Shown here: in pieces, positions 1-64,000 of the stretch
How positions within the stretch are numbered: the first letter of the stretch is position 1
How the letters are laid out: every line of letters begins with the position of its first letter
Assembly: GCA_963664705.1 (NCBI GenBank)
Contig: OY761556.1
Span: forward strand, 6,144,001 to 6,208,000
Direction of reading: 5' to 3'
DNA from: Acidobacteriota bacterium
Lineage (GTDB): Bacteria; Acidobacteriota; UBA6911
DNA length: 64,000 nt
Notes under the pieces: model-generated
What the model was told of the DNA's origin: nothing
Seen by the model: only the letters and a program-made list of their open reading frames with translations
Database searches by the model: none
Translations under genes and position numbers: made by a program

Positions 1-891
1 TTGAAACTGGCGTAAAACGATGTCCAGGCGTGCCGTATCCGGCACAAAATGGATGGGGCGTAAAAGAACCTGCAGGTTGATGGATTCCAGCCTGGAGGTG
101 TGCTGCAGCAGGTCCTTGACATTGAGTATGCCGACCGGATTGTCGAAGTTGCCGCGATAGATCGGAATGCGTGAGTAATTGGTCTTATTGATGACCTCCA
201 GGATCTTCGACATCGGATCGCTGATTTCGGCCGCAGTCACCTCGATTCGGGGGATCATAATCTCACGGATCTGAGTTGCGCCGATTTCGAAAATATTGTG
301 GAGCATTTCCTTTTTTTCGCCCGTGACGCTTTCCTCGCTGGATGCCGCAATCATGGCCTTAATCTCTTCTTCGCTCATGGAATGGGCAAATGGACTGCTG
401 GTGGATTTCAGCCCGACGATCCGGACCAGCCCGTTGGATATCCATGCCGCCAGGGAGGCAAACGGAGATAGAACGGCAATACACACCCGGACAGGGAGAA
501 GCAGCACCCGCGCGGTTTGTTCCGGGCGCCCGGCCGCGATGATCTTGGGGCTTAGTTCACAGAAAATCAGGATAACCAGGGACAGCAGAATGGATCCGAT
601 GAGACCCGCAGTCTGGGCGTGCCTTTCCCCGACATGGGAGGTAATGATGTAGGTCAGCAGGCTGGCCGCCGCGATTTCAGCTACCGTAACTCCGAGGAGA
701 ATCACTCCCAATAGACGATCGGGATTGTCGAGGATCTTTTTTATTGCGCCGGCTTTGGCATCTCCGGCATCCGCCTGATATTTCAGACGGATGCGGTTCA
801 CGGCCATGAAAGCCGTCTCGGCTGCGGAGAAGAATACCGAGAGGGCTAAAAAAATAACCAGGAGAATGGTATACAGCAGCAGCGGCGACAA
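1..891 (-). CDS. HlyC/CorC (CNNM + CBS domain) family membrane protein, runs off the window edge
   Basis: Not in the ORF track because it is truncated. Manual translation from TTG at 891 gives MSPLLLYTILLVIFLALSVFFSAAETAFMAVNRIRLKYQA...; SxxETA and FCELSPK motifs of the CNNM domain, and YSRIPIY of the CBS pair. Confidence 0.85.
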   Translation of the reverse strand, partial: MSPLLLYTILLVIFLALSVFFSAAETAFMAVNRIRLKYQADAGDAKAGAIKKILDNPDRLLGVILLGVTVAEIAAASLLTYIITSHVGERHAQTAGLIGSILLSLVILIFCELSPKIIAAGRPEQTARVLLLPVRVCIAVLSPFASLAAWISNGLVRIVGLKSTSSPFAHSMSEEEIKAMIAASSEESVTGEKKEMLHNIFEIGATQIREIMIPRIEVTAAEISDPMSKILEVINKTNYSRIPIYRGNFDNPVGILNVKDLLQHTSRLESINLQVLLRPIHFVPDTARLDIVLRQFQ

Positions 892-893
892 AG

Positions 894-1406
894 TTAGGCA
901 GAGGTTTTCACCGAGCGGGAATAAGCCTCGGAGAGAACACGGTCTATTTGATCCTCAACGGATTTCTCATTAAGTCCACGGACAGTCGCTACTTCACTGA
1001 TAATCAATTGCTTGGCACGATCCAGCATTCTTTTTTCCCGGAAGGAAAGGCTCTTCCGGTAACTCAGGTAGACGAGATTTTTAAGTACTTCAGCCACCTG
1101 GAAAATTGAGCCGGTACGCATCTTTTCCGAATGATCTTTATAGCGGCCTTTCCAGTCCGCTTCCGGTTCGAAGAAATCCTCCTGGAGCAGTTTGAATAGC
1201 CCATCCACATCGGCTTTTTTAATGATCCTGCGCAATCCGACGCTTTTAACATTGGCGGTAGGAACCATTACCAGGGATGCATTGGAATGAATGCGAAGCA
1301 TGTAGAATTCTTCCGGTTGACCATTTACGAATCGGCTGCTAACCTCCTCGATAATGCCCACCCCATGGTTGGGATAGACTACTTTTTCACCTATACGAAA
1401 ATCCAT
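894..1406 (-). CDS. carD: CarD family RNA polymerase-binding transcription factor
   Basis: N-terminal GEKVVYPNHGVGII and conserved Trp in DWKGRYK; 170 aa; GGAGG RBS. Confidence 0.93.
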   Translation of the reverse strand: MDFRIGEKVVYPNHGVGIIEEVSSRFVNGQPEEFYMLRIHSNASLVMVPTANVKSVGLRRIIKKADVDGLFKLLQEDFFEPEADWKGRYKDHSEKMRTGSIFQVAEVLKNLVYLSYRKSLSFREKRMLDRAKQLIISEVATVRGLNEKSVEDQIDRVLSEAYSRSVKTSA

Positions 1407-1426
1407 AAAACCTCCGGGAACTTTCC

Positions 1427-1455
1427 ATTATATCAGAAAACTGTATTTTGAGCAA
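1427..1455 (-). promoter_or_regulatory. sigma70-type promoter for carD
   Basis: Minus strand TTGCTC (1455-1450), 17-bp spacer, TATAAT (1432-1427), just upstream of the carD RBS. Confidence 0.65.
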
Positions 1456-1482
1456 AGTTGGCCCGGGAAGTGCAGGCTTTGA

Positions 1483-1511
1483 TTGACTCCTGAGGAGATA
1501 TTCGATAGTAT
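1483..1511 (+). promoter_or_regulatory. sigma70-type promoter for tRNA-Leu
   Basis: TTGACT (1483-1488), 17 bp, TAGTAT (1506-1511), then a GC-rich discriminator typical of stable-RNA promoters. Confidence 0.7.
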
Positions 1512-1523
1512 TTCCGCCCGCAT

Positions 1524-1608
1524 GCCGAAGTGGCGGAATTGGCAGACGCACGGGACTCAAAATCCCGCGATCCTTGCGGTCATGAGGGTTCAAGTCCCTC
1601 CTTCGGCA
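1524..1608 (+). tRNA. tRNA-Leu (anticodon CAA), CCA not encoded
   Basis: Acceptor stem GCCGAAG/CTTCGGC, D-loop GGAATTGGCAGAC, anticodon arm CGGGA-CTCAAAA-TCCCG, long variable arm, T-arm GAGGGTTCAAGTCCCTC. Confidence 0.97.
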
Positions 1609-1871
1609 CTCTCTTCTTAACAGCATAAAGTAATTCTTGGTAGTCGATTCCCGATCAATTGCGTTCTTGTAGTTGTTGGCGCTGCTTCCCAAAAGGAGAC
1701 GACGGATAATATTGGGTTTATCAGTGTTGATCGGTTTCGGCCAGTGAGCAGGCCTCTTATCCGGACGCAAGCGATGAGCGATTCAAAAATTACCTTTGGC
1801 TATGCGGCAATAGAATCGGTCAAACTTCTTAGCAATCCTGTTGATTCTTCGTCCCGAGTGCCGGGGCTTGC

Positions 1872-2840
1872 ATGAATGGGAGGGAGAGTTGGATGCATCC
1901 TACTGTAGCCATAGTAATGCCTTGCTACAATGAATCGGAAATTCTACCACTGACCATGAAGGCTGTTTCCGATCTTCTGGCCGGATTGGTTCGTGCCGGT
2001 AAAATCAGCGAAAATAGCTTCATACTGGGAGTAGACGACGGAAGCAGGGATAGGACCTGGAACATAATCGCTGAGCTTCATGCGAAGATGCCAAGCCAAA
2101 TTAAGGGGATTAAGCTGTCAGGGAATGTCGGCCACCAGAAGGCTTTGCTGGCCGGCCTGCATTATGTTCGGGGCAAGGCCGACTGTGCTGTCTCTATTGA
2201 TGCGGACTTGCAGGATGATATTGGTGCAATAGAGCACATGATCAATGCTTTCCAGGAAGGTGCTGAAGTAGTCTATGGTGTCCGGCGGCATCGGGATAGC
2301 GATACACGCTACAAGAGATGGACCGCGATCGGTTTTTATAGGGTCGTTCGCAGGCTTGGTGTGGCCGTTGTGGAAAACCATGCCGATTTTCGATTGCTGA
2401 GTTCTAAGGTGCTCGAATGTCTGCATGCATTTCCGGAAACAAATGTGTTTTTGCGCGGACTTATTCCTCTGATCGGATTCAAAACCGCGGAGGTTTTATA
2501 TGACAGGCATTCGCGGGTGGCTGGTCAGTCCAAGTATCCGCTTAAGAAAATGCTCTCGCTTGCATGGGATGGAATTACTTCGTTCAGCCCCGCCCCGCTT
2601 CGAATGATCTCTCTGGTTGGCGCAGGCCTGTTCGTACTTGCAGTTATCGCCTCGCTTTATTCCCTGGTACAGCATCTGGCCGGCCACACGATTGTCGGTT
2701 GGACCTCGGTCGTTATTTCCATATACATGTTGGGAGGAATCCAGCTCTTGGCGATCGGTGCCATAGGAGAGTATCTGTCAAAAATCTACATCGAGGTGAA
2801 GCATCGACCGCAATATTTTGTTGAATGTGAACTGCCGTGA
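1872..2840 (+). CDS. GT2 polyprenol-phosphate glycosyltransferase (GtrB/DPM1-like)
   Basis: VMPCYNE, VDDGSRD, IDADLQD, ADFRLL and RVAGQSKY motifs; two C-terminal TM helices. The start may be the ATG at 1893. Confidence 0.92.
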   Translation: MNGRESWMHPTVAIVMPCYNESEILPLTMKAVSDLLAGLVRAGKISENSFILGVDDGSRDRTWNIIAELHAKMPSQIKGIKLSGNVGHQKALLAGLHYVRGKADCAVSIDADLQDDIGAIEHMINAFQEGAEVVYGVRRHRDSDTRYKRWTAIGFYRVVRRLGVAVVENHADFRLLSSKVLECLHAFPETNVFLRGLIPLIGFKTAEVLYDRHSRVAGQSKYPLKKMLSLAWDGITSFSPAPLRMISLVGAGLFVLAVIASLYSLVQHLAGHTIVGWTSVVISIYMLGGIQLLAIGAIGEYLSKIYIEVKHRPQYFVECELP

Positions 2841-3508
2841 GCCAAATCGATTTCGACGACTATGCGGATGACTACGAACATCTGGTGGACAAACAGACTT
2901 CCTTTTTTGATGACGGCGATTATTTTGCCGAGTACAAGGTGTTGCTGGCTCGCGAAATCTCAAAGTTGAGCAGCGGCAATATAATGGATTTTGGTTGTGG
3001 AATCGGGCAGAGCATACCATTTTTTCAAAGGCACTTTCCCGGTTCCAGGATTACAGGGTGCGATGTTTCCAGGAGGAGTCTGCAGCGGGCAAGCGAAAAG
3101 TATTCTTATGCTGAATTCGTACAGCCCAACGATCTGTCAGCCGATTCCGTTTTCGATCTTATCTTTGCCTCGGGTGTTTTTCATCATATTCCACCATCTG
3201 ATCGTATAGCCGCGCTGAGATTTTGCTATAGGCATCTGACTGACGGCGGAATTCTCATCGTTTTTGAGCACAATCCCTACAATCCCATTACCCGCGGACT
3301 GGTCGCCACCTGTCCCTTTGACAAAGATGCCGCGCTTCTGTCCCGGAAGGAACTGCGAGCCATTTTTGCAGAGGCCGGATTGAAACGGATGCAATCGGGA
3401 TATACCTTGTTTTTCCCTTCCCCTCTTCGAGCCATGCGCAGCCTGGAGAGATATTTGCGCTTCCTGCCGTTCGGCGGACAGTATTATGTTGCAGGAGAGC
3501 GGCATTGA
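2837..3508 (+). CDS. Class I SAM-dependent methyltransferase
   Basis: MDFGCGIG motif I, VFHHIP, FEHNPYNP; 4-bp overlap with the gtrB-like gene. Confidence 0.88.
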   Translation: MSQIDFDDYADDYEHLVDKQTSFFDDGDYFAEYKVLLAREISKLSSGNIMDFGCGIGQSIPFFQRHFPGSRITGCDVSRRSLQRASEKYSYAEFVQPNDLSADSVFDLIFASGVFHHIPPSDRIAALRFCYRHLTDGGILIVFEHNPYNPITRGLVATCPFDKDAALLSRKELRAIFAEAGLKRMQSGYTLFFPSPLRAMRSLERYLRFLPFGGQYYVAGERH

Positions 3509-3565
3509 GCAGCGAATCCTTTCGTAACCCTTGGTTGGCGGCAGAGTTATTCTGTTGGAGGTTCG

Positions 3566-4975
3566 ATGAGTCGTTCTGTTAGAACCAGCAAGTGGATCCT
3601 TTTGTTTGCAGTCGTCGCTCTTTTTGCAGGAGCCTGGAATTTTTTTGAAAGGTGGAATCAGGCGGATTTATTTGCAACCTTCCCGGTCTATCAGCGAGGG
3701 GACACTTGGATACTGGCGGGACAATGTGCCCGTGACACCGGTGTCCTGTTGGCAGGATGCTCTGACAAGAAGAATTTGGTTCCCTTTGAGGATTTATCGA
3801 CGGCTGATGATCCCGGCCATGCTTTGATTCTAGGAATTCTGGGTAAATACTCTCGAGCCCCTATCGATAAGGTAACACTTGTAAAAATTAATTTTGCCAT
3901 CAATGCCCTGGGCACGCTGCTTATCGCCGGATTGCTTTGGTATGGAGACCGAAAAATTGCGGCGTGTTTGTTTATGTTGTGGGCGGCCGGGGTTGTATTT
4001 CTTAATTTCCTGTGCTCGGATGTTACCGGCGCTTTTTGGGGGATTTTCGGACTTGCGCTGGCATTACCCCTTTGGCTGGCAATACATTCCGCAAAGCAAA
4101 GCAGCAATCTTGTTCTCTGGACCGGAATCGCAGTCGGCACATTGTTGATTGGCATCGCAACTGTACTGAGAGAACCGATCGGATTGATAGGATCGCTCAG
4201 TGCGCTTTTGGCGCTCGTTCCCATGATGCGAGGACGATGGGCATCATGCAAGCCCGCGACCAAGCTTTTATATGGGGCATGCGTTCTAATCATGACTGTC
4301 TTACCCTCCGAGGCAACCTCGGGGCTTGTATGGATGAGAAAGGCTGCCTTCGGTGTAGAGCCCGGCAAGCTCATGCATCGGCACGGTTTTTCCCATAATC
4401 TATATCTGGGATTGGGGGCAAAAGACAATCCGTGGGGGATCGTTTGGGATGATGGTAATGCCGAAAGCGCCGTCAAGCGGGCTAATCCCAAGGTGGCCTA
4501 TGTTTCCGAGGAATATTACTCCATTCTGTGGCGCTTATACCTGGACAAAGTGGCCCATTACCCGATCACAGTAATAAGCATCTATGTCCTAAAGACAATC
4601 GACATATTGCAAATGACAATGCCCAGGCAACCGACCATTGGCATTTCTGTGCTTTTGCTTCTGCTGATCCCATGTCTGCGCCTGATTCCCAGGTTCTCAA
4701 AATTTTTCAGCTTTGCCGATGAAGCTTTGCCAATGATTGGTATTTTGGCTTTTGCCGGACTTCTTATTCTGGGACAGGGCGTACTTACGATTCCCTATTA
4801 CAACTATATTTTTCCAGTGGCTATTGTAATTGCTCTGATTGCCGGACTTTTTTTGGATCGCCTGTCGGTTTCGCTCATGATGCCCGCATCGGACGTACCC
4901 GAAAACCGGCCACGCTGGAAGGCGGGCAAGCAAAAACAAAAGTCTTCATCCATAGCAAGTCGTGGTTCAAGGTAG
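3566..4975 (+). CDS. Polytopic membrane protein, possible GT-C glycosyltransferase
   Basis: About 10 hydrophobic segments plus a large loop (HNLYLGLG...WGIVWDD); sits in an operon with the GtrB-like GT; GGAGG RBS. Confidence 0.65.
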   Translation: MSRSVRTSKWILLFAVVALFAGAWNFFERWNQADLFATFPVYQRGDTWILAGQCARDTGVLLAGCSDKKNLVPFEDLSTADDPGHALILGILGKYSRAPIDKVTLVKINFAINALGTLLIAGLLWYGDRKIAACLFMLWAAGVVFLNFLCSDVTGAFWGIFGLALALPLWLAIHSAKQSSNLVLWTGIAVGTLLIGIATVLREPIGLIGSLSALLALVPMMRGRWASCKPATKLLYGACVLIMTVLPSEATSGLVWMRKAAFGVEPGKLMHRHGFSHNLYLGLGAKDNPWGIVWDDGNAESAVKRANPKVAYVSEEYYSILWRLYLDKVAHYPITVISIYVLKTIDILQMTMPRQPTIGISVLLLLLIPCLRLIPRFSKFFSFADEALPMIGILAFAGLLILGQGVLTIPYYNYIFPVAIVIALIAGLFLDRLSVSLMMPASDVPENRPRWKAGKQKQKSSSIASRGSR

Positions 4976-5365
4976 AGGGCCTGAGAAATACCCGCGTGCT
5001 CATTCCCGCAATGCGGATAAATAGCGGATCCAGTCGTGACTCGCTCCGAGAGGAAGCCGGGGGCCACTGGGAGCGCCGCCGTCCAGGCGGTTCTCCCGAC
5101 AGCGGCTTTTTTCTCTCCTTTGTCCATGAATTTTCCTTTCCGTTTTTCCCCAGATACTTTCATATACCGGTTACCGAACAGCGCTAAACCCGACAGCCCA
5201 TTCGCCGATAAGGATTGGGGGAAATATATCCTCCGTTACAATCCGCATATGCTGGTGTCGGTGGTCGAAATGGGTAGTTGATATTATAACGCCTGTAAAA
5301 AGAATGAGTTATATCATTGCGAGATTCTCTCGGTTGTCTTAGTTAGGGCGGTAAGAAGGGTTTTT

Positions 5366-5929
5366 ATGAGTGCACAGGTTTTATTTGTTGACGATGATTC
5401 GATGCTGTTGGACGCAATTTCGCGTTCGCTGCGGCGGGAACCCTATGAGATTCACACGGTTGAATCCGCCGAAGAGGCGCTCCGGTTTCTGCAGGCTCAC
5501 TCGGTTGATGTTGTGGTTGCCGATGAGCAGATGCCGGGAATGCCGGGGACCGAATTTCTTCGGAATGTACGCAGGCGCTACCCGGACACGGTTCGTTTTA
5601 TCCTGACCGGCAAAGCGACCATGGATCTTGTCATCGAAGCCGTCAACAATGGTGGCATCAGTCGATTCTTTCGCAAACCGTGCGATTCAGTCGAGCTTTC
5701 CATTGCAATCCGTCAGGGGTTGCAGCAGAGAGAACTCATGGGCGCCGCGCGCCGACTTTTGAGCAGAGTCAAGATGCAGGAACTGCAACTCAAAAAGCTG
5801 GAACGTCTGCATCCAAATATTGCCCGGGTCGATTGGGGTGAGGATGGCTCCATCGAGCTTCCCGATTGGGATGGCGATCCCAATTCCCTGATGAGGGAGA
5901 TTTGCGATCATCTCGAGAAGGAAAAATAG
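5366..5929 (+). CDS. Response regulator (receiver domain with short C-terminal extension)
   Basis: VLFVDDD, ADEQMPGM, ILTG and FRKP receiver motifs. Confidence 0.9.
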   Translation: MSAQVLFVDDDSMLLDAISRSLRREPYEIHTVESAEEALRFLQAHSVDVVVADEQMPGMPGTEFLRNVRRRYPDTVRFILTGKATMDLVIEAVNNGGISRFFRKPCDSVELSIAIRQGLQQRELMGAARRLLSRVKMQELQLKKLERLHPNIARVDWGEDGSIELPDWDGDPNSLMREICDHLEKEK

Positions 5930-5933
5930 GGCA

Positions 5934-6896
5934 ATGGCTGAGATTCAGGCAAATGTTCTGATTGTCGATGATGACGTTAACGTGCTCAATGCCGCAAAAA
6001 GGATGTTTCACGGAGACGCGGATATTTCCATCCTTACCGCGTCTGAGGTCCGGGATGCCATGCAAATGCTGCGGGGAGGGAATATTCCCGTAATTGTTTC
6101 CGATCATCACATGCCGGGTATGTCGGGCGTGGAGTTCCTGGAGTGGTCCAAAACCGTAGCACGCGACAGCATGCGTATCCTGTTGACTGGAGACAACGAT
6201 TTCGGGATTGCGCTGAATTCCATTAACAGGTGCGAAGTATTCCGATTTATTACCAAGCCCTGGAACCCCCTCGAATTCAAGGCAACAATCCGCGATGCCC
6301 TGCAAAGATATCGCATGGTGACTTGCCTGAGATCCGGCGATGAGGCCAAGCTCCTTTCCCTGGTTCGAACCATCGAACTCAAGGATCTCTATACAAAGGG
6401 GCACTCTGAGAGAGTGGCGCAATATGCCTCTCTGCTCATGGATGGGCTGGATACCTCCGATGAAGAGCGCAGGGAAATACGCTACGGTTGCCTCCTGCAT
6501 GATTGCGGCAAGATCGGGATCCCGGAATCGATTTTGAATAAGCCGGGAAGCCTGGACTCTGAACAGAACGAGCTTATGAGAAATCATCCGCGTTGGGGGA
6601 GTGAAGTGGCAGTGGCGGCAGGCTTGAGCCAGAGGATTGTGCACATGGTGCTGCACCATCATGAAAGATATGACGGAAGAGGGTATCCTGAAGGACTCTC
6701 AGGCCATCGCATACCACGAGAAGCACGCATCGTTGCCATCGCTGATTTTTATGACGCCCTGGCTTCCGATCGTCCCTACCGCAAGGCGCTGAAACCTTCA
6801 GACGCGATCCAGTTGATGCGGAAAGAAAGAGAAGCCGCTTTTGATCCACAATTGGTGGATTTGTTTATTGACGGCATGGATCAGATAACGGAGTAA
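5934..6896 (+). CDS. Response regulator with HD-GYP c-di-GMP phosphodiesterase domain
   Basis: REC domain followed by GHSERV, LHDCGK, HHERYDGRGYP and DRPYR. Confidence 0.93.
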   Translation: MAEIQANVLIVDDDVNVLNAAKRMFHGDADISILTASEVRDAMQMLRGGNIPVIVSDHHMPGMSGVEFLEWSKTVARDSMRILLTGDNDFGIALNSINRCEVFRFITKPWNPLEFKATIRDALQRYRMVTCLRSGDEAKLLSLVRTIELKDLYTKGHSERVAQYASLLMDGLDTSDEERREIRYGCLLHDCGKIGIPESILNKPGSLDSEQNELMRNHPRWGSEVAVAAGLSQRIVHMVLHHHERYDGRGYPEGLSGHRIPREARIVAIADFYDALASDRPYRKALKPSDAIQLMRKEREAAFDPQLVDLFIDGMDQITE

Positions 6897-6944
6897 CCGG
6901 GATGGCAGGCTCCCGGTCTGAAGTCCAGCAAATATACCCCGCCC

Positions 6945-8063
6945 CTAAAAGAAGAGCCTTAGCGTCTCGATTTTCCGATCGATGTAATCCCGCACCTGCT
7001 GCAACTGCGCGTTGAACCGGCTTTTCGCAAACCTTGTATCAAGAGCGATGAGCATGATTCTTTCACGCAGCGGAATCTCGGTTGAGAGCAGGTCCATGGA
7101 ATTCATGCAGTCGATTTCATCGCCCGCAGATGACTGTCTCTGCGGCCACCCATCATAAAGGTCATTCGTAAACGCAACGACCTGCTGCAATGTCAGCGCT
7201 TCGAGGAGCCCTCCGGCATCGAGTCTTTGAAGTATGGGATCATAGCTGCGCAGATAATAGACAAGCACGGAGGTTGCATGTCGGCTGTACTGATACCAGG
7301 ACATACCTCCGACGGCTCTGTCGAAAATGCTCATGGCGGACCGGCTGAGGAAGGGGAATTCCTTGCTCGCCTCACAGCCGGCACTGTCGCAGCAGCCGGT
7401 ATGCTGAAAAAAACCTACCTGGTCGCGCCCGTCGTACCCGCAGGACGTTTCTGCCAGAGGATGGGCCATGCAACCAACCCTTCCTTTTCTATCGACAAAT
7501 CCCAGTAACTGGCACTCAGGCAACTCGCCCTTCTGATAATGCTTCTTTTTTGCAATGCATCCGCCCAGAAACAAAGATGCCAGCCCGGTGTTGACCTCAA
7601 AGACATACCGGTAGCCCTCATGCTTCTGTATGGCTTCCATGTACAACGGCAGAGAACGCCTTGGCCGTTCACTGTCATACAGCGTGAGAAAGAGTCTTCT
7701 TCTTTCGGAAAAGCGCCTTTCCATTTCTTCTTTCCCGACATCCGGGAAGGAATCCTCGTATTTCGATGCTTCTATTCTGGGGTCCTGCAGAGGGTTGAAA
7801 TTCTTAAACTTCATCAGCAGGTTGCCCGGGCCTAGATATCGGCCAGAATACCGGACGTCGTAGGCTTGTCTGCTCTTTTCATACAATGCAGCTCGCTCTT
7901 CCTTCGTGTCCTCCAGGTGCGAATCGCCCCCTATATGGGGCAGGCAACAGCGAACACACGAAACACTGCTGTGCTGGCACAGACTCACATCCAGCGACTC
8001 GCCCGAGCGCATAATGGACTGTTCTGCAAATATTCTGTCTGCCTGCTCCGCTGTGTCGTGCAT
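6945..8063 (-). CDS. Cys-rich hypothetical protein (possible Fe-S or Zn binder)
   Basis: 372-aa ORF with CQHSSVSCVRCC, CQLLGFVD..GCMAHP and CCDSAGC clusters. Confidence 0.7.
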   Translation of the reverse strand: MHDTAEQADRIFAEQSIMRSGESLDVSLCQHSSVSCVRCCLPHIGGDSHLEDTKEERAALYEKSRQAYDVRYSGRYLGPGNLLMKFKNFNPLQDPRIEASKYEDSFPDVGKEEMERRFSERRRLFLTLYDSERPRRSLPLYMEAIQKHEGYRYVFEVNTGLASLFLGGCIAKKKHYQKGELPECQLLGFVDRKGRVGCMAHPLAETSCGYDGRDQVGFFQHTGCCDSAGCEASKEFPFLSRSAMSIFDRAVGGMSWYQYSRHATSVLVYYLRSYDPILQRLDAGGLLEALTLQQVVAFTNDLYDGWPQRQSSAGDEIDCMNSMDLLSTEIPLRERIMLIALDTRFAKSRFNAQLQQVRDYIDRKIETLRLFF

Positions 8064-8230
8064 GATTGTAATAAGGAAAATACCTTTCTTCCGGGAAAGA
8101 AAATACTAGCAGGAAAGAGAGGGGCTCGACATTACTAATGCAATGCCGAGCCTTAATTATTCGAGTGTTGTATGAGTGAATACATATTAGGACTACTTAT
8201 CTCGGAAGTCAAATGTTTTTGCATAGCTAA

Positions 8231-8246
8231 TGTGAAATTTGTCACA
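8231..8246. promoter_or_regulatory. CRP/FNR- or Rex-like palindromic operator
   Basis: TGTGA-AATTTG-TCACA, an exact TGTGA-N6-TCACA, in an AT-rich intergenic region about 170 bp upstream of the 8063 start. Confidence 0.5.
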
Positions 8247-8354
8247 AGGAATATATATTCGAGACGGCAGGGAATGGTGAATAGGAGGCAGGAGGCTGCC
8301 GATATTGCTACCTTGGCCGAACGAGGGCCGACAGAATTCCTAACATCCTGTCTT

Positions 8355-9578
8355 CTACAACGTGGTGAAGGAACCGTCCGGGCGGACATAGCCGCTGAGG
8401 TCCCGAGGCTCGGAAATATCATCAATGAGATTTGCCTTATCCGCATTGAAAACAATCCCCAGCCCCGGCCGGTCGTTCGGGTAGATCTTTCCATCCTTGA
8501 AATCGAATGCTTCCTTCAGATATGACGGCAAAGCCGTTGTCAGGACTTCATTGATGACCGGGCCCGGATATGCAGTGACTGCATGAGCCACGGCAGCCGT
8601 TGAGATTGGCGCCGTAAAATGTGGCGCCAATCCAATGTAGTGTGTTTCGCATATCGCCGCGATTTTCCGATATTCCGTGATGCCGCCGACATTTGGAATA
8701 GCCCCCCGGATGTAATCCACAAGCCCCTGTTCCGCAAGGGGCTGTGTGCCATCCCATTTGTCGCCGAATTGCTCGCCGGCGGCCAGCGGAACATTCACCT
8801 GTTTTCTGAGGAGGCTGAACTGGGAAGCATCCGTGATGGCGCGAATCGGGTCTTCGACAAAGAAGGGGTTGAGCGGTTCTATGAGCTTGCACAAACGTAC
8901 TGCGTCGGCCATGTCAAATCGCGTATGCGCATCCAGGATCCAGTCTCCGTCGCGTCCCACTCCTTCGCGCAGCTCCGCGCAGACGGCGGCCGTCAGGTCC
9001 ACGGCTTTTCGGCTGTTGAAGACTCCCTTTTCGGGTTCAATGCCGTGGAAGCGAATGGCACGAAATCCCTGGTCCATCACCTTGCGAGCTTCTTCTCGGG
9101 CGGCTTTCAGATCCAGCGTGCCGCGCGATTGATAACACTCAATATAATTCCGCGCCCGGCCGCCGAGCAGTTGGTAGACCGGGGCATTCAGCGCCTTTCC
9201 CTTCAGATCCCACAGGGCACAGTCCAGCGCACCCAAGGCATGGATCTTTTCACGTCCGGGTGGATAGAAGGTTCCCCTGTACATGCGTTGCCAGAGATAT
9301 TCGATCCGAAACGGATCCTGGCCGATGATGGCGCCCGCGCAATCCTCAATCATATCTTTTGTGCCGCCCTGGCCGATACCGATCAGTCCCGAATCCGTTT
9401 CGATCGTCACGACAATTGCGCTGTGATTCAACCATCCGCTCGTTCCTGAAGTCCCGGTCGGGTTGTAAACCTTCACTCTCTTGATCTTCATTCCTGACGG
9501 TCCGGATTTCGCCGTGGTCCCGAGTGCGGCGAGGCTGGATGCTATGACTGCCGATTGCAGAAATCTGCGTCGATCCAT
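8355..9578 (-). CDS. Mandelate racemase/enolase-superfamily acid-sugar dehydratase-like protein with Tat-like signal
   Basis: ALDCALWDLKGKALNAPVYQLLGG; metal ligands in LDAH, VEDP and GEQ; start MDRRRFLQ at 9578 with AGGAG RBS. Confidence 0.88.
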   Translation of the reverse strand: MDRRRFLQSAVIASSLAALGTTAKSGPSGMKIKRVKVYNPTGTSGTSGWLNHSAIVVTIETDSGLIGIGQGGTKDMIEDCAGAIIGQDPFRIEYLWQRMYRGTFYPPGREKIHALGALDCALWDLKGKALNAPVYQLLGGRARNYIECYQSRGTLDLKAAREEARKVMDQGFRAIRFHGIEPEKGVFNSRKAVDLTAAVCAELREGVGRDGDWILDAHTRFDMADAVRLCKLIEPLNPFFVEDPIRAITDASQFSLLRKQVNVPLAAGEQFGDKWDGTQPLAEQGLVDYIRGAIPNVGGITEYRKIAAICETHYIGLAPHFTAPISTAAVAHAVTAYPGPVINEVLTTALPSYLKEAFDFKDGKIYPNDRPGLGIVFNADKANLIDDISEPRDLSGYVRPDGSFTTL

Positions 9579-9730
9579 GCGAGGGCTCCTCTTTTTTCTC
9601 CAGCTTAACAAATTTGCAGCAATGAGAGGGATTGAAAATGAGCGTGAGGCTGCCGGTTAGGCATTTTGGTGTTCGTTCACTGCAGAATGGGGTTATAAGT
9701 CCTGCGGATGTTCATGCACTTCGGGTTGAA

Positions 9731-12667
9731 TTAGTGTGCCAGGGCTTTCAGTTCATCCCATTTCTGACGGAATTTATATGCGGACTGGGCGTCAGGGAAC
9801 CGGAACGTCTGGAAATGACTATCGTCCGATATATTATAAAAATTAATGTTCTTCCCATCGGTTTTCAGTTTCAGCAGCTTGAAGGGGATTCTGAACCCAT
9901 GAGATCCCGAAGAAGGGCTGAACGCAACATCCAAAGAACTCAGCGAAAGAACGCCGCGGCACATTCCGCGGAAGACTCCGTGATCATGATCAAGGGTAAA
10001 CCGTTCTATCTCTTCCGATGCTTTTCTCTGGGCAATCATTTCCTTGTCTGAGTCGGTCATCGTGCGTACGGTCTGTTTCACCGAGTCGTAGACAAGGACG
10101 ACATGCTGTCCTTCTGAATACTCTTGAATTCGCGAAGCAATCGTCCCTCCGCCGTTTTCGATGGCAAGCGTGTGGTTGCCGATGGAAACGGACTCGTTGT
10201 CAAGTTCTCCATCCCTTCCGATCGGCTTGCCATCCAGCAGAAGTGTGGCTTTGGGCCCGAGTCGATGGATCGTGAGCGTTGCTCTGGCCGCCGCCTTGCG
10301 GGTTTCGGCCTGGCGTCGCATATCGGCCAGGCTCGAATCGGCAGGATTCAGTTTCTCAGCGTTGCCCAGGGCGTTGAGCGCCTCGGTATAGTGGTTTTCG
10401 GCCATTGCCGTGGAGTAGCTTTTCAGCTGCCGTTGGATCTCCTGAACTTTGGCGCTGAGATCCTGGGCTCGGGCGCTTCCCGGATTCTCCGCGAGCCAGA
10501 GGCTCAATGCTCCGGAAGCTTCTCCATATTTTCCGTGCGCAAGGAATTCGGACAGTTGACGGGTCCAGTCCTCCTCTTTCTGTCTGAGCATCGTTTTTTG
10601 CTGTTCTTCGTCTTTGCGTCCCTGCTCCTGTAATAGCCTGGCGTTGACCAGTGCCTGCCATCGTTTCCGCAACCCTTGGGCAGCTTCTGGATTGGTCGTC
10701 TGCAGCCTGTCGATTTCCGATTTTGCCATCTGCAGGTTGCCTGAATTGAGCAGTGCATGGATGCGGGCAGTGGTTGCCTCCAGCGGCGCCGGATTTTCAT
10801 TTAGCGATGGTTCTACTACTTCCCCTGCGGCAGAGTTTTGCTTCTGGCTTTCTGCCGTGTCGGGCAGATTTTCTTTTGCCTTCGACGTTGTGTCGCCGGC
10901 AGCTTTGTTCGACAACACGTTCCAACGGCTGGGTGCGAAACGCTGCAAAAGGTTGGTTGAATAAGGCAGGCCGATATTCCATGCATTTCGGATTGATGCC
11001 GCCACTTCGGTGCATAGCACAATATAGCCTGCGGTTGATATGACCAGTATCGAAAGCAATACGACCGCGAAACGATAAGAGGGTTTGGCGCCTTTGCCCG
11101 GCTGCGCTTCCATGGCCGGTTCCTGCACTTTATCCGCCTCAAAGGGTTCCTGTGGCGGATGCGATACCTCCATCGACCCTGTTGGTGCTGCAACCGGGAG
11201 TGGCGGCGGGGCTGGGGATTCCGGTGTTTTTGCCGCCGGAGTCTCGTGCGGGCTTTCCGTTTTCGCATCAACCGGGTGCGGTAGAGGAGCGGGCTGTACC
11301 GGTGCCTCCACGGTCAGTTCCGATTCCAGTTCCTTCGGCTGCTCGGAGACCGGCAGGTCCAGGGCTGTATCCAATGGAAGAGCGATATCATCCCTGGCGA
11401 TGAATTCCGGAATAGGGGAAGGTTCTTCCGATACCGCCGCGAAAAAGTCCATCGCGGCTGGTGGCTCCGCAGATGATTCCATGAAGGTTTTTTCGGGACT
11501 GGGAGGCTGCGGGTCCATGCTATTCGCACGAATGGCAGAATCCAGATCAGATGAAAGAGATATTTCCGGTTCCTCCGGGGGCAGTTGCGGGCAAAGCGAA
11601 TCCAGTGATGGCGGCGCATTGGCTGCTGCCTGAATTGACGGATACTGTTCCATCAGTCTGTTCATCAACTGGTCCAGATAGGCGTAATCGGATTCCCGTT
11701 CTCCGCGCAGCAGCCTTTGAATGTCGTCCATCAGCCTGACCGTATCCGGAGAGGCATTGGGTAGCGCTGCGGCTTTTCGGAGAGGCGAGAGCGAGGCATA
11801 CAGTTCGGAAAGAACGAGCTGGGCATCCTCCGCGATGCTGACCAGGAGCTGTCTGCATTCGCTCGCGAGCTCTTCCGCGCTTTGATAGCGATCTTCCGGA
11901 TTTCTGGACAGGCAGGTTTTTAATATGGTCCAAATGCCGGGAGGCGCATCCGGGAACTTTTCGAACGTCGGAATCGGAGTGTCCGCAATAATGTTATCGA
12001 GAGCCTTGTTGCTGTCTTTGTCGTGAAATGGATGACAATGGGTGATTAGTTCGTAAAAGATAGTTCCCAGCGAAAAGATATCCGACCGCTGATCGCACTT
12101 GTCATGCTGAATCTGTTCCGGGCATAGATAGATGGGCACGCCCCAGCGCACCGCAGGGCGGGGCAGATATTTCATAAGAGCCTGCGCAACTGCAAAATCG
12201 CGAATTTTTGCGGTGCCATCTGGAGCCAGGTGGATCTTTCCGGGCACAAGATCGCGGTGAAGCACACCCTTTTTGTGTGCATGGCTCAAGCCCTCGCTGA
12301 TCTGGATCATGATCGAGAGTTTCTTCTCAACGGGAACAGAGGAATTTTGGGCTATCAGGTTTCCCAGAGTTCCGCTGCCGAGGGATTCCATCGCAATGTA
12401 ATGGGTGGATCCCTCTTTGCCGTGACCGAGTATCCGGGCGATATTGGGATGCTGAAGGCCCTCTACCGCGCGCATTTCGCGACTGAAAAGCTCCTCCACA
12501 TTAGTATCCCAACGAATTCCATCGCATAGGATCCGGATCACCACCGGCGTTCCCATGTCCTGATCAAATCCCCTGTAAACGGGCCCGAGGTAGCCTTCTC
12601 CAATTTTTTCTATAAGGCTGTATCTTTCGACATTCTGTGCGGCTTCAGTCAGAGAGGTTGCCCCCAT
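9731..12667 (-). CDS. Hanks-type Ser/Thr kinase-fold membrane protein (probable pseudokinase) with Pro-rich linker, TM, TPR-like and PEGA-like regions
   Basis: GEGYLG, LQHPNI, HRDL, DFA, CPEQ and SDIFSLG; single TM (FAVVLLSILVISTAGYIVL). Likely start ATG 12667. Confidence 0.85.
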   Translation of the reverse strand: MGATSLTEAAQNVERYSLIEKIGEGYLGPVYRGFDQDMGTPVVIRILCDGIRWDTNVEELFSREMRAVEGLQHPNIARILGHGKEGSTHYIAMESLGSGTLGNLIAQNSSVPVEKKLSIMIQISEGLSHAHKKGVLHRDLVPGKIHLAPDGTAKIRDFAVAQALMKYLPRPAVRWGVPIYLCPEQIQHDKCDQRSDIFSLGTIFYELITHCHPFHDKDSNKALDNIIADTPIPTFEKFPDAPPGIWTILKTCLSRNPEDRYQSAEELASECRQLLVSIAEDAQLVLSELYASLSPLRKAAALPNASPDTVRLMDDIQRLLRGERESDYAYLDQLMNRLMEQYPSIQAAANAPPSLDSLCPQLPPEEPEISLSSDLDSAIRANSMDPQPPSPEKTFMESSAEPPAAMDFFAAVSEEPSPIPEFIARDDIALPLDTALDLPVSEQPKELESELTVEAPVQPAPLPHPVDAKTESPHETPAAKTPESPAPPPLPVAAPTGSMEVSHPPQEPFEADKVQEPAMEAQPGKGAKPSYRFAVVLLSILVISTAGYIVLCTEVAASIRNAWNIGLPYSTNLLQRFAPSRWNVLSNKAAGDTTSKAKENLPDTAESQKQNSAAGEVVEPSLNENPAPLEATTARIHALLNSGNLQMAKSEIDRLQTTNPEAAQGLRKRWQALVNARLLQEQGRKDEEQQKTMLRQKEEDWTRQLSEFLAHGKYGEASGALSLWLAENPGSARAQDLSAKVQEIQRQLKSYSTAMAENHYTEALNALGNAEKLNPADSSLADMRRQAETRKAAARATLTIHRLGPKATLLLDGKPIGRDGELDNESVSIGNHTLAIENGGGTIASRIQEYSEGQHVVLVYDSVKQTVRTMTDSDKEMIAQRKASEEIERFTLDHDHGVFRGMCRGVLSLSSLDVAFSPSSGSHGFRIPFKLLKLKTDGKNINFYNISDDSHFQTFRFPDAQSAYKFRQKWDELKALAH

Positions 12668-12802
12668 AGTCTGCCTGCTCCTTTTCCGGCTAATCAATAA
12701 CGGTAGTTTTCGGCTAAAACGAGGTTGGTCATGGTGATGTATATCACTGACTCGTGGGAGAGGTCCTAAGCCTGCCTGCCTGAGGAGTGCTTGATTTTAA
12801 TA

Positions 12803-13198
12803 ATGTTATCCGAAGACAGCTCCGATCAGACAAATATCACGGAGGATATAAAGCCTGTGGCCATTACAAGCAGGGTACTGCGCGATCAGCGAAGGATCTC
12901 GCGCGTTCCCACAAATTTTCGTTGCCATTTCAAATATGAAGGCAATAGCCGTGAGGCGACTGTGATTGATCTTTCGATCAATGGGGCTCTTCTCTCTTCG
13001 AGATTCATGCCTCCGATTGGCAGCCAGGTTTCGGTAAGCCTGAAGCCGCCAGCATCGAAAGATGTCATAGAAATGGATGCCAAGGTGATCCGTGGTGGAT
13101 GGGGATTTTCGGAACACGGAGCAATCGGCAAATTCGGTGTCCGCTTTGCTCATGCTTCGCCCCAATTGATAGCACTGATTCCTAAACTAAACAGATAA
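12803..13198 (+). CDS. PilZ domain protein
   Basis: QRRISR (RxxxR) and DLSING (DxSxxG) c-di-GMP motifs, FGVRF at the end. Start uncertain (12791 or 12803). Confidence 0.85.
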   Translation: MLSEDSSDQTNITEDIKPVAITSRVLRDQRRISRVPTNFRCHFKYEGNSREATVIDLSINGALLSSRFMPPIGSQVSVSLKPPASKDVIEMDAKVIRGGWGFSEHGAIGKFGVRFAHASPQLIALIPKLNR

Positions 13199-13205
13199 GG
13201 AGAAA

Positions 13206-13658
13206 GTGAAAAGGCTGGTCCATATGGATCGGAGTTTTTGGGAGGATGTTGGAATGCCTGCGATTACTGTCATGGAAGATGAGAACATCAGCATGTGGTT
13301 TCATCCCGAAAGCAAAATACTGCATCATCAAACGCACCAATTTTTCAGCGGGAAACCATTTCGCGATGCTTTGAATAAAGGCGTAGAAACATTTGAAAGA
13401 TTCGGCGCCCAAAAATGGCTGTCCGATGATCGAGAGACGCCATCACTGGCTAACGAAGACCTGGATTGGGGAGACAGGGACTGGTTCCCCCGGGTCGCAA
13501 AATTGGGGTGGAAATACTGGGCAATTGTCATGCCGGAGAATTCGGTCGGCCAACGCACCCTGACGCGTCTTGCTGAAAACTATTCAGCCCGCGGCGTTGT
13601 CACCCGGTTTTTCACTTCCTCTGAAGAAGCCCAAAAGTGGCTGGAAGATTGTATGTAA
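13206..13658 (+). CDS. STAS/SpoIIAA-like small protein
   Basis: KWLSDDR, WFPRVAKLGWKYWAIVMP and FTSSEEAQKWL are typical of SpoIIAA-like proteins; start uncertain. Confidence 0.7.
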   Translation: MKRLVHMDRSFWEDVGMPAITVMEDENISMWFHPESKILHHQTHQFFSGKPFRDALNKGVETFERFGAQKWLSDDRETPSLANEDLDWGDRDWFPRVAKLGWKYWAIVMPENSVGQRTLTRLAENYSARGVVTRFFTSSEEAQKWLEDCM

Positions 13659-13668
13659 TATTTGCCGG

Positions 13669-13696
13669 TTCGCCGTTTTCGATGCGAGACGGCGAA
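13669..13696. terminator. Hairpin between convergent genes
   Basis: GGTTCGCCGT...ACGGCGAACC inverted repeat (coordinates approximate). Confidence 0.55.
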
Positions 13697-13716
13697 CCGA
13701 GCTATTCCTCACTCAT

Positions 13717-14916
13717 TCAAATCCTTGGAATAATCCCCAGCTTAGCCAGAATGCGAAATAGAAGAGATGCCGACGTCTCTTTCCGTATGCGCTGAAGCTC
13801 TCCATTCGCCTGGTTGGCGTGAGCGCGCTCCGTGGCAACGTCCCCCTCCAAAGAACGGGCCCAGACCGTTCGGTTGTCCAAATCGTTCTGCAAAGAACAG
13901 ATATGCGCTGCGCGCATCTCCAACTCTTTTTCCATGGAGCGAATCCACTTCGTTCGACTCTCCAGGTCCTGCTGCAGCGACTCAATGGATTCCGACTGCC
14001 GGTTGATTTGGCTGGTGAGGCTCGCGGCCCAGCCATTGCTTTCTTCCAGTTGCTGCTGAAGTTCGCGGATCAACTCACGCTTTTCCTGAACGTCTTTGTT
14101 TAATTGCTGCGCCCATCGCGAAAACCCCTTCGTTTGATCCGAGCTCGTAATATCCAGGTAAAACGAGTTGCTTTCATCAAAGACGGTTGAGGGGATCGGT
14201 TCATTGCTGCAGATCGCGACCAGGTACAGGGGTTGGGAGAAAGAAGATTCTTTCGGAATCTCTTCCAGCAGATCATTCCGGACATGAAAATGGAATGGCG
14301 CATCCTGCCGGTTGCCCGGTTGCCACATCGTCGATAGCGTCAAAACGCGTTGAGCACAAAGATGGACATGCTTAAAGTACTTCCCCAGGAATTCCAGAAA
14401 TTCAGGGAGCGTCATCTCGTGCTTGTGATATTCATTCTTTGCCGGATAGGTCTCTGCGTATTCGATTTTTTCCGGGGATGAGATCAGGAAGAGGCCGTCT
14501 CGCTTCAAAGTGTGTTGGATGTTTGCCAGAAAACGATCCTGAGTGTCGGGATCGAGGTGTTCAAGCAGTTCGAAGCTGACCGCAATGTCGAAGTCGGATT
14601 GTTCCGGCGCCGTATCACAACTCCCAGCTTCAAAGGACAGGTTTGGGATCGCTGCATATGTTTTTCGAGCGTGTTCCACCGCTTTGACATCGATGTCGAT
14701 CCCAAGGACCGATTGTGCGAATTTCGCCAAAAAGGCGCTGCCGTATCCTTCTCCGCAAGCGCAATCGAGTACTTTCTTCTGATTAACGAACCTCGAAGCG
14801 AAGTAGTAGCGATGGTAATGCTCGAGTGCAAGGATCGGATCTGTCTGGTGGGGGATAAATCGTTCGCCCGTGAAAACAAGCTCGTCTTTTGGATCTTGCC
14901 CGTCACGCGGCGCCAT
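13717..14916 (-). CDS. SAM-dependent methyltransferase with C-terminal coiled coil (polysaccharide-capping type)
   Basis: FTGERFIP, EHYHRY, LDCACGEGYG and FELLEH; C-terminal ~100 aa of heptad coiled coil ending in an amphipathic tail. Confidence 0.85.
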   Translation of the reverse strand: MAPRDGQDPKDELVFTGERFIPHQTDPILALEHYHRYYFASRFVNQKKVLDCACGEGYGSAFLAKFAQSVLGIDIDVKAVEHARKTYAAIPNLSFEAGSCDTAPEQSDFDIAVSFELLEHLDPDTQDRFLANIQHTLKRDGLFLISSPEKIEYAETYPAKNEYHKHEMTLPEFLEFLGKYFKHVHLCAQRVLTLSTMWQPGNRQDAPFHFHVRNDLLEEIPKESSFSQPLYLVAICSNEPIPSTVFDESNSFYLDITSSDQTKGFSRWAQQLNKDVQEKRELIRELQQQLEESNGWAASLTSQINRQSESIESLQQDLESRTKWIRSMEKELEMRAAHICSLQNDLDNRTVWARSLEGDVATERAHANQANGELQRIRKETSASLLFRILAKLGIIPRI

Positions 14917-14947
14917 TCGGTTGTTCCTTTCCTGGATATTTTACAGC

Positions 14948-14998
14948 GCGTGGAATCCGCGGCAAATTGAAGGCCTTCCTTTGCCACGAATTCCATGC
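14948..14998. repeat. REP-like palindrome, family A (core GGAATTCGTGGCA)
   Basis: GCGTGGAATCCGCGGCAAA...TTTGCCACGAATTCCATGC imperfect inverted repeat. Confidence 0.6.
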
Positions 14999-15022
14999 AT
15001 AACCTTAGATTATCTTTGGTGA

Positions 15023-16480
15023 TCAGTTTGCCCGCTTCAGAATTTCAAGCAGGAATTGCCAGAAGCGTTCCACCGTATCGATATAGATTTTTTCGTCCGG
15101 TGAATGAACGGCTTCAAGCGTTGGGCCCATCGAAACCATATCCATTCCTGGAAAGCGTTCGCCGATGATGCCGCATTCCAGTCCGGCGTGAATGGCTTTC
15201 ACTTCGGGGTCTTTCCCGTAAAGCGCTCGGAACGCAGTTTTCGCAGTCGCGAGGATTGGCGAATCCATATTCGGCTTCCAGCCCGGATAGGCATCCGTGT
15301 GGCCGACCTCGGCTCCGCCTAATTCGAAAACGAAAGAGACGCTTTGGGCGATCTCCGCGATTTCGGAGGCCACCGAACTGCGCTGGCTGGTCGCAATCCG
15401 GATCGTGTCTTTGATCGTTTTCACCACGGCGACATTGGTGGATGTTTCCACCAGCCCCGGGATGTCGGCGCTCATTTTGATCACACCGTGGGGAAGAGAA
15501 GCGATGGTCTTCAAGATCTTCTGCTGTTCTGCTTTTCGGATGACCTTCCACTTCTTCCGTGAATTGAGTTTTTCGAACGAAACTGCAAGGTCCGGTTCGA
15601 TCGTCGACAGTTCGGCTTTTACGGTCGCCGCGATCGCTCCCACGATGCGGCCGGCTTCCTCTGCTTTCTTGACCGGCACAAGCAATACGGTTTCGCTTTC
15701 GCGAGGAATTGCATTATGTTTGTTTCCGCCGTCGATGGAAGCAAGGCGGGCGCCAGCCGGATCGAGAGCCAGGAGTATTCGGTTCAGGATTTTGATGGCG
15801 TTGCCGCGTCCTTTGTCGATATCGAGGCCGGAATGACCTCCCTTCAATCCGGAAATGCGGAGCTGCATCGGGATCATCGACGCGCCTGGCTCGTCGAAAT
15901 GGAGCTTCCATGTTCCAAGCGTGTCTTTGCCGCCTGAGCAGCCCACGTAGAGAGCCCCCTCTTCTTCCGAGTCCATGTTCAATAATGTTTTGCTCTCGAG
16001 GAAATCCGGTTGGAGATTGGCTGCCCCGGTCAGTCCCGTTTCTTCGTCAACCGTGAAGAGCAACTCCAGGGGACCGTGTTCAAGCGTGCGGTCTTCCATG
16101 ATTGCCAGGCTGGTTGCTACCGCAATCCCGTTATCCGCGCCGAGGGTTGTTCCTTTGGCCATCAGGATATTTCCGTTCCGGACGAGCTCAATCGGGTCCC
16201 TGAGGAAATCATGAACGGTATCTTTGTTCTTTTCGCAGACCATATCCAGATGGCCCTGCAGGGCGATTGAACGTGCATTCCCCCGGTTTGCAGAGGCCGG
16301 TTTTCGAACCACAACATTTCCAAGTTTGTCGGCCTTGGCTTCGAGACCCAGTTTTTTGGCTGTGGCAAGAACATATTTCGTAATGGCAGTCTCGTTTTTC
16401 GAGCCGCGAGGAATGCGCGAGATCTCGGCAAAGTACTTCCAGACCAGTTCAGGTTTCAAACCTTTAATTGCGGTGGACAT
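15023..16480 (-). CDS. pepD: Aminoacyl-histidine dipeptidase (M20)
   Basis: LQGHLDMVCEK, TLGADNGI, DEETG, GGHSG, IHAGLECG and HSPDE. Confidence 0.95.
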   Translation of the reverse strand: MSTAIKGLKPELVWKYFAEISRIPRGSKNETAITKYVLATAKKLGLEAKADKLGNVVVRKPASANRGNARSIALQGHLDMVCEKNKDTVHDFLRDPIELVRNGNILMAKGTTLGADNGIAVATSLAIMEDRTLEHGPLELLFTVDEETGLTGAANLQPDFLESKTLLNMDSEEEGALYVGCSGGKDTLGTWKLHFDEPGASMIPMQLRISGLKGGHSGLDIDKGRGNAIKILNRILLALDPAGARLASIDGGNKHNAIPRESETVLLVPVKKAEEAGRIVGAIAATVKAELSTIEPDLAVSFEKLNSRKKWKVIRKAEQQKILKTIASLPHGVIKMSADIPGLVETSTNVAVVKTIKDTIRIATSQRSSVASEIAEIAQSVSFVFELGGAEVGHTDAYPGWKPNMDSPILATAKTAFRALYGKDPEVKAIHAGLECGIIGERFPGMDMVSMGPTLEAVHSPDEKIYIDTVERFWQFLLEILKRAN

Positions 16481-16655
16481 CGGTACCTCCTCCTCAACCT
16501 GCGAGGACCTGGATTAGGTTTCCTGACAGCCGGCAATGGCTGTCAATATATATAGACGCTTCAATGATAGCCGATTCTCAGGTGCGCGATCAGCATCTTT
16601 GTGATAATACATTGAAATCAACATATCACGGCTCGTCCGGTTGGGAGAAAACGCT

Positions 16656-18437
16656 ATGGCACAGACATCGGCTCAAGCCCGTACATCACGCACCGTAACA
16701 GTCCTTGACCCCCGTGGGCAGCCCACGGCGGTAGTGCAGCCTTTACCGCTCGCACCCAGGCTCAATACGCTGGATGGGAAGACGGTGTATATGGTGGATA
16801 TTGGGTTTGGCGGCGGCTACGACTTCCTGGAGGAAGCGGCTGGCTGGCTGTACAGAAATATTCCTGCCATCAAGATTGAGCTTCGGCATAAGCGGGGGAA
16901 TATGTTCCTCGATGATCCGGAGCTTTGGGTGGAGATAAAGGACAAGGGAGATGCCGTTATTTTCGGCGTTGGTGGCTGAGATGGCTGCACGGCGAGTGTC
17001 GCCGATCATTGCAGAGTCCTCGAAACGAAATATGGCGTTCCCACCGCTCCCATGGCCAGTGCACGATTTGCGGAGTTTGCCGCAACGGATGCCTTGAACC
17101 ACGGGATGAGTCTCCGGTTTACCTTCCCTCCTTACCCTCTCGTGGGAAGGCCTAGGGAAGTATTGCGGCAATACGTGGAAGGCAGGGATCCTGTCACGGG
17201 GAGGCCGTTGATGCCCCAGGTCGTGGATGCATTGACGCAGCCGCTGACCGAACCCGAGAAAAACCCACCGGCACGAAGGGGCGCCTCCAGGCCGCGGCTG
17301 TTGGCACCGGATACGGAAGAAAACCTGAGGCAGCTCTTTCTGGAGAATGACTGGACGGATGGACTGCCTATCATCCTGCCGACCGAAGAGCGTGTCGAGC
17401 ATATGTTGACCGGAACGGCTGCCGATCCAACCGAGGTCGTCGGGCGAATGACTATTACCACCCTCCAGGAAAAGCTGGAGTATACGGTGGAGAAGGTCGC
17501 GGTGAATGCTGTAATGGCAGGAGCCGGCCCGGAGCATTTGCCTGTAATCCTAGCCCTGGCCGCCAGCCAGGAAGGATCGATGCCGAGTTCGACGACATCC
17601 TTTGCCCGCATGGCATTCGTAAATGGGCCAGTCAGGGATGAGATTGGGATGAACTGCGGCCTGGGAGCGCTGAGCCCGTTCAATCATGCGAATGCCGTAA
17701 TCGGAAGGGCATGGACGCTGATGACCATCAATCTGGGTGATTCCAGGCTGGGCGAGACGTTCATGGGTTCGACCGGCAGCCCGATGAACTATAACAACAT
17801 GTGTTTCGCGGAAAATGAGGAAAGAAGCGTTTGGGAGCCCTATCATGTGCGCAAGGGTTTCCGGAAGGATGAGAGTGTTATCAGTATCTTCCGGGGTTGG
17901 AGCGCCATTAACAGCATGGGAGCCGCCGGCTGTTGCCGTCCGGCCCACGAAGAAATGCTGATGCTTCTGCAGGCATTCCCGGCATTGACTGGTGCGATCA
18001 CTTTTGTCATGGATCCGCTGGTTGCCAGGCATTTGAAAGAACAAGGATTCCACTCTCCACTCCAACTGGGCGAGTGGATCTCGAAAAATTTCAAGATGAC
18101 CGTCGGGCAGTACTTTGGGTCCGACCTTGTGTATTCTTTTGGCAATCCCCTTGCCAGGGACGGTGTCGAGCCGTATGCGTCCTGGTGGAAGCTGCCGAAA
18201 GATACTCTTATCGCACCCTATCTCCGGCCGGAGCTCATCGATTCCGTGGTCGTCGGCGGGGAAACCCAGGCGCTATGGTTTACCACGGACATGAATTGGA
18301 CGCAGACTCTGTCGATTGACAAATGGCGCCCCAAGACGGGCATTTATCAAAGAGATGAGCAGGCGGAACGGCGTCGCTATGCGCGTCAGAAAAGGCACGC
18401 CGCAGCCCTGAATGCCAGCGGCTACGATTTGAAGTAA
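16656..18437 (+). CDS. UGSC-family-like selenoprotein (593 aa; Sec at codon 108, TGA 16977-16979, U-D-G-C motif)
   Basis: ORFs 16641..16979 and 17052..18437 are in the same frame, separated only by TGA. Readthrough gives DAVIFGVGG-U-DGCTASVADHCRVLETKYGVPTA; the C-terminal domain has WTDGLPIILPTEERV. GGAG RBS before ATG 16656. Confidence 0.85.
16980..17014 (+). promoter_or_regulatory. Bacterial SECIS-like stem-loop
   Basis: Lower stem CTGCA (16985-89)/TGCAG (17010-14), upper stem CGGCGA (16990-95)/TCGCCG (16999-17004), apical GTG with its G 17 nt after the UGA. Confidence 0.7.
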
Positions 18438-18451
18438 ACGCTGCAATACGC

Positions 18452-18484
18452 GAAATCCGCGGCTGACACAAAGCCGCGGATTTC
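18452..18484. repeat. REP-like palindrome (family A variant), possible bidirectional terminator
   Basis: GAAATCCGCGGCT...AGCCGCGGATTTC perfect 13-bp inverted repeat between convergent genes. Confidence 0.6.
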
Positions 18485-19502
18485 ATGCATTATTTTTTCC
18501 AACGATTTCGAGCTGAAATCCGCCCAGTTGATTCTGGGTGGCAAAGTAGCATGCCGTGACGGCATGATCTTTGATAGTCGCCCTGAATTCGGATTCAATG
18601 CCGGCCCTTTTCATTGCACCCACGACTTCGGCATAATCCCCCTGAATCCCGAAGCTCACATGCTGGATGCCATTTCCCTTCCTGTCCAGGAATCGTTGAT
18701 GACAGCCGCCCGGCCGTATTCCGATGGGCCGGATTACTTCAATTTGAAGATCTCCCAGAGAGCCCATTGCGAAAGCGACATCCAGGGACTCCATTTCCGG
18801 TGCCTGAACCGGTTTCTCATCCATGTAGGCATCGATAAGGTTGGGGGGGCCGTAGTCATAGGTCCAGCCTTTTATGCCCAATAGCCTCTCGAATCCCTGG
18901 GCCGCGCTCTTCTCATCCTTTACCACGAGGCCAACCTGGTTAATCTTTTTTCCACCTGAAAGGATGGGATGGTCCATTCTGGCAACGCCGGGGCCATCAG
19001 GCAGCACAACGCCAACCTGTTCGATATATCTCTTGCCCGATGCGCCCTCCGGGCTGGCAAACTCAATCCTGCACCCGAGTTCGTCGGTTGTATCCATTAT
19101 TGAAAAGCGCGAGCTATGATCACAATCTCCCTGCATTTCGAGGCTGACGCCCGCATTGGTCAGCGCGCTCACCACGGCATCGTGATTTTGCAGCGTGCCC
19201 AGACCGATTGTGTAGAAACCTTCGCCGCTTTGCTCGAGGAATTCCGAGTAGGCGCATCGGCCCGATACCGGTTGGATCAACTTAATGGACCGGCCTCCAA
19301 AGTTTCCGATGGCCATGCGCATATCACAGCCTTCATCCGTTTGATGATTGTGAAGGATGGTATTGCTGAGACGAAGGGAGTAGAGCTTCAGGCGTACTCC
19401 AAAAATCTGGGCAAAGCGTTTGGCCGTTTTCTCGGCATCCTTAACCACCACGCTGAACTGAACAATCTTTTCATGACTCAGATCTACAACGCTGTTGCCC
19501 AT
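18483..19502 (-). CDS. Tandem-domain VOC (methylmalonyl-CoA epimerase/glyoxalase-like) protein
   Basis: Two repeats beginning IVQFSVVVKD and INQVGLVVKD; QIEVIRP, FLDRKGNGIQHVSF and QLEIV in the second domain. Confidence 0.85.
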   Translation of the reverse strand: MGNSVVDLSHEKIVQFSVVVKDAEKTAKRFAQIFGVRLKLYSLRLSNTILHNHQTDEGCDMRMAIGNFGGRSIKLIQPVSGRCAYSEFLEQSGEGFYTIGLGTLQNHDAVVSALTNAGVSLEMQGDCDHSSRFSIMDTTDELGCRIEFASPEGASGKRYIEQVGVVLPDGPGVARMDHPILSGGKKINQVGLVVKDEKSAAQGFERLLGIKGWTYDYGPPNLIDAYMDEKPVQAPEMESLDVAFAMGSLGDLQIEVIRPIGIRPGGCHQRFLDRKGNGIQHVSFGIQGDYAEVVGAMKRAGIESEFRATIKDHAVTACYFATQNQLGGFQLEIVGKNNA

Positions 19503-19670
19503 GAAGCCTCCCTGACTCGAATAATTGATACACCGGATAGAATGGATCTATACTCTCCGCAGCAATACTTGCTGTCAATAGAACTGAATTGATTTGTTTG
19601 CGGGAGTCTATGGAATTCGTGGCCGGCCTTTTCCACGCTTTTTTCTCACGGACGTCAACGAGGTGCCTTT

Positions 19671-21461
19671 ATGGCTAACAGTTTATACTCACTCCGCCCC
19701 GACCATTCTTCTTCCGGAATCACCGGGGCACAGATATTTGCAAAACTATGCAAGGATGAAAACTTGCCCGCCCTTTTCTGTGCAGCCGGTAATTACCACA
19801 TCATCAATGCTATCTCGGAGACGGGGATCCCTTGCTACGGTGGTCGAACCGAAGGTGGGATGTGTGCCGCCGCGGATGGATTTGCCAGGGTGACCGGCGA
19901 AGCGGTCGCCTGTTCGGGGACTGAAGGCCCGGGGCTTACCCATATGATGATGAATATTGCCTGTGCCCATGCAGCCAATAGTCCGCTGCTCGTGCTGGCC
20001 AGCAATTCAAGCCTGGCTGCTGAAGACTGCTACAGTTTCATTCAATTCATGTACCAGCAGCCGCTGACGGAAGGCATGCGGAAATATGGGAAGAGAATCA
20101 CCGTGCCAAGCCGGATCTATGAATATGGCGCTGCCGCTTTCAGAAATCTGAAAACCGGCGTACCGGACGTCGTGCACCTCGATTTTCCTCTCGAGGTCGT
20201 GACCCATCGTTTTGCAGATGCGTCCGAACTGGAGCGCTCCTACGACAAAGGGCGATACCGCAGCGATTCCCGGGCGTATCCGGGCAGCAAGGAGCTCCAA
20301 CAGGCTATCGAAATGATCAGCAAGGCCGAACGCCCCGTCCTGATTGCCGGACACGGGATTTTTGTGCGCAAAGCCTGCGACGCGCTGCTGATGGCCGCGG
20401 AAAAACACGAAATGGCTGTGGTGGGTTCGGGCCCGGTTCGGGGACACTTTCCCGATGACCATCGCCTGTCCGGGAGCATGTCCAACGAAGCTTTGATGAA
20501 TGCGGACCTGGTGGTTTTCGTCGGGCAGTACTCGATGCCGCTGCCTGAAGAATGGACATTGCCGCGTGGCGTGAAGACCATACGCGTGCATCCGGAGCAG
20601 GGAGACCTGGGGCGCAACTGGCCCGTCGATCTGGGAATCGTGAGCGACGAAGCTGTATTCATGGAGGCGCTGGCAAACGGACTTCCAGGTAAAAAAAGGG
20701 ATTCCTGGGTGGGGGAGATTGCTGCTGCAAGGCGCCGATGGGAAGAAGCCCAGATGGGACTCTATACCCAGTTTCTCAAATACAGCCGCGATACCAATTC
20801 GCTTCATCCTTTTGTTCTATGCAAAGAAGTCCATGATTTCCTGTACAAAGGCGATATCGATCCCAAACAGACGGTCACCGGGTGGGGCGGAAACATGATC
20901 GGGTTCGGAGCCATGCGATGGCTGCGTGCCAACAGGCCCGGGCAGGAAGTCACGGTCGTGTACCAGTTCGGTCCCATGGGACCGGATCTTGCCATGATGA
21001 TGGGTCCAGCGGTGGCTATTCAGCAAGGCATCGGGCCGCATGCTGCCTATCAGGGCGCACCTGTTGTGGTTGTGACCGGAGATGCCGGCATGGCGTACAG
21101 CCTTCTGGAACTGGATACTTTTGTGCGATACAAGCTCCCGGTAATCTGCATTGTATATAACAATGACTGCTGGGGCACTTTTACCTTGGCAACGGATACC
21201 CCCGGGGCGTTGCATATGTATATGTTCCAGGAAGGCCTGCGCTACGACAAGATGGCCGAGCAGCTTGGCGTTCGAGGCGAGTACGTGCGGACCCCCGAGG
21301 ATCTACGGGCGGCTTTGAAACGCAGCTACGATGCCGCGGGAAGACAGGGGCTCTCGACGCTGATCAACTGCCAGGGGATTAAGGAATTCAACCTGCCTGA
21401 AGCGTATCCACCAGGACTGGATTTTTCGCCGGAGCCTGGAATCGGAGCCATTCGCCATTAG
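19671..21461 (+). CDS. Thiamine-diphosphate-dependent enzyme (acetolactate synthase / 2-hydroxyacyl-CoA lyase superfamily)
   Basis: RTEGG catalytic Glu, AADGFARVTG, GPG, and the GDA-x24-NN ThDP motif. Confidence 0.9.
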   Translation: MANSLYSLRPDHSSSGITGAQIFAKLCKDENLPALFCAAGNYHIINAISETGIPCYGGRTEGGMCAAADGFARVTGEAVACSGTEGPGLTHMMMNIACAHAANSPLLVLASNSSLAAEDCYSFIQFMYQQPLTEGMRKYGKRITVPSRIYEYGAAAFRNLKTGVPDVVHLDFPLEVVTHRFADASELERSYDKGRYRSDSRAYPGSKELQQAIEMISKAERPVLIAGHGIFVRKACDALLMAAEKHEMAVVGSGPVRGHFPDDHRLSGSMSNEALMNADLVVFVGQYSMPLPEEWTLPRGVKTIRVHPEQGDLGRNWPVDLGIVSDEAVFMEALANGLPGKKRDSWVGEIAAARRRWEEAQMGLYTQFLKYSRDTNSLHPFVLCKEVHDFLYKGDIDPKQTVTGWGGNMIGFGAMRWLRANRPGQEVTVVYQFGPMGPDLAMMMGPAVAIQQGIGPHAAYQGAPVVVVTGDAGMAYSLLELDTFVRYKLPVICIVYNNDCWGTFTLATDTPGALHMYMFQEGLRYDKMAEQLGVRGEYVRTPEDLRAALKRSYDAAGRQGLSTLINCQGIKEFNLPEAYPPGLDFSPEPGIGAIRH

Positions 21462-21465
21462 TGTT

Positions 21466-21520
21466 TTGACGATTGACGATTGAAAAAAGACATGTGCTTA
21501 TTTCAATCGTCAATCGTCAA
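21466..21520. terminator. 20-bp perfect inverted repeat built from GACGATT heptamers between convergent genes
   Basis: TTGACGATTGACGATTGAAA (21466-85) / TTTCAATCGTCAATCGTCAA (21501-20). Confidence 0.7.
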
Positions 21521-21532
21521 TCGTTAATCGCC

Positions 21533-22549
21533 TCACCTGCCGGAATCCGGAGTCCAGCCATTGCCGAGTCCATAAGGCAGCGTCACAAACGGCGCAGCCT
21601 CCACGTGGTAAATCAGGCCTTTCCTGATTCCGAAGGTTTCCATGGTAACCAGGTTTTGCAGCATCCCCGGAGGATCGTCGGGTTTGGCGCCACGGCGCGT
21701 GCCGTCGTGGACAAAGAGCGGGAATGTTGCAACGATCTGCTTCTCTTCGTCGACCACCAGGACTCGTCGCGGGCGGATGTGCTTCATGTAGGCGAATGTC
21801 TTTTCGTTGATCTGCTGTTCGCAAGTCAACATGCTGAATCGCAGCATTTCCCGGCCTTGCGGTGTGTCCGCGGTTGGCATGAATGGTGCCGGCATCATCC
21901 GACCGCCGGGCGGCGCATTATTCACCGTCTGATAGCCATTTTCGTGACGGACGCACTCTTTGGCAAAGGCGCCGATTTTACCGCTGTCCCCTTCCAATGC
22001 GTCAAAATAGGAATTGGCAACGCGGATGAGCATATCCCTTGAGGATCTTTCGGCCGGCGGAATGTCAGTGGTCAGAATCGGCTCCGGCGTGGTCAGGAGC
22101 GGTATTGCCGCATCGTTGATGCTGCGATCGTAGAGCTGCTCGATTTCCTGGATCCTTCCCCTGTCAACCTTCAGTCGAACCGCGACCAGCGCATTCTGCC
22201 CGCCGATCTTCAATCTGGCTTGCAGCGCAACCTGGCCGGCATCCGGATCCGCAATATAAATCCTGAAGGTCGTGGGTTCCACTTTGGATCGCCAAAGCAT
22301 GCCCTCTCCGACGCTCATTACCCCCGTGTTTTCCGTCATCCGCACGTCGATAGTCATCGGTGGAACGACCTTGGGATCGTGCTTATAAATAGCATCCATA
22401 TAGCCATTCATAATGCCGATCAGACAGTTTCGGTCACACGGCTTCTGATTTGCCGGATTCCAGTCCGGTTCACCTGCGACCGCGGGATTTGAAGCTACGC
22501 AGCAGAACAACAAGATCATTCCAAGTGCAAGTAAGTATGGTGCCCGCAT
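21533..22549 (-). CDS. Secreted hypothetical protein, CDRxCL family (paralog of 29226..30326)
   Basis: Signal peptide; CDRNCL, MTENTG, CVRHENG, IRPRR and PYGLGNGW motifs. Confidence 0.8.
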   Translation of the reverse strand: MRAPYLLALGMILLFCCVASNPAVAGEPDWNPANQKPCDRNCLIGIMNGYMDAIYKHDPKVVPPMTIDVRMTENTGVMSVGEGMLWRSKVEPTTFRIYIADPDAGQVALQARLKIGGQNALVAVRLKVDRGRIQEIEQLYDRSINDAAIPLLTTPEPILTTDIPPAERSSRDMLIRVANSYFDALEGDSGKIGAFAKECVRHENGYQTVNNAPPGGRMMPAPFMPTADTPQGREMLRFSMLTCEQQINEKTFAYMKHIRPRRVLVVDEEKQIVATFPLFVHDGTRRGAKPDDPPGMLQNLVTMETFGIRKGLIYHVEAAPFVTLPYGLGNGWTPDSGR

Positions 22550-22590
22550 CTCGCTCTCCTGTGATGGTTAGAATCGGGGGTGGCCCCGAT

Positions 22591-24654
22591 TTACTGCAAT
22601 TTTTCCCTGTGTGAGTCAATGTAAAGGCCGATGGCAAGAAGCACAAACATGATCAACCCGAGCCAGTTGCTCCATCCCTGCAGCCACGGGCCCAAAAGTT
22701 TTGTGAGGTCCGGCACTATCGTGACCTTCCAGGAATCCTCTATAAATCGAAGCAGAGCCGCCAGTACTCCGACTAGCGCCCCTCCCGCGATAAAGCCGGA
22801 AGCAATCAAAGTCCCTTTCTCGTGGCGAGCCTTATTCAAATCCTGATTCCTGGACGAGCGCTGGAGAAACCACGCAACCGCAGCGCCGAGCACCAGGGGG
22901 GAGTTGAGCTCCATTGGGAGGTACATTCCAAGAGCAAAGGCAAGTGCCGACACTCCGCACATAGCCATGACCACGGCAAAAACCGCGCCCAGCGCATACA
23001 GGAACCATGGCGCACCTTCTGCAGCCATGACGCCGCGCAGCACGGCGGCCATCGCATTCGGCTGTGGCGCCGGCAGGGGATTCGGATGCCCCGGGCCGGG
23101 AGCAAAGCCGTAGACCTTCGACATGAGCAGGATCACTGCCGTTGTCGCCGCGGATGCGGCAATGGAGCCGACTATATTGCTGATCTCGATCTTTTTCGGA
23201 GTGGCGCCAAGCCAGTATCCGATCTTGTATTGGGTGACAAGCGATCCCGACATCGAAAGTGCTGTGCAGACCACGCCGCCGATCAATAGAACCTGAAGCA
23301 TTCCGGATTCACCGCTCAAACCGAGAGAGGACAAAGCTACAGCGGTTACAATCAGTGTGGTCAGCGTCATCCCGGAGATCGGAGTGATGGAGATCATTGC
23401 GATTGCCCAGGCCGAGACCGCCGCAAACAGGAATGCAATGATGAGCGTCAGGAGCACAGAGATGAATCCGATCCTGGTCGCTCCCGGAGTGCCTGTCAGC
23501 ACGGAAAAGCGGAAATACAGAAATATCAGAATTGCTGTCGCGGCGATGCCGAGCATGACTGCCGACATCGGCAATGCGCGGTCGGTCCGGTCAATGGTAT
23601 TGTCCACGCCCTTCTTTTGCACCAGTCGGACAATCTCGCCCATGGCCTGGCGTGTCGCCTGCACGATGACTGGAGACATTTTTATGATCGAGATGATTCC
23701 AGCCGCGAAAATACCCCCGATCCCAATGGGGCGAACATATTGGAAGAACAGATCCTCCGGCGGCATCTGCGCCAGCGGAATGGCTCCGGCAGCAAGGGCA
23801 CCCGGGATGTACTGGCCGAGATAGGCAAACAATGGCACCAATACGAAAAACGAAACGAACGATCCGGCCAGAATGATGGATGCGTATTCGAGGCCCATGA
23901 TGTATCCCAGTCCCAGAACCGCGGCCGAGGTGTTCATGGTGAATACCGCTTTGTATTTGGACGTGAAGCCCTGAAGCGAGCTGATCGCGCCGGTGGAAAA
24001 ATTTTCCGCCCATGCCCGCATCGAAGGACCTGCAAAGTCAAACAATGCTGCCACGACTGCGGAATAGCTCAAAACGATGGCGCTATGCCCGCCGCGCTTT
24101 CCGGCCATCAGTATTTCGGTGGTGGCGCGCGCTTCCGGGTATGGCAGTTTGCCGTGCAGATCGCGGACGAAATAGCGTCTGAAGGGGGCGAGAAAAAAGA
24201 TCCCAAGGAATGCGCCAAGCAGCGGGACCAGGAAAATCTGAAAGAAAGAGGACCTGTTCTCGAGCCCAAGAATATAAATGGCCGGCATGGTGAAAACGGA
24301 GCCGCCGGCCACAATTCCGGCGGTTGCGCCCACGGCGAGCACATTGACGTTTTCGAGCAGCGTCGAAGCCCGGCTCTTCATGAACTTGACCGCAAAAACA
24401 GAGAACCCGACGGCCAGGACGGAGATCGGGATCGCCGATTCAATTCCTTGCCCCAATTTCAGCGCGATGTAGGTTGCGGCAGCAGAGAAAATGATCGACC
24501 AGGTGAAGCCCTGTACGATTGATCGAAGCGTGACTTCCGGCGTGATGGTTCCTGCGGGGATCACCGGAGCATAGGTCTCCCCGGGATTGAGTTCGCGAAA
24601 CGCATTTTCCGGAAGGCGAACATCATCCAAATTGGGGGGCGGGTTTTGCGTCAT
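22591..24654 (-). CDS. OPT-family oligopeptide transporter
   Basis: PEVTLRS, LKLG, SAIPIS, LPYPEA, LGATPKK and PAPQ motifs; many TM helices. Confidence 0.93.
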   Translation of the reverse strand: MTQNPPPNLDDVRLPENAFRELNPGETYAPVIPAGTITPEVTLRSIVQGFTWSIIFSAAATYIALKLGQGIESAIPISVLAVGFSVFAVKFMKSRASTLLENVNVLAVGATAGIVAGGSVFTMPAIYILGLENRSSFFQIFLVPLLGAFLGIFFLAPFRRYFVRDLHGKLPYPEARATTEILMAGKRGGHSAIVLSYSAVVAALFDFAGPSMRAWAENFSTGAISSLQGFTSKYKAVFTMNTSAAVLGLGYIMGLEYASIILAGSFVSFFVLVPLFAYLGQYIPGALAAGAIPLAQMPPEDLFFQYVRPIGIGGIFAAGIISIIKMSPVIVQATRQAMGEIVRLVQKKGVDNTIDRTDRALPMSAVMLGIAATAILIFLYFRFSVLTGTPGATRIGFISVLLTLIIAFLFAAVSAWAIAMISITPISGMTLTTLIVTAVALSSLGLSGESGMLQVLLIGGVVCTALSMSGSLVTQYKIGYWLGATPKKIEISNIVGSIAASAATTAVILLMSKVYGFAPGPGHPNPLPAPQPNAMAAVLRGVMAAEGAPWFLYALGAVFAVVMAMCGVSALAFALGMYLPMELNSPLVLGAAVAWFLQRSSRNQDLNKARHEKGTLIASGFIAGGALVGVLAALLRFIEDSWKVTIVPDLTKLLGPWLQGWSNWLGLIMFVLLAIGLYIDSHREKLQ

Positions 24655-26441
24655 ACATTTGCCTCGCCGTATTTTTCCATGACAGATTCGATGACTCGAC
24701 GCGAGAGGCTGTGATAACCCGGCTTGCCTTGCGCATAAATAGCCTTTGCCAGGGCTTGTGTTTGAGGATGCTTGCCCAGCGCTCCATAAAGCGGTCGCAG
24801 GTATTTCATGCGGCCCACCTCCAGAAGTACATCCTTCACTCTCTCAAACACCGGTTCATAGGCCGAGCCGGCGGCGATGGTCAGCCATTCAACGAGAATT
24901 TCATAATTTCCCCGGTGCGTGAGGTTGAAGCTCTGGTCGAGCCACGTCAGCGTTTCGGGATCCATTTCGCGCGGCAGATGCTGCAGGAAGACGAGAAGCT
25001 CACTCGAGTCCCAGGCGGCAATCTGCTTGGGTGTCGGACGCGTTCCCTGCTTGAAAGCGCCGGCAAGCGCAATAAGTTCATCGAGCGATTCCGATTTGAA
25101 CTCCGGGTTGTTGGAAGGCATTCCGGTTTCATAAAGCCATGCATTCAACTGGACGGCTTCGGCAGTCCCTGGGAGTTCCTTATCAAGGAAGGCGGTGAAT
25201 TCTTCGGTGGTGATCGAGGTAAAGCGGAATGTCTCCATGTATTTCCGCATAAACCGATCAAATTGTTCGCGGCCGACATGCTGTTCGAGGACATAGACGA
25301 GCCGGGCACCCTTTTCATAGGGGATGGAGGAAAACGCGTCATCAGGATCAATCCCGTTCAGCTCGGTTCGAAGCTTGGTGAGCGGAGAGTCGGCCCCAAA
25401 GCGTTCAACCGACTGCTTAAGATCCTTTTGCCCGATGGCCCAGCGAAGCGCGGAAGCTTTTTCGCCGTGCAGCGCATCCAAAATCCGGCGCTCGGCCCAG
25501 GTCGTGAATCCTTCGTTGAGCCAGAAGTGTTCCATCGATGCATTCGTGACAAGGTTGCCTGTCCATGAATGGGCCAGTTCATGTGCGATTACATCCACCA
25601 GGGAGCGATCACCCGCGATCACGGTTGGAGTCAGGAATGTCATACGCGGATTTTCCATTCCGCCAAATGGGAATGCCGGAGGAAGCACCAGCATGTCATA
25701 TCGATCCCATTCATAGGGGCCAAACAGCTGTTCTGCCGTTTCGATCATCTGTTCGACTTCGCCGAACTCGTATTCCGCTTTCTCGACCATCTCCCGTTCT
25801 GCCCAGACTCGGGCGCGTGGCGAAAGGTCGCGGGCATCGAGGTCGCCCGCCGCCACCGCCAGAAGATAGGGAGGGATCGGCTGCGGCATGTTGAATCGAA
25901 ACGCTCGAACTCCCGGAGGAATGTCCCTGATTTGACCGGCCGGTCCCGCAGACATCACCGGCGTAATTTCTTCGGGCACGGTCACTACCGCGCGATACGA
26001 TACGCGTACGCGCGGCGTGTCCTGGCAAGGCACAATCGTGCGGGCATGGATTGCCTGGCATTGGGAATACATAAATGGCTGCCGCTTGCCCAGCGTCATC
26101 GCAGGCTCGAACCACTGGAGCGCAATGGCTTCAGGCGAGGTCACATAGCCGATCATGATGGCCTTGGTTCCTTCCGGAAGCTCAATCCTCAATCGCTGTC
26201 CGAGTATCGGATCTTCCTCTCCGAGCTGGAATGGTAGCTCGACTCCGCTGTTCGAATAAACGGAACGGATGGTCAGTCCTTTTGTATCCAAATCCATCAG
26301 GCCGCTCGATGGGCCTTCGAGGACGTGCGTTACCGATCCCTCAATCTGATGCCGGGAAAAGTCGATAAACCACTCCAGTTCCCAATGGCGGGTTCGAGGT
26401 TGAGTGGTGTCGTAATAGGAGTGCGGATCTAGCCGAGTCAT
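24651..26441 (-). CDS. M1 aminopeptidase, leukotriene-A4-hydrolase-like
   Basis: SQCQAIHAR, GGMENP, HELAHSW..WLNEG, PYEKG and GRMKYLRPLY. Likely start ATG 26441. Confidence 0.95.
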   Translation of the reverse strand: MTRLDPHSYYDTTQPRTRHWELEWFIDFSRHQIEGSVTHVLEGPSSGLMDLDTKGLTIRSVYSNSGVELPFQLGEEDPILGQRLRIELPEGTKAIMIGYVTSPEAIALQWFEPAMTLGKRQPFMYSQCQAIHARTIVPCQDTPRVRVSYRAVVTVPEEITPVMSAGPAGQIRDIPPGVRAFRFNMPQPIPPYLLAVAAGDLDARDLSPRARVWAEREMVEKAEYEFGEVEQMIETAEQLFGPYEWDRYDMLVLPPAFPFGGMENPRMTFLTPTVIAGDRSLVDVIAHELAHSWTGNLVTNASMEHFWLNEGFTTWAERRILDALHGEKASALRWAIGQKDLKQSVERFGADSPLTKLRTELNGIDPDDAFSSIPYEKGARLVYVLEQHVGREQFDRFMRKYMETFRFTSITTEEFTAFLDKELPGTAEAVQLNAWLYETGMPSNNPEFKSESLDELIALAGAFKQGTRPTPKQIAAWDSSELLVFLQHLPREMDPETLTWLDQSFNLTHRGNYEILVEWLTIAAGSAYEPVFERVKDVLLEVGRMKYLRPLYGALGKHPQTQALAKAIYAQGKPGYHSLSRRVIESVMEKYGEANV

Positions 26442-26560
26442 GATTTCCTCCCCTTTCAAGGCTTCGAATGCCTCATTGTAACCCGAAGACCCGATTTGAC
26501 TAAAGGTTCAAAGGCAAACGCGGCCATTTACGCGAATTATTTTGATTCGGTCCGTGTGCT

Positions 26561-27805
26561 CTAGCGGGAGGTTTTGATGAAGCTCGCAAATGTCAGCGCA
26601 AACAGGCTGACGATGGCACACATAAATAGCGCCCAGTGATAGCTGCCGGTAAAATCGAAAATATAGCCCGCAAGCAGTGGGCCGAGCGCGGATCCCATGG
26701 TGCTGCCCAGCCCGATGCTGCCGAGAATCAGTCCGTGAGAGCGTAGTCCGAAAAGAGTGGCTACCACCGGCGATTGAGCGGTGCCAACTCCGCCCTGCGT
26801 AATGCCAAACAGCAAGGCGAGCAGAAAGAAAGCCCAGTGGGCATGGACCAGTGTGATGAAAAAGAAGGAGAGCGAAGAGACAATAAAGCAGAAAATGAGG
26901 ACGGGTTTGTTGCCATACCTGTCCGCAAGGGTTCCCAGGATGATTCTGCTGATCACAAACATGGCGCCCGTTACCGCCATGATGTTTGCTGCCCGCGTCG
27001 GCCGCATCCCGGAGTTGATGGCATCCGGGACGATGTGTACGTTGTAGGACATGGACACGGTCCCAAAGCAGAAGACCAGCGCAAAGAAAATCCAGAATTG
27101 GGATGTCCGCATGGCTTCCGGGTAGGTGTGTCCGTGGACTTGCGATGGGATTGCGGAGCTGTCCGGATTCTCTCCATAGGCAACTGATCCGATCGACGCC
27201 GGGTCTCGTTTGAAGAACTGTGCCGCAATAATAACAACGGTGAAAATAAAAAGACCCATGATCAGGAAGGAACTTCTCCATCCATGGCTGTCAATCAAGT
27301 GAGCGATATACGGAGGGACACAAAGCATGCCCATGCCCGCTCCACTGGAAACCAGGCCGGTCATCAGGTTCCGACGGGCTTTGAACCAACGGGCTGTCAT
27401 TGAAACCAGAGGAACAAACATCGCGCCCATTCCTATGCCGAGCAGAACGCCATAGAACAGGAAGAGCTGCCAGGGGGAATGGGCCAGTGCTGTCAGGCAG
27501 TATCCCGCGACTATCAGAATACTAGAAACCGAAACGACGATGCGCGGGCCGAATCTGTCCGCCAGCCCTCCGGATATAAGAGAGAAAATGCCTTCGCACA
27601 GAAATGAAATGGAATAGGCGGCGGAAGTGGTGGCTGCGCTGAAGCCCAGGTCTTTTGCCATCGGTTTGAAGAAGACTCCATAGGCAAAGCGGACTCCATA
27701 GGCGGAGAACAGAGCAAAGAAAGCGGCAATGGCAATAATAAATCCATAGAAAATGCCGGATTCGGTCTCGGTCGAAACGTCGACGTCTGGTCCTCGATTT
27801 ATCAT
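26561..27805 (-). CDS. MFS transporter (OFA/MCT-like)
   Basis: GLADRFGPR and GTLADRYGNK motif A; 12 TM helices. Confidence 0.9.
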   Translation of the reverse strand: MINRGPDVDVSTETESGIFYGFIIAIAAFFALFSAYGVRFAYGVFFKPMAKDLGFSAATTSAAYSISFLCEGIFSLISGGLADRFGPRIVVSVSSILIVAGYCLTALAHSPWQLFLFYGVLLGIGMGAMFVPLVSMTARWFKARRNLMTGLVSSGAGMGMLCVPPYIAHLIDSHGWRSSFLIMGLFIFTVVIIAAQFFKRDPASIGSVAYGENPDSSAIPSQVHGHTYPEAMRTSQFWIFFALVFCFGTVSMSYNVHIVPDAINSGMRPTRAANIMAVTGAMFVISRIILGTLADRYGNKPVLIFCFIVSSLSFFFITLVHAHWAFFLLALLFGITQGGVGTAQSPVVATLFGLRSHGLILGSIGLGSTMGSALGPLLAGYIFDFTGSYHWALFMCAIVSLFALTFASFIKTSR

Positions 27806-27901
27806 GGCGGACTAGCCTAATCATGATAAAAAGAAAATACACCAAAAATCGTGCCATGGCTGTCTGGTTGCCCTGTAAGATCTGAGAAAAAGGAGCTGCG
27901 A

Positions 27902-29167
27902 ATGCGAATTACGCGACTATTGGCCGTTTCTATCATTGTAGGGACATTTTCTCTTCTCTGCGGAGCCGTGGACTGGCCGCAATTCCGCGGGCCGCAGCGC
28001 AATGGAGTTTCGTTGGAACGCGGGTTGTTAAAGGAATGGCCCAAAGGAGGGCCTAAGCTTCTGTGGCAGCAGAAGGATATCGGAGAGGGCTACGGTTCAC
28101 CCGCAGTCGCTGGATCGATCCTCTATTTAGTCAGCAACAAGGGGATGGACAACGAATTCGTGCAGGCGATGTCGGCCAAGGATGGGAAACAGATCTGGGC
28201 CACAACGATTGGCAAGGTCGGCAGCCTGGACCAGAAGCCGCCCTATCCAAAAGCTCGAACGACTCCGACTCTGGACGGCAAATTTATCTATGCTTTCAGC
28301 TCCGATGGAGACTTGGCCTGTCTGGAGACAGCCAGGGGCAAAGTGGTCTGGAGCAGAAATGTTCGAAAGGAGTTTGGCGGTAAACCGGGGATATGGGCCT
28401 ATTCGGAATCGCCGCTGATTGACGGGGATGCCGTGGCCATTACTCCCGGCGGGGCGGAAGCGACAATCGTGAAACTGAACAAGAAAACCGGCGCGACCAT
28501 TTGGAAATCGGCAGTGGCGGAGGGTGATGCCGCCGGGTATTCGTCTCTCGCGATCGTCGAGACCGCAAGCCGCAGACTATATGTTCAGTTCATGGAGAAG
28601 GGTTTGGTGGGAGTGGACGCCAAGACCGGCCAGTTCCTGTGGCGCTACACCGGCATGGTCGGGAGCCCCGCAAACATGTGCATGCCGGTTGTCCGAAGCC
28701 CCTATGTTTATAACGCAAATCCCCGGCGCGTGGCCGGAGCACTCCTTCGGGTCAAGGAATCTCAAGGCCAGGTTGTGGCAGAACAGGTTTACCTGGAGCG
28801 CGGATTGCCGAATGACATCGGCGGCCAGGTGCTCGTGGGGGATTTCCTGTATGGAACCAATGCGGAAGGCGGTCTGATCGCCGCCGAATTCAGCACCGGG
28901 AAGATGCGCTGGAAAGCGGAAGGAATCGGGTCCGGTTCCATTACCTATGCGGATGGGCTTTTGTTCCTGCACGGCGAGAATGGAGACGTGGCACTCGTGG
29001 AAGCTACTCCTGAAGCCTATCGCGAGAAAGGGCGTTTTACACCGCCCGGTCAGCCGTCGCATCCAGGCGGGCCGATGGAGAAAGCCTGGACCTATCCGGT
29101 TGTTGCAAACGGCCGTTTGTATATCCGGGATCTTGGCACGCTCTGGTGCTACGACGTGAAGAAATAA
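27902..29167 (+). CDS. PQQ-like beta-propeller repeat protein (BamB-like), secreted
   Basis: Signal peptide, DWPQFRGPQRNG, repeated TGK..W units, PVVANGRLYIRD; AGGAG RBS before ATG 27902. Confidence 0.88.
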   Translation: MRITRLLAVSIIVGTFSLLCGAVDWPQFRGPQRNGVSLERGLLKEWPKGGPKLLWQQKDIGEGYGSPAVAGSILYLVSNKGMDNEFVQAMSAKDGKQIWATTIGKVGSLDQKPPYPKARTTPTLDGKFIYAFSSDGDLACLETARGKVVWSRNVRKEFGGKPGIWAYSESPLIDGDAVAITPGGAEATIVKLNKKTGATIWKSAVAEGDAAGYSSLAIVETASRRLYVQFMEKGLVGVDAKTGQFLWRYTGMVGSPANMCMPVVRSPYVYNANPRRVAGALLRVKESQGQVVAEQVYLERGLPNDIGGQVLVGDFLYGTNAEGGLIAAEFSTGKMRWKAEGIGSGSITYADGLLFLHGENGDVALVEATPEAYREKGRFTPPGQPSHPGGPMEKAWTYPVVANGRLYIRDLGTLWCYDVKK

Positions 29168-29225
29168 CCGGCTGGGAGCGTCACCGGCCTTCGCTGAAGC
29201 TATGGCTGGCGACGCTCCCGCGGTT

Positions 29226-30326
29226 CTACTTCGTGGCGTCCCGCGCTGCGCTCGACAGCCCGTCCTGCCAGGAACTCCATCCCGAATTCATCCCGTAAGG
29301 GCATTGCTGCAGAACCGCTTCAATCCTGCGAATCTTGCCTTTTTCAATTCTGAACAGTTCTGCGATCTGCCAGGTCCACGGATTTATCGGGCCGGCCGTC
29401 ACAGTTCGTCCATCTTTTGTCTGGAATGTCCGGTCTTTCCCAAGCGCGTGATCAAAGAACCCGAATGCGTAAACCAGGCCGCGCTCCTGATCGACGGCAA
29501 CAAACCGCCGGTCTCGAATCCTCCAGACAAAGTGAATGAGGCCGGATTCGAACTGTTCTCTGCAGCCCCAGGCCCCCGAATAGGAACTCGAAGTCTTGGG
29601 ATCCGGCTTGGTCTGGCCTTCACGCAGCGGAGCATTTGTGCTCTGAGACCCGTTTTCAAAGCGTTCGCAGTCATCGGTGAATGGGTAGGTTCCTGTGCCG
29701 TCAAGCCCCTTTCCGTCGTTCTTTTCCATTCCCCTGAAGTACATGTCGGCAACGCGGATGAGATCGGCACGCGACATCCTTTCGGCCGGCGGGATCACAT
29801 CGGTAAACAGATGATGGGGGCTTCCCATTTTTTCAATGTTTGCCGCCGGTCCCGCTGGAGCCGCAGGCGCTGCGCCCCGCGCCGCCCCTGCACCACCCAG
29901 CTGGGCAGCCGGGCGGATTACCAGGGTCTCGATTTCGGTAATCTGGCCACTCTTTACCTTCAGTCGCAGCGCGATAGGTGATGCGGTGCCTTCCTTTGTG
30001 TTTCCTTCTTCCACGATCGTCCCGAGAAATGTGACCTGCCCTGCTTCCGGGTCGGTGACAAACAGCTTGTATTTGCCTTTGCCGGTCATGATCTTCCAGT
30101 GTCCGTCGGGAAGTGGAAGCCGGACACCGTTCTCGGTGAACTTTACGTCTTTGGACAGCGGCAGCAGGGAAGGATCATGCGCGATCGCGGCGTCCAGGTA
30201 TTTATCTACGAAACCTTCCAGGCAAGCGCGATCGCAGGCGGCCGGCTTGCTTTGCGCGCTCATCCTGACAGTGGTAATGCTGACGAGCAGCAGAGCTGTC
30301 GTTACAAATACAAAAAATCTCTTCAT
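29226..30326 (-). CDS. Secreted hypothetical protein, CDRxCL family (paralog of 21533..22549)
   Basis: MKRFF signal peptide; CDRACL, FTENG, CERFENG, IRDRR and PYGMNSGW. Confidence 0.8.
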   Translation of the reverse strand: MKRFFVFVTTALLLVSITTVRMSAQSKPAACDRACLEGFVDKYLDAAIAHDPSLLPLSKDVKFTENGVRLPLPDGHWKIMTGKGKYKLFVTDPEAGQVTFLGTIVEEGNTKEGTASPIALRLKVKSGQITEIETLVIRPAAQLGGAGAARGAAPAAPAGPAANIEKMGSPHHLFTDVIPPAERMSRADLIRVADMYFRGMEKNDGKGLDGTGTYPFTDDCERFENGSQSTNAPLREGQTKPDPKTSSSYSGAWGCREQFESGLIHFVWRIRDRRFVAVDQERGLVYAFGFFDHALGKDRTFQTKDGRTVTAGPINPWTWQIAELFRIEKGKIRRIEAVLQQCPYGMNSGWSSWQDGLSSAARDATK

Positions 30327-30572
30327 TGCGTACCTGCCTTTCATTTGAACAAAAAGAAATGGATAGCGGTAAAAAGTAAATCCTCCTCCCAAGAATATTT
30401 GTACTGATTGCGCAGATTATGTATTAACCTGCAACTGCTTCACAATTCTTTTCACAAAACATGGTTAGCTTCCTGCATTTTTAGGGATCTATTGTTTTTC
30501 GAGTTCCAAATGTTTGAGAAGACATGCCGGCCCTGGCGCTAAGGCGCGATGAGCTTAAGGAGGGAATTTGAA

Positions 30573-31241
30573 ATGACGACACAAACGGCGATCAGTCTGG
30601 AAGAATTGGCCAAAGAAGTAGCGGAATTGAAGAAACAGGTAGCGGAAAATGCTTGGGCAAAAGACTACCTGGAAATCTGGAAACTGCAGTCCCTGTATTC
30701 GCACCTCTATCATATAGGCAGAAACTCCGAAGTGCCGGCTCTTTTTGCGCAGAAGACGCCCGGTGTTGTGATGGAGATCGAGGATAGCGGCGTATTTGTA
30801 GGGCTGGAAAGCGTGACACGATTCTGGAATGAGGTCTTTGATGCAAACCGGATGCAAAGAACCCCGGGGTTCCTTGCGATTCACATGACCGTCAATCCGA
30901 TCATTGAGATTAACCGGCAGGGTACGCGCGCGCACGGAATCTGGCACTCGCATGGAGTGTGTTCGCTGGCTGCGCTGGGCGTCATGAAGCAGTTCATCTG
31001 TCTCGGGAAATACGATATCGAATACGTCAAGGAAGACGGAGAGTGGAAGTTTCTGAATTTTGCGTATCGACTGACCTACATGGCGCCTTACGATAAGGGC
31101 TGGATGGATGAACCCCAGGCCGCAAGCATCGGGGGAAATCCGCTGAACAAGCCTGACCGGCCAACCACGTATCACATGCCGTACAGCAAATATCGAATCA
31201 ACATCATGCAGCCGCCTCCTCCCGAGCCGTATAAGGACTAA
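30573..31241 (+). CDS. NTF2/SnoaL-like protein (LinA/BaiE/scytalone-dehydratase-like)
   Basis: EIWKLQSLY, HMTVNPIIEI, AHGIW, YVKEDGEWK and PYDKGW; N-terminal coiled coil. Confidence 0.85.
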   Translation: MTTQTAISLEELAKEVAELKKQVAENAWAKDYLEIWKLQSLYSHLYHIGRNSEVPALFAQKTPGVVMEIEDSGVFVGLESVTRFWNEVFDANRMQRTPGFLAIHMTVNPIIEINRQGTRAHGIWHSHGVCSLAALGVMKQFICLGKYDIEYVKEDGEWKFLNFAYRLTYMAPYDKGWMDEPQAASIGGNPLNKPDRPTTYHMPYSKYRINIMQPPPPEPYKD

Positions 31242-31252
31242 AGGACTTTCGC

Positions 31253-31296
31253 GGAATTCGTGGCAGATGGACCGTCCAGTCCCTGCCACGAATTCC
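31253..31296. repeat. REP-like palindrome, family A, between convergent genes
   Basis: GGAATTCGTGGCAG / CTGCCACGAATTCC perfect 14-bp inverted repeat. Confidence 0.7.
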
Positions 31297-31301
31297 ACCA
31301 A

Positions 31302-32915
31302 TCACACCTGATCCGAATCCTGCAGCCCTCGGATGTTGCCGGGAACGTCGTGCATCGAAATCGCCGGAATTGTGGAAATGAGCACAAATGAAGCCAGCAT
31401 GGTCAGCGTGCCGATAATAAAGACCGCGCGAAGACCGGCCTCCATAGAGTCGCGAATTGCTTCGACGGTTTCCTTCAGCAATGCCTGCCCGTTTTCTCCC
31501 CGGGAGTTCAGCATATTGCGCAATGAGTTCATGGCAGGCTCCGAGAGAAGTACTCTCGGGTTGCCGAGGTTAACCATCGTTGCCTGATCCGCTACCCGCG
31601 TGAGTTCGGCCGGGAGAGATGCCTTCAACGCTTTGTTGTACTGCATGTTCATTGCCGAACCAAGTACGGCCGGGGCAATCGCGACCCCCATCGAGATGCT
31701 GAAGAAGAGGGCTCCCATGGCAACGCCCATTAGTTTTTGGGGAACCGCGCGCTGAATGACCAGCGTATTGATTGTCGGGATAGCGCCGAGTCCAATGCCT
31801 CCAACAGTGGTGAGTATGAGGCCCCAGACCAGCGGCGTTTCTGAGGTGTAGAAGATCATGCAGATCATGTCGATGGTAAATAACCCGTATCCCACAATGT
31901 AGAGCCATTTGAACCGGCCGGTCCGGGCGAGCAGAAATCCGACCGGAACGCCGATGAAAGCCATAAAAACGCCAAACGGCGTAAGAATCAGACCGCTTCG
32001 AGTGGCGCTGATCCCCTGGATGCCCTGCAGCAGCAAGGGGTAATAGAGTGTTACCCCGACCATGCCAAAGAACGAAAGAAAGCCGGCTCCTGAGGCCGTG
32101 ATAAAAGGCCGATTCCTGAGCACCGACGGATCCAGAATGGGTTCCTCCGCTTTTGTTTCCGCGCGCAGGAACAGAATCCAGAAAACCAGTGAGACCAGAA
32201 GCAGACTGATGACCGGCGCGGATCCCCATGGATAGGTGGTGCCCGCAAAGGAAAGACCGAAAATCAGAGTAGAAGATGCAATCGCAACGGTTGTGGATCC
32301 CTGAACATCAATCTTGCGCGCGGCACCCTGCACCAGCGAAGGCATTCCAAGGGTGATGCTGATGCTCAACAGAAGCAGCGGGACTCCCCACCAGAAAATA
32401 TATCGCCAGCTCATGGAGTCCACCAGCCAGCCGCCCAGTGCGGGGCCGAAGACCGCGAATACTCCGGTTGGGATATTCAACAGGCCAACCCAGCGGCCGC
32501 GCTCGGCCGGCGAGAACATGTCTCCGACCACGGAATACACCAGCGGAGCCAGTCCTCCCTGGCCAAGACAGAGGATCGTTCGAGCTGCGATCAGAAACAC
32601 GTATGTCGGGCTGAGTGCCGATAGAACTGCTCCGACGGCAAAGATGACCAAACATAGCTGCATCATGAGCCGGCGCCCGAAGATGTCGGAGAGCTTTCCG
32701 ACCAGAAGCGTCCCAAAAGCTAATCCAAGTCCTGGAATTGATACCGACCAGGAGTACAATGCCATTCCGTCAAGGTCTGCGGCCATGCGTGGGGCTGCGG
32801 ATCCGGGCGTCTGGACGTAATAGCTGAAGACGAGTTGGGCAAGAAAAATGCTTGCCAGTGCCAGGAAGACCTGCTTTTTCGTATACACGAGTTGCGGCTG
32901 CGCGGCTGGTTTCAC
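31302..32915 (-). CDS. MFS transporter, 14-TM DHA2-like
   Basis: GKLSDIFGRR, GPALGGWL..SWRYIFW and EEPILD; 537 aa. Confidence 0.9.
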   Translation of the reverse strand: MKPAAQPQLVYTKKQVFLALASIFLAQLVFSYYVQTPGSAAPRMAADLDGMALYSWSVSIPGLGLAFGTLLVGKLSDIFGRRLMMQLCLVIFAVGAVLSALSPTYVFLIAARTILCLGQGGLAPLVYSVVGDMFSPAERGRWVGLLNIPTGVFAVFGPALGGWLVDSMSWRYIFWWGVPLLLLSISITLGMPSLVQGAARKIDVQGSTTVAIASSTLIFGLSFAGTTYPWGSAPVISLLLVSLVFWILFLRAETKAEEPILDPSVLRNRPFITASGAGFLSFFGMVGVTLYYPLLLQGIQGISATRSGLILTPFGVFMAFIGVPVGFLLARTGRFKWLYIVGYGLFTIDMICMIFYTSETPLVWGLILTTVGGIGLGAIPTINTLVIQRAVPQKLMGVAMGALFFSISMGVAIAPAVLGSAMNMQYNKALKASLPAELTRVADQATMVNLGNPRVLLSEPAMNSLRNMLNSRGENGQALLKETVEAIRDSMEAGLRAVFIIGTLTMLASFVLISTIPAISMHDVPGNIRGLQDSDQV

Positions 32916-32975
32916 TTTATTCTCCCCTTTAGAATTGCTGACGAATGTACAATAAACGGGAGCAAATGAAAATCG

Positions 32976-33857
32976 GTGATGAGAGATAAGGGAATCTTAA
33001 ACGCTTTTGGTGCTTACTTTATCTGGGGGCTGTTTCCGGTCTACTGGAAGCTGATCCGGCATGTCCCGGCTATTCAGCTGATCGGGCATCGGATCATCTG
33101 GTCGTTTATTCTGCTTGCGGCCTTTCTTTCCATCACGCGCAGGTGGTCCGAACTGAAAACCGTTTCCTGGGATCCCAAAATCCTTCGTGTTTATCTCGTT
33201 GCGGCTGTACTGGTGGGGTTTAACTGGTTCATTTATGTCTGGGCCGTCAATTCAGGGCACATTCTTGAAGCAAGCCTGGGTTACTTCATTAATCCACTAT
33301 TCAGCGTGCTTCTGGGTGTTGTCTTTCTGAGAGAAAAACTTCGGTTCTGGCAGTGGCTGTCGGTCGGATTTGCGGGCGTAGGCGTTCTGTATCTCACACT
33401 GGCTTACAACCGTGCTCCGTGGATTGCTCTCGGACTGGCATTCACCTTTGGATGCTACGGCCTCGTCAAGAAAACTTCGCCCCTGGGATCGATAACGGGA
33501 CTGACGCTGGAATCCGGGATTCTCTTCCTGCCGGGTTTCCTCTTTCTTTTTTACCAGGACTGGATCGGAAAGGGCGCTTTTCTTCACACGGGTCTGCAGG
33601 CGGATCTCCTGATGATTGGGGCTGGTCTGGTCACAACCGTTCCATTGGTAATGTTTACCTACGCGGCCCAGAGAATTCCCCTTACCACCGTCGGCTTGAT
33701 GCACTACATTACTCCGACGGCACAATTCCTTCTTGGTATTTTCGTCTACGGCGAAGCTTTCCGTCGAGACCAGGCATTGGGATTTGGAATTGTCTGGGCA
33801 GCTCTGATTGTTTTTTGTGTTGAGGGCATTTTATTTACATCAAGAGTGCGGGAGTAA
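32976..33857 (+). CDS. rarD: EamA family transporter RarD
   Basis: WGLFPVYWK, EASLGYFINPL, YGLVKK and YITPT. Confidence 0.92.
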   Translation: MMRDKGILNAFGAYFIWGLFPVYWKLIRHVPAIQLIGHRIIWSFILLAAFLSITRRWSELKTVSWDPKILRVYLVAAVLVGFNWFIYVWAVNSGHILEASLGYFINPLFSVLLGVVFLREKLRFWQWLSVGFAGVGVLYLTLAYNRAPWIALGLAFTFGCYGLVKKTSPLGSITGLTLESGILFLPGFLFLFYQDWIGKGAFLHTGLQADLLMIGAGLVTTVPLVMFTYAAQRIPLTTVGLMHYITPTAQFLLGIFVYGEAFRRDQALGFGIVWAALIVFCVEGILFTSRVRE

Positions 33858-33860
33858 TCG

Positions 33861-34307
33861 ATGGACGAATTCATGCAAGCTGCCATTGAAGAAGCCAGGA
33901 AGGGTCTTGCCGAAGGCGGAATTCCGATCGGTTCGGTGCTGGTGGTCGATGGCATAATTGTGGGGAGGGGACATAACCGTCGCGTTCAACAATCGAGCGC
34001 GATCCTTCACGCCGAGATGGATGCCCTGGAAAACGCTGGTCGGCTTTCAGCCGAGAGCTATCGCCGGGCAGTGCTCTACTCGACCCTGTCGCCGTGCGAT
34101 ATGTGCACCGGCGCCGCGCTACTCTATAAAATTCCTAAAATTGTAATCGGGGAAAATCGGACGTTTCGCGGGCCCGAGGAATACTCTGTTTCCCGCGGAG
34201 TCGAACTGGTGATCCTCGATGATCCGGACTGCTTTCGGATGATGCAGGATTTTATTAAGAACAGGCCGGAGCTTTGGAACGAAGATATCGGAGAAATCGA
34301 CGCCTAA
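33861..34307 (+). CDS. Zn-dependent nucleoside/cytosine deaminase (yeast Fcy1-like)
   Basis: HAE and PCDMC zinc motif, GGIPIGSVL, WNEDIG. Confidence 0.92.
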   Translation: MDEFMQAAIEEARKGLAEGGIPIGSVLVVDGIIVGRGHNRRVQQSSAILHAEMDALENAGRLSAESYRRAVLYSTLSPCDMCTGAALLYKIPKIVIGENRTFRGPEEYSVSRGVELVILDDPDCFRMMQDFIKNRPELWNEDIGEIDA

Positions 34308-34441
34308 CTCCTGCCTCCTGTCTCCTTTCTTTTATTCTTCTTTGACCTTTCATAGCCCTTTAGTAGCATGGAGCCCGAAGATCGGAAGCGCCGTTTTATT
34401 TCTGACACCTGGCTTCTGACTTCTGAACAAGGAGAAATGAC

Positions 34442-34942
34442 GTGGCGGCAACAAAGTTGATAACACTGACGGTAAATGGAATGGTTCATGAACTCGACAT
34501 CGGCACACGCTCAGGGCAGGTCGATCCCTCGCACACCCTGATCTTTACCTTGCGCGAGACGCTCGGATTGACAGGCACCAAGATGTCGTGCGGTGAGGGC
34601 GCTTGTGGAATCTGTACGGTCATTATGGATGGGAAGGCGGTTCCTTCCTGCCGAATTCTCACTGTCGAATGTGATGGAAAGAACATCACAACGGTCGAAG
34701 GGTTGCGGGACTCCAAAACGGGTGAGCTGGATCCGTTGCAGCAGGCTTTCATTGACCATACTGCATTTCAATGCGGCTTTTGTACGCCGGGAATGTTGAT
34801 GACGGCAAAAGCCCTCCTCAACGACAACCCGCATCCCACGGAGGAAGAGGTGAAGGAAGCTTTGTCCGGCAATTTTTGCCGTTGTGTCAGCCATTACCAG
34901 GTGTTGAAGGCCGTCATGTCGGTTGCAGAGAGGGGGCAATAG
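34442..34942 (+). CDS. Xanthine-dehydrogenase-family 2x[2Fe-2S] subunit (CoxS-like)
   Basis: CGEGACGIC...C and QCGFCTPG...CRC. Confidence 0.95.
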   Translation: MAATKLITLTVNGMVHELDIGTRSGQVDPSHTLIFTLRETLGLTGTKMSCGEGACGICTVIMDGKAVPSCRILTVECDGKNITTVEGLRDSKTGELDPLQQAFIDHTAFQCGFCTPGMLMTAKALLNDNPHPTEEEVKEALSGNFCRCVSHYQVLKAVMSVAERGQ

Positions 34943-34943
34943 C

Positions 34944-37214
34944 ATGGGCGAGAACTATCGCTGGATAGGGAAGAAGATGCCCCGTCGTGATGCGGCCGAG
35001 GTTGTGACCGGGACAGCAAAATATCTGGACGATCTGAAGTTTCAGAATTTGCTTTACGGCAAGGTGCTGCGCAGCCCGCACGCGCACGCGAATATCAAAA
35101 GGATAGACAAAAGCAAAGCGCAAGCGCTGCCGGGTGTTGCTGCCGTGGTGACATGGGAAGATATTCCGGACTGGAAAGGTGGAACGCCCCGAATGGTCCG
35201 CGTACTTGACAATAAAGTCCGGTACGTTGGGGATGCGGTGGCCCTGGTTGCGGCGACCACAGAACAGATTGCGGAAGAGGCTTTGAAGCTGATCGACGTG
35301 GAATACGAGGTTCTGTCCGCCGTCTTTGATATCGATTCCGCCCTCAAGCCGGATGCTCCGCTCCTGTATGAGGAGCTTGGAAGCAATATCCTCCCCGGCG
35401 GAACGATCATCTATGGTCCCAACTGCCTGAAGGGAGTAGTCCGTGGCGATGTGGATAAGGGATTTGCAGAGGCGGATGTCATAACCGAAGGTACTTTCGG
35501 ATATGAGAATACGCCCAACGCGGCGCCTCCGGAATGTGTCGGTGCTGTTGCCGTATGGGAACCGCCCAACAACGCCACCATCTGGGGCACCAGCCAGGCG
35601 CCCTATCTCGACAAAGTGACGCTGTTCCACGTATTCAACCGGCAAGTTGAAATCCGGAGCATCGCCAACCATGTCGGCGCCGGGTTCGGCACCAAGATCA
35701 TGTGCTGGCAGGTGCAGGCCTATGCCATTATTCTTGCCCGCGCAACCGGCCGGCCGGTAAAAGTCGTGTTCACCAAAGAGGAACACCTGGCTGCCTTTAC
35801 TTTGCGGATCAGCTCCAGGATCCACGCCAAAGTCGGGATGAAAAATGATGGTGAAGTCACTGCCATTCAGGGAACCTGGTATGTAGATACCGGTTACTAT
35901 TCGTTTACAACACAAGCCCAGGTTGCAGTCGGATCGGGTGAGCTCCAGATTGTGGCGCAATGTCCGAACTGGGATCTGAAGAATACCATTGTGGCCACGA
36001 ACAGAAACGCCTCCGGTGCGACCAGAGGTTTTGGTGGGCTGGAATTGAAGTGCTCGTTTATTCCGTTGCTCTGCCTGGCTATGCAGAAGGCGAAGCTGGA
36101 TCCTTTCGAAGTGCTGAAGAAGAACTTCATCAAACCGGGGAATACCGGGTACTTCTGGCGCGATGGCGAATGGTACGACTACCGCGGCATCGATTTTTCC
36201 AAATCCATGGATGCCGGCGCAGATCTGTTCGGATGGAAAGATAAATGGAAGGACTGGCTGACGCCCAGTTCAGTGGATGGCGTCAAGCGCCGCGGCATCG
36301 GCGTGGGCGTACACGGCAATGCGGATATTGGCGAAGATACCGCCGAAGCCTACATCCAGCTTGGGTATAACAATACGGCCACAATCTTTCTCTGCGTTGC
36401 GGAGCACGGTACCGGCCAGAAATCCAATTACGCGAGGATGGCGGCTGAAGTCCTCCAGATCCCGCCGGAGCGGATCGCCATGTCTCCGGCTGATTCGCTG
36501 GTCACTCCATTTGAATTCGGCGCGGTCGGTTCGCGCGGCACCTATGCGATCGGAAGCGCAGTCATTAACGCAGCTCAGGATGCCAAGAGGCAGTTGCTCG
36601 AGCTGGCGGCGCCAAAACTGGGCGCCGATCCAAAGGATCTCGATACGGTCGATGGCGTTGTTTTTGTCAAAGGACAGCCGAACAAAGGGATCAAGTGGCG
36701 AGCGATGGGAAATGATCGGACCATCCTGGGCTATGGACGGTTTGATCCCGACTTCACGATGTGCAACATGATCATGTGCTTTGTTGAGGTGGAAGTTGAT
36801 ATTGAGACCGGTAAGGTGAGCCTGATCCGTGCAGTCAATGCCACGGACGTCGGTCAGGTTATTGATCCGGTCGGACTCGCCGCCCAGCTCAATTCGTCCT
36901 GGGGCTCCGCCGGAATTGACAGCGGAATTTTCGAAGAAGCCGTGATTGACCGGCGAACCGGGCACATGCTCAACTCCAACCTGATCGACTATAAATGGAG
37001 AACTTTTTCGGAACTGCCCATTGCTGAGTGTGTGGCACTGGAAACCCCATTTCCCACGCATCAATTTCACGCGGTAGGGGTGGGCGAGATTGCTACAGCT
37101 CCCGGGACGACGGCTGTTTTGATGGCGGTGTCGAATGCAATCGGCACCTGGTTGTATCAATACCCCGCGACTCCGGATCGCGTGTTGAAGGCACTCGGGA
37201 AAGGAGTCGCATAA
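34944..37214 (+). CDS. Xanthine-dehydrogenase-family molybdopterin-binding subunit (CoxL-like, not CO dehydrogenase)
   Basis: LRSPHAHA, GAGFG, TRGFGG, EHGTG, GSRGT and GVGE; lacks the AYxCSFR/AYRGAGR signatures of CODH. Confidence 0.93.
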   Translation: MGENYRWIGKKMPRRDAAEVVTGTAKYLDDLKFQNLLYGKVLRSPHAHANIKRIDKSKAQALPGVAAVVTWEDIPDWKGGTPRMVRVLDNKVRYVGDAVALVAATTEQIAEEALKLIDVEYEVLSAVFDIDSALKPDAPLLYEELGSNILPGGTIIYGPNCLKGVVRGDVDKGFAEADVITEGTFGYENTPNAAPPECVGAVAVWEPPNNATIWGTSQAPYLDKVTLFHVFNRQVEIRSIANHVGAGFGTKIMCWQVQAYAIILARATGRPVKVVFTKEEHLAAFTLRISSRIHAKVGMKNDGEVTAIQGTWYVDTGYYSFTTQAQVAVGSGELQIVAQCPNWDLKNTIVATNRNASGATRGFGGLELKCSFIPLLCLAMQKAKLDPFEVLKKNFIKPGNTGYFWRDGEWYDYRGIDFSKSMDAGADLFGWKDKWKDWLTPSSVDGVKRRGIGVGVHGNADIGEDTAEAYIQLGYNNTATIFLCVAEHGTGQKSNYARMAAEVLQIPPERIAMSPADSLVTPFEFGAVGSRGTYAIGSAVINAAQDAKRQLLELAAPKLGADPKDLDTVDGVVFVKGQPNKGIKWRAMGNDRTILGYGRFDPDFTMCNMIMCFVEVEVDIETGKVSLIRAVNATDVGQVIDPVGLAAQLNSSWGSAGIDSGIFEEAVIDRRTGHMLNSNLIDYKWRTFSELPIAECVALETPFPTHQFHAVGVGEIATAPGTTAVLMAVSNAIGTWLYQYPATPDRVLKALGKGVA

Positions 37215-39562
37215 TGAAAAAGTTCACACACCATAATGCGCGATCGCTGAAAGAAGCCGCGACTCTGCTGTCGAAATACAATGGGAAAGCGAAGGTCAAC
37301 GCCGGCGGGACGGATCTCCTGGGGACGCTTCGAGAGAACAGTGCCGCGGACTATCCGGAAGCCGTCATCAATATCAAGAACGTTCCGAAACTCAATTATG
37401 TCAAAGCCGGCAGCAGAGGCTTGAAAATAGGCGCCCTCACAACTCTTGCAGATTTGCTGAAGTCGCCTGCAATTCGGGCGGATTATCCGCTTCTGGCGGA
37501 AGCAACCCATGCGGTGGCAAGTCCGAATTTGAGAAACATGGCTACGATTGGCGGCAACCTTGCCCAGGACGTACGGTGCTGGTATTACCGCTATCCCCAG
37601 CAGATTGGCGGGCCGATTGTCTGCCTTCGCAAAGGAGGCAAGACCTGCAGCGCCCTGCTGGGAGACAACCGGTACCATTCTATCTTTGGTGCCGCGGCTG
37701 CGAATGAACGACGATGCGCCGGCCACTGCCCGGCCCACATCAACATACCGGGTTACCTGAAGCACGTTCGAAAGGGGAATCTCGGGGAGGCCGCCAGGGT
37801 GTTGATGCGGTACAACCCTATACCTGCGATTACGGGAAGAGTCTGCCCGATCTTTTGCGAACCACAGTGCAATCGCGCCGAGTTCGATGATTCGGTTGCC
37901 ATACACCTGGTGGAGCGTGGCGTTGGAGACTACATCCTTGATCATGTTGTGGAGTGCTTCGTCCCTCCTCAAACAACATCCGGGAAAAAGATCGCCATCA
38001 TCGGTTCCGGGCCGGCCGGAATGACGGCGGCCTTCTATCTGAGAAAGTCCGGTCACGAAGTTACCGTATATGAACGGATGCCGGAAGCCGGTGGTATGCT
38101 TTCCTATAGCATCCCGCCATTCCGTTTGCCGAAGGATGTGGTCCGACGGCAAGTCCAGGCGCTGCAGTCCATGGGGATCCGGTTTGAAGTCGGATCGACA
38201 ATAACGGATCCGCGCGCTATCGATCAGATGCAATCCAGTTTTGATGCGGTGTTGCTGGCCGGCGGGACCTGGAAAAGCCTGAAGCTTGGCATTGCGGGAG
38301 AGGATGCGCCGAACGTTTCCCATGCGCTTGATTACCTCAGCAAAATCAATGCCGGCGAGAAAATCGCCCTGGGCCGCAGGGTTATTGTCGTTGGCGGGGG
38401 CAGCGTTGCGATTGATGTAGCCAGAACCGCTCGCAGGCTGGGATCGGAAGACGTCCTTATCGTTTGCCTGGAGACGAGAGATCTCGCGTCCGGTGATCGG
38501 ATGCCGGCTTTGGATTGGGAAATTGCGGAGGCGGAAGAGGAAGGCATTGTCATTCATCCTTCCGCCGGAGTCCGGGAGTTCCTGTTGCAGGACGGACGGG
38601 CGGTTGGAATCAGAACGAAACGATGTGTTTCTGTGCGCGAACAGGACGGCCGGTTCAATCCCCAATATGATGAATCGGCTGAAGGCGAAAGCTACCAGGC
38701 CGAAAGCATCGTTGTGGCAATTGGGCAAGCCGATGACCAGACGTTGGCATTTGTCCAACAGGCAGCCTCTGGTCAGGGTCGGACATTTTCCTGCGGCGAT
38801 ATGACCTCCGGCCCATCCACGGTTATCCAGGCAGTTGCTTCCGCGAAAACTGCCGTTCAGGACATTGAGACATATTTGAATGGTGGCCGACTGCCTGACG
38901 TGAGCGACGAGGAACCGGAGTTTGCGGAATCCAGTTTCGAAAATATTCCGAGAGCCGTGGTCCATGCAGCGAACGTGGCTGACCGGATCCGGAGTATCGA
39001 TGGCGAAGATGTTCCAGGCCTCAGCCTGGCTGACATCGAAACCGAAGCGAAGCGGTGCGTCAGCTGCGGGTGCCTCGCGGTGGGGCCATCCGATCTGGCC
39101 ATTGCGCTGGTTGCCCTGGATGCAAGCATCGTTACCACGCAGAGAACGCTGGAGGCCAAGGCGTTTTTCGCGGCCAGCGCGACATCTTCGACTGTTCTCC
39201 GACCCGATGAACTGGTCAAGGAAATTCAAATTCCTAAACCGCCAAAGGGAGCGCATCAGAGTTATCGCAAATTTACCCTGCGGAAACCGCTCGATTTTGC
39301 TGTTGTGAGCGTGGCGTCCATCATTTCATCCAAGAACGGAATTTGTTCTGATGCACGCATCACGCTTGGCGCTGTAGCGCCGGCTCCTCTGCGTGCCAGC
39401 GCGGCCGAAACAGCATTGCAGGGAAAGCCTCTCAACGAAGAATCCGCTTCCGAGGCGGCAACGCTTGCTTTGAATGGCGCCATGCCACTGAGTATGAACG
39501 CGTATAAGGCTGAGATTGCCCGCGTGCTGATCCGGCGATCGATTCTGGGCATCCCGGAATAG
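37214..39562 (+). CDS. FAD subunit (CoxM/PaoB/HcrB-like) with inserted GltD-like NAD(P)-FAD/FeS oxidoreductase module
   Basis: ATG at 37214 overlaps the stop of the large subunit. AGGTDL, RNMATIGGN and RCWYYR, then CAGHCPAH, GRVCPIFCEPQC, GSGPAG, GGGSVA and EAKRCVSC, then CLAVGPSD, DFAVVSVA and LGAVAP. Confidence 0.9.
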   Translation: MKKFTHHNARSLKEAATLLSKYNGKAKVNAGGTDLLGTLRENSAADYPEAVINIKNVPKLNYVKAGSRGLKIGALTTLADLLKSPAIRADYPLLAEATHAVASPNLRNMATIGGNLAQDVRCWYYRYPQQIGGPIVCLRKGGKTCSALLGDNRYHSIFGAAAANERRCAGHCPAHINIPGYLKHVRKGNLGEAARVLMRYNPIPAITGRVCPIFCEPQCNRAEFDDSVAIHLVERGVGDYILDHVVECFVPPQTTSGKKIAIIGSGPAGMTAAFYLRKSGHEVTVYERMPEAGGMLSYSIPPFRLPKDVVRRQVQALQSMGIRFEVGSTITDPRAIDQMQSSFDAVLLAGGTWKSLKLGIAGEDAPNVSHALDYLSKINAGEKIALGRRVIVVGGGSVAIDVARTARRLGSEDVLIVCLETRDLASGDRMPALDWEIAEAEEEGIVIHPSAGVREFLLQDGRAVGIRTKRCVSVREQDGRFNPQYDESAEGESYQAESIVVAIGQADDQTLAFVQQAASGQGRTFSCGDMTSGPSTVIQAVASAKTAVQDIETYLNGGRLPDVSDEEPEFAESSFENIPRAVVHAANVADRIRSIDGEDVPGLSLADIETEAKRCVSCGCLAVGPSDLAIALVALDASIVTTQRTLEAKAFFAASATSSTVLRPDELVKEIQIPKPPKGAHQSYRKFTLRKPLDFAVVSVASIISSKNGICSDARITLGAVAPAPLRASAAETALQGKPLNEESASEAATLALNGAMPLSMNAYKAEIARVLIRRSILGIPE

Positions 39563-39586
39563 CTGCGGTAGGACCTGCGACAGCTT

Positions 39587-39616
39587 GGAGACTGAGAGCC
39601 GGCGCTCTCAGTCTCC
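39587..39616. terminator. Hairpin between convergent genes
   Basis: GGAGACTGAGAGC / GCTCTCAGTCTCC 13-bp inverted repeat. Confidence 0.65.
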
Positions 39617-39626
39617 GAGAGTGTTC

Positions 39627-40313
39627 CTATTGAGTCAAATAGGAAAGAACTTCACCCATAATCCCATTGATGTTACGGTAGAAATCCTCGGGCGCAGTGC
39701 GCACCTCCGCTTCCGTCTGAACATATTTGCCGGGAACCGCAACATCGCTCAGACAGTTGTCTAAAATGCTGAGGGCTAGTTCAGGCGTTGTTTCCAGGTG
39801 AAATTGCAGGCCAAGCACATTCCTGCCAATTTGGAATGCCTGATTCTCACAACCCTCGCTCCTGGCCAGCTGCACGGCGCCCGCGGGCAGATCGAAGGTC
39901 TCGCCGTGCCAATGAAAGGCAGTAAAATCCTTCGGAAATTGGAACGCAGTCGCCGGGCCGGGGACTGTCCGTACGGGAAACCAACCGATCTCCCGCTCAC
40001 CATTTCGATACACCTTTGCCCCTAGAGCGCTGGCGATCAGCTGAGCGCCAAGGCAAATCCCAAGGACTGGAATGCCTCGCGCCACGGCATCCCGGACGAA
40101 CTGCTTCTCAGGAACAAGCCAGGGGAAGACTTCTTCATCGTTCACGCTCATCGATCCGCCCATGATGATGATCATTTCAATGGAATCCAGCGAAGGGAGT
40201 ACTGCCGATTCGAAAAAGCGTGTGTGGGAGATCCGGGCTCCGCATGCCTTCAGCCAGGAATCGATGCTGCCAATACTCTCGAACGGGACATGCTGCAAAA
40301 TGTGAACCTTCAT
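39627..40313 (-). CDS. Class I glutamine amidotransferase (GMP-synthase-like, standalone)
   Basis: QHVPFE, GICLGAQ, WHGE and QFHLE triad motifs. Confidence 0.92.
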   Translation of the reverse strand: MKVHILQHVPFESIGSIDSWLKACGARISHTRFFESAVLPSLDSIEMIIIMGGSMSVNDEEVFPWLVPEKQFVRDAVARGIPVLGICLGAQLIASALGAKVYRNGEREIGWFPVRTVPGPATAFQFPKDFTAFHWHGETFDLPAGAVQLARSEGCENQAFQIGRNVLGLQFHLETTPELALSILDNCLSDVAVPGKYVQTEAEVRTAPEDFYRNINGIMGEVLSYLTQ

Positions 40314-40345
40314 GAAGGCAATCCTTTGAATGTCTGTGCTGATAG

Positions 40346-41302
40346 TTAGGCTGACTTCCTATTGAATAGCAGCACCGCGCTTTCCAGTTCCGGAGGGATG
40401 ACCATTAAGCTCAACTTTCGGTCGATGCCCCACTCAAACCTGGTCTGTTCTTCATAGCTGGTCCAGTTTCCACTGGCAAACCTGAACCGGCTTCCAATGA
40501 CGATATAGGATTCGACGCTCCTTGTATTGAACACATGCCGCTCGAAGCTGTTTCCCGGAGGCGGCCAGGAGCAGATCACGACCTGCGGTTCGTATTTTGC
40601 CAACGCCTGCTTCGCCCCCAGCTTTTCCACGGCATCCGGGTATTCGATGCGATGGCTCCAGCTATAGTCATCGGTGGCCCGTGCGGATATTCCCTGCTTT
40701 GTAAGAAATCCCGTCAGGGTCCCATCGCCTGCGCCTATCTCAAGGCAGGTTCGATTCCCGATGAATCGGCAGAATTCCCATGTCAGTTCCCGGGAATAAA
40801 AACAATAGATGCCCTTGGTTTGCACCAGGGGCATCAAGATCCTCTTTTGAGTGATAAATCGCCACCAGAAGTTGAAGCATTTTAGAGACGCCGGCTTCCG
40901 CGTCAGATGGCGCTCAAAAAGAAGTTTCTGAATGATATATCCATTGATCCGGTTCAGGCGGACCTTTCCCGTCGAGCCGATCGCGGCCGTTTGGTAGCAC
41001 AGGCCGGCGGCCAGAAGGAACATTCTGTTACGGATCAATTGCGGCATTGCCGACTCTATAACTTTGGGATTGTGCCGGCTTTTTTCGACCCGGTTTTTCC
41101 ATGTCTCCTGGGTCAGTCTTTTTTGAGTGCAGGAATCGGTGAATTCAGGGCCGTTGCTGTTCTTGAGAGCGTTTATGAGTTCGGGCCCCACGCATTGCCA
41201 ATCCTGCGGGTATCGATCCATTAGCTCCTGAAGGCTTGCCTTGTGACAGACCCAGATATATTCATCCTTCGGACGCAGTTTTTCGCTCATGAATTCTTGC
41301 AC
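40346..41302 (-). CDS. Hypothetical protein with C-terminal SAM-methyltransferase-like fold
   Basis: LEIGAGDG motif, ATDD and VICSWPP. Confidence 0.65.
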   Translation of the reverse strand: MQEFMSEKLRPKDEYIWVCHKASLQELMDRYPQDWQCVGPELINALKNSNGPEFTDSCTQKRLTQETWKNRVEKSRHNPKVIESAMPQLIRNRMFLLAAGLCYQTAAIGSTGKVRLNRINGYIIQKLLFERHLTRKPASLKCFNFWWRFITQKRILMPLVQTKGIYCFYSRELTWEFCRFIGNRTCLEIGAGDGTLTGFLTKQGISARATDDYSWSHRIEYPDAVEKLGAKQALAKYEPQVVICSWPPPGNSFERHVFNTRSVESYIVIGSRFRFASGNWTSYEEQTRFEWGIDRKLSLMVIPPELESAVLLFNRKSA

Positions 41303-41478
41303 CTTCCGGGCGACGCCGGATTCATTACCCGGCTAGGAGGTTAACATCCTGGGAGGAGCGGAACAACCGTTTCGCCGCAGACAGGAATGATTTAACCTTT
41401 TTTGTTTGGAAACTTCAGGAGAGCGTGTCTAAATACTTCGTCGCACTATACGGGTGAGAGTGGGTGACAGGAAATTAT

Positions 41479-42057
41479 ATGCAACCGTTTAAGAGCCCTT
41501 TCGAAATTCAGGATTTTATCAATACGCTGAAATATCGTCCGGATGGCGGAGCGATGTCACCGCTCGTGGTTGAGCGCACCGGCAAGGCAAATTGCTTCGA
41601 TGGGGCGGTATATGCGGCGGCTGCATTGGAAACACTCGGCTTCCCACCGCTTATCGTGGATCTGCTTGCAAAGAAGGACGACGATCACGTGATCGCGGTA
41701 TATCACGCCGGGGGATGGGGAGCTCTGGCTCAGTCCAATACCACGATGCTGCGAGCGCGGGAACCCGTATACCGCAGTCTGCGCGAGCTTGTGATGTCTT
41801 ATTTCGATGGCTATTTCAATGTCCATGGATACAAAAGCTTGCGAGGCTACTCTGCTCCGGTGAATCTGAAACGGTTCGATTCCTTGAAGTGGCGGACAAC
41901 CGAAGACAGTCTGGATGCCGTGGAGAGCTATCTCTTCAAGGTCAGGCATTACCCACTCATCACCCGGCAGATGGAACGAAAACTGGTACCGGCAGAGCCG
42001 CTGCTGATACGTGCCTGTTTCCTCAATGCAAACAAGAAGGGCCTCTATCAGCCCTGA
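41479..42057 (+). CDS. Conserved hypothetical protein, transglutaminase/papain-like Cys-His candidate
   Basis: NCFDGA, DDDHVIA and REPVYRSLRELVMSYF. Start 41464 (GTG) or 41479 (ATG). Confidence 0.65.
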   Translation: MQPFKSPFEIQDFINTLKYRPDGGAMSPLVVERTGKANCFDGAVYAAAALETLGFPPLIVDLLAKKDDDHVIAVYHAGGWGALAQSNTTMLRAREPVYRSLRELVMSYFDGYFNVHGYKSLRGYSAPVNLKRFDSLKWRTTEDSLDAVESYLFKVRHYPLITRQMERKLVPAEPLLIRACFLNANKKGLYQP

Positions 42058-42263
42058 CCGGCTCGATCAGATGCGGACCAAGGAAGTTCTCCCGCATCAA
42101 TATGGATACGAATAATTACTATTTCGCTGACGCATTGCTCCTGTTCTCGGCAGAACGAAAAAAGGACCGGAAAAATTGTGTCTAAGGGCGTATAAATTGT
42201 TTGTTTGGACATATCTTGATGATGACAAAACGTTTGGAATGATCCGACCCCGGGAGGAAAAGC

Positions 42264-43910
42264 ATGGGAGCAAAAATGAAGTCTTTGACCAGGCTTGCCG
42301 CATGGAAGGCTCTCGCGGCACATCGTAAGGATTGGGGTTATCCTCTGACGGAGCTTTTTGAGGAAGATCCGGACCGTGGCGCGCGCATGACCGCAGAGGC
42401 TGCCGGCCTCTTCCTGGATTATTCAAAAAACTACGTTTTGCCCGAGACATTGGAACTGCTTGTTCAACTTGCCGAGGAATGTGATTTGCGCGGCAAAATT
42501 GATGCCATGTTCCGGGGAGACAAAATTAATATTACGGAAAACCGGTCTGTCCTGCACGTAGCGCTTCGTGCCCCCCAGGGTTCTTCCATTATTTGTGATG
42601 GCGAGAATGTAGTGCCCAAAGTGCAGGCCGTCCTGGAAAGAATGGCGACCTTTACCGGACGCATCTGGAACGGCTCGTGGAAAGGCTTCACGGAGAAACC
42701 GATCAGGAACATTGTCAATATCGGGATTGGTGGTTCCGATCTGGGGCCGGTGATGGCGTATGAGGCCCTCCGGTACTACAGCAGACGTTCCATGACGTTT
42801 CGGTTCATTTCCAATATCGATGGGACGGATCTTGTGGAAGCGGTAAGGGATTTGGATGCCGAGGAAACTCTCTTTATCATTTCCTCCAAGACCTTCACCA
42901 CGCTTGAAACAATGACCAATGCAGAGACTGCCCGCGCATGGCTGCTGCAAAAACTCAATGCTGGAGAAGAGGCGGTCGCAAAGCACTTTGTCGCTGTATC
43001 CACGAATGTCGCAGCCGTCACCCGGTTCGGAATCGATGCTGATAATATGTTCGAATTCTGGGATTGGGTTGGAGGGCGATATTCCATGGATTCGGCCATC
43101 GGTCTCGCGACCATGCTGGCAATTGGTCCCGACAATTTCCGGAAGCTGCTCCATGGATTCCACCAGATGGACGAGCATTTCCGCACGGCGCCTTTTGAAA
43201 GCAACCTGCCGGTGCTCCTGGCGCTTCTTTCGATCTGGTACTCCGATTTCTTTGACGCCGAAGCCATCGCCGTCCTTCCCTATGAGCAGTACTTGAAGCG
43301 CTTTCCCGCCTATCTTCAACAGTTAACAATGGAGAGCAACGGCAAGTACGTTACCTTGGATGGGAGAGAGGCCGATTATCAGACAAGTCCCGTTTACTGG
43401 GGCGAGCCCGGCACAAATGGCCAGCACTCCTTTTATCAATTGTTGCACCAGGGGACGCGGCTGATTCCGTGCGACTTTATCGCATTTGCTGAACCGCTGA
43501 ATCAGGTGGGCCGTCATCACGACCTTCTGATGGCGAACGTTTTTGCGCAGGCTGAAGCGCTTGCTTTCGGTAAAACGCTGGAAGAAGTGAAAGCCGAAGG
43601 CGTCGAGGATTGGCTGGCCCCTCACAAAGTTTTTGATGGGAACCGTCCGTCCAATACCATTCTTGCGCAGAAACTGACTCCTGAGGTACTCGGCAGCCTC
43701 GTCGCCCTTTACGAGCATTGCGTGTTCACCCAGGGGGCTATCTGGAATATTGATTCGTTTGACCAGTGGGGTGTTGAACTGGGCAAAGTTCTGGCCCAGA
43801 GGATTGTCCCCGAGCTTGAATCTCCGGCTGAGCCCGAGCTCCATCATGACAGTTCCACCAATGCCTTGATTCGGCGCTACCGGCGGCTCCGGCAGAATAT
43901 CGGATCGTGA
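42264..43910 (+). CDS. pgi: Glucose-6-phosphate isomerase
   Basis: [35 protein letters not shown] and [10 protein letters not shown]. Confidence 0.97.
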
Positions 43911-44614
43911 GCATGAAACTGGAAATTTTGGCGGATGCCGATTCCGTTGCGCGCAGGGCTGCGGCGATCATCGCGGATGCAGCGCGCAACGCGGTCGTGG
44001 ACAGAGGACGATTTGTTCTGGCTGTCAGCGGTGGCCGAACTCCCTGGGAAATGATGCGTGCATTCTCCGGCGAAGATGTTCCCTGGGCAGGGATCAGAAT
44101 TGTGCAGGTGGATGAGCGCGTCGCCCCGGATGGGGATGCCGATCGAAACCTGACGCATCTGCGCGCCTGCCTGCCGCAGGAAACTGCTTTGCTCCCGATA
44201 CAAATATATCCGATGCCTGTCGGGCAACCGGATCTGAGGGCGGCCGCGGATGACTATTCGCGAACGCTTGAAGAACTGGCCGGCCGCCCCGCCGTTCTTG
44301 ATCTGGTTCACCTAGGCCTCGGCTCAGACGGCCATACCGCTTCTCTTGTGCCCGGGGATCCGGTGCTTGATGCGCTCGATGTGGACGTTGCTTCCACCGG
44401 CATATACCAGGGAAGACCGCGCCTTACCCTTACCTACCCGGCCATCAATCGAGCACGATGTATCCTTTGGGTGGTGACGGGAAGCGAGAAGATGGAAATG
44501 CTTTCCCGTCTCTATCGCGGAGACCGGTCTATTCCGGCCGGTCGAGTGGCGCGCGAGCGCGCATGGATTCTTGCGGACCGCGCGGCAGGCGAAAACCTGG
44601 TTCCGGCGGTCTGA
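43907..44614 (+). CDS. pgl: 6-phosphogluconolactonase
   Basis: [22 protein letters not shown] and RLTLT; overlaps the pgi stop. Confidence 0.92.
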
Positions 44615-44638
44615 CCCTCGAGCTCCAAAATTCCCGGA

Positions 44639-45313
44639 TTACTTTCGCTTGAAGATCGGACGCAGCAAGTCCGGCATGAATTCTTTGAGAACCCCAAGTC
44701 CCACATTCCAGCCGGCCGTGATGGCGAAACGCGTGGCGGCATCGCCGGCAGAATCAGAACTGGGCGGCTGCCAAAGCCTGGAAATACCGGCTCCGCTTGC
44801 AAAGCCTGCAAGCAGGGATACGGACGGGTATCTCTTCCCATTGTCGTGGCGAGCCAGGACTCCACTCGACAGAGCATAGCTGATTCTCGGGCCGAAGCCC
44901 TTTTTTCCGGAGGCAAAGTATCGATTGTCTTCGTGCAGCAGGCTTTCAAGCCCAAACCTGACGGTATTCCGGATCGCATACTGGCCCAGGACATCCGCAT
45001 AGCGTTTCCCATAGCCGGAGCCACCCTGTTCCCATTCTTCAGGATCGTCCGACCATTGATGAAACCCGGCCGAAGCGGCAGTTTTGACAAACCAGATCGG
45101 ACTGCGCAAACTCCCCACAAATGCCCGATTCCGTTCTCCCTGGGTCAACGGCTTGAACTCACCCGGATTGTTTCCACTCTGTATATTGACCAGACCATAG
45201 GCGCGGCTCCAAACCGTGCCGGCGGATCCATTGTCCTGACAGACGGCGGGGACTATCCCCGCCATGATGACGGATAAAATTAGCCAGACGCGGACCGGTG
45301 GATTGTTCTTCAT
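44639..45313 (-). CDS. Exported/membrane hypothetical protein (family I associate with Acidobacteria)
   Basis: Signal peptide; PEEWEQGGSGYGKRY, LHEDNRY and KEFMPD. Confidence 0.7.
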   Translation of the reverse strand: MKNNPPVRVWLILSVIMAGIVPAVCQDNGSAGTVWSRAYGLVNIQSGNNPGEFKPLTQGERNRAFVGSLRSPIWFVKTAASAGFHQWSDDPEEWEQGGSGYGKRYADVLGQYAIRNTVRFGLESLLHEDNRYFASGKKGFGPRISYALSSGVLARHDNGKRYPSVSLLAGFASGAGISRLWQPPSSDSAGDAATRFAITAGWNVGLGVLKEFMPDLLRPIFKRK

Positions 45314-45440
45314 AGCAAAACGGACCTCGAAGACTCAAAGGCTCAAAGAAATTTCAGGTCTTCGAGCTCGGATCGGCAACGATCTATAGAATACTACACG
45401 GATCTTCGAGCCAACTTCCACTTTTAGTGTTCTGATGCAG

Positions 45441-45469
45441 TTGGATGACGGGTCGGGGTTTGCTATTAT
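45441..45469 (+). promoter_or_regulatory. Possible extended -10 sigma70 promoter for icd
   Basis: TTGGAT, 17 bp, TATTAT with a TG extension. Confidence 0.35.
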
Positions 45470-45541
45470 CAAGAAAAACCCAAGAATTCGAATTGTTTCA
45501 AGGATGATGGTTGGGTTTGCACTCTGGCTAAAGGAGTCGCT

Positions 45542-47776
45542 TTGAAAACTCAGACACCGACGATCATATGGACGTGGACGGATGAAGCCCCTGCACTGGC
45601 TACGCTGTCTTTTCTGCCAATAGTGAAAGCATTTACACAGGGAACGGGCATTGCCCTGGAGCTTTGGGATATCTCCCTTGCCGGGCGAATCCTTGCCAAT
45701 TTTCCGGATTGTCTGTCCGAGGGGCAGCGCATCCCGGATTACCTGACTCGGCTCGGTGAGTTGACGCTTCTTCCCGAAGCCAACATTATCAAGCTACCCA
45801 ACATTTCCGCTTCGATACCCCAGCTTACGGAAGCGATTCGAGAGCTTCAATCGCAGGGATACAATGTTCCCAATTATCCGGAAAACCCGCAGAACGAATC
45901 AGAGCGGGCCATACAGGCGCGATATTCGAAAGTTTTGGGAAGCGCTGTCAACCCTGTGATTCGCCAGGGGAATGCGGACCGTCGATCGCCCGCGTCCGTG
46001 AAGGAGTACGCAAGAAAGCACCCGATCAAAATGGGGGCGTGGAGTGCAGACTCAAAGACCCATGTTTCTCACATGACGCGTGGGGATTTTTACGAAAGCG
46101 AAAGATCCGTAACACTCGGTGCCGACATCCGTGTGCGTTATGAATTTGTAAGTCCCGAAGGCTCGGTTCAAGTGCTAAAGGAAGATGTCTCGCTTCCTGC
46201 GAATTGTGTCCTGGATACTTCGGTTATGCACGTGCGTGAGTTGCGTTCATTCTATGAAGAGCAGATTGAGGAAGCAAAACGACAGGGCGTCCTTTTGTCG
46301 CTGCACCTGAAAGCGACCATGATGAAGGTGTCGGACCCGGTTTTGTTCGGCCACGCCGTCAGTGTCTACTATCGACCCGTTCTGGAGAAGCATGCGGATG
46401 CCATGCGGCAGATCGGATTCAACCCGGATAATGGAGTGGGGGACCTTCTCTGCCGGCTCCATACTTTGCCTCCCGAAAAGAAATCGGAGATTGAAGCGGA
46501 CATAAGGGCTTTGTACGAAAGCCGCCCCGCTCTTTCCATGGTCGACTCGGACCGGGGCGTAACCAACCTGCACCTCCCGAATCTCGTGATCATTGACGCG
46601 TCAATGCCGGCAATGATCCGCGATTCCGGAAAAATGTGGGGTCCCGACGGCAAGCTCCACGATACGAATGCCATGCTCCCTGACCGTTGTTATTCGACAA
46701 TGTATAAGGAAATTGTCGAGGATTGCCAACGACACGGGGCGTTCGATCAGACCACGATGGGGAGTGTTCCGAATGTCGGCCTGATGGCACAGGAGGCGGA
46801 GGAATACGGCTCGCATGACAAAACATTTATAGCCAGGGGGGGCGGCAGGATTCGCGTCGTCAACCAGGCCACGGGGGATTCGATCCTCGAACAACCTGTG
46901 GAAGAAGGGGATGTTTTTCGATCATGCCGCACTACGGATGCCGCGATTCGCGATTGGGTAAAACTGGCGGTGCATCGGGCCAAAGCCAGCGGCGCGCCCG
47001 CTGTATTCTGGCTGGACCGGAGCCGTGCCCACGATAGGGAAGTCATCAGCAAAGTGGAATTGTATCTGAAGGAGCACGACACGCAGGGATTGGATATTCG
47101 AATTCTGGATCCTGTGGAGGCAATGAGATTCTCGCTTGCGCGGATCCGAAAAGGACAGGACACCATTTCGGTGGGCGGCAATGTGGTTCGCGACTACCTG
47201 ACGGATCTGTTCCCGATTCTGGAAATCGGCACTTCCGGCAAAGTATGGTCCATCGTACCGCTGCTGGCGGGAGGCGGACTGTTCGAAACCGGAGCCGGTG
47301 GCTCTGCTCCAAAACACGTTCAGCAGTTCCAGAAAGAAAACTATTTGCGCTGGGATTCGCTGGGCGAATTTCTGGGCCTGGAAGCATCGCTGGAGCATCT
47401 GGCCGGGCAGTTCCAGAGTCAGCGTGCCGCTCTGCTGGCTGAGACCCTGGATCTGGCAATTGGCAAACTGCTCGATAACAACAAATCGCCGGCACGCAAG
47501 GTAGGAGAAATCGATAATCGAGGAAGTCACTTCTACCTCGCGATGTACTGGGCGGAAGCGCTGGCTTCTCAATCGAAGGATCCGGAATTGCAGGCACGCT
47601 TTGCTGCCGTGGCAAAGCAAATGTTCCAGGATGAAGCGAAAATCAATGCCGAGTTGATGGGGGCGCAACGCAAGCCTGTGGATATGGGCGGGTATTATCA
47701 TCCCGATATGGCCAAGACCGCCAAGGCCATGCGGGCCAGCGCAACCTTGAACGCCATTATCGACGGTATGGTTTAG
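45542..47776 (+). CDS. icd: Monomeric NADP-dependent isocitrate dehydrogenase
   Basis: [53 protein letters not shown] and LRWDSLGEF; TTG start with AGGAG RBS. Confidence 0.96.
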
Positions 47777-47780
47777 TAAC

Positions 47781-47810
47781 CGGGAGCGCCGCATCTCACG
47801 GGCGCTCCCG
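47781..47810. terminator. Hairpin between convergent genes
   Basis: CGGGAGCGCC / GGCGCTCCCG; related GGGAGCG arms also occur near 5069 and 29174. Confidence 0.55.
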
Positions 47811-47836
47811 ATAAATTGCCGGGCACGCTTCCGTGC

Positions 47837-48601
47837 CTAGAGCAGACGGTCCGGTCCTGTCGGATTTTGCGGGAATGTCTCCGCAAATAGGGAAACTGCC
47901 ATTGGCCTTGCGGATAACCGGCCCGGCCGGTAATCCGCTTTCAATGCAGCAAGGTACGCCAGTTTGTTTATCACCCAGGCGTCATCCTTCTTTACATAAG
48001 AGACTTCGCAGACGCCGCCTTCCCACCCGTAAACAATTCCTTCTCCCTGCAGCCGAGCCATATCCACCAGCGAAGAATGCCCGGTCATTGGGACACCGAC
48101 CTGCATGGAATAAGGGAATTGACCGGTTGCGGTCATGCGGTCTTCCGCCACCTCCACGATATCCAACTGCCGGCCGGGATCCGATTCGAATCCGGGCACG
48201 GATTCGACCTTCTTCCCTGTTCGTCCGGAGGCGAAATGGTCGCAATACAGGCGTCGAATCCCGTCTTTTCCCACATAGAGACCGCCGTTATAAATCACCC
48301 GGGCGTCATCGGTGAACAGGCCGACGACCTCTTCGTACATGCCCTGATCGAGACGGGATTCGAATGACTGGTGCAGCCTGCGGATGGTGTTTGCGTCTTC
48401 GAGGCTTCCAATGCGGCTGGCAAGACGATCCAACTGTCCGCTTCGTCCGGCATCGGCATCTGCCTTGTGGGCTGGAATTCCCGCCACGGCCGATGCAACC
48501 ACCGCCGACATGGCCGCGCCGGTTTTCCAGATGAAGGAACGTCGTCCTGTATCCGGCTTGGTGTGGTTTCCGGCAACCGATTCAGGTTTTAGGATAGACA
48601 T
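47837..48601 (-). CDS. NTF2/SnoaL-like protein with Tat-like signal
   Basis: GRRSFIWK followed by an Ala-rich helix; LEDANTIRRL, LFTDDA and YVKKDDAW. Confidence 0.75.
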   Translation of the reverse strand: MSILKPESVAGNHTKPDTGRRSFIWKTGAAMSAVVASAVAGIPAHKADADAGRSGQLDRLASRIGSLEDANTIRRLHQSFESRLDQGMYEEVVGLFTDDARVIYNGGLYVGKDGIRRLYCDHFASGRTGKKVESVPGFESDPGRQLDIVEVAEDRMTATGQFPYSMQVGVPMTGHSSLVDMARLQGEGIVYGWEGGVCEVSYVKKDDAWVINKLAYLAALKADYRPGRLSARPMAVSLFAETFPQNPTGPDRLL

Positions 48602-48602
48602 C

Positions 48603-50411
48603 TTATGCTCCTTTCACTTTCGCATTCGGTCCGAAGAAGCGCTTTATATCGTAGCCTCCGATTTCGCGCGCAATTGCTCCGATAAGATTGAGACCGACGC
48701 CTCTTTCCCCACCCGAGAAGCCAAAGCCTGAAGCACGCTTCGTCTTTACATTTTCAATGATACAGGTTTCGGCGCCGTTGCAGCCCTCTTCCACCAGGTC
48801 GAAAATATATACGCCATCGCGAAGCTTTACATATAGAGCCGGGGCGCACCATTGCATTCCAAGTGTCTGGTTTGCCGTATAGATCGTCCATGAAGACGAA
48901 TGGGGTGTGGTGTAAAGGTGCATAGAAGTCATCTGATCGGAATAGGTTCTTGTGAAGCCGCGGCCAACCAGTTCGTGCGTGAATTCATGGCGTACATACC
49001 TCGGCGCATCGATGCCTTCCAATTCAGCTGCGCCAAAGATGGCTCTGTAAGAAACCTCATTCCCGTAATACTTCGTTCCCATCCTGGAAAGAATGCATGT
49101 GGTCAGCCCGTTGGTCAGGTCCAGGGCGATTCTTCTGCAGGTCCGTGGTTTGCTCCCGGTAACGATGTGGGCGAAGAATACCAGTTTTTCATCCGACTCA
49201 AAGGCGCGGTAGGTCTCCTTTTGCCAGTCCTTGTCGCCGTCCTTCTTCCACTGGAGGTTATACAGGTCGAGGACTTTATAGTTCCAGGCCGGTCCCTCGT
49301 TGTCATAGCGGAGAGTGAATTCCTTGCCGATCAGCAGGTCACTTAACGGCAGCACGTTGCCACCCATTCCGCCGCCCTGTTCCTGTGGGGTATTGGCGTC
49401 GCCGGTGAAAGTCCGGGTACTTTTTTCAGCCGCCTGCTGAACCTCTTCATCGGTCATGTTTTTGAAATCTCTGCCCGGACGATAGACAATTCGCTGCCCC
49501 TTGGGCGGTTTGGCGGCCGGCTGGCTTGGTTGTGTTGCATTGGTCCTGCCGAGATCGACTTTATCGCCGTGCTCATCGAAGGGGGCGAGTGAGGTCAAAT
49601 GGCCCACCACTTTCCCGGTTCCCCGGAACAAGTAATATTCCAGGTCGTCCTTTTCGTTGAAGCCAAAGCGCATGCCCGCCTGGGTTTCCGTAAACAGGTC
49701 GAGGACGTACATGGTCATGATGCCGGAAAGCTCGCATTCCGTTCTCTGGTAGATAAAGAGGTTGTCATTGATCATTACATAGTCTGACGGTGCGCAGTAG
49801 CTGAGATCATCGGCATGACGGGTAAGCTCGACGAAATTCGAGGAGGAGACCGACGGATACAAGTCCAGGGTCTCGATCCCTGTGTCCTGTTTCCAGTACA
49901 TGCCGGAGCCCTCGAGCCGGTTGGTTGTGTGATGCCGCTTTTTCGGCGCTTCTTTTCCCGAGACCTCTACATAGCCGAAATAAATCTGGCGCTGTACTTC
50001 CCGGTCATCGATCATGAATTCTTTTTTTGACATCGTGACTTCTTTCTTGCCGCTGCAAAGCCATATTTCAAAGACCGTGGCAAGATTTGTATTCAGATCG
50101 ACGAAGACGTTATAGCCCTTCCGGGCTTTGGGCAGAAGGTGGGAGAAAAACACCACGTTCTTTAGCGACAGGGCGCCATAGGACGATTCCACTGCGGCGC
50201 CGCCATCTTCGACCAGAGTCAGCTTGTTCCTGCCCTTAAATGAGTAGTTCAAAACCGGGCCATTGTCGGTCACGATCTTGAGCGACTTCCCGTTGAGAGC
50301 ATCCGATAATTCGGATGCACATTTCGGGCCGGCGGCAGTTGCGGCCAGCTTGCGATCGATTTGATCGCTGCTGAGTTTGGTGTACTTAAATCGATGCATC
50401 GGCTCGTTCAT
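48603..50411 (-). CDS. Duplicated MoaF-like (beta-barrel) protein
   Basis: Two internal repeats, each with a L.GK...DN.GP...Y N-domain and an RH..T..L.G C-domain, resembling MoaF N and C domains. Confidence 0.7.
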   Translation of the reverse strand: MNEPMHRFKYTKLSSDQIDRKLAATAAGPKCASELSDALNGKSLKIVTDNGPVLNYSFKGRNKLTLVEDGGAAVESSYGALSLKNVVFFSHLLPKARKGYNVFVDLNTNLATVFEIWLCSGKKEVTMSKKEFMIDDREVQRQIYFGYVEVSGKEAPKKRHHTTNRLEGSGMYWKQDTGIETLDLYPSVSSSNFVELTRHADDLSYCAPSDYVMINDNLFIYQRTECELSGIMTMYVLDLFTETQAGMRFGFNEKDDLEYYLFRGTGKVVGHLTSLAPFDEHGDKVDLGRTNATQPSQPAAKPPKGQRIVYRPGRDFKNMTDEEVQQAAEKSTRTFTGDANTPQEQGGGMGGNVLPLSDLLIGKEFTLRYDNEGPAWNYKVLDLYNLQWKKDGDKDWQKETYRAFESDEKLVFFAHIVTGSKPRTCRRIALDLTNGLTTCILSRMGTKYYGNEVSYRAIFGAAELEGIDAPRYVRHEFTHELVGRGFTRTYSDQMTSMHLYTTPHSSSWTIYTANQTLGMQWCAPALYVKLRDGVYIFDLVEEGCNGAETCIIENVKTKRASGFGFSGGERGVGLNLIGAIAREIGGYDIKRFFGPNAKVKGA

Positions 50412-50649
50412 TTGCTCGTCTCCTAAAGAAATCAGTTTTGTTGCGAAATCATATTCGAACGAAGTCTGATAAGTACCTGGGCTGCCGTTCGGAGTTCCGG
50501 AGGCCCCCCGATCAGCTCAATAATTTAAGTAAAATGAAAATGTGTGGGGATATTACTACGAGAGAACACCGGGAACACGGAAAAAACACGGTGAAATGAA
50601 GGACGTTGCACCGTGCTTTTCCCCGGGAATTTCGCGGGCTCCCAACGCT

Positions 50650-51885
50650 TTAGGAGAACTCGCGCGTGCAGTCCATCAGAGCCTGCACATTTTCGATTCT
50701 GGCTTCGTCCAGCACGGCACCCGCGCTCATGATGTATCCGCCGTCCCTGCCAACGGAATCGAGGAGCTTTTTGCAGTAGTGTCGCACCTGGTCCACAGTT
50801 CCGGTGGATAGGAGGGACATGGGAACATTTCCCATGATGCAGACCTTTCCTCCCAGGATGGCTTTTGCCTGCAGCATATCCACGTTTTCAAACCAGTAGA
50901 TTATCTTGCCTTCGGGCACGTCGGCAATCGTGTCAAGCCTTGAATGGTAGGGCCCTTCCACCAGCAGGACCGGTGTGAGATTCTCCCGGACAAGCGCCAG
51001 CAGCAACTCGCGCAGCGTGGGCCAGTAGAATCGTTTGAACTGCTCCAGGGACATGAAATTATCCGACCCCTTGTGCAGCGGGATCAGCACGCGTGGATTC
51101 CCCGACATTTTGGCTGCCGGAACGGCCGTTTCCAGCATGATGGGAAGGAGCTTTTCGCAGGCGGCCGTCAATTTGTCCGGACGCCGGTACATATCGAGAA
51201 GAATGCCTCGCGTGCCCCGGAAATAATCTCCAAGAGTGTCAAACGGCGCCTGCGTGCCAGAGGCGAAGAACATCGGGAATCCGGCCTGTGCGAGTTTGCC
51301 GACAAAACCCTGAAGCGCAGCCAGTGATTTGGCCGACTCTTCTCCCGCTTTTCGCAGCGCTTCCAGGGCTTCGATCCCTTGTGGGCTGGCCAATGGGATG
51401 AACCCTGAAGTCAGTCCGAAAAAATAGCTCATGATTGTGCGGATAGGGGGGAGTTGGCCCAATATGCCAAGTTTTCCGAGCGTCCTGGGCCAGTATTTGC
51501 GAATCAGATAGTCGGAAGGATCAAATAGGAAAGCATCGTATTCTTCCGCTTTCATGTACTCCCCCTCGACATACTGATACCCGTAATCGTCCGGCAATCC
51601 GTATCCCGACCATTGAAGCTGCTTGTAATCGAGAGTCTCCAGCACTGAACCGAAAGTCAGCGGAGCGGACGCCATGTCCGGTTTGAAATCCAGCGTCGCC
51701 TTCAGATTTGCTTCGTAGCTTTTTTCAAGATCGTACAGTTCATCTTTGCGACTGATGCCGGCGTATCGGCTGGCAAAAGCCCCAAACAGGATAACCGCTG
51801 GAATCTGTGAGGGTTTCTTCAACGCCAGTGCATCCAAAACTCGTTGTTCCCGTTCCTGGTAAAGCTGCAGGGCAGTCTTTGTCAT
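50650..51885 (-). CDS. Uroporphyrinogen-decarboxylase-fold (URO-D/MtaA-like) protein
   Basis: YMKAEEYD, APFD..GD..RG, DMYRRPDK, FYWPTL, GNVP and GGYIM. Confidence 0.85.
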   Translation of the reverse strand: MTKTALQLYQEREQRVLDALALKKPSQIPAVILFGAFASRYAGISRKDELYDLEKSYEANLKATLDFKPDMASAPLTFGSVLETLDYKQLQWSGYGLPDDYGYQYVEGEYMKAEEYDAFLFDPSDYLIRKYWPRTLGKLGILGQLPPIRTIMSYFFGLTSGFIPLASPQGIEALEALRKAGEESAKSLAALQGFVGKLAQAGFPMFFASGTQAPFDTLGDYFRGTRGILLDMYRRPDKLTAACEKLLPIMLETAVPAAKMSGNPRVLIPLHKGSDNFMSLEQFKRFYWPTLRELLLALVRENLTPVLLVEGPYHSRLDTIADVPEGKIIYWFENVDMLQAKAILGGKVCIMGNVPMSLLSTGTVDQVRHYCKKLLDSVGRDGGYIMSAGAVLDEARIENVQALMDCTREFS

Positions 51886-51972
51886 TGGCAGGTCTCCAAT
51901 TGTCTGGGCTGGCTGTTATTGTAACAGAATGAAAAAGCGGGAGTATCGAGTTTCGAAGGGGGAATGGGGCAG

Positions 51973-52004
51973 GTGAGATTCGTGGCATTTGCCACGAATC
52001 TCAC
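51973..52004. repeat. REP-like palindrome, family A
   Basis: GTGAGATTCGTGGCA / TGCCACGAATCTCAC 15-bp inverted repeat just downstream of the OMP gene. Confidence 0.65.
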
Positions 52005-52014
52005 GAGAGTATTT

Positions 52015-53304
52015 TTAGAAGCGATAGAAGAGCCCTACGCTTACCGGAATCGTTCTTCGCGATCCATAACCGTAGAATGATTTGAGACCGGAAATCGGCG
52101 GTCCGCTTAACGTCGAGTAGGATTCGAACCCGGGCCCGGTCAGCAGCTGGATGTCCGGAGCTGTCGGAGAGCCGGTTTTCGTGGTTGCCTTTACCACCCA
52201 CGCCTTGTTGGCGGTGTTGGTGTGGGTGGCATCCAGCAGCGTGAGCATGGTGTTCTTGTTGAAATAAGCTCTTGCGTCCACCCGGAGTCCGATGTGTGCA
52301 CTCAGATAAATCTTGACCCCGAATCCGACCATCTCCGTAAAGGTGTGGTTGCTGGACCGGGTGACCTTGATGCTGAATGTATCCGTTTCCTGGGCATTGG
52401 GGCCGCCATAGGAACCCTGCATCGTGGCTCCCACCGTTTTGTCTTCATTGAAAACAAAACCGGCTCCGGCGGTGACATACGGATGAAGTCCAAAGGTTTT
52501 TGGCAGGTTGACGACGAAAGCTCCAGTCGTGAAGGTCTCGTGGCCACCGTCCTGCGATAGGGTGTAGGTCGAGCTGGTTTCGGTGTTGCCCGGTACGTCC
52601 AGCCGCTGCCAGAATTTCTTAAAGGTGGCGTCCGCCGCCTTTATTCCGGTGACCGCTTCGTTCGTCATTCCAATTTTGTTGCCGCGATCCAGCGAGAATT
52701 CCGCACCCAGCCACTTATTCAGGCTGCGACTGATCCTGAATCCATACAGCTTTTCTGATGGCTCGATAATCGGCTTGATCAGTGTGTCCTGCAAGGAGGT
52801 TGTGGTTCCAATCAACTCGGCGCCGTCGCCAACGTACCACGAGGACACGCGATTGCTTTGGTATCCCTGGGCCCCGGATCCTAACAGCGAGTATGCTTCC
52901 GCCGAAGGCAACAGCGTGTACCCGCCAGTCTGGTGCGTACGGGACAGACCTCCGTGGACCTCCACTTCCCATTTGAATCGCGATCCGGCGACCGAAGGGG
53001 CTACTTTTTGAGCCTTCTTGCCTTTGGAAGCGATTTTTGGTGGTCCCTGACGTCTCGCCATTGCCAGGATCACCTTTTCAGGTACCTTCTGCTCCTGCAG
53101 CGCGACAACGCTCTCATTGCTTATTTCGAAATTTGGCGTTGCTGTTTCGATGGCACGAATGATGTCTGCCTCCGACATCCCGGACTGTACCATCTTGACG
53201 ACATCGGCATTTGTCATGGGCTGTCCCTTGCCCTGCGCCATGACAAGAGCGCTGCCAAGAAATAATAAGACTGCCGTAACAGCGACTAAAAGGCGGCGTA
53301 TCAT
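52015..53304 (-). CDS. Outer-membrane beta-barrel protein with N-terminal helical domain
   Basis: Signal peptide, MTNADVVKMV..G..E..I domain, PYVTAGAG, GLRVDAR and terminal GLFYRF. Confidence 0.75.
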   Translation of the reverse strand: MIRRLLVAVTAVLLFLGSALVMAQGKGQPMTNADVVKMVQSGMSEADIIRAIETATPNFEISNESVVALQEQKVPEKVILAMARRQGPPKIASKGKKAQKVAPSVAGSRFKWEVEVHGGLSRTHQTGGYTLLPSAEAYSLLGSGAQGYQSNRVSSWYVGDGAELIGTTTSLQDTLIKPIIEPSEKLYGFRISRSLNKWLGAEFSLDRGNKIGMTNEAVTGIKAADATFKKFWQRLDVPGNTETSSTYTLSQDGGHETFTTGAFVVNLPKTFGLHPYVTAGAGFVFNEDKTVGATMQGSYGGPNAQETDTFSIKVTRSSNHTFTEMVGFGVKIYLSAHIGLRVDARAYFNKNTMLTLLDATHTNTANKAWVVKATTKTGSPTAPDIQLLTGPGFESYSTLSGPPISGLKSFYGYGSRRTIPVSVGLFYRF

Positions 53305-53384
53305 TCAATCACCCCCGCGACAATATTCAATCCTGAAGCAAAGCCGAAATATTAGCCGTTTTTTGGACTGGCGCCAATAATTCT

Positions 53385-56204
53385 TTATTTCGTGGAGGCT
53401 TGTGTCTTTCCTGATTCCAGCGGAAGCGCGGTCAGGAGCCCCTGGTTATCGAGCAGTGCGACCGCAGCGAATGTGGCACCCGCCCGCGCACGAATCGTCA
53501 AAGTCCCACTGAATTTGGTCATGGCCAGATCCTGGGAAAGGTATTTGGCAACCTGCTGTTTAGGACCGATAGTGAAGGCTACCGTGTCTCCAATGCCGGC
53601 TCCATCTATGTCCGTCAACGACACCTCGATGTCGATGGTTTCATCTCCCGGGTTTGCTATGGCATAGGCAATCCACTTCCCCTGGTCGCCGTCGTTGTCC
53701 ACCGCAACCGTTGCAGATTCCAGCTCTCTTGATTGGAGAACCCCGGTGACAGTCTGCAGTCTGGAATTGAGCGGATACTCAAAGGTCACTGACCCGGAAA
53801 GAGAATTGTCCGAGGTTTCCAGCTCACCCCATCCGATCTGAATCGGATTTTCCGATGCAACTTCCGCAGCGGTCAGAAATAGTCTGCTTTGCGCGGGAAC
53901 TGTAACCTGGAAGGCGCTTCCCGAGGTGACAACCTGGGTAATTCCAGCTGCATCGCTGGCAGTGGCGCGAATCCGGAGAGGGTTTCCCTGGGAATCGGTC
54001 AGGCGCAACGTACCGCTTGCGGTTTTCGTGCCCGTGTTGCTGAGCGTGAATAGCGTGGAGTAGCCGCTGCCTACCGCTACCTGGGGAAAGAGGTTGGCCG
54101 TAGCGTCAATCGCGATCTTGCGGATTCTATTGTTGTCATAGTCCGCAACGAACAGGTTTCCGGAGTTGTCTCCCGCGATCCCCATGGGGTAGTTGAGCTG
54201 GGCCAGGGTGGCCTTTCCACCGTCGCCGCTGAATCCGGCGGTAGCAATGCCGGCAAAGGTGCTGATCACTCCCGAGGAGGATACTTTTCGGATGCGGCTG
54301 TTCTGGTGATCGACAATATACAGATTGCCTGCGGCATCCACCGTGACTCCAGTCGGAACGTTCAATTCCGCGGAGGTCGCCGGTCCGCCATCACCGCTGA
54401 ATGCTGCGCTCCCTATTCCTGCCACTGTACTGATAACGCCGGCCGGAGTCACTTTGCGTACACAATTGTTCCCCGAATCCGCGATATAGATGTTGCCCGC
54501 TCCATCCGCCGCTAATCCGGCAGGGAATTGCAGCTGCGCGGTGGCAGCCGGCCCGCCATCACCGCTGTATCCCGCGATTCCGGCGCCGGCAAAGGTGCTG
54601 ATGACGCCATCGGTCGTCATCTTGCGAACTCGATGATTTGAGGTGTCGGAGATAAACAGGTTCCCGGCACCATCCACCGCAACTCCCCACGGGGAGTTCA
54701 GCTGTGCGGCCGTGGCAGCGCTGCCGTCACCGCTGTAGCCCTGCGTTCCATTCCCGGCAACGGTGCTGATGACCCCGGCGGTCGTAACTTTTCGAATGCG
54801 CTGATTTACGGAATCTGCAATGAAGAGATTTCCCGATGCATCCACCGCGACGCCAACAGGGTTGGATAGCTTTGCCGATGTGGCCGCACTGCCATCACCG
54901 CTGAATCCATTATTCCCATCGCCGGCCACCGTGCTGATTATCCCGGCGGTTGTTACTTTGCGAATGCGTGAATTGGCTGAATCCGCGATAAAAAGGTTGC
55001 CTGCCTTGTCTACGGCAACTGCAGTCGGCAGATAAAATTGGGCGGAGGTGGCCAGTCCACCGTCGCCGCCAAATCCCTGGGCTCCCATTCCGGCAACCGT
55101 AGAGATGTTGCCATCCGTTTTTACCTGGCGAACGCGCCGGTTAACGTAGTCTGCGATCAAGATATTGCCGGATGAGTCGACGCTGATGCCTGTCGCGAAC
55201 GAAATCTGGGCGGAGGTGGCCTTCCCGCCGTCGCCGCCAAATCCCGATATGCCCGTTCCTGCCACGGTGCTTATGGACCCGCCCACGGTCATTTTGCGTA
55301 TGCGGTAGTTGTAAGCATCTGCAATATAGATGTTGCCGGAAGAATCCAACGCAATGCCTATCGGGTAACCAAACTTGGCGTTGAGCGCCGACCCGCCATC
55401 GCCGTTGAAACCGATCTCTCCGTTCCCGGCAATCGTGCTGATGTCCCCATTGGTTTTGATTTCACGTATCCGCTGATTGGCCGTGTCGGCAATGTAGATC
55501 ACACCTGCGCTATCAATGGCCACCGCCATTGGCTGATTCAGCGTTGCGTTGACGGCATCGTTTTCGCCGGTCGTGTTGTTCTCGTCGTCCTCGCTAAAGC
55601 CCACGCCGCCGGTCCCGGCTACCGTGGTGATGGTCCCATCGGTTAATTTGCGGATTCGATTGTTGCAGGAATCTGCAATATACAGATTGTTCACGGAATT
55701 GAGCGCCAGTCCGACTGGGCGGCACAGTTGAGCTTCAGTAGCAATCGCATCATCTCCGCCGTATCCACGGTCCCCATTACCGGCTATGGTGCTGATGATC
55801 CCGCCAGGACTGACCTTGCGGATTCGATTGTTGTCGGAATCCGAAATATATAGATTCCCTGTCGAATCCAGGGCCAGGCCCGTAGGGTGGAAAAGCTGAG
55901 CCGAAGTTGCCGGACCGCCGTCCCCGCTGAAACCAGGAGTATTGTTGCCCGCCACGCGAGTGATTTTCCCGTCCACCGTAACCCGGTAGACATTGTTTTG
56001 CCCGCTGATCGCAACGTAGAAACCACCCGTTCCATCCGGAGCGAGAGACGATGGACCGTCCAGCGGCTGCGCCGTGGCGAGAGCACCATTCACCGGTAAC
56101 CCCGGCCCGGCATAGGTCGTAATGATTCCGGACTGGGCAAAGCCGGTCATGCTCACAATGGCAAGAAGTAATATGGCTAAAGCGATTCGAGTTGATGACC
56201 TCAC
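53385..56204 (-). CDS. Secreted NHL-repeat (teneurin-like) protein, 12 repeats
   Basis: Twelve ~56-aa repeats (ISTVAG..GFSGDGG.AT.AQL..P.G.AVD..GNL.IAD..N.RIRKV) plus a C-terminal FPQVAVG domain; GTG 56204 with AGGAGG RBS. Confidence 0.9.
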   Translation of the reverse strand: MRSSTRIALAILLLAIVSMTGFAQSGIITTYAGPGLPVNGALATAQPLDGPSSLAPDGTGGFYVAISGQNNVYRVTVDGKITRVAGNNTPGFSGDGGPATSAQLFHPTGLALDSTGNLYISDSDNNRIRKVSPGGIISTIAGNGDRGYGGDDAIATEAQLCRPVGLALNSVNNLYIADSCNNRIRKLTDGTITTVAGTGGVGFSEDDENNTTGENDAVNATLNQPMAVAIDSAGVIYIADTANQRIREIKTNGDISTIAGNGEIGFNGDGGSALNAKFGYPIGIALDSSGNIYIADAYNYRIRKMTVGGSISTVAGTGISGFGGDGGKATSAQISFATGISVDSSGNILIADYVNRRVRQVKTDGNISTVAGMGAQGFGGDGGLATSAQFYLPTAVAVDKAGNLFIADSANSRIRKVTTAGIISTVAGDGNNGFSGDGSAATSAKLSNPVGVAVDASGNLFIADSVNQRIRKVTTAGVISTVAGNGTQGYSGDGSAATAAQLNSPWGVAVDGAGNLFISDTSNHRVRKMTTDGVISTFAGAGIAGYSGDGGPAATAQLQFPAGLAADGAGNIYIADSGNNCVRKVTPAGVISTVAGIGSAAFSGDGGPATSAELNVPTGVTVDAAGNLYIVDHQNSRIRKVSSSGVISTFAGIATAGFSGDGGKATLAQLNYPMGIAGDNSGNLFVADYDNNRIRKIAIDATANLFPQVAVGSGYSTLFTLSNTGTKTASGTLRLTDSQGNPLRIRATASDAAGITQVVTSGSAFQVTVPAQSRLFLTAAEVASENPIQIGWGELETSDNSLSGSVTFEYPLNSRLQTVTGVLQSRELESATVAVDNDGDQGKWIAYAIANPGDETIDIEVSLTDIDGAGIGDTVAFTIGPKQQVAKYLSQDLAMTKFSGTLTIRARAGATFAAVALLDNQGLLTALPLESGKTQASTK

Positions 56205-56560
56205 GATAATCCTCCTGAGCTCCTTCAGCATATATCGGGATTGGAGTCCTGTACGCCGGACTGCTGCCGAATTGCAGGGATTCCGAAAACAGTCTAATCG
56301 ATTCTAACGCAGCAAATCCTTGCAGGATCATTCTTACATAAAACAGACACTCCTATCCTTATAATTGTGCTCATTTCTGTAGACGGGATATTAGGCGTTA
56401 CGGGTCATAATTGGCCATGGGGATTCTGGAATTTACATGGATTTAACAAAATCCCGCCTCGCCACAGCGGCCGGGGATTCGACGGGTTTTTGCGTTTCGC
56501 CGGAGCCTGAGGTAGTATGGCTTCAAGCCGGAATAATCGCTTCTCTGGAGAAGGTTTAGC

Positions 56561-57514
56561 ATGGACGCCAAAAAAATCCGACTCGGGATCAGTACCTGCC
56601 TTCTGGGTGAACCGGTTCGCTATGACGGCGGACATAAGCTGGATCGATTCCTGACCGAGACCCTCGGCCAATATGTTGAGTATATACCGGTTTGTCCGGA
56701 AGTTGAATGCGGCTTGCCTGTGCCCCGGGAAGCCATGCACCTGGAAGGAGATCCGGAGGCGCCCCGGCTGGTCACCATTCATTCCCGGGTGGATTTGACG
56801 GATCAAATGAGCCATTGGGCAAAGAGGCGCGTAGCCGCTCTCGAAAAAGAGGGCTTAATGGGCTTCATTTTTAAAAGCGATTCTCCCAGCAGCGGCATGG
56901 AGCGCGTCAAAGTATATGGCGGGAAAGGAATGGCCGTGCGGAAAGGGATCGGGATGTTTGCCCGGGCATTCATAGAGCACTTCCCGTTGCTTCCGGTCGA
57001 AGAAGAAGGGCGTTTGCACGATCCCGAAATTCGCGAGAACTTTATCGAACGCATTTTTGCCCTTGCCCGGTGGCGCGCTCTACTGGCTGAAGCCGATGGG
57101 CTTGGCGGACTCGTCGAATTTCATGCGAGGCATAAGCTGCTTATCCTGTCGCACAGCACCCAAAGCTATCAGGAGATGGGACGGCTCGTGGCCGGGGCGA
57201 AGAAGTCATCCCTTCGGACGGTCCTGGACGGATATCAGAAAATGCTGATGGAGGCGCTGAAACTCCGAGCCACGCCGAAGAAGAATGCCAATGTTTTGAT
57301 GCACATGGCCGGGTATTTCAAGAATCAACTGTCGCTGGCTGAGAAGGCCGAGATGGCGCAGCTCATCGAGCAATACCGACTGGGCATGATTCCGCTAATC
57401 GTTCCCATTACTCTTATCAAGCATTTTGTCCTGGTGTTTGACCAGCCCTACCTCAGAGACCAGTACTACCTCAACCCACACCCCATCGAACTCCATCTCC
57501 GCAATCACGTTTAG
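56561..57514 (+). CDS. ybgA: YbgA family protein (DUF523 2-thiouracil-desulfurase-like + DUF1722)
   Basis: STCLLGEPVRYDGGHK, VCPEVECGL, SPSSG, EEEGRL and YLNPHP. Confidence 0.9.
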   Translation: MDAKKIRLGISTCLLGEPVRYDGGHKLDRFLTETLGQYVEYIPVCPEVECGLPVPREAMHLEGDPEAPRLVTIHSRVDLTDQMSHWAKRRVAALEKEGLMGFIFKSDSPSSGMERVKVYGGKGMAVRKGIGMFARAFIEHFPLLPVEEEGRLHDPEIRENFIERIFALARWRALLAEADGLGGLVEFHARHKLLILSHSTQSYQEMGRLVAGAKKSSLRTVLDGYQKMLMEALKLRATPKKNANVLMHMAGYFKNQLSLAEKAEMAQLIEQYRLGMIPLIVPITLIKHFVLVFDQPYLRDQYYLNPHPIELHLRNHV

Positions 57515-57559
57515 GGCGAGGTCGGTTCGACGGATGGCACTCAAGCGGTTAAGGTCGAT

Positions 57560-59203
57560 TTAGTTGTGGACGCCGGGGGCTTCGCGACCGGTGATGCGGG
57601 CGTACTCCTCGTAGGTGCCGGGGTATGTCATCGGGTCCGTGTGGCCTAAATCGGCTCCACCCAGTTCCAGCACTCGATTGGCCAGGCCTCGCAGGAACGT
57701 TCGGTCGTGTGAAACGAACAGCATGGTCCCATCAAAATCCTTCAGGGCCGCAACCAGCATTTCCTTCGTCGCCAAGTCCAGGTGATTCGTAGGCTCGTCG
57801 AGTACCAGGAAATTTGGCGGATCGAAAAGCATCCGAGCCAGGACCAGCCTCGACTTTTCGCCGCCTGAAAGCACTCGAATAGGCTTGTCCACATCGTCTC
57901 CCGAGAACTGGAAAGCACCCAATAAATTCCTCAGTGCGCCCAGGGTTTCCAGCGGGAAATCCTTCTGGATCTGCTCAATGACCGTAAGCTGTGAGTCGAG
58001 CAATTCCAACGATTGTTGAGCGAAGTAGCCCAGCTTCAGGCTGGCTCCGAGCCGAACTGTCCCCGAGTCCGGTTCGAGTGTGCCCACAACCATTTTTAGC
58101 AGAGTGGTTTTCCCCGCGCCGTTCTTACCCATGACACACCAGCGTTCTCCCCGCCGGATCAGCAGATCAAAGCCGTCATAAAGAACCCGCTTGCCGAAAC
58201 GCTTTGCAACGCCGTTCAATGAGGCGACGTCTTGTCCCGATCTCTGGGGCATGCGAAATTTGAATTCCACTACCTTTCGCGTGCGTGGGAGCTCAATCTT
58301 CTCGATCTTGTCGAGCGCTTTTACGCGGCTCTGAACCTGTGCCGCTTTGGCGGCGTGCGCTTTAAATCTTTCAATGAACCGGCTTTCCTTGGCCAGCATG
58401 GCCTGCTGCCTGGCATACGCCGCTTCGCGATTAGCTTCCCGGAGTGCGCGCTCCCGCTCGTAGTTATCGTAATCTCCCTTGTAGAGATAGATCTCTCCGC
58501 CGTCAATCTCCACAATCCGGTCGACCACGCGATTCATAAAATCCCGGTCATGAGAGGTGATAATTAGCGTGCATCGGGCATCTTTCAGGAATCTCTCGAG
58601 CCACAGGATGGATTCAATATCCAGATGGTTCGTGGGCTCGTCCATGAGGAGAACATCCGGATTGCCCAACAAAACCTGGGCCATGGAAACCCTCATCTTC
58701 CATCCGCCGGACAGGTTTCCTACGTCGCCATCGATCTGATCGTCCTCGAATCCCAGTCCATGGAGTACCTCGCGGGCCTGCGCCTCGAGCCCGTATCCTC
58801 CGAGACTCTCGTATCGATGCTGTACCTCGCCATAGCGATCGAGAATCTTGTCCATTTTTTCCGCATTGTCAGGATTGGACAGCTCATGCTGGAGCGATTC
58901 GAGTTCGTGGTGCAGTTCGCCGAGCTCGCCGCTGCCGGCAATCGCTTCATCAATGACGCTCCACCCGGACATGTCATCGAGTTCCTGCCGAAAGTATGCG
59001 ATTCTCAATTTGCCGGGAACCGAAACAGACCCTTCATCCGGATGTTCCGTCCCTTTAATCAGACGAAACAGCGTGGTCTTCCCGCAGCCGTTGGGGCCTA
59101 CGAGCCCGGCTTTTTCCCCGGGATTGATTTGAAAACTGAGGTCTGTAAACAGGACCTGTTTCCCATACTGCTTGACAACGTTCGAAAATACGATCACACG
59201 CAT
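57560..59203 (-). CDS. ABC-F family ribosome-associated ATPase
   Basis: Two ABC domains (GPNGCGKT/LSGGW/DEPTNHLD and GKNGAGKT/LSGGE/DEPTNHLD), no TM helices. Likely start 59203. Confidence 0.95.
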   Translation of the reverse strand: MRVIVFSNVVKQYGKQVLFTDLSFQINPGEKAGLVGPNGCGKTTLFRLIKGTEHPDEGSVSVPGKLRIAYFRQELDDMSGWSVIDEAIAGSGELGELHHELESLQHELSNPDNAEKMDKILDRYGEVQHRYESLGGYGLEAQAREVLHGLGFEDDQIDGDVGNLSGGWKMRVSMAQVLLGNPDVLLMDEPTNHLDIESILWLERFLKDARCTLIITSHDRDFMNRVVDRIVEIDGGEIYLYKGDYDNYERERALREANREAAYARQQAMLAKESRFIERFKAHAAKAAQVQSRVKALDKIEKIELPRTRKVVEFKFRMPQRSGQDVASLNGVAKRFGKRVLYDGFDLLIRRGERWCVMGKNGAGKTTLLKMVVGTLEPDSGTVRLGASLKLGYFAQQSLELLDSQLTVIEQIQKDFPLETLGALRNLLGAFQFSGDDVDKPIRVLSGGEKSRLVLARMLFDPPNFLVLDEPTNHLDLATKEMLVAALKDFDGTMLFVSHDRTFLRGLANRVLELGGADLGHTDPMTYPGTYEEYARITGREAPGVHN

Positions 59204-59424
59204 ACCTCGCAAAGACGAAACATTATGCCGGTTGAGCTTTGCCGGGTCTACCGGCATTTTCGCCGGGGTTTCGAAATGCAATGTGCTTCCGATTTCGGGA
59301 GCGGATAGGCAGGGGTCGGGCAAATTCGCTTGACAAAACTTCCTGTCGGTTGCCCTATAAACCTAAAAGATGCAAAGATTCAAGGCGTGCATTGCTTTTC
59401 GCCTGGAACCGCGGAGGGATTATT

Positions 59425-60333
59425 TTGAGAATCGCAATTTTGGGTGCCGGCGCCATGGGGATGCTCTTTGGCGGTTATCTGTCCAAAGAGAACGACGTTG
59501 TGCTTATCGATACCGACAAAAGCAAAATCGATGCGATCAACCAGCACGGGATTTCCATTCGGGAGGCCGAGGGAACCATCCGCTCGAGCAACCCCAAGGC
59601 TGTTCTTCCAGCCGGCAATCCGGGATATGCGGATCTGGTAGTTCTTTTTGTCAAAGCCATGAATTCCAGAAATGCTCTTAGCGACAATTCCGCCTTGTTC
59701 GGGCCGACAACCCAGGTTATGTCGATGCAGAACGGCGCCGGCCATGAAGCAGTCCTGAGAGAGTTCATCCCCGAGGAAAGGATAGTGCTTGGGACCACTC
59801 AGCATAACAGCTTCATCGTTGGCCCAGGCGTTATTCATCACGGCGGCGGGGGACAGACTTATATCGGTCCCGTCGCGGGAGACAGCCAAAAGCTGAAACC
59901 GATACAAGAGACCTTTGCAAACTGCGGCTTCTCCACCGAGATATCCGAAAATATTCAACGGAAGATCTGGGAGAAGCTTTTTGTAAATTCATCGGCGAGT
60001 GCTTTGACCGCGATTCTTCAAACCAGCCTTGGATATATCGTCGAGAACGGCCATGCCTGGCAGCTTGCCAGGCAACTGATCCGGGAAGCCGTTGCCGTGG
60101 CAAATGGCGACGGGCTTGGGTTTGTTGAAGAAAAAGTTCTGGAGGACCTGCGGCAACTGCTCGAGCGGGCGAAGAGCGGATACACTTCTATTTATGCGGA
60201 TATTCGTGAAAAGCGCAAAACGGAAGTAGATACGATCAGCGGAGCTGTGGTCACGGCGAGCCGGCGTAATGGTGCGCCGGCTCCCTCGCATGAGTTCGTA
60301 GTCCAACTTATCCACGCGCTGGAAGAAAGATAA
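59425..60333 (+). CDS. panE: Ketopantoate reductase
   Basis: IAILGAGAMG, FVKA, QNG, WEKL.VN and TEVD..SG; TTG start at 59425 after a GGAGG RBS. Confidence 0.9.
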   Translation: MRIAILGAGAMGMLFGGYLSKENDVVLIDTDKSKIDAINQHGISIREAEGTIRSSNPKAVLPAGNPGYADLVVLFVKAMNSRNALSDNSALFGPTTQVMSMQNGAGHEAVLREFIPEERIVLGTTQHNSFIVGPGVIHHGGGGQTYIGPVAGDSQKLKPIQETFANCGFSTEISENIQRKIWEKLFVNSSASALTAILQTSLGYIVENGHAWQLARQLIREAVAVANGDGLGFVEEKVLEDLRQLLERAKSGYTSIYADIREKRKTEVDTISGAVVTASRRNGAPAPSHEFVVQLIHALEER

Positions 60334-60366
60334 ATTCCAGGTCCGGATAAGAGACGAAGGGCCGAT

Positions 60367-61518
60367 TTACCCGGCCTGTTTTTCGCTGACGCCTGTTTCA
60401 AAAGGGAATTTATACGCCAGGCCAAGTTCGTTGCGCATAGCGCACAGCTGCTTCTGGACGACCGGGTCGACGGGAACTCCCCTGGTTGCGCGCTCCTGAC
60501 CCGCCAGGTATTCCTTTTCGCCGCAGGTATAGATGCGTTCCGCACCCGGCATCTTCTTGGAAGCACGCAGCCCGCGAAGGATATCACCGGATGTCTTCCT
60601 GAATGCATCGATGTTCGTGAAGCACTCGATATCGATGGCGATGAAGAAGTGCCCCAATCCATAGGGAACCGGCCGCCCCTGCTCATCAATGCCGCTCAAT
60701 TGCTTTAAAAAGGACCCCTGCTGCAGTGCAGCGGACATAATTTCCACAGCCGTTGCAAAACCATAGCCCTTATGGCCGCCGGTATCCTCACTCAAGCCGC
60801 CTACCGGCGTGAAGGCGCTTCTTCCCTTGATCAGGTCATCGAGAATCTTCTGCGGATCCGTTTCCGTATCGCCTTCCCAGTTAATGACCAGCCCGGCAGG
60901 GCAGGGTCGTTCCTCGCGAACATACTGTTCGATCTTTCCTCTCTGCACAATGGACGTGGCGTAGTCGTTTGTGAACGCGAACGCTTCATCGGTCGGGATA
61001 CCGAAGACCAGCGGATTTGTTCCCATCATGTTTTCAACGCCATGCGTGGGGGCGATGGAGGGGCGCGCATTTGTGCCGGTGATTCCGATCATATCGGCGG
61101 CAACCGCCATCAGTGAGTAGTGAGCCGCATATCCATAATGGGTGGAATTGCGGGCCACAACCATTCCCAATCCGTGTGTGCGGGCTTTTTCGATCGCCAT
61201 CTGCATACAGCGTTTGCCGATGACCATACCCATTCCGTGATGTCCGTCCACAACAGCCGTTGCTTTGTGATCGCGAACCACCTCGAATTGCGTGACCGGC
61301 TGCTGAACGCCACCCATGACGATGCGATCGTAATAGATGGGCTTGAGCCGCCCAACGCCGTGCGAATCGATGCCGCGCCGATCCGCCGCAATCAGGACTT
61401 CCGCGCACGTCCGTGCGTCCTCGTCCGGGACACCAACTCCCTTAAAAACATCGACTATAAATGCTTCCAGCAGATCAAACGGAATCCAGGATATGTTTAC
61501 AGACACGTATATCTCCAA
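60367..61518 (-). CDS. Ldh_2 family (malate/L-lactate/sulfolactate) dehydrogenase
   Basis: RGIDSHG, NSTHYG, GTNP, GHKGYG and GEKE. Confidence 0.92.
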   Translation of the reverse strand: MEIYVSVNISWIPFDLLEAFIVDVFKGVGVPDEDARTCAEVLIAADRRGIDSHGVGRLKPIYYDRIVMGGVQQPVTQFEVVRDHKATAVVDGHHGMGMVIGKRCMQMAIEKARTHGLGMVVARNSTHYGYAAHYSLMAVAADMIGITGTNARPSIAPTHGVENMMGTNPLVFGIPTDEAFAFTNDYATSIVQRGKIEQYVREERPCPAGLVINWEGDTETDPQKILDDLIKGRSAFTPVGGLSEDTGGHKGYGFATAVEIMSAALQQGSFLKQLSGIDEQGRPVPYGLGHFFIAIDIECFTNIDAFRKTSGDILRGLRASKKMPGAERIYTCGEKEYLAGQERATRGVPVDPVVQKQLCAMRNELGLAYKFPFETGVSEKQAG

Positions 61519-61552
61519 TCAGAAAAGCTCTCATCTTATCATCGAACTGGTA

Positions 61553-61643
61553 ATTTCAGATTCCTGATTTCGGATTTCAGACTCCAGAAAAACAAACAGA
61601 TTGCCGGGTTTGGAATCTGAAAGCTGGAGCCTGAAATCCGCAA
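61553..61643. repeat. Heptamer (ATTTCAG-like) tandem repeats forming an imperfect hairpin
   Basis: ATTTCAG-ATTCCTG-ATTTCGG-ATTTCAG-ACTCCAG pairs with CTGGAGCCTGAAATCCG (61624-40). Confidence 0.55.
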
Positions 61644-61654
61644 TAGTAGAGGGG

Positions 61655-62722
61655 TCAGTCGATGTAAGTAGTCTCGTGGTTTGCGCCGAGCGACATCAAA
61701 AGAAAGCCGAACGGCCGGTCGACCCATCGCGTAACAATCGGATTATGGGCAACGCCTGCCGGGACAACAACGGCGGTCGGCTTGTTGATGATGTGCCTCT
61801 CATGTTCCGGTCCCATGTCGATCTGAATTTCGGCTCCGAGGTAGTCGATATCCGACGGATCGGTGCCCGCGAAGAGCAGCACTTCATCGTGCGGATGGAT
61901 ATGCGCTCCCTTGCCCGGGCCCCTTGTCCAGATTCCCGGACTCTTGTGAATGCCCCAGCAGAAATTTACATCCATGCCTTCCAGATCCTTGCCGAACATC
62001 CAGACGTCATTTTCGGACATGCCCGGTCCCGGTTTGCGGCCATCCGCAATCATGTCCCCGTATTGAGCGTTATCGGCCTCAGTCATCTGACGCACCGTCA
62101 TGGTGTTCGGAATCAGAGGCTTTATATAGTGAGCATTCAGCTGGCCGTGCGTCACGGTTTCCTCGGAAATATGAACCCGTTTCGTTCCAAATGATGAGTT
62201 CATCGGCGACTTTATCCCGCTTGACGGATCGGGCTGCATGCGTTTCATCTGCTCTTCGGAAATTCCATCGCCCAGCCAGCGCGTGGTGGGATCCGCTCCC
62301 AGTGAAATGATAAAGAAGCTGTATCCGATCGGACTGGTTACATCCAGCGTGACGGAGGGACAGTGGAAGTATCCTCCCGGGGCCACGACCACGGAAGGTT
62401 TGTCAAACGTGTGAATTTCCAGTTCCTTTCCCAGACAATACTGGAGCTTAGCGCCCAGGTATTCCGGCTTGTCCGGATCGAGTCCTACAAACACCAGGCA
62501 TTCGGGGTATGGGTGGACATGCGGATCCATGCCGGGATGCCAATCGCCCAAACCCGTGTAGAAACCCCAGGAGAAGTTCAACTGCAGCCCCTCCAGGTGA
62601 TCCCTGCCATTCAGCCAGCGATTGACGTCCGCATTTCCCGTGTTTCGGAATATCGCGGCCTGTCCGGGCATTTCAGCCATTTTCAGCGGTTTGAACAAGT
62701 ATTCATATTTGCCGGTCGACAT
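61655..62722 (-). CDS. Bicupin-like hypothetical protein (paralog 1)
   Basis: Two internal repeats with HVHPYPE...H and HIHPHDE...H metal motifs. Confidence 0.75.
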   Translation of the reverse strand: MSTGKYEYLFKPLKMAEMPGQAAIFRNTGNADVNRWLNGRDHLEGLQLNFSWGFYTGLGDWHPGMDPHVHPYPECLVFVGLDPDKPEYLGAKLQYCLGKELEIHTFDKPSVVVAPGGYFHCPSVTLDVTSPIGYSFFIISLGADPTTRWLGDGISEEQMKRMQPDPSSGIKSPMNSSFGTKRVHISEETVTHGQLNAHYIKPLIPNTMTVRQMTEADNAQYGDMIADGRKPGPGMSENDVWMFGKDLEGMDVNFCWGIHKSPGIWTRGPGKGAHIHPHDEVLLFAGTDPSDIDYLGAEIQIDMGPEHERHIINKPTAVVVPAGVAHNPIVTRWVDRPFGFLLMSLGANHETTYID

Positions 62723-62760
62723 TTTGGATTTACCTCCCTCGATTTCCCAATCTATTGGCT

Positions 62761-63819
62761 TTAGTCAATGGCCTTTGCCTCATGTTCGCCGGCCAGGCAG
62801 ACGGCAAAGAATGCAAATGGCTTGTCGACCCATCGGGATACCTGCGGCAAATGGGGCATTCCGGCGGGGCAGATCACTACGGTTGGCTTATTGAACAGAT
62901 GTCTTTCGTGCTCCTGTCCCATGTCGAGCTCAATCTCCGCTCCAAGGTATTCAACCTCGGGATCGATGCCGAGATAGACAAGAACTTCATCGCATGGATG
63001 GACATGGGCGCCCATGCCACGGCGCCAGATGCCGGGCTGGCTGCAGAACCCCCAGAAAATTGTGGCGTTCAAACCTTCGAGCTCTTTCCCTGTCATCAGA
63101 ACAAGGTGATCGGCGTTTCCGGGTCCCGATTTTTCCCCCGTTTTCTGCTCCTTTTCCATCTGCGCAGCCAATTGCTCCGGTGTAAGCCGCGCGGCATTCG
63201 TTTTTCCGCGCTGAACCAGGATGCTGGGAGCGATTGGTTTCACGAGATGGGCATATTTCCCCGTCGATGGAATCGGTTTGTTCCGCAGGGCCTTTTCTGC
63301 CGCGATAAAGTTCAATCCTTCCGGCGCTGACTTCCGCTGTTCCGCAGATAGCTTTGTGACCTCTTCTCCCAGCCATGTAATCTCGGATGTGGCGTTGAGT
63401 TCAACCGCCCAGAAACCGAATCCTCGCGGGCTAAACATGCGCTTGGTGGTGATCGGCCCATGAGGAACCCCCGCCGGAACCACAATGGCTGTAGGCTCGT
63501 CAAAGGTGTAGGTTTCCTGTTCCGCTCCCAGGCAGCACTCGATCTGCGCCCCCAGGTAATTGACATTGGCCGTGTCCAGCCCTACGAACAGGAGGACTTC
63601 CGGGTATGGATGAACGTGTGGGTCCATGCCCGCATGCCAGTCCCCCAGTCCATTGTGGACGCCCCAGGAGAGATTGACGTTCAGCCCTTCCAGGTGATCC
63701 CGGCCGTTTATTCGAATCTCACGGCTGGCATTCCCGGGGCCGATCGCAAGGGTGCCTTTTTCCCAGTCCATCGCGCCGATATTCAGTGGTTTTATGAGAT
63801 GCTCGTACTTGGTTGCCAT
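62761..63819 (-). CDS. Bicupin-like hypothetical protein (paralog 2)
   Basis: HVHPYPE...PHGP and HVHPCDE...PHLP; shares NGRDHLEGL, GLGDWH.GMDPHVHPYPE and RWVD.PF with its neighbour. Confidence 0.75.
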   Translation of the reverse strand: MATKYEHLIKPLNIGAMDWEKGTLAIGPGNASREIRINGRDHLEGLNVNLSWGVHNGLGDWHAGMDPHVHPYPEVLLFVGLDTANVNYLGAQIECCLGAEQETYTFDEPTAIVVPAGVPHGPITTKRMFSPRGFGFWAVELNATSEITWLGEEVTKLSAEQRKSAPEGLNFIAAEKALRNKPIPSTGKYAHLVKPIAPSILVQRGKTNAARLTPEQLAAQMEKEQKTGEKSGPGNADHLVLMTGKELEGLNATIFWGFCSQPGIWRRGMGAHVHPCDEVLVYLGIDPEVEYLGAEIELDMGQEHERHLFNKPTVVICPAGMPHLPQVSRWVDKPFAFFAVCLAGEHEAKAID

Positions 63820-63870
63820 AGCCCTCCCCTATAATTTCAATGGAGTAAATCGTTTCTGCCATCACTCCGG

Positions 63871-64000
63871 TTATTCCCGCGGCGGGTCTCCGTCGTATGT
63901 TCCGTTAGGACTGAGGAAGATCTTGCCCGGCTTGCCCGGCAACGGCGTGAGCCAATCCGGGCAGCTGCGCGGGAACAGCAGGCGTGCCTGCCAGTGAATC
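63871..64000 (-). CDS. 3' end of an unidentified CDS entering from the window edge
   Basis: Open frame ...IHWQARLLFPRSCPDWLTPLPGKPGKIFLSPNGTYDGDPPRE* ending in TAA at 63873-63871. Confidence 0.45.
   Translation of the reverse strand, partial: IHWQARLLFPRSCPDWLTPLPGKPGKIFLSPNGTYDGDPPRE

Follow-up and report, generated by a model that had tools for sequence, protein, structure and literature searches.

In a window of 64,000 nucleotides of an Acidobacteriota genome (the whole stretch of DNA analysed here), two apparent open reading frames, 16641-16979 (112 aa) and 17052-18437 (461 aa), share one frame, and the TGA at 16977-79 is the sole stop in 593 codons. The question raised by this locus is whether that TGA ends a gene or encodes selenocysteine (Sec) within a longer one, as an earlier note on this DNA had proposed, and what the resulting protein would do. 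The following elements are considered first.

16656..18437, + strand: predicted gene for a 593-aa selenoprotein (UGSC/Unknown_1 fusion) without signal peptide, from translation and comparison with the family and homologues
16643..16647, + strand: Shine-Dalgarno-like GGGAG, 8 bases 5' of the ATG at 16656, its function assigned from sequence
16977..16979, + strand: in-frame TGA predicted to encode Sec108, where helix 109-124 begins, from translation, homologue alignment and structural model
16986..16988, + strand: Cys111 of the U-x-x-C motif, predicted resolving cysteine, conserved in 32 of 35 paralogues, among them every one of the 31 TGA copies
17052..17054, + strand: internal ATG (Met133), a false start taken by gene callers, with Met in 10 and Ile in 8 of 18 orthologues

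Translation of 16656-18437 (+) reproduced the read-through context GVGG-U-DGC-TAS, and the open frame extends 16 codons further upstream of the ATG at 16656 (609 aa in total). This ATG is preceded by GGGAG, whereas no Shine-Dalgarno-like run was found in the bases before the internal ATG at 17052, as had been noted. Between the called ORFs, the 24 codons show the substitution pattern of coding sequence, with 64, 41 and 194 mismatches at the three codon positions across 18 orthologues, namely the window copy and 17 Acidobacteriota loci, which are kin to one another (L017 and L019-L023 were excluded as other clades). Across 23 related loci from named genomes, TGA occupies the Sec column in 18 (20 genes, as L007 and L010 each contribute a second copy) and TGC in four alphaproteobacterial ones, with the column uncovered in the last; within the genome itself, 31 of 35 paralogues have TGA there. 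A natural full-length fused form of 556 aa carries Cys at residue 108 (P0122). The suspicion that standard gene callers would split the gene also proved sound, since the best 120 listed database homologues are all 407-479 aa long and cover 68-81% of the query. These fragments, along with the 49 of 150 representatives that begin just past column 108, suggest that mis-annotation of this family is the rule.

Immediately downstream of the TGA lies a candidate insertion element:

16985..17014, + strand: bacterial SECIS hairpin with its upper stem-loop at 16990-17004 and a GUG loop, from folding, conservation and published criteria

The hairpin pairs as first described, with CTGCA (16985-89) against TGCAG (17010-14) and CGGCGA (16990-95) against TCGCCG (16999-17004) around the loop GTG (16996-98), and the loop G is indeed the 17th base past the UGA. 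A published bacterial SECIS model (PMC13188914) specifies a loop of 3-9 nt, an upper stem of 4-16 bp, a G in the first two loop positions, a spacing of 16-37 nt and a minimum free energy of at most -7.5; the hairpin here has a 3-nt loop starting with GU, an upper stem of 6 bp, a spacing of 16 nt and an energy of -16.1 kcal/mol (upper zone -9.1). Its folding energy is modestly above chance (z -1.55, with 14 of 200 shuffles equally good; p 0.055 against synonymous-codon randomisation). Its conservation is far above chance: within the single alignment of 18 orthologues, third codon positions are fixed at 5/5 upper-hairpin codons vs 0/19 of the remaining codons that separate the TGA from the internal ATG. 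In 26 of the 31 TGA copies among the paralogues, the hairpin at +10 to +33 exceeded the synonymous null in stability (12 at p < 0.05), and the mean z was -1.28 vs -0.23 in 155 control windows. Covariation across 12 paralogues was not better than in shuffles when one fixed register was imposed; the paralogue hairpins occupy different registers. Rfam returned no match. Five paralogues with a literal UGSC motif (L053:4304, L054:3250, L055:4495, L057:5076 and L058:5095) have no short post-UGA hairpin; a longer stem folds in them, possibly another SECIS type, in which no covariation was seen.

The genome also holds two each of selA, selB, selC and selD: the selA, selB and selD genes all score above cut-off, one of the selD genes contains a TGA of its own, and the two tRNA-Sec genes differ from each other. 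These form two sets, a compact selB-selA / selD-selC cluster and dispersed second copies (G000:C1:3072596-3078309, 3461753-3463159, 3657352-3659262, 2046792-2047820 and 6559014-6559112). The compact cluster adjoins genes that we take to resemble a corrinoid methyltransferase system, as well as a Sec-bearing methyltransferase-like gene. A single selB was found in 5/5 relatives tested (11-45 UGSC matches each), which suggests that the compact cluster may be acquired; a doubled machinery as a requirement of the family's expansion was rejected on the same count, all five relatives being expanded. Two tRNA-like elements were also seen, a weak one of 72 nt whose anticodon is read as TCA and which is not an Rfam tRNA-Sec match (G000:C1:1625651-1625722, -), and one of 90 nt without clear anticodon (G000:C1:2597966-2598055, +). 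Taken together, a family domain that spans the TGA, Cys or TGA at this column in homologues, the SECIS and the Sec machinery indicate that UGA 16977-79 almost certainly encodes selenocysteine and that the two apparent ORFs are one gene.

The window gene is one of 35 family copies in its genome, 31 of which have TGA at the same column followed by x-x-Cys. These paralogues share a median identity of 33%, with one pair at 99%. The expansion to tens of UGA-bearing copies is genus-wide: 18/18 same-genus genomes have 9-43 family matches and 12 other genomes of the class 0-2, counts that fragments can inflate, and among 150 other genomes of the phylum 12 have matches, 1-2 each (up to 21 candidates scored per genome), both tallies counting one unpublished genome (G028) among the zero rows. 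The matches to PF24696 in the five relatives number 11-45 each, with one relative at 45, and most have one TGA. An assembly artefact was rejected as the cause, given the median identity of 33% and the similar expansion of relatives; the genome is rated 6.2% contaminated. Two 99% identical paralogues 2.8 Mb apart, each with a small partner gene (G000:C1:3995147-3996931 and 6758057-6759841), represent either a recent duplication or an assembly repeat. No published account of a genus-wide UGSC expansion was found, in a search whose scope excluded PMC12013261 (Haft and Tolstoy 2025), Deng et al. 2026 and the BSepDB website and supplements.

In a quick tree (SH-aLRT only), the paralogues fall into several deep clades among which proteins from elsewhere are interspersed, and some branches show recent bursts; the window copy groups with one-per-locus orthologues. 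Export signals were predicted at the N-terminus of ~29/35 copies and ~28/31 TGA copies, one of them twin-arginine-like, by a hydrophobicity heuristic plus inspection; the window copy has none. On these sequence features, the window copy is probably cytoplasmic and present at about one per genome among orthologues. Four of the 35 paralogues have neither Sec nor Cys at residue 108, and Cys stands there in 12 of the 36 full-length representatives (150 examined) that span the column without a stop, a set in which some rows are frameshifted or poorly aligned; the four, together with the other 24 of the 36, suggest that some members work without the motif. The four Sec-less paralogues (L037:3881-7677, L052:3928-5595 and L060:3778-5508) include a divergent pair beside two DHDPS-like genes; one lies beside beta-keto-acid cleavage and CoA-transferase genes, and another downstream of a 4Fe-4S/aldehyde oxidoreductase pair.

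Including the 31 family copies, the genome has at least ~40 Sec candidates, the nine others being SelD and eight from a self-homology screen, which gives a lower bound and most of whose 137 rows are repeats or shadow frames. By their motifs, the eight are presumably FdhA, two MvhD-like, two rhodanese-like, one arsenite-methyltransferase-like and two DUF1573-like proteins. A de novo Sec-gene finder based on coding score recovered 14/31 known copies among 442 candidates and was discarded. Two related frames from the TGA screen, with a W-G-TGA-P-E-T-V-D context (G000:C1:2556299 and 6721260, both +), could reflect either a repeat or an as yet unknown Sec site. The published top ten selenoproteomes comprise 46-63 genes and include no Acidobacteriota (PMC13326102, section 11); at ~40+ selenoproteins for this genome and 45 UGSC-domain matches for one relative, these bacteria come near that range.

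The predicted protein consists of two domains:

16698..17183, + strand: UGSC domain (PF24696, residues 15-176), predicted flavodoxin/Rossmann-like, from Pfam, structural model and profile comparison
17286..18335, + strand: 'Unknown_1' domain (residues 211-560), without Pfam family or structural match, recognised by its motif block

UGSC was among the most abundant selenoprotein families of an ocean survey (255 sequences), where a thioredoxin (Trx)-like fold was suggested for it (PMC2398784), and a 2026 review still lists it as uncharacterised. The assignment to this family in the earlier note is well founded, as PF24696 matches across the TGA with 70 bits vs a gathering cut-off of 25. On NCBIfam NF041046 (equivalog cut-off 125) the protein reaches 49.9 bits, and the Cys form P0122 (64) and a literal-UGSC paralogue (82.2) also fall below, which suggests that such fusions lie outside this narrow model. 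In the full-length structural model (pLDDT 83.6, pTM 0.85), a helix begins at Sec108, within a domain predicted to be flavodoxin-like, not thioredoxin-like. Foldseek returned weak alpha/beta matches such as CheY, WrbA and SIS domains, none at E 0.001 and for a query extending beyond the N-domain, with no thioredoxin among the matches listed; likewise, no thioredoxin Pfam family was found in 33 aligned family members.

A more specific likeness came from profile comparison. Aligned with hhalign, the N-domain of 35 paralogues matched 13 proteins of PF07355, the family of selenoprotein B of glycine/sarcosine/betaine reductase (GrdB) and of D-proline reductase (PrdB), with a probability of 91% and a pairwise E of 1.1e-6, scoring 47.2 over 72 columns centred on UxxC vs 11.0-20.4 for 20 column-shuffled controls, and 34.5 with all Cys masked. 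Counting against this likeness, the window protein alone reached only E 0.097 with the GrdB-like profile, and no PF07355 match was found in the window protein, the 33 aligned members or the genome. From these sequence profiles, we consider it very likely that the motif-bearing part of the UGSC domain (~70 columns) is remotely homologous to GrdB/PrdB.

The proposed two-domain fusion of UGSC and Unknown_1 was borne out, having already been described in 2008 (PMC2398784); by eye, the Unknown_1 motif block of Fig. S1A in that paper is present in residues 282-335. Conserved residues of Unknown_1 are D235, T243, E279, S312, T313, S315, N346, R351 and E386. The domain has a confident predicted fold, for which structure comparison matched no solved structure. 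PF09338, for the pyruvoyl-bearing partners GrdE/PrdA, was not found in the genome, and Unknown_1 compared with one PF09338 protein, as a single template, gave a profile probability of 2%. In the four alphaproteobacterial Cys forms the split falls near residue 205, at the domain boundary and not at 108, and in P0274 Unknown_1 is fused to an AhpC/TSA domain in place of UGSC. Besides this redoxin fusion, other Unknown_1 architectures (P0216, P0239, P0251, P0256, P0269, P0274) include apparent tandem doubles of ~710-740 aa without UGSC and a 1226-aa form with a copper-amine-oxidase N-terminal domain.

Around the window gene, four flanking genes were annotated:

15023-16480, - strand: beta-Ala-His dipeptidase (above cut-off)
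18483-19502, - strand: two-domain glyoxalase/VOC protein
19671-21461, + strand: thiamine-pyrophosphate enzyme
22591-24654, - strand: OPT transporter

Only a few close relatives share them: L003 has the VOC, thiamine-pyrophosphate and peptidase genes, L002 the first two and L004 the peptidase alone of these three. Synteny is lost beyond close relatives, and the flanking genes were not adopted as part of the selenoprotein system. The window also encodes, at 21533-22549 (-), a 338-aa exported-looking protein without Pfam or NCBIfam family; it belongs to a set of ~25 related genomic copies, of which 6 lie no more than 5 kb from a UGSC paralogue. Elsewhere, a thioredoxin-reductase-like gene adjoins the family gene in 6/6 loci not labelled Acidobacteriota (313 and 283 bits on TIGR01292, cut-off 343); such a gene is absent from 17/17 Acidobacteriota loci, and the genome's one match lies 54 kb from the nearest paralogue. 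In two alphaproteobacterial loci (L020 and L023), a glutathione-transferase-family gene lies downstream of the Cys form.

Within 5 kb of paralogues we found 6/22 aldehyde:ferredoxin oxidoreductases (1.45 expected), 5/19 xanthine-dehydrogenase-family subunits, 4/16 carboxylesterases, 8/37 TonB-receptor-like genes and 4/12 MFS genes; the P values of these enrichments are inflated because the seeds were chosen from the neighbours themselves, and we treat them as leads only. Beyond the UGSC family, other families are expanded in the genome as well: aldehyde:ferredoxin oxidoreductases number ~22, Mo subunits of the xanthine-dehydrogenase family 19, carboxylesterases 16 and tannase/feruloyl esterases 13. 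A small exported protein of ~185 aa (L039:5434-5997 and seven relatives, e.g. G000:C1:379675, 2644075, 6765650 and 6855013), one copy of which matches DUF4352, sits directly beside a family gene in 8/9 copies; the window copy has no such neighbour. Complex prediction for one paralogue's post-UGA part with this neighbour scored 0.47 (best control 0.00), which weakly supports the pairing: the mark is reached by 116/157 solved and 2/215 mismatched pairs, and at 0.60 or below by 18 solved pairs and both mismatches. The runs agree in at least 0% of contacts, with a partner pLDDT of at least 79.

As for function, our preferred reading, on which our confidence is evenly divided, is that the 593-residue product would act as a single-chain Sec-dependent reductase of a small molecule, working like GrdB/PrdB. 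PMC11229817 describes how the Sec of PrdB attacks the alpha-carbon of proline bound on PrdA, after which an electron carrier regenerates the enzyme. By analogy, the Sec108 selenolate would attack a small substrate held by Unknown_1, which would take the part played by GrdE/PrdA; Cys111 would then release the product by forming a selenenyl-sulfide, to be re-reduced by a donor of the thioredoxin/thioredoxin-reductase type. The diverged, mostly exported paralogues may take various substrates from outside the cell, a role plausibly linked to the many aldehyde oxidoreductases that the genome encodes. The retention of Cys111 in 31/31 TGA copies is as expected of a resolving residue, and the reductase neighbours at six loci and the redoxin fusion of P0274 point to recycling. 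Counting against the reductase reading, Unknown_1 has no detectable kinship with GrdE/PrdA and the likeness to GrdB spans only ~70 columns; the 12/36 full-length non-TGA representatives with Cys at 108 also speak against a strictly redox family, and against thioredoxin-type recycling stand the Acidobacteriota loci, which have no adjoining thioredoxin-reductase-like gene.

Two other functions deserve weighing, each of which we consider unlikely. The selenoprotein could be a general thiol-disulfide or peroxide oxidoreductase acting on proteins, in the manner of thioredoxin or Dsb, with Unknown_1 choosing its clients. The UxxC motif, the Trx-like fold proposed for UGSC (PMC2398784), the thioredoxin-reductase-like neighbours and the exported look of most paralogues would all fit such a role, but the topology predicted is flavodoxin-like, the Foldseek matches listed include no thioredoxin, the motif region resembles GrdB/PrdB, and 35 copies at a median identity of 33% would better fit many small substrates than a housekeeping redox function. 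Alternatively, it could be a binding or scavenging protein in which Unknown_1 binds a small ligand and Sec or Cys traps electrophiles or metal(loid)s so that they are taken up or detoxified. Consistent with this are the 24/36 full-length non-TGA representatives without Cys at 108, the predicted export signals in ~29/35 paralogues and the TonB-receptor-like (8/37) and MFS (4/12) genes within 5 kb of paralogues, albeit from biased seeds; a mere trap is harder to reconcile with the retention of Cys111 in all 31 TGA copies, or with reductase neighbours and a redoxin fusion that suggest recycling.

The earlier note had itself envisaged a second site in a GCC motif; in the corresponding reading, electrons would pass to it from UxxC:

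17931..17936, + strand: Cys426-Cys427 (the GCC of the earlier note), confined to the closest orthologues

We regard this relay as highly improbable. The pair is retained in the six closest orthologues (L001-L006), but it is missing from more distant ones and adjoins a loop predicted with low confidence (421-425), and C426 and C427 each occur in 1/35 paralogues and in 5/24 and 5/64 filled rows of a wider alignment; a GCC site was therefore rejected as a family feature. Of that note's account, the read-through, SECIS, UGSC assignment, split calling and fusion stand, the last as a result known since 2008, and the second site is not supported. Least credible of all is that the TGA is a true stop, separating two genes or marking a pseudogene, or that another tRNA decodes it as Trp or Cys: gene callers do split all of the best 120 listed homologues and ARAGORN does report a weak third tRNA (72 nt, TCA anticodon), but TGA is held at one column in 31 paralogues of 33% median identity and in 20 genes elsewhere, the wobble bases of the SECIS are invariant, the supposed second gene has a start codon that varies among orthologues, and the 72-nt element is absent from the Rfam tRNA-Sec matches.

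Returning to the proposed Sec-dependent reductase, the family is known but functionally orphan, and what goes beyond a routine annotation fix is its expansion throughout the genus to tens of Sec copies, most with predicted export. This expansion is invisible to ordinary annotation because the genes are cut in two. A broader reading, which we put forward as doubtful, is that a single genus of uncultured Acidobacteriota has evolved dozens of Sec-dependent reductases, most of them exported, as an undescribed family, each member combining a GrdB-like Sec domain with a new-fold substrate domain, possibly with a self-made electrophile at the S312-T313-x-S315 loop, and that these, along with ~40 Mo/W aldehyde oxidoreductases, would act as a Stickland-like redox system on organic compounds from outside. 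If so, these bacteria would be a hidden selenium sink, with selenoproteomes among the richest known. The fused single chain offers one protein to express and assay, and the likeness to GrdB/PrdB a specific chemistry to test.

Among known systems, the closest is the UGSC/Unknown_1 fusion itself (PF24696, NF041046; PMC1976440, PMC2398784), with which the window protein shares a PF24696 match above cut-off, UxxC, the Unknown_1 block and an orphan function, while differing in its motif (UDGC, not UGSC), in falling short of the NF041046 cut-off and in having Ala290 where the published Unknown_1 has a marked Cys. With GrdB/PrdB (PF07355) it shares UxxC at a strand-helix junction followed by a helix and an E-x-x-G-x-P-T strand; unlike in GrdB/PrdB, the partner domain is fused and has no detectable relation to GrdE/PrdA, and the third GrdB cysteine (UxxCxxC) is missing. 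Thioredoxin-fold UxxC selenoproteins (Trx-like, Prx-like) likewise have their redox motif at a helix start and, in some lineages, thioredoxin-reductase-like partner genes, whereas the topology predicted here is parallel alpha/beta and flavodoxin-like. Finally, a large selenoproteome is shared with selenoprotein-rich bacteria such as the Olavius delta-1 symbiont and Syntrophobacter (PMC13326102, Table 2), but about three quarters of the candidates in the window genome come from one family; in the Olavius symbiont dataset (PMC1976440), the largest selenoprotein families have 2-12 genes and UGSC one, vs 31 TGA copies in the window genome.
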